Shown here: piece after piece, positions 1 through 64,000 of the stretch
Position numbering within the stretch: position 1 is the stretch's first letter
How the letters are laid out: each line of letters begins with the position of its first letter
From: Bugula neritina
Lineage: Eukaryota; Animalia; Bryozoa
DNA: 64,000 nt
Reading direction: 5' to 3'
NCBI GenBank assembly: GCA_964035545.1
Contig: OZ037770.1
Span: 1,736,001 to 1,800,000, forward strand
Position numbers and translations under genes: made by a program
The notes under the pieces: model-generated
The model's database searches: none
What the model saw: only the letters and a program-made list of their open reading frames with translations
What the model was told of the DNA's origin: nothing

Positions 1-105
1 ACACACACACACACACACACACACACCACACACACACACACACCACACACATGCACACACACATGCACGCACACACAACACACACACAACACACACACAC
101 AAACA

Positions 106-192
<87 letters not shown>
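1..192. repeat. (AC)n then (TA)n microsatellite
   Basis: Direct inspection. Confidence 0.95.
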
Positions 193-193
<1 letters not shown>

Positions 194-653
194 TAGTTCT
201 ATAGAAGAGCATAACTACAGGTAAGGCCAGTGTGCTAAGCAAAGGTCTAATGTTTTTGTGTGCCTCAAGCTAATATAAGCTATAAAAGAAAACAAGTGTT
301 GATTTTGCTATTTCAATAAATTATTTTGTTTTATATGTATACTTTTTAAACTTCGTTCATTGGTATAGTTGTTGAAAACTTTTTCTATGTATCATAAGTT
401 AAAAGTAGCTTAATTAAACTCACATCTCAAGTACAGTAATAGAGGTGATTTAACCACTATAAAACTTCCCAACACATATAATATAGCAATAGTATTTGTA
501 TTCGATATAATAACTCTATATTATTTCATGTCATCCACAGATTGTAAGCATGTGCAATTTATACAGAATACCATGTAAGCTTGACATTTTGTGTAATAAG
601 AGATATATTTTATTGCACTGGCTTATATATGCTTAAAAATGAAAAACAGTCTT

Positions 654-1364
654 ATATGGTAATTTGAAGTGGGGTGTGATTTTAATTGCAAATGGAATCT
701 AATTTTACCCACAGCATTCATAAGAGCAACAAAAATTATGCTTCCAAAACAAGAGTGTCCAGAGAAGTCGCCAACCTTGGGACAGCTTTTGATTTGTTCT
801 CGATTGTCAATCAAGTTTGCAGTCAATCTCAACTTACACCTCACCTGTAATATTACACCAATCTTAAAAGTTTAGAATTTACTTTTCACAAATTTGTAAA
901 GAAATTTCATGCTAGGGGTGTTTTCACAGAGTCAGCAATAATTATTTCTAATTTGACATTTTAAAAATATGGAATCATTAGAATTTATAATATTTTTCTG
1001 CCATCATTTATATATACATTTATTTGAATTCTATTTTACAGTTATCTGCATTCATTAGTTTTATTATATATGATTAGGATTTTTACAAAGGTACTTTTAA
1101 AGCTTTATAATAATTTGTATGCTAAAAAAAATAAAAATAGTATTATGATAATTTGAAGTCAGGCGTGATGATGATTGCAAAAAGAATGTGCTTTTCATCC
1201 ATAGTATTTACCGCAACATAACTTGCGCTTCCATAGCTACTCTTGTATTGTTCTATAAATTGTTGATAACCTTTGCAGTCTCAACCCACACCTCAGCTGT
1301 GATAATATATTAATTTAGACCTGGAATTTACTATCCACAATTTTGCCAAACTATTTCATGCTAA
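654..1364. repeat. Diverged direct duplication (~654-915 and ~1143-1364)
   Basis: Both units start TATG(G/A)TAATTTGAAGT...GTGAT...ATTGCAAA and end GAATTTACT...CACAA...ATTTCATGCTA. Confidence 0.6.
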
Positions 1365-1627
1365 GAATTGAAAAAAACTGATCGTGAATGTTGAAGTAAT
1401 AGCTCAGCCTATACAAAGTTTTGTTTGTGATTATTTTATTATTGAATTATCAATCAAACTGACTGTAAAACTACACTAAATTTTGTGATTTAAATAGATA
1501 TGCTGTTGTAGCAATTTTAAAACTACGTGACTTGAAAGGATTTATGAACAGTTTTATTTCATGTAACAAGAACGTTAGACACCATACATGTGCGCAGAAC
1601 GCACCAACTGGCATATAAGGAGGTTTC

Positions 1628-2005
<378 letters not shown>

Positions 2006-2135
2006 GTATATTATTACATATTATATATAAATGTAGCAGATTATCACATATTAATTAATTTAATGTCAAGTCATATATATCACATATAGAGTGCAACCAT
2101 AATATATCTATTGATTATGGTTTAACATAATTATA

Positions 2136-2891
2136 CACAGGATAGTTAAGGGCATCCTCACTAAGAATATCATAAATTTCTCTCAAAATGTAGTTCGGGT
2201 TCTTGAATAATATTGCTCTGTAGGTGGCATGCGTGTTGCCTACTTGTAATTGTTTAGCCTAAGATTAAACTACAACCAATAAGCAGCAACCTTCGTTAGG
2301 GCTGCGTTATCTATCAACATTCCATTATCGGTGCTACATAAACAAAGTACAAAGCAAGCTATTCATTATAGCCTGCCAGCTAGCTAGCCTGTAATTATTA
2401 TGTAGGCGCCAATATCTTCTCATCCCTACGTGCTCAGTGAAGCGTGAAGCGCTGCGCGTTGCTAGTTTCTTATGAGAAAATATGGCATTTTCAGTGTATA
2501 AATCACCAATTTATGAGCAATCTAGCAGAGTTATTAAAAAAAGAAAAAAACTTACACTGGAGAAATATCTCAGGATTCCAGCAGTGCAATTTTTATTCAG
2601 ATATCATGCTTTGCTGCTGAGATATTTTACTGGTACTGAAAAGTCAGCTTTTCAGGCAAAATTGGCCAAAATTGGGCAGTTTTTTGTCTATAACTTCGCA
2701 AAAAAAATGAAAATTGAAATTTCCAAAAAACTTACACTGGAGAAAAAGAAGATCTACAACATAGTTTTTAAATTTTGACTCTAGCACAATTAGGTGAGAT
2801 TTTATTTTACTGGTACTGAATTCTTATATGATTACAATGCAAACCTCAGCAAGGCAGTTGCAGCTAAAAGGTTGCCCTTAACTATCCTGTG
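2136..2891. mobile_element. Non-autonomous DNA transposon (Tc1/mariner-like MITE)
   Basis: Perfect TIR CACAGGATAGTTAAGGGCA ... TGCCCTTAACTATCCTGTG with TA on both flanks, an internal ~90-bp duplication and no transposase. Confidence 0.8.
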
Positions 2892-3747
2892 TATTCACTT
2901 GATTAGCTCTCATATTAATGCTTTACTTAGACTACAATGTATTTTATATTGGAAATCACTACAAGATAGAAAAACTTGATTATATCGAAAATTTCAATCT
3001 AATTGACTGAAATGCTGTTCTATCAATTGGTAATCTTTAGTTTGCCTCAGCTTTTCATACTTTATTAACTCTACTTGGGTGTCTCTGAGTCAAACTATAC
3101 CCATTTTACAAATTTTAGTTTGTAGAGACAACCCCTTCAATCATGTTGATATTTCTTAGTACTGACAACTCCTTATATACTTTCCTAGTTATTACATCAT
3201 GTTGTTACAGTGTTTGTCATTTAGGGTTTCTGCGTGATATATGCGTAGGCTACGAAGATAATATCATAATGAAGATATTTTGGCAAAAAATTGTTTATCA
3301 ACACATAATATCAATTATGATGAAACTAAACCAGGCTCTATGATTTTACATATAAATATAACTGAGCAATTCAATTAGGAATAAGAATCTAAAGCTATGA
3401 AGAAGTGAATTCTCTGTTATAAAATGACAAAATACTGATCATTTAAACTCTTGAGTTATCGTTGAAACATGGACCTGGTTACTAATACAGTTGAGGACGT
3501 GTCAATCACATTCAATCACATGAGTTCATAACATAAAAATATTCATATATCAAATAGAAAAATACATAATCAACAAATCATTGACTGAAAAAATATTACT
3601 TTTGTATTCACAGAAATAGCATTTCATTTCCCATATTAACATCAATTGTAAGCATCACATGTTGTCAAACAGCAAATCTCGCTGCGTAGAGGTTAAGTTC
3701 ATGTGTATACATGTAGAGGTCAATTTGAACAAGATAAAAAATATAGT

Positions 3748-6700
3748 TTATGTGCGTAGAGGTCGTTGAAGTGACTGGAAGCTCGCGTCACTCTCCAGTT
3801 CTTTCATTATTCTTAGACAGAGTTCTTCCTGATATGGGAGAGTCACAATCTGGGCCGCCATGGGTAGCCCCGCAGAGTTTGTAAGTCCCTGAAATATGAG
3901 CAAATACAATTGATTAGATGGTGAGCTGTTAGAATTAGAAATTGATTGATGTAGCACACTGTTTGGGGTCATTGAGTGTCTAGAGTGGTTTGGGAAAGTT
4001 GCCTTTATACCTTCGCGATTTTCAGTCAGACATTCAAATGGGCCGGGTTGAAATTACATTGCATTGTAAAAGCCACTCGTAAAAATTTTTCTATGGTGAT
4101 AACTCAATCGGCCGATTTCAGAATAATACTCAAAAGGAGTAATAACTCCTTGTGAACATTGTTATTTAGTTATGACTTTGGCGATTAGACGACGTACTTA
4201 TATGTTAATAGTTATATCGCCTACGCCTTTTCAATTATCGCTTTTATGCTGTCAACGTCACTAATTCACGACGTTTACAAAGGGCATCAAATAGCGATTA
4301 GGCGAGTCAGATTTCATTTTTAAAAAGCAAGCTTCCGCATTAATATGATTTCAACAATGTTCAGGTTGACTATAAATGGGGACTCGAACGAGTGCTATTA
4401 ACTGAAACTTGGTACTTTTTTTCAGTAGAAGTATAAACGCAACTTTAAAAGATGAAGTGTACACAAACCCTCCGAAGTGACCCCAACCTTTGTGCTGCAT
4501 TTAGAGAATTGTGAATATTCTAACCTAAATTATTTCAAACTCAATAACGGACAAGTTTTACTAGCAAGGTGACTAAGTTAAGTGAGGTGACACAACTCAC
4601 TTTTTTCAGTACCCCATGAAATATGTCTTTAGGAGGGAAATTCTCCTTGTCCACTTCTTCATCCGCAGACGTGACGCGTGTGACAGGAACCACTCCAGCT
4701 GGGAAGTTAAGGACATTCCAGGTCACACAGTAGGACACGGCAGCTGTGGTTGAGCAGAAACAGAAAACTGTTCATACGAATGTTTCATTTTCTTTTTATT
4801 GGCTTTAAAAATTACTCAATCTACTTTAAAATAAATCAAAATACATGTTCAGTAAAAGATCCTTGTAAGAAAGGTTGAGCTGCTTGAGTATATTACCAGA
4901 TTCATAAGCGATATTCACTGTTGAGGATTTGTGCCAAAAGAGAGCACCAAACTACAATTTGTTGATTTCATTTATGTTAGTGTTGAGTAAACGATTTTTC
5001 AACATCCATAAAAAATAACAGTAGAATTGAGCAAGTACAAAGTATATTCAATATCACCATAGTAACACATGTGATACAGCATACTACAGTGTATGTTTAC
5101 TCATTTCCACCATGGTAACACAAGTGATATATTCTTACACTATTACTATGGTAACACTATCGCCATGGTAACACTATCGCCATGGTAACACTATCGCCAT
5201 GGTAACACCATCACCATGGTAACACTATCACCATGGCAACACAGTTATTCTTACATTTAGCTAGTTGAGGGTCCCTAAGAGGCATGGCTGGTACTGGCAT
5301 TGGAGGACATAGAACTGCGTCAATTCCTTCAGATTTCCAGTCTGAGATGACTGAATGCATGTATTCCTACAGTATAATATCACTATTACATATTATATGT
5401 ATATATTCCTACAGTATAATATCACTATTATATACTATATGTATATATTCCTACAGTATAATATCACTATTACATATTATATGTATATATTCCTACAGTA
5501 TAATATCACTATTATATATTATATGTATATATTCCTACAGTATAATATCACTATTATATACTATATGTATATATTCCTACAGTATAATATCACTATTATA
5601 TACTATATGTATATATTCCTACAGTATAATATCACTATTATATATTATATGTATATATTCCTACAGTATAATATTACTATTATATATTATATATTCCTAC
5701 AGTATAATATTACTATTATATATTATATGTATATATTCCTACAGTATAATATTACTATTATATATTATTATATGTATATATCCCTACAGTATAATATCAC
5801 TATTGTATATTATATGTATATATTCCTACAGTATAATATTACTATTATATATTATATGTATATATTCCTACAGTATAATATCACTATTATATATTATATG
5901 TATATATTCCTACAGTATAATATTACTATTATATATTATTATATGTATATATCCCTACAGTATAATATCACTATTATATATTATATGTATATATTCCTAC
6001 AGTATATTATCACTACAAAATATGATATATAATTTCAATTATAGCAGAAAGATAGCATAAAAAAGTGCGGTACACTATCAATGTATATAATACTTTAGCG
6101 GGACAATAGCATTTTATGGTAGCTAGTAAAATAAGTGCTTGACAATAATGAGATGCAAACCAAACAAACAAGAGAGAACAATTTTCAATTATAACTAAAT
6201 TTTCCTACTTTCAAAACTGAGGGAAACTGCAGTACTTTCTGCAAATTTTGTTATATAGATAACAGCCATTACATGTATAATGATTTCGTAAAACGCTTTC
6301 TACTGGGATTGTCAAAAGAAATGTTTTCCGCAGATAAACATACTTGTAATTCTCTCTGTAGAATGCACCAGTCATTGACTGAGGCCACGCCCTCATTCTT
6401 CTTTATCACTTCGGCAGCATAATCTACTACCTGAAGAATAAACAAGACTATTCAAGAGTTACTTTCTACCCAATAAAGAAACTGCAACGGTCAGCATGGC
6501 CTTTTGTAACTCATCCAGTTAGTAAAAACAAATAGAAAACCCAAGTATTTAAAATGCATTCATAAACTAGTTATACCTTGTCAAAGCTATTGTCAAATGT
6601 TGACCTTGAGATATATATTTGTTTTCCATATAATTAGCACACCTGTTTTGAGCTGTTATGTTAACCAACACATCTTGTAAACTAGCTAGTTATATATGTG

Positions 6701-9700
6701 TTTGTTCTAGACTTGGCCTAGCCATGGTAGGTCAAGTGCTAGAGGCGTGACCAGTGTCAGTTTTATAGAACTAGTAGAGCCAATCAGGTAATACAGTTAT
6801 TTTTAATTATTACTATATAATATCTTCGCATTTTAATATAATATGAAATCTTAATTGTTTGACCATAGATTGCATGGTGACTTATTATACGACATCTTTG
6901 CATATTTTTACTAACATGTTGTTTTATACATTACTATTATAGTTTTCACGCTGCCTTATATAGCATCTGTCGAGACTTACGGCTCCAATAAAGTACTATC
7001 AACACCATAACAGAACAGAAACTATTGTAAATATTCCGACCCTTCACCACTTTGTTTCTTTCTTTTAATAAAATGAAAAAAGCAATAGAAATCCTATCTC
7101 AGACTTACAGTGAAGGATATTAGTTTGTTGAGAGCCTTCTTTAGTAAAAGAGGTAGACTAAGTAGCTTGATCAGGGGACTAATATCATGACTCAGTTCGT
7201 CGCCATAGCTACAGGATAAACAAACATTCAACATAGGTTAATTATAGCACATATGTTAGTTCATTAAAGTCTATAGACTTCTTGTGACTTTTCAAAACAT
7301 ATGTTATACAAATGTTAGAACAAAGAAACAGTTAAACTAAAATTTACACAAATTCAAAGTACTAAAGATTCTGCACAATTGAATATTACAGGGCAATTCT
7401 CAAATGCAACTTCAATGGCTATTCAATTGGAAAACAATTATATCAACCTGAACTGATGTGTTTTAAAACACAGCCAACCATAATTCACACAGAAGCCCAA
7501 ATTTTAAAAACTTTCATGAAAAAAACGAGACAATCTTTTGTCTAAAATATAATTAAATTAAATTATTCATGATCGCTCGTGTCTAAATTCATTTCTGCAT
7601 TAGAACAGGATATGACATCACAACGCTGGCTGAGAAATAGACTGAGAGCTCTGATGCACTTACAGCAGATTAAGGAGGTGGGCTCCACCGTCCCCAAACA
7701 CAGCAGCTGGGAAGAACTTAGTGGAGCAGAGCTCAGCGTCTCTCAACTCATAAGGTACAATCTGAAACAAAGTTGATTGGGTGAGACTACTCCAGAAAGA
7801 AGAAATAAATAGACAAAAATAAAAGTAATTGAAACTTGCTAAAGTATTCATCTAGTCTCCTTTTAATCACCGCGAGATTTTTTTGTATTTTCTATTTAAA
7901 TTAAATCTCATTATAATAAAAGTGATTCAGAATACGACTCAACAGTATAATTTAATAAATATACCCGAGTGAATAGCTCATCTACAGCCAACATCTTTAC
8001 AAAGTTTTCAAATATATTTGCAAAGTTGTGGGAATAAATATCAACAAGTCAAATAATTGTTGTCCAGCTGATTTGTAAAAAACAACAACACACCCCTACC
8101 CCTTCTTATACCAATACACCCTCTACCCCTCATCCTATCTGTGCATATAATTCTACCTTATGACCTCGACTGGCCAGTATATCCGCTGCCTCCTTCACAG
8201 CTCTCTTGGCAGCAGCACAGACCTCTACAGGCCCTGCAGTGTAGTACACTCCTATAGTTAGAGGTCGTTGGGAGAGAAGCTCCTATCACATACAGCAAAG
8301 TATATTAAACACAGCATCTGATTGGACGTAAGCATGGTGTCTATCTGTGAAGGGCCATTGGTGATGTTAGGAAGAGCATCCAGTCATAATTGCTCCTGTC
8401 CCCCATCTGAATTTAAGTATTTAGCTCTCTTCAAAAAACCCTTTCTATCAGAGATTTTCACACAGGGATGGCGACTATAAACTTGCATGAGTTTTTTGGT
8501 GTCTATTTGTGGAAATACGCTGAGTCATAATTATGAGTCATACAGAGTGAATTAGAGTACAATCATAAATATTAAAAATAGAGTTCTAGGTACACATATT
8601 TCCCTTAGAATTTAGGCTAAGTCTCAACTTTCAAGGAAGAAAGAGAAGGTGGCAAGAGCATAGCGGTAGCACGCTAATCATACCTCTTCGTTAAAAGATT
8701 GTTGAGGAATGGAGGGATCTTCTAGGAACATCTGTTTGCTGGAGAATGCACGCATAGCCATGATGAGTCCGTCCACTGTAGAGGCGAGTGGTCCAGCCGT
8801 GGCTTTCACTGTGACAGAATATATAATTCTTAAACCCAGGTGTGTTATACTTCACTATTTATTGTTGAACTCACAATTAACAGTATATAATTAGTTATGA
8901 GTGTATTCAGTGGCCAGCAAACACTTTTCTTATTGACCAAGACTGCTCTAAACTTAGTATGGAATATCATGACATAGATTTGCACATTTAGCAACTAACT
9001 AAAGAACTTTTCATTAAATATATAGTGGAGGATAACATTTTTATTAATGGTTTCCCAAGTCAATGCTTCTCTGGAAGATATAGAACCATCAAATATAGAG
9101 GGGCACATGGGGCAGAGATAGCATTTTCAACACCTTAAATAATATTTCATTTTAAATAATTCAACATAGTTCTGACTTTTTTTTTCAATTTTGTTCACAT
9201 GCCTACTTATTAAAGCCAGTATTTATACCAAAATTCGCAACATGATTTCATGTTTGCGATATGTAATAATTCAATCAACCAATGAGACAAACTTCCTGCC
9301 GCAGCAGAATGTATAAAAAACAGTTTTAGGAATTTTTAGGAACATAAAATGAGAAGTTTTTGTCATTGAAAATCATGAAAAAAACAATTTTACATAATCA
9401 TGGTCAAGTAAGGAGGTAACACCGAGACACCCTTGCTAAGAAAGATAATCATACATGAACTTAGGCTAAGAGTTACATTGAGCTACAAATACGCACACAT
9501 AGTTTGTCCCGGGTTAGAGGTATGTCTCCCCACAGCAGATATCCTTCCAGCTGTTGGCTTGATTCCTGTAACACCATTCCACGATGCGGGGATCCTGATA
9601 CTCCCCCCGATATCACTGCCTAGACCAAACACTGAAGAACCAGAGGCTATAGCAGCACCTTCACCTGCAAATCAATACAGGATATTGAGATACATAATAA

Positions 9701-12700
9701 ATAAATGGAAACGTTGGATAAATGCTATAAGCTATCAACTATAATATACGCAAAAAACAAAGCATAGTAATGCAATAACAGGTTTGACGTAGCTGAGTTC
9801 CTTAAGCAGAATAGAAACATTAAGGGACCTCCTGAAGAGCCCCCGGGTTCTCTCTTAGCATTCCACGGATTGGTGGTTACTCCGTATATGGGGTTAGCGC
9901 AGGAGAATGAGAGGAGACCCTGCGGCACATTCGTTGTTATGAAAGGTATGGCACCCAAATCTTTCAGCACCTGCAAGAACATGTCAGGTATGACATGATA
10001 GGATGTGTCAGTCAAAACACTCCTCATTGAGTGTCATAGAACTGACTGCAATGTTATTGTGGAGTTTTCATGCACTGCATGTAATGTAATGGTTATCAGT
10101 TATTTTAATTATTATTAAAAAATTATATTTTATGCAAATATTCTGTACTGGTCAAATTAAAAGAGAAATATTAGTAGTAGTCATATTTTTTCCTGTTGGT
10201 TTATTTATATCAAGCTGTGTTTTCAGCGAGAAATAAATAAATTAAATTGGTGCTAAATTTATCAAAATTAATAAAAGTAAAACTAAACTAGTTCGACAGT
10301 GACTGCAGTGTATTCAGTTCGACTGCCATTATATAACTTTATTCGGCATGAACAATGAATAAGCGGGAGGGGTGGTGGTACCTGAGGTTATTGCGGTTAC
10401 CTGAACTCTCGGGCTATTCTTCTCAGAGATGAAACCAAGTCTACGAGTACAGCCTAAAGTTGCGCAATATCCCTCAACGTCTTCGTTCTCCTTCACACTC
10501 AGCGGTACCCCAAAAAGAGGCTTACTTCCTCTTTCAGAGACTGGAATGGCATCCAGTTGTCTTGCGTACTCCTGAAAAAAAGCTTCCACATGAAAACAAA
10601 AATATTCCTGAGAAAATTGTCATCTACAAATGAAAGTCTAAAATAGTTCATCGTGAAAAATATTAAACTAACAAAAAATTATAATATAAATATATTATTT
10701 ACTGTGTAACATTTTTTATACCTCAACATCAAAAGATATATTCACTGAGAACGGCTTGAAAACACAAGCATTGAAGGTGAAGGTTGGCATACTGATTCAC
10801 AAGAGAGCAATGCTGGTATTTAAACACTCACAAAAAGCAAATTATACCCAAGACATATTTTAGCATGGTCAATGTTTTGCATCGAAAAATAAATATTTAT
10901 TGTGTTGTTGTTTATGGTATCACATTGGTTTACAAATACAGTAAAGTGTCATATGGGTATCAGCTACTCAGTAATTAAAATCAAGTTGTCAGTCTATGAA
11001 TTAGCAGTCATCTAGCATGATAGCTTAGAAGGTGACACAATTACTGACCAGTTGGGACAAAGTCTGACAGAATATTTTACTAGTTGACAGATTAACTGGC
11101 AAGTTGACAAAATCCCCAACTAAATGATACATTAACTGACTAGATGACGCAATAGTTGAGACATTGATCAACCAACTGACACAATTACTGACCAGATGAT
11201 ACAATGACTGACTAGTTGAGACATTAACTAATTGACACACTATTTGACAAATTAGCTAACACAATCTTTTACTAGTTAACATATTAGCTGACAAGTTGAC
11301 ACAATTACCGACTAGGTGACACAATAACTGACTAGTTGACACATTAACTAGCTGACACACTAGTTGACACACTAGCTGACACAATACCTAGCTGACACAT
11401 TAACTAGTTGACACACTAGCTGACACATTAACTAGCTGACACATTAGTTGACACATTAACTAGCTGACACATTAGCTGACACAATGCCTGACCTCAACAT
11501 CGTTGGCATCGATTGGCATACAGATGAAGTTGAAGCTTTGGTTTTCAATGGCAGCTTTTCGCTGAAACGCTCTGACCACGGTCACAACTTTCAGCTCTCC
11601 ATCTTTAAGAGACTTTGTGAGATCGGCAAACTTCATGGAAGTTATCCGATCTACTTCCTCCAGTGTGATTCGCTACACAAACGGGAAAAGAAAATAAAAT
11701 TAGTGAGGTTTTTAAAAAGGAAAATAGTGATATTAGATATCTCATACATACCTACTGTTTCTATAGTGACATTGGCTACACTTGCTTATATTGTAAACTT
11801 GATTTCTTTCTATGATTTCCCAAAAATCGATTTACAAACAACAGTTATACAAATTCTATAGCTCTTGATACTACAACATTAATTATTTAGTATAACGCAA
11901 CTTCAAAAAACACGTTTCCAAATGCAAAAAGAGCAAGGAAGCTAAATATTCTATCACTTTATGCTACATGATTATATTTAAAACTACCATTCCTGTATAT
12001 CATCTAGTGCTATACAAATGTGTGGTAGTGGAGTATCTCCCATTTCTATACCACACAAAGGAGGCTATGTTGTAACCATGACAACAAATCTAAACAACCT
12101 CCTCATAAAAACTTACAGAGTCTGAGTCCACTATCTCACACCACCTGGCTCTAGCTTTCTGAATTTGTATTTTGTAAGCTTCGCGCTTTTTCTTGAGCTT
12201 ACGCTTAATGATAACAAAATCAGTGAGTTTCCACAAAGCATATGTCACCTGTAAGTAAAAACAGAGTAAGTTATACTACATACAAGTAGAGGGATAGCAC
12301 AGTAACTTACACAATGTGTAAGTTAAGAGAAGTAACTACTACAGACTAATACCCTCAAGAACCTCATTACATGACCTAAGTGTAAATTGAAAATCGTAGT
12401 GAAAACATTTGTATTTTGGAGCCAAATAAGTACTGAATATCAGCAGTTATCATATAAACTCTTAGTTCACGCATTTCTAGAACCGCAAGCAAGAAAATTG
12501 CATCTTCCAGTAAATAATGCAGTTTACAGGCCTAGCCACACGCTGGTGAGAATCTCACGAAACTCGGTGACGATTTTCGTGAGTTATCCTCTCGTTATGA
12601 CCAGCCACACACTCGTAGGACGAAACACATAATGAATAGTCATTGAATGAGTCTTGCACGAGATACAAACAGGAAAAAATTGTAAACAGAGAAACATGGT

Positions 12701-13167
12701 AGAAATGAAATAATTACTGTTGCTAAAATTATATTGACCAATCAAATGGTGCTTATCGTTAATCGGGATTTTTCATCCATCGTCTTCTTGGGTGCACCCA
12801 ACGAAGACGATTTCGTTTGAATTTCCTCAAAAGTTGATCGTACGTTTGTGTTTTCGTGTCAAAGAGACAATTTCCATGTGATTCTCACGAGTGTGTGGCT
12901 AGGCCTAACATGGGTGGTATCAAAATAAATTTATAACCAACAATTTATCTGTTTATTCAAAAGATCAAAATTTGCATAGCTGTACTGATAAGAAAGTGCC
13001 CCACATTATGACATTCTTGTTGTAGCATTACACATTGCCAAACTTACGGCAGCGGCAGCAATCACAGTGGGCAGATTGTTCTGTATGCCTGTGTATAATC
13101 CATAACTCTTCATCATATCCCTCATGCTGTCAGTCATCGCCCAGGTCAGCTTAGACCACGCAGCCAT
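3748..13167 (-). CDS. FAAH: Fatty-acid amide hydrolase 1-like amidase (amidase signature family), 14 coding exons, 614 aa
   Basis: Exons (minus): 13167-13048, 12248-12117, 11672-11493, 10571-10401, 9970-9829, 9664-9497, 8808-8684, 8282-8157, 7761-7664, 7208-7109, 6430-6344, 5366-5255, 4743-4601, 3888-3748. All introns are GT-AG with matching phases (1845 nt). Motifs: [11 protein letters not shown] (catalytic Lys), PGGSSGGEGA and [11 protein letters not shown] (Ser-cisSer-Lys triad), an N-terminal hydrophobic anchor followed by basic residues, [13 protein letters not shown] and GLPMAAQIV. An acceptor just before the ATG implies an upstream UTR exon. Confidence 0.9.
3997..4444. mobile_element. 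PIF/Harbinger-like MITE, copy 1 (last FAAH intron)
   Basis: TIR AGTTGC(C/G)TTTATAC ... GTATAAACGCAACT; homologous in inverted orientation to 49310-49756. Confidence 0.8.
5053..5242. repeat. 17-bp minisatellite (CACTATCRCCATGGTAA)
   Basis: About 6 tandem units at 5141-5242 plus 2 degenerate upstream units. Confidence 0.85.
5362..6016. repeat. 42-bp minisatellite, ~16 copies
   Basis: Unit TATTCCTACAGTATAATATCACTATTATATATTATATGTATA; it explains the spurious ORFs 5284-6060 and 5355-6032. Confidence 0.95.
8328..8497 (+). mobile_element. SINE family copy (5' degenerate)
   Basis: Same core and 3' end as 34119-34330. Confidence 0.75.
11030..11484. repeat. Degenerate minisatellite (ACTAG(T/C)TGACAC units)
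   Basis: Repeated ACTAGTTGACACATTA / ACTAGCTGACAC units ending next to the FAAH exon 3 donor. Confidence 0.85.
12528..12906. mobile_element. MITE with ~27-bp TIRs (Harbinger-like termini)
   Basis: AGGCCTAGCCACACGCTGGTGAGAATC ... GATTCTCACGAGTGTGTGGCTAGGCCT; target-site duplication not clean. Confidence 0.75.
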
Positions 13168-15892
13168 CTTCTACAGATAAATGAGGTGCAATCTAATTAG
13201 GTTCAAAATAAATTATCTATGTTCAAGTAGAAAACATCCTGGAATCCATTTTAACCATTTCTGATTGACAAGGATTTTAATTAGAAGCCCAGATCTGAAG
13301 ATATAAACATCAGCTGTGGATATGGATAGCTAGATAAATAAATGTGCAGCGGATTGCTAATGAAAGGTGTAGAAATCAACCAGAACTAAAAGTAACACAT
13401 ACTGACCTGGTTTAAACTTCAATAACCATCATATTAAGAACTGTCACTGAATGATGGTATAAAAACTGTGTTATGTAATTTTAAAGTTGCTGGTAGATAA
13501 GAATTGACACATCATATGAAACCATATATATAAACACAGCAAAATAATGCAGTGAAGGATTGTGCTTTATGAAAATATATTAAATCACAAGTAAATTACT
13601 AAAAATTTAGAAAATTGTGAGTCCAACAACTATTGAAAAACTATCATGTTGATTGACAAGTGACATCATGTACACTGCAAAATTGATATTTCAAAGATTA
13701 GGTGTTACATTTTATAAAATAGAACACTAAGAAATGATTTAGTGCCAGCATAGCTCTGTTGGATGGCAGCCAATAATTTCGCTATGGAAAAAACCCTCAA
13801 TTAATTTTCAATATTTATAACCAAATCATCAAAACTAGAACCTAACTTATATAATCCAAAAATTCACAGAAAACCACTGTGGACTATAAAAACTTCCAAT
13901 GACAAATATGCCTGGCATTGTTCATATTGAAATTATAAAATTTAGACCTACTATTTCGTTAGCTAGGGTTAAGAGAAAGTTAAATTTATCTTTAAAATTT
14001 ATCTCCCAATGAATATAACTAGAAGTAAAAACAGAATGATGAAAGTTCTGTCAAATATTTTTTGGTATGAAAAGGCAGTCATAATGTGCATTTAAAATTA
14101 GCGAACCCTAACAAGCAATGGTACCCAGTAATAAGCTAGCACAAATTATTGAGCTGAGGCTAACAACAGTCGTACTAGCTTGAATTTATTTTGAAATATT
14201 AAACATTCCACACCTATTAATTGCTATTTATTATATTATATGTGTAAGAGTGTTACTGATTTTTGGTTGCTTTCACAATGATATTACTATCAGTATCACA
14301 AATATTTTTAATAGGAATTTCAATAGAAAACTAAGAGGTTTAGTGAACATGTTCAAAACTAAAAACTAAAGTATATACGATGTAGCAAAGCCATATGTTA
14401 TAACATGAAATAAAAGGAAGTAGGCACAATTATTTTTTGTTAATAATAGATAGAGAATAGCAAAACTTAATTTGACAAAAAAACTAATATTACATTCTGA
14501 ATTATTTACTGAAACAGTTTATCTTCATCTCATCTTTAATAAAGATAATCTTTTAAATACTTTTAGTTGAGATCTGAATACATCCATAAAACAATTGTTA
14601 TTATAATCATACTAGTCATACTATCAGTACTATTATATTACATTTATTTTAACTAAAAGTTGATTATTGAATGTATTATTATAATGATGCATAAAAACAA
14701 AGTAAATCTATTCTTTTAAACCATGTATCTATTAATATGCTAATCTATATAATTACCTATACTCAAAATGACCATCTTGAACATTATGAACCTCTTCAAT
14801 AATGAAAGAAACCAAATATATGTAAATAAAAGCAGTGATAGTGAAATCGAAAAACCATAGCAGGCCAGCCTGTTATGTCAAGACTCAAATATAATGAAAA
14901 TAAACCGCCTAAAACATAGACTATGCATATCACTGTCACATATATGATAGTGACTGAGCATAACGTGAAACTAAAAGTAAATTTGAAACCAAGAATCTTA
15001 AAAGCAGTTAATTTTACGAATTATTGCTTGCAATCTAACTCTTAACATAAACATTTGATCTCACATATAGACTATCATTATATATTATGATTATGATTAG
15101 GTGGCAAAGAATAACGTGGGATAAACATAAAAACAATCATTATGCAATTAAAAATTAAATTATAATTTATAATATAAGTCGAAGTTAAATGTAGCCCTAA
15201 CTATACATATAACTATTACTCTATAGGATTAGGTATAACTGTAACTGTAAGTATAAATCTAAATGACTAAAGTTTGACATATCACCATTAGGCATTACTA
15301 TTTCGATCTGCAACAACGACATAGAAAATTCATAATCATAACGATAATCATAATGCATATAATAATAAATCATAATGATAATATTATTAAATACCATTAT
15401 CATTATGATTATTTTAATAATAATAAATATAATCTAATTTTCATCATGAGCACCAATACAATATTCAAAATGCTAATGACTAATGATTATGAGCTTGAAT
15501 TCACCGTTTTAAATAAATAAATAGTTCAACTTTTACCGAAGACAAAGATTCAATCTTAGATTAGAAAATAATTAGTTAATACAAGTTGAAGTAGAACCGA
15601 GATGATCAAAGTCCTACTCTTTCTAATTCTACTTCTACTACTACTACTAGTACTACTAGCAGGTAGAGTTAGTACTACTAGTAGTAGTACTACTTGTAAC
15701 TTTGAGTTTGTAGTTATTTCAGTTTATTGACAACCTTTTGTTACCACTATGACTATAAAAATAACAGCATAAGCATCATGAATTTAGGATTTTCATGACT
15801 TCAAATTTAATAAGTTATCTTAGCTAAAACGATTGTTACTATGAGTATTAATAATCCAGTGAGACTAGTCCGTGACTAGCCTTTTTACTTAC

Positions 15893-16470
15893 TATTGATG
15901 ATCAGAATATCAATTGACTCGATAGACTCTGCCCCCATGAAGGACACTGCTGTGTCAATGGCGTTTAAAGGCCAGGCATGTAGTGATTTTGCGCAGACTG
16001 AAACTCAAACTATTTGCAATTTATCAGGTTTTACTGAATCATTCAGACGACAGCATTTATTCTCGCTGAATATTTTTAGAGCCCCACAGGCTATAATAGA
16101 GCGCAACATTTTATTTCACTTTATTACTCTTTAGAAGATTGTTGAATAGTTCTATAAGCAGCTCCAAGTTGTCGGTGAATGAGTGCAGAAGTTTGAAGTA
16201 TCTAGTATGAAGTTGGGGACATAAAGCCAAACGTCAGCCCTCCAAACTACTGCACTGATTCACTACCAACTCCGCGCTGCTTATAGAACCACACGACGTT
16301 TTTTTTTTATTTATTTCCCATAATGATGGAGATAATAAACACCAACGTGACTTAATAGTCGCTGTTTAAATATTTGTGACAAGCCGAAGTAGTTTTCATA
16401 ATGATAATGATAATCATAGTTTGTCAAAGCCTGTTATTTTAAATTTCAAGCTACGCTGGGAGTGAAAGTC
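15893..16470. promoter_or_regulatory. Putative bidirectional promoter / first-exon region of FAAH and GART
   Basis: A locally CpG-richer segment between the divergent genes. Both ATG exons are preceded by splice acceptors, and a minus-strand donor GTAAGT at 15892-15887 fits a FAAH 5' UTR exon. Confidence 0.45.
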
Positions 16471-18796
16471 CAGAACTAGAAGTTAAACTCAACACTGAAT
16501 TAGTATTACTATTACAAGAAGTTTTACTTTTCGTGTTACTGTTATACTTATAATATTTTGAGTTCGTTTTACTTTTAGTTTACGTTTTAATACAACTACT
16601 AACAGTAACACAACTGATCTAATGCTAAAAATAATTGTAATACTATTGCTATTAGTATTAATATTAGTATTAGATTTACTTGTAGTACTGGTTGTGCTTT
16701 TAGTAGAGTTTTAGTTTTAGTTTTACTTTTAGTCCTTTAGCTAAACTTACACGTTTAGCATTTCTTATAGTTATACAGTCACTGTTGCTGTTAGTGACTG
16801 TGACTTTAAGTTACTGCTGCCTATGGTTATTGCAATATGAGTATTGCCATTGGTCTTGGACTTGGTGTTAGTGTTACTCACAGTCACTGACACTGTAAGT
16901 GTAAGTTACTTATACTGTTACCATTAACATTTGGGCATTTACTGGTAATTGCATTAAATTCAGTTATTTGCTAAAACTTTTACCCTGTAGTTAAATTGAA
17001 ATTAAAAGTAAATTTAATTCAAGTCTTTTTACGATATGACGACCTTCTTTTGCCCGGCATCGGGATCTAAAGGTTCTTGAGTTACCTAGACCTAATTATA
17101 CTTGATAATAAAATAATTATTTGTAACAATCTTAATATCATTAATAATGAGTAATACTACTAGCCTACTAAGTCTAATAGTAATACTTCAATTTTAATTA
17201 ATAATTTTGCTTTAAGTTTAATTTTAAACTCTTTGTACTGATACTATAAGTTATAGTTATACTTATAATTAGACAGCTTAACTATAAGTTATAGACTATA
17301 GAGTGAAACTCAATGAAACTAGCTAATAGTTATTTCTAAACCTAAAGTCAAACTAAGTTTAATATTTATTGTTGTAATTAATAAATAATTTAATAATAAT
17401 ATTTCAATAACATTACTGTTACTATATTTATGATTTTTATTTTACATTTATATTAATTATTAAATGTATTAATATCTTTGAATGATTTTGAATTTGATAT
17501 AGTGCTTACTTGTTATAAATAATAATAATAATAATAACATCAACAGTATTAGTATTAGCTAGTATTAATTTTCAGTTACTTATAATGATTCTCGCTGTTT
17601 TAGAGCAATTATTGTAACTGCCATCACTAATACCTACTTCTATGACTTATCGCTAGTATCACTATATCGGTATGGGTATAATATGATACTCTAAGTCCAT
17701 TAGTATGTCTATTGTCTATTCCCTCTTGCTGTTAGAATTACTATTAGCAGTACTAGTGATATTTTTTACTCTGACTTACCATTACAATAACTTTTTGTTT
17801 TAAAGTATGAGTTGCTTGTAAAGATAATTTAGTGTGTAACAGTAACACTTTTTGTCTTGCAGTGATGTGAGTAGGACATAGTCTGAGACCTAATTAAATA
17901 CAAAGTCCTTTACCATTGGTAGTATATTTACTTGCCCTTAGTCAAAGTGTTGGTGATGAGTATCATTTTCACGCACTCCTAGTATTTCATTGTATGATTC
18001 ATAGTCTAAGTCATATTCTTAGTGATACTGATAGCCAGGAATTACTGATTAACTTAATTTGATACTCAAAGTAAGGTCGAGGCTCACACTTGCACTAACC
18101 ATAAGCAAACAATTGTTTCCCCAAATCAGAATCATTCTCAGTGTCAATTTGATCAATATACTGAATCAAGAGTGTTTGTGAGTTTTTAAGTTATACTAAC
18201 AATTACAATAATAGTCACACTCACTCAGACACCCATTCTCACAACAGTGATTTACCATTACAGTGAGTGTGACTATCATAATGATTTGAGAGTGCTTAGC
18301 TGTATTGGAGCTTGATTTTAGTCAGTAGTTTAATGGTATATATAGTTACCAATAAGTTTAATGCCAATTCCTACATAATTTTAAACTGAGTTTCATTTTT
18401 ATATTGAGCTTGAATTGTCTGTGGTAACAATTTAAATTTCCACAAAAATATTCAAATGTTTTTTATTATTGTCTTTCACCATTAGTAATGAAACTGAGTC
18501 TTCAACTATTGTTAAAAATTAGGAGCCTAAATAGCAGTGGTATTTCCCCTTGTATTCTACTTGTTTGTATTTACAGTTTAAACAAATTTTATGTTGAAGT
18601 TGAACCCATTCACAAAAAAAACAAGTTCATATGATTTCAAGTTATATTTTAGCATTATAAGTGACTTCCTAAACCTGTAACGTGAAATATTACACTTCTC
18701 AACTCAATATGATTAGAGGGTTTGAATAAAATGTTAAGCATATTCTTTCAATCTTGAGACTTCAGTGAATGCATGTTGTATCTGTCTCTAGTTTAG

Positions 18797-34602
<15,806 letters not shown>

Positions 34603-36083
34603 CTGACTTTAGAATCTCACTTGAGCCGATACTTACCATTCCTCACAGAGGACTGAATGTCACACAACTAGTCACGTCACGTATTTAGTAATTTTCTCTC
34701 TTTTATTATAATTGTGCCAAGTTATTTTGAACCAAATATCACCAAATATGTGCAACTATTGTACACTATTATACATTATTACTTCATCATCTGCTAGTCT
34801 GTATATTTTATGTATTTTTGCAAGGTGAATGGGTATTTCTACCTGGAAATATATTTCTTTCAAAGTCACTAATAGTGCTCATGTGTATTGTTAAATATTC
34901 ATTCAGTCAGCTGCAAAAGGCAGCCAATTTGCATTAGATATTTATGCTCTCTGTTTAAAAGGTATCAGAGTTCAAAATTGAACACACTTTGATAAATTTA
35001 CATAAGTTTTCCCAGATGATTTCAGTTTTAACTTAAGTATGGAACTTACTAAAATTTCGCAATAGCAGTCATTTGTAATTAGATAATGCCATTAATAATT
35101 AATTATGATGAAATTTAATTGCACATAAACAAAGGAAATGTGACACTTGTGCCTTGCACTAGCCTTTAAATACTGGATAAGATATGAACTTAGCTGTTCA
35201 GTTTAGGTTTCAACATTGGAAAAGAATATTTGCTAAGAGCTATTGAGATTATGATATATTCAACTCAAATCAATAACAAGACATCGGTTTGTTTGTTCAT
35301 CTCCATAGCAACGCTATACTTGTTCTACGCTAATGTTCTTGCAGCTTGTTTGCACTCTTAGCTTCATTGTTGGTGCTTGTTTTTAATTATTATGGATGTC
35401 ATGAGATGAATAAATATTTATTACACGAAATGGCAGCATATAAATTAGTTGATGATTCACTAGCTGAATTTCAAATTATAGATAAACTTTGATCAACTTA
35501 AATACAATCCATTTTAAGATAATCATCATGGAGGTGTCAAAAAGTTAGGCAATACTATTTCTTCTATTTATAGATGTGCTCTGTTCAACACTATGATTTC
35601 TACTGTACACCAGGATTTCTACTGTACATAATATACATATAAGATTAGATTCTGAAGCCATGCACCTAATTCACGTGGGAGTACATATGTACTAGAGTAC
35701 TAGACATTAATAAATATGTTATACAACTATTATATATGTGGTTATTGGATTATCAAATTAAAGAAAAGAAATTATACTGTTGGTTGCTAGCAGCTTTGCC
35801 ATTGTACAAGAAATACACAACGTTTTGGCCTTTGCTTGAGTCTTAAACCTCAAGTAGTCAACTGGGCAGTTATTTCAAATAGACGAGTCATAATTTTATT
35901 ATTCAAAAGATCTAAAGAGAAAATAATACAAAAAATACATTGTCACAAAAGATGTACCAGTTTTTCTTAACGATCAAAATATTTTTTTAAAAGTTAAAAT
36001 ACAAAACTCTTGGAAGAAAATGTTCAATTGTAGAATCCTCGCAGAACAATTATTTGTTGACTGCAATGCATTGTGGGCTGCAT

Positions 36084-38469
36084 TCATCGACAGGAGCAGT
36101 TAGCGTTGAAGATGGAGCACCAGCACTTCAGCTTATCACAGCATTGGTCATGTGATTGGCAGTATGCTGCAATGAGAGATCAATGTATTTTATACATGAG
36201 TTTATACTGCGTGTTTCAACAGAGCTCAATGGGTTTACACTGTCAACATGTCGCTGAATGGTGTACCTATGCTGAATTATATTGTTTTTAGAGATCATAA
36301 CAAGCTGTACTGTAATTTTTAGTTAATTATTTTACTTAAAAATCACGTAGATGATGTAAATGATGCTATATTTTTTCCTGTGTTTATATCAAATAGCTAC
36401 TAGATATATAATTGGAAACTTCTATTGATCAATTGAAAATTTTAAGGATGTTATGTTTATAAAAAGAAAATTTTATTATGTTTATAAAGAAAGGTGAAAG
36501 TTTTATTCTTGTAAAAAAGAATTTATAGAAAACTATTTGCCAATTTTATCAGTTGTTGGTAATTGTTTTGTTTTAGGTTAATATATATCAATTATCAATA
36601 TAATATAAATGTATAATATACAATTTCACACGAATCATCCCTCCTATGATACGGACACATGCAGGTACAGTATTATATCACCTGGTTTTAGTTTTAAGAG
36701 TTGACTCTATCTACAAGCTTCTACTAATTAGACTACTCTACTTAATATACATCTGATCATGTGACCTCACCTGACAGTTTCCGGCAGGTCTCAGGTACTT
36801 TTCTTGGCAGGTATTTTCTCAGGTATTCCTCCACGGACATCTTTCTCTTCACTCTGTGTTTATGTAAGTAAGAATTATACATATGTCTCCATATTATGTG
36901 CATTGTTTTCATTAGTTATAACTGTTGGAAGTTTACATAAGCTGGGAAAGCTTTTCCTTAATGCATGAAAGCTTTTCACAAGTCATCTCAGCTATGCCAG
37001 CTAAATTATGTTTTTTTTTCCAATTCATTATAGCTACTACACAATAGCTAACCTTTTTATTAGTATAAAAACCGAGCAATTGTCACCTATATCCACACTT
37101 GCATCGTTTCACACTATAATTGTAACTTGCAACTAGAATAACTTATGATAGGCCTATATAATCTTTTTTACATTGCTATTTTCTTCAGTCTGCGACAATA
37201 AATATTTTTATACACTTGACTCAAAAAAATAAAGTTGGAATTTAAAACACCACCCATTTGCTACAATTTTAGTGGATCAAAATTTTCAGTTCAGACAACC
37301 TGACAGCTTTACAGCTGCTTCACAAATCTTATAGGTTAAGGCTGCCAAATGCACAGTGGGCCTATTGTTCAAGACAAAATCAATAAGAGAATACCTAAAT
37401 TAGTAAAATTTTCATTTAAGCTAAATTGCTCTTTTGCAAAAGCAAATTGAACTTAAAATTCAAAACGAAGTTGAAAGAAGTTTTTGGTTTATATCTGAAA
37501 TTATAATAAATGTATATATGCTTTTAAGCCTGTAATATTTAAGAATAAGTCAACAAAAGCATTAAGGTACTATAATTTGTTATGGCATGCAAATAACTGA
37601 TATAAATTTTATTGAATCACAAATTGAGCCTGTTACTACTTACACTGACTGAGTCAAACAATTCTAGAGGACTTGATGAGTTCCTTACCTGAGATGGTTA
37701 GGAGTTTCTTCTTGTTGTATTGTTGTATCATATCCTTTGTTTGACTCTAAAAAAATAAGAAGACCACATGTAAGAGTAAACAATAACATGTTGTAACTAT
37801 AATATCAAAATTCTTTTAGTTTCACTAGTTTCACTATAATTTATGCATAATTATAAAAAAGTCATTTGCGTGTTTTACTGTGAAATATTAACATCAAAAA
37901 AATATTTTGTCTTTTTTCGTAACTCAAGTTTTTCATTTAGAATCTTAAACTTTATTGACTTTTGCGTAAAAGTTTTGATTAAATAATGTTTTGCTAAGAA
38001 AATTTTACAGGTTCAATAATCGTATACATGAAAATATATTATACGCGCCTTTTTCGGAATTTCCTTTGAGTAGGTTTTATCTAAATTATAGCACTAGATC
38101 AGCTACATATTTAATCATATTTAAAGAATAAAATTCTAATTTGCTTATTTATATAACATGACAGCCGCATCAGATGTTTTTTACAGTCACTTACTGCCTA
38201 AACTTTTTAAGAAAGCATACAAATTTCAAAGTTAAATATTTTATATAGGCCTATTAATACTTTAAAAAATCACATTTATGCAAATTGGCACTTCGCGCTG
38301 CTAAAATTTCAATAAACAAAATGTAGGCCTACGCTATATTCAAAGTTGACGCTGTTTTAGGTAGGCTGTCAAATATTTCTTACAATAATTTCTTACCAGA
38401 AAGTTGTTCGTCTGCTGCACATAACACAAACATCAGTACAAAACAAGACAGCATAATGGTGACCTTCAT
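36084..38469 (-). CDS. Secreted 8-Cys inhibitor-cystine-knot (agatoxin/agouti-like) prepropeptide, gene A, 98 aa
   Basis: Exons 38469-38397, 37746-37689, 36853-36771, 36166-36084 (intron phases 1,2,1). Protein: MKVTIMLSCFVLMFVLCAADEQLSESNKGYDTTIQQEETPNHL-RVKR-KMSVEEYLRKYLPRKVPETCRKLSAYCQSHDQCCDKLKCWCSIFNANCSCR*. Signal peptide, RxKR convertase site and C-x6-C-x5-CC-x4-CxC-x6-CxC framework. TATA near 38551-38558; AATAAA on the minus strand at 35895-35900. Confidence 0.88.
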
Positions 38470-38548
38470 GTTGGTGAACTAAAAGTTTTCCTGAAAGTAA
38501 CTTCTCCAATTATTTTGAACTTGTGTCAGTCCAAAACCTTTTACAACT

Positions 38549-38600
38549 CTATTTATAAAGGATCAGATCCAGAAAATTACAGATCTGTTAGCCAATCAGC
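38549..38600 (-). promoter_or_regulatory. TATA plus inverted CCAAT (AGCCAATCA) promoter of gene A; equivalents at ~43131-43170 (B), ~46100-46148 (C), ~50016-50064 (D)
   Basis: All four genes show the same arrangement of a TATA-like box and AGCCAATCA about 25-40 bp further upstream. Confidence 0.65.
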
Positions 38601-38890
38601 ATCGAGGTTTAATAAAAGACAGTCTTGGTTTATATATTATATGTTACATGCGTTGTATAATTTTTTAAATGGAAGCATGTTGTCACTAATTTGATTACAA
38701 ATATAGCTATTCCTACATGTCAGTTTATTCACTAGAGCTGTAAATGGATTTTCTTCTGCCCACTGGAGGCTAAGGGAATTCAAAGAGTTTATATACGTTA
38801 GCACTGTAAAAAGCTTAAATAAATGCTATTTACATAAAGTGTATAAGACTTTTCAAGATACCAGATGTTATATATATATATATACCTCAA

Positions 38891-38937
38891 TCTGTGGACA
38901 GCAGCTGTTTCGGGGTTTGTCCCCTCATTAGCACAGA
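38891..38937 (-). ncRNA. Second copy of the hammerhead motif with a core G5A substitution (probably inactive)
   Basis: The reverse complement of 38885-38945 matches 1871-1931 at 59 of 61 positions. The core reads CTAATGA (position 38929). Confidence 0.8.
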
Positions 38938-39612
38938 ACAGAGTACCATGGCCCACACCTTTGCAATAGTAGAAACTTATGTTTCTACTAAAGCATATTT
39001 ATATATATATATATATATATATAGAAGCTCATTGAAACACCATAAAAACACATCACAAATTAATACACTTGGTGCATTGTACTAATTATATGCTTTAGCA
39101 TATAACTGGTGCAATGCGGGTTTTCAACCTTTTTTGAAAGTAGTTATATACCTATAATATGCTAAATGATGAAACATACCCTCCAATGAAATAGGATTCT
39201 TTATTATACTCAGCTTCTATTATGAGTTATGATCTCTTGAACAAGATGCATGAGAAGATAACTATCAAACTCGCTATTCAACATCTACAACATCATTGCA
39301 CAATGAACATAAGTGCCAGGACCGTTATGATAAAACTCGTCACGTTACCAACAAAGTTTTGAATTATATGTACAAAATCTAAAGCGATTTGATCAGACTT
39401 AGTAAAATATTTGGCTGTGTTATGTTGTATTAAACATGTATATAGTCGTCTCTTATTTTTTGAAATATTATTAAACAATATTCACAATTATCCTATAAGC
39501 TAAAGGAAAATGCATATATGTTCTGAAAAAGACTATTTTGGGTTAGAAACCATTCAAAATATAGATACAACAATAATAATATATATAAGAGCTATGTGTG
39601 GTCATTTTGTAA

Positions 39613-39826
39613 GGAGTAGCAGTGGTTTAGAGGTTAGGTAGTTTGCCTACAGTAAACACAAAGACATGGGTTTGAATTTTGACAAAGGCCATTAGAGACG
39701 TTAAGAAGAGCATCCAGTCATAATTGTCCCTGTACCTTATCTTAATAAGTTATTAGCCAGCTTATACCAAAAACCCTTTTCTTCAAAGGTTTCTCACAAG
39801 AATGGTGACTATAAACTTGCGTGAGC
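39613..39826 (+). mobile_element. SINE family copy
   Basis: Homologous to 34119-34330 over its full length. Confidence 0.75.
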
Positions 39827-40789
39827 TTGCAATTTTTACTTAAGGTATTATACGAAATTGTGACATACAAACTAGCAACGTGTATAAGTATATGTACTAA
39901 CTCGATCTGCATTAACTTTATATTCTTTTACATTGCCTGTAGCTATAATAGCAGGCAGAGCAGCTAGTTAGCTATCAATTGAGATTTTATAATTTACATA
40001 TATATGGATATGAGAATGAAAGCTCTATAATATAAATAGCATTTCTAACTGAACTATTAAAAAGTTTTTCTCGTTGCATTAAACAACTAAAACCATAGAA
40101 ATTTTAAAAGCTGTAATAAGACAGTTTACTAGTGTATTTTAATTTCTATGGAATAACAAGTTATTCTGTGTATATAAGTATACTAGAACATTACATTAAG
40201 ATTTTTTAAATTTGAGTGCAATTATAATACTATTTTGGGAGTTATTGCTCATGGTAATAATTTAAACCTTCTCTTTTTCAAACTGACCACATGTTGTTAG
40301 CAGAAACAGTAAAGTAACACTTGAGGTTATTCAAAATGAACTTATGTTATAATTATATAATCATTCAGATAGTGTAAAACTGCATGATTACACATACCAT
40401 GTAATTTCCAAGGACCACATTCCTAGTCAGAAGTTCATATACATTATCACTTTATTTTTTCAACGTCATAGTGTATGAAACTTAAATTATATAACAAAAG
40501 TTATAATCATTATAATGTATTAAACACATATTATTACAAGTGCATGGAGCCATAATTTCTATGAAGCTTCTTTCTAAACAGTCACCATTATAATATTATT
40601 TCATACATATAATATAATATATATTATTTCATACATATATATTATAATGGCTTTCACTTCAACATAAAAGATTTATCATAATTCATGGATTTTATAATGG
40701 ACAAGTTGTGGCACAAGTTACATAATGTTTGATTTCTTTAATTAGGTTGTACAATGTATTTGCATATAAAATAACCCGTAGCCCCAATT

Positions 40790-43056
<2,267 letters not shown>

Positions 43057-44193
43057 GTTAGCAGGTGGTTGGCAGGACTTTGGTGTAGAATGTAGCACTG
43101 CGTTATACAGAGTGCTAAATGTCTACTCTGCTTTATATACTGCAATACATTCAATTTAGACAGCCAATCAAAAGCTTGTATGAGGGAACAGGTTACACTT
43201 AGTCAAAAAAAATGGTCCCATCTAAGAGTTGGCCATAACAAAGTGTGCGGCATTTTGAAAACTTGTGTTACAGCTATCAGCATGGAGGATTGGTTGAATT
43301 GATGAATTTTTTGTTTTGTGCGATGTTTTTTAATGAATATTTAACATCAATGAATTTACTTGTATAGCTTGCACAACTACAGCATAGTAAAATTTCTATT
43401 TTGAAGTTAGCTCATTTCTAATCAAATTTATGTAAATAAAACAGTCTACTTGTAACAACAACAAAAATTTTTACACATAAAACATGACACTAAATGCGCA
43501 ACTGCAACTATCCTTTAAGCTTCCACACTGCTTAAACACTTTGTTAGACTGTTTTAAGCAAAGCTGTAATTAACATCTTAAGTTCCAAACTATCAATTGT
43601 ACCCAGCTGGAGTTAAACCTCTCTTGTACTAGTACGCTACAATTATGAACAGTGTCTAAAGGCTATTACGTAAAAATAGTCCAACTACCACTGTGGGCAT
43701 GCTGGTTGAACAGCCCTCTAATTCGTATATTTAGTAGATGAGATTATTATTTACATGAAATTGTAAAGGAAAGCCACCTAAGTATTAGTTATATAGAAAG
43801 CTGATTATAGCTATAATATAAGATGCAGCTCGTTTCTTTATGTCTCTTATATAAATTATGGATTATTTCGGATGTTTTGTTCAACTTTATTACACCTACA
43901 AGTAGTAGGCCTAGTTTTTTTTACTTTTGACAGCTTTAATGACTTATATTTTTTGAGGGAAAGGGTTGACAACAAAGGATAATGTAAACTTATAACAATA
44001 AAGTATAAAAATATTCAAAATAATAATATAAGTTTTACAGTTAAACAAGATCAACATAAAAAGAAGCTATAGCAGATTCCTTGACCAAAATCTATAACGA
44101 AGAATTAGTATATATTTCAAACACATATAAGTTGCTTGATTAAGGGAATTCTACTAAAGCAATGTAATTCTTGCAAGAAAACACTTCTGGGTA

Positions 44194-46031
44194 TCAGTGC
44201 TCTAAATTAAAGCCAAAATCCTTCACATAAGATGGGGCACAGGCACAGCCTCTCTCAACGTCTTCACACCAGCACACCATGCTCCCACAGCAATCGTCAG
44301 CAGATCTACACTGTTCTGCAAATAGGTCTCACAGGGTATTAAGCTCACACAAGTAAGAAACCCCTGATGGAAAAGGTTTTGTGTTAAATCAACCTATCAA
44401 CTTAATCAGATAGAGAATAGTGGCAATTATGACTGGATGTTCTTTATAACATCTCTAATAACTTTCGTCGGAGTTCGAACCCATGATCTCAGTGCTTACT
44501 TGGCAAACACCCTAACCCTTTATGGACCACGGCTACTCACTGCATGTACACAATTTAACTCACTGAATAGGATTCTCTTCTTTACTGCACTATTTTATTA
44601 TCGTCTAAATTCAGGTGATTTGTCTAAACGGGTCAATATTGAAGTGTGTTGTAAAGAATAATGATGCATATTTGAAATGAATATACTTACTACCCGAGGA
44701 ACGGCAATTTGGATTGTAAAACTTTAGGCTTCTTTTTCTCTTCCTACAATATATAGAAAAAATATTTGCAGTATAATTTTAAATTGCTTGTGTTGTTTAT
44801 GGAAATATATTTAAAAAATATCTCGAGAAACTTGCGTACAAATTTATGAAAACAATAATTGATTGCGTTGAAAAGTTAACTTTATAGAAATTGAGTATGA
44901 TTACAATTGAAATGAATTGAAGATTAATTAGATTATCCTCAAAAATAAATTTGATACTATATATAATCTATTTATACACTAACAATTGGAACAGAAAACT
45001 TTCTACAGCATACATATATAACAATAATATAGTACAATATGTATAATTAATTATAGCCTCATTAGTATCATAATACCATCAGTATATATGAAACTGTTTC
45101 ATGTTATTAATTTCTTCTGCTACATCCAACAAAATCCCTATAGATTTGTTAAATGTGCAAACACTTGCTCTGTCTTAGTAATATTTTTACTTATATATTA
45201 TAATTGGTGACTTTGTTGTAACTAGCTGAGCCTAACAACAAAATAAATACTTCTATATATTGTATAAAAGTGACTTTTTGAATTATTATACCGTTCATCA
45301 AAATGCAGAGAATTGATGAAGGAGTTTAAATAGTAATCATGGTTAGGCATTTGACATCACTGCATGGCAGGTAAACGGAAGCAAAAATAATTGCAAGCTA
45401 TATAGGTTAGTATTCTATGAAGTTATAGATATTTTTTACCCTGCACTCCCCGGGTAAAGAGCCTGGGTCAACTCAAACCAATTAGGATTCTCCATATTGT
45501 AGACTCTTTCCTCGTGCTGTCGAATTAACCTGTCTCTGTATTTACGAGCAGCGACAATGGAAGGATGTTCAGGGGCTGCAAAAAAGAATTTGTATTTTAT
45601 TTAATAATTTGTTCCATTTATATAACATTTATTTAAAATAAAATTTTAATTATTTATGATTAGAAGTTGGAAAATCTTTGTCGATGACTATATAACAAAC
45701 TAATTTCTAAGTTGAGATTACTGCCGTACAGTGTTCATTACATAATCAGAAGTCAAGCAAGTCAATATTCATAAAAACACAAAAATTATAAGCACAAGCA
45801 ATTTATATTAGTTAAGCAGGATTAGCTATATATAATAATCTGGGAAATTCCATTATTATAAAAACGGCTATATAAGTTATACTGTAATGAAACTGATAAA
45901 ATTTAATATATAAAATTAGTCATAATTAAAATATATTATTTCGTAGTTTTATAATTACTTGTTGTATCTCCTGATGCCCCAAAAACAAACACTGCAAGTG
46001 TCATCACAGACAACAGCAATAGAGTCTTCAT
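44194..46031 (-). CDS. Secreted 8-Cys knottin prepropeptide, gene C, 127 aa
   Basis: Exons 46031-45959, 45575-45440, 44743-44691, 44315-44194 (phases 1,2,1). Protein: MKTLLLLSVMTLAVFVFGASGDTTTPEHPSIVAARKYRDRLIRQHEERVYNMENPNWFELTQALYPGSA-G-KRKR-SLKFYNPNCRSSGKQCRSADDCCGSMVCWCEDVERGCACAPSYVKDFGFNLEH*. Confidence 0.88.
44341..44538 (-). mobile_element. SINE family copy (gene C intron 3)
   Basis: The reverse complement is homologous to 34119-34330; B-box GGTTCGAACTCC. Confidence 0.75.
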
Positions 46032-48279
46032 GTTTATAGCAGGTGATTGGCAGGTGCTTGGTAGTGTAGCAGGCACTGTTTACTGAGTGTCAAGTGTCTG
46101 ATATATACTACTTGCTTAGACTCGTGAGTTACTTTTTTAGCCAATCAAATAAAAATTTGCAACTTGAATAAACAAATTAAACCCTAACTATAATATAACA
46201 ACCTGATCACAGCATGCCATTTAAAGCACCTGCCTACAACCTGTCAGACTACTTGTCAATAACAAATTGAGAAATAAATAAACTTTTACATATATAATCT
46301 TGTAGTAAATATATAGTACGCATTTTTGCTTGACTTTATTAATTTACTAAAATTTTAAATGAATTATTTTTGGAACTAACTTGAATTAAATACTAATGTG
46401 CTCACAGTATAATGTATCCTATCATGTTTTCTTTCTCATATTTGCTTAAAAATATTATTATTATATTACAGGTCTGTAATTTGCTTCCATACTCTAATTG
46501 ATTATTGCAAGCAATTTTAAATACATGAATATATTACTAAAATTTTACTTATATGATAGCCTAATCTGTTTTAATAATTGTTGTTATTAATTGCGCTGCA
46601 GGGTACATTCAAATTAAACTATGCATCAATACATAACAGTATGTTATTTTCTTCTTCAACTGTACAGCCAATCCTAGCTTACATTATAAATGGCCATAGT
46701 TTACCCAGTCTTACATTATACACATAAAATATTGTGAAACGAAATATATATTAGTTAGTTGCTAAGAAGCATATATAAAACAGGTCTGTTGTAATATTTT
46801 TGTATAAGTCATATGATTAAACATACATGTGTCACAGTAGAATCAATAATTTCTTCATGATTATTGGCAATTCTCCTAGCCAATTTGTTATAGGAGAGAT
46901 GGCAATTGCAATCTCTTTGAGAAGAATTGGAAATTTTTTTATGATGATTAGTGATTTTCCTGCATGGCCAATATCTTCTAAGAGAGATGCCAATTGCAAT
47001 CTCCCTGAGGAAAACTGCTAATTTGCAAACACAACACGAATCTGTTACATGATCAAAAAAGAATTTATGATGCACAGAAGTGAATGTATGCCATAATTAA
47101 AGAAGACAACATGACAGATGTGTGAAATAATTTATTTAGAATAGAAACCAATAAACAACAACATCATGTTAAGAAAAATAATTAGTTTGTCCAATACACC
47201 AGACATGTATTAATCATAAAAATATTGATAAATTTTGCTCTTGAGCATTTAATATTGGTAAATTAGAACAAAATATATATTTTTTGATTTCTTTATATTT
47301 GCCTAGTAAAATAAAAGCCCAAGTTCTACATTTAAGTTTTTGTAAGTTGGAATATACAGGAGCAGCTCCCTGCTTAGCATAGGAACAGAAGCATGAATGG
47401 TCTCCATAGCATTCTTCATTAGAGCTACACAACTCTGTAAACAAAGATTTGTATAGCACAGGCTATACACTGCACATCAATGTTTATGCTTTGCAAGTTA
47501 ATATACATGCAGTGTGAAGAAAAACTTAATATAATTAAAAGCAACAAAGTACAGATGTAGAGTTATAAGCTGACATATAATTTGCTAAAACATATACATG
47601 GCAGTGTTGAAGCGTACTGTTATAGAACCTATCATGCTGTATATATTTGAACTGAATACACTTACCATTTGTGGGACTTAGGTTTGTTATAAATACTCAA
47701 TTGTAGACTTCTCTTCCTCTTTCTAAAATATAAAAACTTTGATTTGCAATTAAAACTATATTATAGAATTTATTACATCATGCCATTTAAAAATCATTTG
47801 ACAGAATGACAAAAAACGTAAAACAGATTTGATGTAAACTTAGTAGAACCAATACTCAACACAAACTATAAATATAATATAGAGTTGTGCCACCCATATA
47901 GGTAAAGATTTAGCAAAGCTTGTGCTCTATGTGCATGGTAGTACTTGATTGCTTTCATACTTTGTTATAGTCAAATGATTCTCTTTTGATAAATGGTATC
48001 TATTTTAGTATTTATAAATTAAATTGTGAATAATTAAATGAAAAATTATGCAATTAGATTTTATTATAGGATTGAGTTGTGTAGTGATGAGTTTACCCAG
48101 TAGTCCCCGTGGTGTAATGGTTAGCACACTTGCTTTCGAGCCATAGGTCTCAGTGGGTGCAATTATTTTTCAAGTTAATGCTTATAACATCAATTACCAC
48201 TAAACCTATCTTGTCAATTGTAAGATTGCTATACGTATAAATATTAGTGAACCAATCATATTAACTGTGAGATTACTGC

Positions 48280-48908
48280 ATATTACTAGCACTAGGGGGA
48301 AATGCCCCTAAAACCCATCTGAACAAATTGCTTTTAATTCAAAAACGCATTATTCACATTATTTTCCACAAATCACCTACTGAACACACGTCACCTCTAT
48401 TTATCAAAGCAGAAATTCTTCCTATTGATCTCTTGTATATCTACCGCCTATTTCTTCTTGGTCATTCAGCTTATTATACTCCATCTCACACCAAACAACC
48501 ACCAACTTACCTCACCAGACATTCTGAACTTTCCTTACCCTTACCTCCCTCTACCTCCGCAGCAGGTCATCGTCAAGTGTCCTACCAGATGTCTAGCAAT
48601 TGGAATAAGCTACCTCTGACTTTAAGACATCATTAAAGCTTTGCCACATTTAAAATAATTATTGTTGAAAAAGCACCTACTAAAATCTTTAACTTAATCT
48701 GAATAAATAGTTCCCACTATTTTTTCAACTGCCACTTGGGCCCCGCTCCTTGAATAGCTATGCTACTGAGCACATGGGCCCCCATCTTGACTTCGATTAA
48801 TATTATATATAAATTGAATTTAGCTCTTTTTGTGTTACTGTTGTATATTTGTATGTTTTTGTCCTTTTGTTTTTTTTGATGGAAATAAAGAAAACAAACA
48901 AACAAAAA
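48280..48908 (+). mobile_element. LINE (CR1/L2-like) 3' fragment in intron 2 of gene D
   Basis: ORF 48328-48636 (LLIQKRIIHIIF...HTSPLF...ILPIDLLY...WNKLPLTLR) resembles the C-terminus of CR1/L2-group ORF2. It is followed by a UTR-like segment and an (AAAC)-rich tail. Confidence 0.65.
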
Positions 48909-49309
48909 AGTCAATCATACCCATGGTAAAAATACTGGCTTATATCGAACCAATTAGGGTTCTCTATATTGTGAAGCATTTTTTCTTCTCTCTGCTTGGC
49001 TAAACTTCCGGGATGAGGTACAGCTGTCACAGATAGATGTTCTATTACAGCTGTGAAAATAAAATATTCATTTCTTGGAGCATTAATTGATTAAAACAAA
49101 ACTATTAGCTATTACTTGAAGTTTAATCACCAGTACAGTGAATGGTTGCATGACTTTTGGTAGGTTTGTAGCTACAGGTAGCAAAGGTGTTCAAGATTTA
49201 AATGACAACCAGAGTTTTAATACTTGCTTGCATGGGAAAACATATATAGGAATGTTATAGTAACAATTCATTAGCAAAACACTATCTATATATAAACTAT
49301 ATAGTCTTA

Positions 49310-49756
49310 AGTTGCGTTTATACCTCTGCTGAAAAAAGTACCGAGTTTAGGTTAATAACGCTTTTCCGGGTACCCCTTTATAGTCAAACTTAAACTCGTT
49401 GAAATCATATTGATGTGGTTGCTTACTTTCTGAAATTGAAATTTGACTCGCATGATAGCTATTTGATGCCCTTTGTAAATGTCGTGAATTAGTGAAGCGG
49501 AAAGCATAAAAGCGATAATTGAGAAAGCGTAGGCTATATAATTATAAAGGTATAAGTACGTTGTCTAATCGCCAAAGTAATAACTAAATAACGATGTTTA
49601 AAAAGAGTTATTACTCCTATTCCAAAATTGGCCGATTAAGTTATCACAGTACTAAAATTTCAACGAGTGGCTTTTACAATGCAATGCAACTCGGAGAAAT
49701 TTCAACTCGGCCAAATTGAAATTTTGACCGAAAATCGTGAAGGTATAAACGCAACT
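49310..49756. mobile_element. PIF/Harbinger-like MITE, copy 2 (gene D intron 1)
   Basis: TIR AGTTGCGTTTATACCT ... AGGTATAAACGCAACT with a 3-bp TTA direct repeat on both flanks. Confidence 0.82.
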
Positions 49757-50455
49757 TTAGAGATTTGACAAAATTATAAAAAATTGTCTTCTATTAACTG
49801 CAAAAAATAGGTCAGCAGGTTTACTGTGAAAATAACTTATACATAGTCTATTTATAGTATGATGTGCTCTATATACCTGCTGATGCTTCCAAAGCAAATA
49901 CAGTAAATGTGATCATCAACAACAGCAACAGAGTTTTCATGTTAACAGGTGATTGGCAGGTACTTGGTAATGTCGCAGATACTGTTTACTGAGTGTCAAT
50001 TAGCTGTTCCGATGCTATTATATAAAGCTTGCTCAGACACATGGATTACCATTTTAGCCAATCAAATAAGAGTCTGCAAAACAAATAAACCAATCAAATT
50101 TTAGTAACAACCTGCATATCACAACATGTCACTTCAAGCACCTGCCTACAACCTGCCAGACCATTAATTGTTGATAACAAAATTAGAGTCTAAATAAAAT
50201 CCAACACATCATATAATTTTATAGTAAATATAGCGTACATATTTGCTTGATATATGTTTACTTAAACTTTAATGGGATACTTTTGAATATTTTATTGCTT
50301 TAATTTAAATTGTACAAAAAAAATCACACAAGTTTATAGTTGAATTCTAATCATAATCCTATATATAATAAACACAGCACATATATCTTTGTTTAACTGT
50401 ATTAGTTTACTGATGATTCAGATGGGAAGCTTTTGAAATTTTAATGTTTTTCTTT

Positions 50456-51015
<560 letters not shown>

Positions 51016-52235
51016 CTTACTTGTTTTGATTGTCTAAACCTTCTGTAGCCTCATGCTTATAAACTAAACTAACTCCATGCTCCTACTAATTTTAGTATGG
51101 TCATAACAGCCAAGCTCTTTATTATAGTTATCGTTATATAATATACATCAATAAGGTTGCTCAAATATGTACCTAATAATTATGGTGCAACAATAGTAAT
51201 TTTCATCTATTTATTATACTTCTCATTTTCCATAATTACTAAAACACAACTTGTTTGTAAAATCCACTCCTCCAAATGCTGATGGAATTTTCCATTGTTG
51301 TTATGAAGATTATACGTATACCTTGAAGAAACACTTTTCATTATACAACTAAAACAATTCTATATAATTTTTGAGCTGCAGTATTAACGTTAACTTATTG
51401 TCACATTAATTTTTTCTATATGTTATTAGGGACTAGTGGGCAGTGGCTATAATTAGTGGTTAAAAAAATTCATAATTTGTTTTCATGGCATAAATAAAAA
51501 ATCTATTGATGTACTTTTATTCTGCCTATAGACTATGAGTCAACTAAAATAATTAAGTAAATTTAATATTTACCTACAAGCAGTACAACTCAAAAAGATT
51601 TTGAGTTATCATTCCTGAAAAAAAGCTGATGAAAGGGTGTTTTTAAGCAGATTAAAGACTGTTTACTATTGGTGAGAAAAAATCTCCACGACTGGATTCT
51701 ATTCTATTAATATTCTATATAATATTACTGATTATAATACTACTATAGGCATGCAAATGTATGTCACTTGCCCAGTTTTTAGACTGTTATGTATAATAGT
51801 ATAATGGGGAAACAACTCATACACTTGAAAAGATTGCAAAAATCTCTTAAATACAAGTAATTGAATTTATAGGCCTATTATCCGAATACTTTAAAAAAAG
51901 TTGTTTTATATAGCTTCTTTTTTGTTTATTAGATAGTATTGTTAATATCTAACTATAGTAACCATTGATTTAAAGGTTTTACTTTGTTATAATGCGTTAT
52001 TAAATTACATAAATCATATATTTTAGAATATTCGAGTAAACTCTACAAACTTCTGCAAACAGAAAAATCAGCGTTTGGTCATTGACTGTTCGTATTATAT
52101 GAGAATGTTAAACTAACTAAATGTGTTAACATTTAGGTGATTCATAATATCTAATTCATTCATTATACTAATGTTGTATGGTTTTAGAAATAGAATTTCT
52201 GCAAGCTTAATTAAAGTGTTATATATAATGTTCGC

Positions 52236-52408
<173 letters not shown>

Positions 52409-53499
52409 AATATAACAAGCATTATATATATAACAGTTTAATTGTGTTTTATTGTTAGAGAAAGTGTTTGCTTTTTGCTTTTGAGAACAGTAGTAATGAA
52501 TTTAAATCTATGTTCTATATTTAGAATCTCAAAGAGTCTAAAATAAAAGTTGTCTAATCATTCGAAGACCTAAATAACATATAATATCACATTTCTGCAA
52601 TATATATAGCTAAAAATCAATAATGTATATATCAATTTAATTTGATACTTTGTCAATTCTTGAAGTAACCTTGCAATATGCATTAAATACAGCAATAATG
52701 AAATGATGGCTGTTATAATTATAGAAGATCAGTTTAATATAATAATATAATGACAATAAATCTACACAGCAAAAAATTAGTTGAACTTCTAAAATATGGT
52801 CACACTTGTAATCTATATATAGTTTATTGTGCATATCAATTTTGTCAAGTAGTTTATATATTATGTAGTTTCAAGGTTTCTACACCTATATATACTATAG
52901 CCTAACATACACAAGTGTATATGGGTTTTATAAAATAGAGCATAAAACAGTGAGCTATTGTGTGCAAGAGAGATTTTATCTTACCTTAAACCTTACATTA
53001 GTCTACAAAACTTTCCATGCATATCGCTCTTTCAAATAACAAACAAATTATATGTTTAAGATTTAATTTGATATGTATATGGAAATTTTCAGAAATTTGC
53101 CAAGTGGTTGACACATGAATGGAATATTACTGGAAATCAAAACCATGATAGCAGTTTCATCACTACAATATTTGTGTAAAGAGGGTGGAATAGTGGATGC
53201 GAGGGTGTAATTTAAAGCTCTCAGGCTTGTTTATGAAACAACTAACCCAGCAACTGCATAAACTAATTTTTGCAATAAATGATTGAAATACGATAGAAAC
53301 ATAATTACATAATTTAGTAGTTTTATGTCAACACACCCAAAGACAATTGCTATGGACAATTCAAAACTAGTAGTTGGATAGAAACTTGCAAACATTATCA
53401 CTTCCATTCCGCATAAACACCGAAATATATTTAAGGGAGAATTTGAAAGATTTTAGACACAGTTTATTATTGAGCTTGCATCTAGTTTACTAAATCAAG

Positions 53500-54718
53500 A
53501 TGAAGGTTGTATATTTGGTATTACTTGTGGCTTTCTTGACAGCTAACCTCTTTTCAACATCTTCCTTTGCAGGTAAAAGTAACACACGCTTTTATTATCA
53601 TACCTTTAAGGTGTTCTTAAAGTACTGATAGCTATTAATTATAATTTTAAGCTCTCAATAGAAGTTTTTTAATAATCATGCTTAAATCTCCAAACTTCGT
53701 GTCGCAGATAAAAATTAGTTCAAAATTTCTATTAATTTTCTTTATGACTTTTACTTTAAAACAAGACTTGAAATCACTTTACTTTCCACCTTTTCAAAAT
53801 GCAGTACATATAGGTAGGGTATATTGAAATTTGATTATTTTTGCCTTATCTATGTTATGTATTGATATTGAATAACTGCTTTTGTTGGTAGGTATTACTG
53901 GTGAACTTTCTTTTAAGAATCAAACGGCATTGACTCGTGCAAAAAAGTCGACGATTGCTAGAGTGTTTTGGCTACAACGCTTGGGATGGTGTAGGTTTCA
54001 CAATTAAACTCTTTTTTACACAATGGAATTTATTTTGCTTTATAATATAAATATATTATGTTATTGCATTTACAGTATATATATGGTTATACACTCGTGG
54101 ATTTAAATTATATTATTTTTATTACATTTCAATATGCATATTTTATATATTATATTACACATATAAAATATTTATATGTTTTATAGACAGCGCGCTTAGG
54201 GCCAGACCCGAGTTGAATCACTACGAAGGCAAACGTGTAAGTATATTATAAGATATTTATTTCACTGTAGTGATTTTACCAAAAGTTAGAATTGTGTTTC
54301 ACAGATCAGAGTGAGCCAAACTGTTTTTGAAACATAATAATTTTTAATTCATTATAAATGCGAACTTCTGCTGCTATTGTTATATAGATCTATAAACACA
54401 AGTTTTAATTTTACCGTGGGAGAGCCAACTGAACACGGATTAAATTTTTTATTAGTTCTAAGCTGTGAATAAAAGCGCTTAAACAGTTTCATTGTTTTAA
54501 AACCAGAATTGTTTTGTATATAATGGTTGTTTAGGCTCTCTTTGATAGAATATATACGGAGCTTGACCATATAGAGAAGAGAGAGGAGGCAATTCTTAAA
54601 CATTAGTTTGCATGTACTGAAATATTGCATTTATGACTGACTGTAAAAGATTAAAATAGGCAAACAAATATTATTTATTATTTTGTAGACTCACTTCCGG
54701 TTTGAAGATCTGGGTTGA
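53500..54718 (+). CDS. Small neuropeptide-like precursor, gene F, 50 aa, predicting two amidated peptides
   Basis: Exons 53500-53572, 54187-54236, 54689-54718 with good splice sites (gtaaaa/ttttatag; gtaagt/ttttgtag). Protein: MKVVYLVLLVAFLTANLFSTSSFA-DSALRARPELNHYE-GKR-THFRFEDL-G*. TATTTAA near 53427; AATAAA at 54822 and 54832. Confidence 0.75.
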
Positions 54719-55040
54719 TTGAAGACTTGGAGAATGGTTAGGAAAATTGACTTGGAATTTGAATGTTATGTCATATCTTCTATATATATATATAAAACTG
54801 TTACCTGTGCTTCTAATTGTTAATAAATTACAATAAAGGAGAAATTTGAAAATATTATATTTTTAAGTTGGTTTTGAATATTGATTCTGCAAAACAAGTG
54901 AATTTATTATATAATTCAAATTTTCAAAAATAGGGTTTTGTTAAATATATTTCACTTTTAATTAACAGCAATTTATAGAAGTGTTGATAAATAATGTATT
55001 CTAACGACACATAAATAGAAGACAGGTTGATTATTATAAC

Positions 55041-56266
55041 TTATAAAGAAGTATCAGCTGCACCATTTCTATAAGCCTCCAATCTCTGTGCATATGTCAC
55101 TCTTCTACAAAAAAGTATATTTATAATCTCCAAAAACTTGACTTAAAGAATATAATTTTAAAACCCAAAAAAGTGTTGAGCAAAAATTTCTTCTATATGC
55201 TCTAAAATATTTTGATACAAGTTGGATTTATGGTTAACATGCAGCTACTTCAAATGACTATTGTAATAAAAAGGAATATTGCTAGTTTAATGACTTAACA
55301 TTTTTCAATTAAATTGGCAATAATAAACATTAGAAAAATACTGAAGCTAAACAAATTGGTTCTACACTGATTATAAAACTGAATATGCTGTACATACTAC
55401 CATACACAAAATAAGTTTTACATCTTCCTAACATTAGCCAAGGACCCTAAAGTAATTTCATACATGCCAAGTTTCTCGAAACAAAAAATTTTTCCTAATC
55501 AAAATTTAGCTTATTTCATCTAAAAAAATTATCCAAGCTCTCTTGCATTCTTCAGAGAACATAATTATGTTAGTAGAAAAAATTGAGAGTATATATATAT
55601 ATATATAAATGTATGTAAGAATATTTGAATTTTAAAAGTACATGAATCAATATTATATTTAAAACATGTTAAGAATGACGTTAATTCTTAGACATACTGC
55701 AGCATAACTACTGCATAATAACTGCTTACCCTGAACCCCATGGGCGAAAGCAAATACCACCAAAGCAGCCGCGTGGGAAACAGCAATTTCTATTGGTGTG
55801 GCATTTTCCTACAACACAACAAAGTTGGTGATACAAGTTTTCAATAAATCAGAATAATGAGACTTTCAGATAAGTTCATTTTTTCATTATTCATCAATTC
55901 TTGTAAGATTTAAAACTTTTTTAGCTTCATGAATTAAGAATGAATCAGTTTATATGGTAATTTTTAGCAAAGTTTTAATTTTAGAAGTACGCCACTGTGC
56001 GCCTTCACCTATATTTGCCAGAAAATTACGTCATTTTTTTACAACAAATAAATTTTAGAAGCACCATTCAATCAGGAAATGGCCGAGAAAGGTGAAAAAG
56101 AGTTGTGACTGCATGCAAACTTACATGCAGTAAAATAACATGTGTGTGTGTGAGTGTTTGTGTGTGAGTGTTTGTGTGTGAGTGTGTGTGTGTGTGTGTG
56201 TGCGTGTGTGTGCGTGCGTACGTGTGTGTATGTGTGAGTGTGTGTATGTGTGTGTGAGTGTATGTG

Positions 56267-56317
<51 letters not shown>

Positions 56318-58012
56318 GTGTGTGCGTGCATGTGTGTGTGAGTGTGTGTGCGTTCGCGTGTGCGTATGCAGTGTGCAGTGTGCAGTGTGTTTGTTCTTGT
56401 GTGTTTAAAGAACAATTTGCTAGAACTCCTCACTTCACATAAAAGCAAGCATATAACTGTAACGTTACGTACTGAACCATCCCTGGCAGTGAGTTCCATA
56501 GTCTTCCAAATTCATTGCTATAATCTCCCTAAAACAGACAGTTATATAATTACTCAATTGCCATGAAAGTCAAAAACTAAATCTATTCTGTAAATTTGTA
56601 TGCAAACTATAGTTTTGATTGCATATGGTGAGTCTATGGCATTCCAGTTATTGCATGTTTATACAGGACACAATAGAAGAATGTGCACTGTATTTGCATA
56701 TAAATTATAAATCATATAAGAATTGTTTTGGCAATATTGCAAAATTGTACTACTTAAAATTTAGTATATTAAAACTGTTTAGAAAATATTTACTTTTGAT
56801 TTAAATTAGGAGAACAAGTTTGATAATTTTACTTAGGCAGCAATTACACCAGCATAAGTTCGCAATCTTCAGTGCCAAAAAACTTCTAAAGAATTATGCT
56901 CCACACTTTATTATTTCAAAAAGTTTACTATGATACATACATATGCTTCCTATATATACTAATTCATTGCTCTTTACTTACAGTCGTTCCCGTGGGACTC
57001 CTCGGGATCTGTAATATTTCAGTCTTTCTACAACACAAATCATTTATGTTTTGAAAGCTGAAATGCTCTTTTATTTTCATCAAATTGACACTTTTAATAA
57101 TGTAACACAAAGAAATCAATAATAACAGCTTGCCTATAACTAAATATAATAGTTTCTATCCATAAAGCAAATTATGGAGAGAACAATAGCTGTTAAGAAG
57201 TTTTTTGCCCACAAAAAGTGAAAAACCATGAATTTATGTGTTTGTTGACAACAGAGTTAATATGTTGTGTATGCACACAACATATAAATCCTATTTGAGC
57301 TACCTGAATAACGAAAGGTGATCTTGTCAAAACCAATTGCTGTATAATACAAGAGATTGACAACGTCAACTACCTTATTTTATTTTTAGGTAGACACAGT
57401 TTTAGGGTGCTAATAAATTATTATAAGCAATCTAATTCTTCAGCAAAATATATTTTATTATTTTAATATTTAGTATATTATTGTAATATGTATTCTGTTT
57501 AGCTCTCAGCTCTTATCTTTTACATAACCATTTAAGGTTTTACTTCATTTTGAAAAAAAAATTATTATATATTAATTCCTTATACAGTTATTTTTTTAAA
57601 AAGTTTCAATAATGTTATGAATAAATTTCTATATTTTTTCAGCTCAAATAAGTTTAATAATAAAATGAGTAAATGCAAGCAAAATTAAAAGTTCAAGTTG
57701 AACTTTAAATAACCCATAAGAGAAAAGGATTTAAAGTAATGTTTGATTAATGGAGATATCTGTCATTTTGAGAGGCGCAATTAACTTATATACAAGACTC
57801 ATTATGTTAAACACAAAAACAGCTATCTCTCCTAAATTTGTGTTAACTATAACTGTAAACATTTATATATTATGCTGTAGACAGTAAAAGTCTTTATTAA
57901 AACTGGTTGTTGATGTTTGCTTACCATGAATCCGCTGTGGGGACAACTTCTGTCTCGCCAGAGTGTAGACTAGGATAGCCAGCAGAAGGAGTATCTGAAA
58001 GACTTTCTTCAT
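55041..58012 (-). CDS. Secreted 6-Cys ICK (C-C-CC-C-C) prepropeptide, gene E, 110 aa
   Basis: Exons 58012-57925, 57027-56982, 56528-56473, 55808-55730, 55104-55041 (phases 1,2,1,2). Protein: MKKVFQILLLLAILVYTLARQKLSPQRIHERLKYYRSRGVPRERLEIIAMNLEDYGTHCQGWFRKCHTNRNCCFPRGCFGGICFRPWGSGRVTYAQRLEAYRNGAADTSL*. TATATAAAA on the minus strand at 58107-58115; AATAAA on the minus strand at 54903-54908. Without the last splice the frame stops right after WGSG. Confidence 0.82.
56141..56365. repeat. Imperfect (TG)n microsatellite in gene E intron 3
   Basis: Direct inspection. Confidence 0.95.
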
Positions 58013-59074
58013 CTTGTGCTGTGGTAATAAGAATGAAACTTAACTGAGTTGCTACAATATATGTGCTAGTGTAAAGGGTGAATGATTCCTTCCTTTCTTC
58101 AGCAGCTTTTATATAATCCGCAACAATAGAAAGTGAACTAAATGGTCAATTATTAAACATAGACACATGTAATTAAACACGACTATTAAGATTTTTGAGA
58201 ATGTTAATTGTGCTGTTGTTAGAATAATTGTTGTTTATCCCAAATTTATTTTATTGGACAGGAAACTATAGATGACTATTTAAAGACCTGTATTTTAAAA
58301 TATATAAAGAAAATATCTGATAAGAAATTGTTGAGTACCACATCCTCAGTGGCTACCAGCCACTCTTACTGCAAGATGAACAGAGGAAATTGAAACTAGA
58401 CCAACATACATGAAATAGAGTGCAATAGTAATACAAAAGGGTCCAGCAATAGGTTTGCAAAGCTCTTATATGAAACTAATATTAAATGACTGTTAAACCC
58501 AATAATATATGTAATTGCCAACAACGACAATTACAATTAAATATAATATTTATAATAATTAACCACTATCATTTTAGGACAAAATGTATTATAGGACAAT
58601 AAATTTTTACTGCAAGTTATTTTAGCATTTATATAGTACGCTAGTTTATTTTGCGTTTTGAAAAATGCAAACAGAATAATATAGAATCTAGAAATTGTAA
58701 ACTTTACATATATCACACAAAACCTATATACTGATATAATGATATGTTCCTAAATACTTCATTATACTTGTAATAACCGTAAAACATTTAGCAAAATCGA
58801 AGCTTTTCAAGGATAGTACTGCCGTATAAAACTATATCACAATGGAATTTATATGTATGTTGATAAATGATGCAACTATAAATAAACATACACGTGATAA
58901 CTGATTCACTAACATAAGGAAAGGCAGCAAAAAATTGTTATCAATGATAAATCAAAAGCTGACATCACAAGAGTAAATATAAACATGTTTACTTATTAAC
59001 AAACACGAGACAGAAATACTTTAATTAACTGTTTTTGGTGGCAAAAATATGCTATTTTTCCCACCTATTCTTAC

Positions 59075-59560
59075 CTATCTCCGCATTGTCCTGTTCGGGC
59101 AGTGGATGGCTGCCGGAGGCCTAGCTCAATTAAGCTTCCCTACTTAGCCCTGTCTTGAGTGTCCTTTTTGTTGATAGAACAGGATTGGAGGTATTTTTGA
59201 TAGTATCATGCAACCTGTGCTTTGGGCATCCCGGGTTTCTCTTTCCTGCAACTTTCATCTCATGCACTCGTCTGATATCATCTTTTTTCTCTCTTGTGCT
59301 ATTTAAATGTAATTCCTAAGCAGTAGCAGAGCATTCTCATCTCATATACGCTCATTCTCTTTGCAAGGTAATCAGTCACTGACCATGTTTCTGCCCGTAT
59401 AGTAGCACCAGTCTCATTACTGTCTTGTAAATGAGGACCTTGAGTCTCTTTGGAATTTTCTGGTCACACAAGATCCCCGTCAGCTCCCTCCATTCCCAGG
59501 CTCTGCCAATACGCACTTGCACCTTTGTCCTGCATTCTTCCTCATGGTGGATATGCAACT
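59075..59560 (-). mobile_element. Degenerate RTE-like non-LTR retrotransposon 3' fragment
   Basis: Translation VQVRIGRAWEWRELTGILCDQKIPKRLKVLIYKTVMRLVLLYG, followed in broken frames by a basic GKR..G.P-type segment, is typical of the post-RT region of RTE-clade ORFs. Confidence 0.7.
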
Positions 59561-60008
59561 ATACCGCACTAAATTTCCGACATAGTGAGCAGAAGTGATA
59601 GCGAAGCAACTCACAGATTATCATTGATTTCCATATAATATAGCAGTTCAGGATCCCTCATTAAATATTATTCCCTGTGCTCACTTTGCCATCTGGTCCT
59701 TTCTTTTTTTTTCATGCAATTACGCTTGAGACTAAAATATATATTTTAGGAAGCAGTCGTGGTATAAGATTTAGAAGGCTTGCTTAACAAGCACCAAGTC
59801 ATACGTTTGAAAGTGATAGCAAAACAACTCACATGTTCAAAAGCAGATTACTATTATTGATTCCCGTATAGCAGTTGTAGACCATATTAACTGATTGTAG
59901 AGCAGTTCTCATTGAGTATTATTCCTTGAGCTTACCTTGCCATCCCATCTGGTCTTTTCTTTTTTTTCTCCGTAAAATTATACACTTGAGATCACAATAT
60001 ATACTTTA

Positions 60009-60199
60009 GGAAGCGGTCGTGTAGTTTAAGATTTAGAGGTCTTGCTTACCAAGCACCAATTAGTCATGGGTTTGGAGCTGGCGAAGGCTATTGGTGATGT
60101 TTCAAAGAACATTCAATCATATTTAATCCTGTGGGTCATCTGAATAATTCTTAGCCCGCTTTTACACTTCAAAACTATAAACTTGCATCATGGCTTTTT
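60009..60199 (+). mobile_element. SINE family copy; its head and ~200 bp upstream are tandemly duplicated (59592-59810 versus 59811-60070)
   Basis: Core GGCTATTGGTGATGTTTCAAAGAACATTCAATCATA; the duplicated block starts AAGTGATAGC(G/A)AA(G/A)CAACTCACA. Confidence 0.65.
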
Positions 60200-61059
60200 A
60201 TTCGAATATATACTATTTCATACTTTATTAGTTTTTACAAATCCCATAATACTTTAAGATAAGTGTAGCGTCGCCACTAACTATAGAGGAGTTGTACTGG
60301 TGTTGGTTTTCGTAACTTTATTTTTACATATTCCAACTGCCGTAAGAAACTATAAAAGTAGGTTAATATATACAATTATAATAGGTTTTTAAAACACAAC
60401 AAACAAAAATTATTTATGACATTGTAAAGTATTCAAACATATATGCAGATTTTAGATTAATCACCTCTTGCCTTCTTTTAGTGGCTAGCTAGGGTGAGTT
60501 TGACTCTAGGAAATGACATTGTAGGTCTACTAAAAATATTAAAGTTTATAAGAAAAATGACAACAAATGATAACTGCCATAGACAAGGTTATTTAATTAT
60601 CAGTTAAGACAAGTAATGATGCATGTATCACATAAACAAAGATTTAACTTGTATTCAATGTTGACTTGAATTAGTAGTTGCAGTGAATTACTGTTATGAG
60701 TAAAAGTAAAACTTTAAGTTACAAATTAGGGTTTTATCCTGTGACAATCTGATCAATAACTGGAGAGCCTGTCTTAAGAATTTGTAATTTTATGAGAAAT
60801 CTATTATAAAGTAAACACATAGCCATAAATTTTATCATGCACCGACCACACTGGTATTTCAAACTTGTTAAACTCCTAAACATGTTAAATAAATTAAATA
60901 TTTATTATTAAGTTGAAATAGATAAACAATACTTAAGGAAAGCTTCAAATAATACAAATACTGAAAAACAAAACTAATCTGTGCCTCTTTAAGTTAATTC
61001 CAATTCAAATTCATTTATATTTTGCTAATTATATCATCAATATTTGTTGTTACTTATGC

Positions 61060-61395
61060 GATGGAACGTGCATTGCTAGCGCGCTACTATTCTACTAACT
61101 GTAGGGTCAACGTCTGCACTGAAACATCCGGGCTGCCAAGACGTAACGCCACAGCCAATGGGCAAGGGCGTGCTGTTATCTAATTAATGAATTGACAACT
61201 ATTGCAGTCGTTACGTTGCGTATATAGGCAAGAATCACGTGATGTGATCATCTATTTGAGTAGAACGTTGCGCTAAACACAACGTTGAATGCTTAATAAA
61301 CTGTTGAATATTCATTCAGTTATGCTGCTTTTACAACTTGAAATAATGATGCTATGTGATAACTTTACAACAAGTAAGGTGAACGTGTGAGTGGA
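61060..61395 (+). promoter_or_regulatory. Possible promoter and non-coding first exon of a gene whose CDS lies beyond the window
   Basis: A CpG-richer island with GCCAAT (61155), GGGCGTG, TATATAG (61221) and CACGTG (61237), plus donor-like GTAAGG and GTGAGT near 61374-61392. Confidence 0.35.
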
Positions 61396-61708
61396 CTACA
61401 TAGGTTTTTTAAAATATTATTTAGTATAAAAGTATAATAATGCACACACATATATATATTGCTAATATTGATATGTCGTCTTCTCTTGATTTGAGTGGAC
61501 AGTTAATCACATACTTTCATTTTTTTATAGCTTCTTTTGCCATTGCATTGTAACTGAATAGGGGATTTAAGGAAGTTTTCAACAAAAGACATCACAAATT
61601 TTACAACATTCTAAACCTCCTGTAGAATATTTTTTTGACAAGCATCGTTAAGATTATTTTAACATGTGTACTTTGTCTTAGGGTGATTTCAAAGGTTTGT
61701 TTACCAAA

Positions 61709-62046
<338 letters not shown>

Positions 62047-62094
62047 ATCACACTAAAAGATCATAAAACCAAGAGGATAGTGTTTCCAGGTTTT

Positions 62095-63140
62095 GTATAG
62101 GGTTTGTAGGATTGGTTATGTACATAAACAAAGCGACCATCCACCTGCAGTATTGAAAAACCTACCAGAAAATATAAATAAAGGACTTAGCTCACTATCC
62201 TGCAATGAGGAGGAGTTTAACACCACCAAGAAGCACTATCAAACAGTGGATATGACTATAACTTAAAATATAACCCGACACCCAAATCCAACAACAACAA
62301 TAGAAATAGAAATAGAAACATATTGTGGTACAACCCACCTTTTAGTTCAACAGTAAAAACCAAGATAGGGAAAAAATTTCTTCAAATCATCGACAAATGC
62401 TTTCCACTATTCAACCAACTAAGTAAAATTTTCAATAGGAAAACCGTAAAAATTAGTTACTCATGCATGCCCAACATGAAAAATATTATTGATGGCTCGA
62501 ACCATCACAAACTTAAAACCGCACACACCCCTACTACCACTACTAAACTAAATAACACACAATGTAACTGCAAACAACCTTCCCACTGTTCACTAAATGG
62601 TAAATACTTATACAAAGACGTAATATACCAAACAACTGTAACAAGACATGACAATAATTCCAGCCATTCATACATAGGACTCTGTTCGACTACCTTCAAA
62701 ACCAGATTCAATAACCACAAAACCTCTTTCCTACATGCAGATAAAGCCAACAGCACACAACTCAGCAGACACATCTGGAATTTAAAAGACAGCAATACAA
62801 AATTCAGCTTAAAATGGAATATTTTAAAAATTTGCAAATCATACTCAAACCTAACCAACAGATGTAACCTATGCAGCTATGAAAAATATATAATTTTAAA
62901 ACAACCGGAATTATCCTCCCTCAACAAACGAAAAGAGCTTTCCACCACGTGCAGACATAAATGCAGATTTTTACTTACGCACTTAACAGACGCTAGTTAA
63001 TACATTCCAGCGTAGCAATACACTAACAATGCTAATTTCAAAACAAAATCACTCAACCGTACACACAACAACCTGATGATCGTAGCTTACACTACGTGAA
63101 ACAATATTGTAGTCAATAATATGAAGATCTAAGTTTATTT
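62095..63140 (+). mobile_element. 5'-truncated Penelope-like retroelement (RT C-terminus, Cys-rich linker, GIY-YIG endonuclease)
   Basis: ORF 62323-63000 contains WYNPPFS, KISYSCMPNM, a CNC...C linker, VIYQ...SYIG (GIY-YIG), RFNNHK and CNLCSYEK. A frameshifted upstream segment reads VHKQSDHPPAVLKNLPENINKGLS. A hammerhead motif follows the ORF, and (TA)n flanks both sides. The Cys-rich linker suggests the Neptune-type group. Confidence 0.88.
63070..63114 (+). ncRNA. Degenerate minimal hammerhead motif at the 3' end of the Penelope-like element
   Basis: CTGATGA-tCGTAG cttaca CTACGt-GAAA-CAAT ATTG-TA: palindromic stem III, GUA triplet, weak stem I. Confidence 0.65.
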
Positions 63141-63224
63141 TTATATCCAAAATTGTATCAATACCAAATATAAATACTCTATTTTCGAAATATTGAGTTC
63201 TTTTGATTCATTTTTAATTATAAA

Positions 63225-63343
<119 letters not shown>

Positions 63344-64000
63344 AATGGCCTTCTTTATATCTTAATGCAAAGAAACTGTGCAAACTTTATTTTATCCAAT
63401 TTTGCTTGTAATAATATAATATCTTGACTGAGGTGTTTCTGAAATGTACGGCAATTATTGAGATATATATACTTGTATATATAATAGTGAGTGACCAGCT
63501 TTATCCTGCTTTAAGAGTTATCTTCTCTAGCTAAATTGAAACAATTAAAGGTTATAATTTGGTGCAAATATTAGATATATTTTTCAATTTATTATTCTCA
63601 TGGTTGGAAAAACAGGATATCATAATTAAATGATGTGCAATATATTATATAGCTTGTTACTGTTTAATATATTCTGGACAAACTATTATTTTTCTGTAGA
63701 ATTATAGTAAAAGGAGTTTAATTAGCAACCTACAAATTCAAGCTATAAGGTCATGTTTTACTTAGTGCAGATATATTGATTAATAAGACAATAAAAAATA
63801 AATTGAGTGTAATGATGGCTTCTAATGACTGTTTTTTTAGATATTATATGTGTCAATAAGCTAGAGTTTCAGATCCATGTATTTGGCAACTCTGTTCTTT
63901 ATTGCACCACTTTTCCTAACCATCATATATATAAAAGCTACTCATGTAAAGTCATTATTTCTTCTAACCATGCATATTCCAGTGGTTCATTTCACTGTTG

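Follow-up and report, generated by a model that had tools for sequence, protein, structure and literature searches.

The stretch of Bugula neritina DNA analysed here, 64,000 nucleotides long and hereafter the window (G000:C6:1736001-1800000 of a 216-Mb assembly; AT-rich, 32% GC), probably contains a tiny three-exon gene on the forward strand that encodes a 50-residue secreted precursor, from which one or two small amidated peptides would probably be released. New here is a second copy of the gene, carried in a duplicated block. The observations made in this analysis concern the anatomy of the locus, its duplication and the codon positions at which the two copies differ; taken together they lead us to favour, with some but not great confidence, a real secreted amidated-peptide gene that is unannotated and lineage-restricted, is present as two diverged copies and most likely serves in signalling. 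Peptide signalling in bryozoans has hardly been mapped out, the single dedicated study of Bugula neritina neuropeptides having described 11 precursors (Wong et al. 2016; PMC4990251). If the gene is expressed, a lineage-restricted and recently duplicated amidated peptide joins the Bugula list, and a short synthetic peptide becomes available for larval settlement tests in what is a major fouling organism. How the melanocortin system arose is a question on which the candidate gene would have no bearing. Rather, it carries a caution, namely that a match of three residues in four to a famous pharmacophore, within a peptide of eight residues, is no evidence of kinship.

Gene model and predicted precursor

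The features of the locus and of its surroundings are collected in Table 1. Translated separately, the three exons give 50 codons in total and the 50-residue product described from the sequence; the preliminary description had proposed just such a three-exon precursor, and the exon-by-exon translation and the GT-AG introns agree with it. Exon 1 reads MKVVYLVLLVAFLTANLFSTSSFA from 53500 to 53571, while the G at 53572 opens an Asp codon that is split by intron 1 and completed by the AC at the start of exon 2, ahead of SALRARPELNHYEGKR. An A stands at -3 of the start ATG. Both introns have good donors, the second a perfect GTAAGT, and both acceptors (TTTTATAG/A and TTTTGTAG/A) are T-rich. In the second copy (copy B; the gene in the window is copy A) the equivalent of the first AATAAA is ATTAAA and that of the second is unchanged. 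Such anatomy does not by itself demonstrate a gene, because motifs of this kind come easily in AT-rich DNA and the reader had a free choice of splice sites.

Table 1. Coordinates of the candidate peptide gene, the duplicated block and the neighbouring Cys-rich exons (positions in the window)
Feature	Position	Strand	Details
TATA-like box TATATTTAA	53426..53434	+	66-74 nt before ATG; TATTTAA kept in copy B; putative promoter element
Exon 1, coding part	53500..53572	+	ATG, 24-aa signal peptide; donor CAG/GTAAAA
Intron 1	53573..54186	+	614 nt, GT..AG, phase 1; 94.7% identity to copy B
Exon 2	54187..54236	+	(D)SALRARPELNHYE, then Gly-Lys-Arg amidation/cleavage signal; donor CGT/GTAAGT
Intron 2	54237..54688	+	452 nt, GT..AG, phase 0; 84.6% identity to copy B
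Exon 3, coding part	54689..54718	+	THFRFEDL, Gly, TGA
AATAAA, two occurrences	54822-54827, 54832-54837	+	104-119 nt past the stop; putative poly(A) signals
Duplicated block	49801..57299		about 7.5 kb; from a BLASTN comparison of the window with the 80 kb that follow it; copy B at G000:C6 about 1822549-1853334
Knottin-like exons	36087-36179, 40793-40900, 44197-44328	minus	9 to 17 kb from the peptide gene, upstream
Five-Cys exon of convergent gene	55808-55730	minus	KCHTNRNCCFPRGCFGGICFRPWGS; inside the duplicated block
Signal-peptide exon of convergent gene	58012-57925	minus	MKKVFQILLLLAILVYTLARQKLSPQRIH, phase 1

The exon translations also contain the elements that the preliminary description had named, that is, a signal peptide, a Gly-Lys-Arg site and a C-terminal Gly, with an amidation glycine on each of the two peptides. 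Read directly from exon 1, the signal peptide opens with the basic MK, continues with a hydrophobic core of 16 residues and ends in STSSFA, where -3 is S and -1 is A. The amidation signals are ...YE-G-K-R and ...DL-G-stop, and both are the same in copy B. The whole product lacks Cys, has one HFR motif and has no YGGF. Fifty residues place it at the very short end of the range of secretory precursors.

From these elements we infer transcription, processing, amidation and a signalling function for the gene. Signal peptidase would cleave after ...SSFA and a prohormone convertase after Lys-Arg, a carboxypeptidase would trim off the Lys and the Arg, and the glycines thus exposed would be converted by peptidylglycine alpha-amidating monooxygenase. 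THFRFEDL-amide would be the likely active product. The second product would be DSALRARPELNHYE-amide, which may be a spacer only, since Glu-amide termini are rare. The active peptide might then act through a receptor of its own as an orphan neuropeptide, a hormone or some other secreted signal. Domains of the PHM-type family PF01082 (Cu2_monooxygen), which also includes DBH-like enzymes, are represented in the genome by 19 exon-level matches above the cut-off; amidation is in this sense possible, and no more.

The duplicated block and the pattern of substitution

A whole-genome search with exon 1, exon 2 and 1.5 kb of DNA from the locus returned one further copy, within G000:C6:1847923-1849435, which lies 58.5 kb downstream on the same strand, so that the 216-Mb genome holds two copies of the gene only. 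Over roughly 1.5 kb, introns included, copies A and B are about 91% identical. In copy B, about 22 kb of additional sequence (G000:C6 about 1823756-1845894) separates the part of the block that corresponds to window position 51397 from the part that corresponds to 51394. That copy B is a haplotype of the whole region left uncollapsed is unlikely: only some 7.5 kb of 58 kb is duplicated, and the 22-kb insertion interrupts copy B, which marks the block as a segmental duplication. The only public sequencing run matched by the locus is a DNA run (X1), which may be the assembly's own sample; its variant letters are mostly the letters of copy B, and both copies are thus present in that read set. Within intron 1, a cluster of variants in X1 at 53736-53786 fits neither copy, which indicates a third haplotype and a locus that is polymorphic in the X1 sample.

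Copy B retains the ATG, both donors, both acceptors, the stop and an open frame. The flanks of the two copies differ by many insertions and deletions, the 153-nt coding sequence by none. The coding differences amount to five bases, four of them synonymous third-position changes. Exon 1 has a single difference, AAG>AGG, which replaces K2 with R in the signal peptide; exon 2 has two, both synonymous (AGC>AGT, Ser; CAC>CAT, His), as has exon 3 (TTC>TTT, Phe; GAT>GAC, Asp). The one replacement being in the signal peptide and the other four changes synonymous, the predicted mature peptides are the same in both copies. As an empirical null we took the 189 non-coding substitutions of the same duplicated block, among which a change would be synonymous in a random frame in 22.8% of cases. 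Against this spectrum, four synonymous changes out of four in exons 2 and 3 have P = 0.0027, and at least four out of five overall have P = 0.011. Of the other two plus-strand frames, one has no synonymous change and the other has 2; one frame on the minus strand reaches 4 as well, but it holds a stop codon. The five substitutions thus suggest purifying selection on the peptide reading frame, and the evidence that they give for it is moderate, not overwhelming.

The level of identity, by contrast with codon position, is uninformative. From 53400 to 54300 (promoter, exon 1, intron 1 and exon 2) the copies are 95-98% identical, whereas 53250-53399 and 54300-54599 are at 79-89%. Because intron 1 is conserved as strongly as the exons, codon position alone counts. 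The tract of high identity could be the product of gene conversion, or the intron could itself be constrained. An Rfam scan for a non-coding RNA in the conserved intron found no family there, and only sub-threshold microsatellite-type miRNA matches elsewhere.

That there is no gene at all is the most serious alternative, and we regard it as a real possibility, though clearly the less probable one. A chance ATG, a hydrophobic frame and GT and AG sites would in that event have come together in a duplicated non-coding block, with the synonymous changes due to luck or arising as a by-product of gene conversion. The conservation of intron 1 at the level of the exons, the mere five informative substitutions and the cheapness of promoter, poly(A) and polypyrimidine motifs in such AT-rich DNA all speak for it, as do the blank searches described below. 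On the other side, chance must account for a synonymous pattern with P = 0.003 to 0.011 against the block's own spectrum, and for a frame, start, pair of strong donors, pair of acceptors and stop that are kept in both copies. It must further account for a signal peptide, a GKR site and a terminal Gly that stand together within just 50 codons.

Expression, relatives and Cys-rich neighbours

The search of public sequencing runs for the locus, in which X1 was the sole match, returned no RNA run, and X1, being a DNA data set, contains no spliced joints there. Given that a fully assembled transcript is expected to carry about 14% of the sampled words and that the reporting threshold is 5%, this blank speaks, if only mildly, against a strongly expressed gene in the indexed runs. 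A rare neuronal transcript is compatible with it. Likewise, a word-indexed protein search gave no candidate, either with the open frame surrounding exon 1 or with that surrounding exon 2; its reach is proteins about 22-73 aa long that have three exact 5-mers in common with the query. The product and its close relatives are accordingly unpredicted in that protein collection. Neither the genome nor the word-indexed proteins yielded a homologue beyond copies A and B, and this want of conservation across species weighs against the gene. Neither predicted peptide is among the 11 precursors listed for Bugula (PMC4990251), and the two peptide strings were not found in the literature searched. The earlier remark that the precursor belongs to no recognised neuropeptide family is thus in keeping with protein searches, Bugula list and literature alike.

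Nevertheless, the candidate shares with the described Bugula precursors (PMC4990251) an N-terminal signal peptide, a Gly plus dibasic site, a C-terminal Gly and a small multi-exon gene, although it has no sequence likeness to them, is only 50 residues long and holds one copy of each peptide. Among known peptides the -FRF- tripeptide invites another comparison. FMRFamide-related and LFRFamide peptides occur in lophotrochozoans and have this tripeptide in common with the candidate, but in the candidate FRF is followed by E-D-L-G-stop and not by Gly and a basic site, so that the C-terminal Arg-Phe-amide is missing; with a predicted Leu-amide at its C-terminus, the candidate is not an RFamide.

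The neighbourhood is rich in Cys-containing exons. The three knottin-like exons upstream have the common spacing C-x6-CC-x4-C-x-C-x5/6-C-x-C; they lie about 4 kb apart and look like a tandem gene cluster. A convergent gene for a secreted Cys-rich protein, predicted from its exons, lies 1 kb downstream of the peptide gene on the minus strand, and Pfam gave no match to it. Two other assignments of exon 1 were considered and rejected. It might have been a signal-peptide exon common to the neighbouring knottin genes, yet no similar exon was found: exon 1 resembles no other exon in the window, or in the genome outside copy B. It might instead have been joined to a Cys-rich exon on the plus strand, yet there is none within 8 kb downstream. 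With its unique signal exon and no such exon downstream, the gene is not one of the neighbouring knottin genes in disguise, nor a copy of one that has decayed.

The five-Cys exon of the convergent gene differs from its counterpart in copy B by one synonymous change, TGC>TGT, and since it lies within the duplicated block, two small secreted-peptide genes were duplicated together. It is therefore conceivable, albeit improbable, that the peptide is real and secreted but exocrine, defensive or toxin-like, co-duplicated with the convergent Cys-rich gene and neither neuronal nor endocrine. The presence of both genes on the block, the Cys-rich exon's single synonymous change and the cluster of knottin-like exons in the window are what recommend this explanation. 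However, toxin superfamilies typically share signal sequences, and the signal-peptide exon is unlike any other exon of the genome. Further, the predicted peptide is short, linear, acidic and amidated, a combination more typical of signalling, and physical linkage alone is weak evidence. The co-duplication with the Cys-rich gene shows that the two are linked; it is no evidence that they function as a pair. A signalling peptide is, in our judgement, much the better reading of a secreted product from this locus.

The likeness to the melanocortin core

The preliminary description had drawn attention to the HFRF of THFRFEDL, set it beside the melanocortin core HFRW, and speculated that it could form an agonist/antagonist pair with neighbouring agouti-framework knottins or mimic the hormones of predators. 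What the neighbours are bears on this. That the gene lies beside knottins is loosely right, in that Cys-rich exons are found 9 to 17 kb and 1 kb away, but the nearest, at 1 kb, has a different cysteine pattern. The spacing of the three knottin-like exons recalls the CxC...CxC part of the Agouti/AgRP and spider Toxin_9 knottin folds; these exons lie on the opposite strand to the peptide gene, and only one of them gives any Pfam signal, in each case below the curated cut-off. The exon at 36087-36179 scores 18.6 bits with Toxin_9 (PF02819; cut-off 21.3) and 12.8 bits with Agouti (PF05039; cut-off 27), and the Agouti model had no match on the other three Cys-rich exons. As a statement of family membership, the agouti framework is not supported: it comes down to 12.8 of 27 bits in one exon, and the genome is blank for the model at E <= 1.

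On the earlier suggestion THFRFEDL-amide would be a melanocortin-like agonist, whether paired with AgRP-like knottin antagonists or mimicking vertebrate predator hormones, and we consider this very unlikely. All that can be said for it is that the peptide contains HFR with an aromatic residue next to it, and that one knottin exon 17 kb away has a sub-threshold Agouti score. That exon fits Toxin_9 better than Agouti, and even its Toxin_9 score is below the cut-off. Trp is a key residue of the melanocortin pharmacophore, and in both copies the core is HFRF, with Trp missing, and not the invariant HFRW; acidic Glu-Asp-Leu follows the motif in place of Gly-Lys-Pro. Searched in six frames, the whole genome gave two matches to PF00976 (ACTH_domain), at E = 6.3 and 9.9, both on other contigs and neither above the 27-bit cut-off. 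At the peptide locus the same model had no match, in an exon that, at only 9 aa, offers it low power. The claim of a pair or of mimicry thus fails on the missing Trp, on PF00976 at the locus and on the genome-wide blank of the Agouti model. According to published genome surveys, melanocortin receptors are confined to chordates (PMC3622036, PMC8591103).

The comparison with the vertebrate hormones themselves is similarly discouraging. With alpha-MSH and ACTH from POMC the candidate shares His-Phe-Arg followed by an aromatic residue, and it carries an amidation signal; it differs in having Phe for Trp and in its flanks, Thr- and -Glu-Asp-Leu as against melanocortin Met-Glu- and -Gly-Lys-Pro-Val. 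The architecture of POMC, with its N-terminal Cys-containing peptide, several MSH cores and beta-endorphin, is absent from the candidate. A match to HFRW at three positions of four is expected in about 5 per 10,000 random octapeptides, and many famous motifs might have been matched in this way; the original caveat that such a match can arise by chance was well placed, and chance is the best explanation for what HFRF and the melanocortin core have in common. A bryozoan-specific signalling peptide, THFRFEDL-amide with or without DSALRARPELNHYE-amide, that acts through its own receptor in, for example, larval settlement or zooid behaviour is compatible with the observations. In its most exotic version it would be a predator hormone mimic that is made alongside the co-duplicated Cys-rich peptide and acts on vertebrate melanocortin-type receptors; we hold this to be very improbable, and for the mimicry there is nothing but three residues.

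Finally, other open frames stand out in the remainder of the window. Exons of a GART-type purine-synthesis gene with GARS and AIRS motifs (22073-27241, plus strand) and an amidase-signature exon with GGSSGG (9725-10027, minus strand) have, by eye, an ordinary housekeeping look. An intact intronless open frame of 225 aa at 62323-63000 on the plus strand adjoins long (TA)n arrays and may derive from a mobile element.
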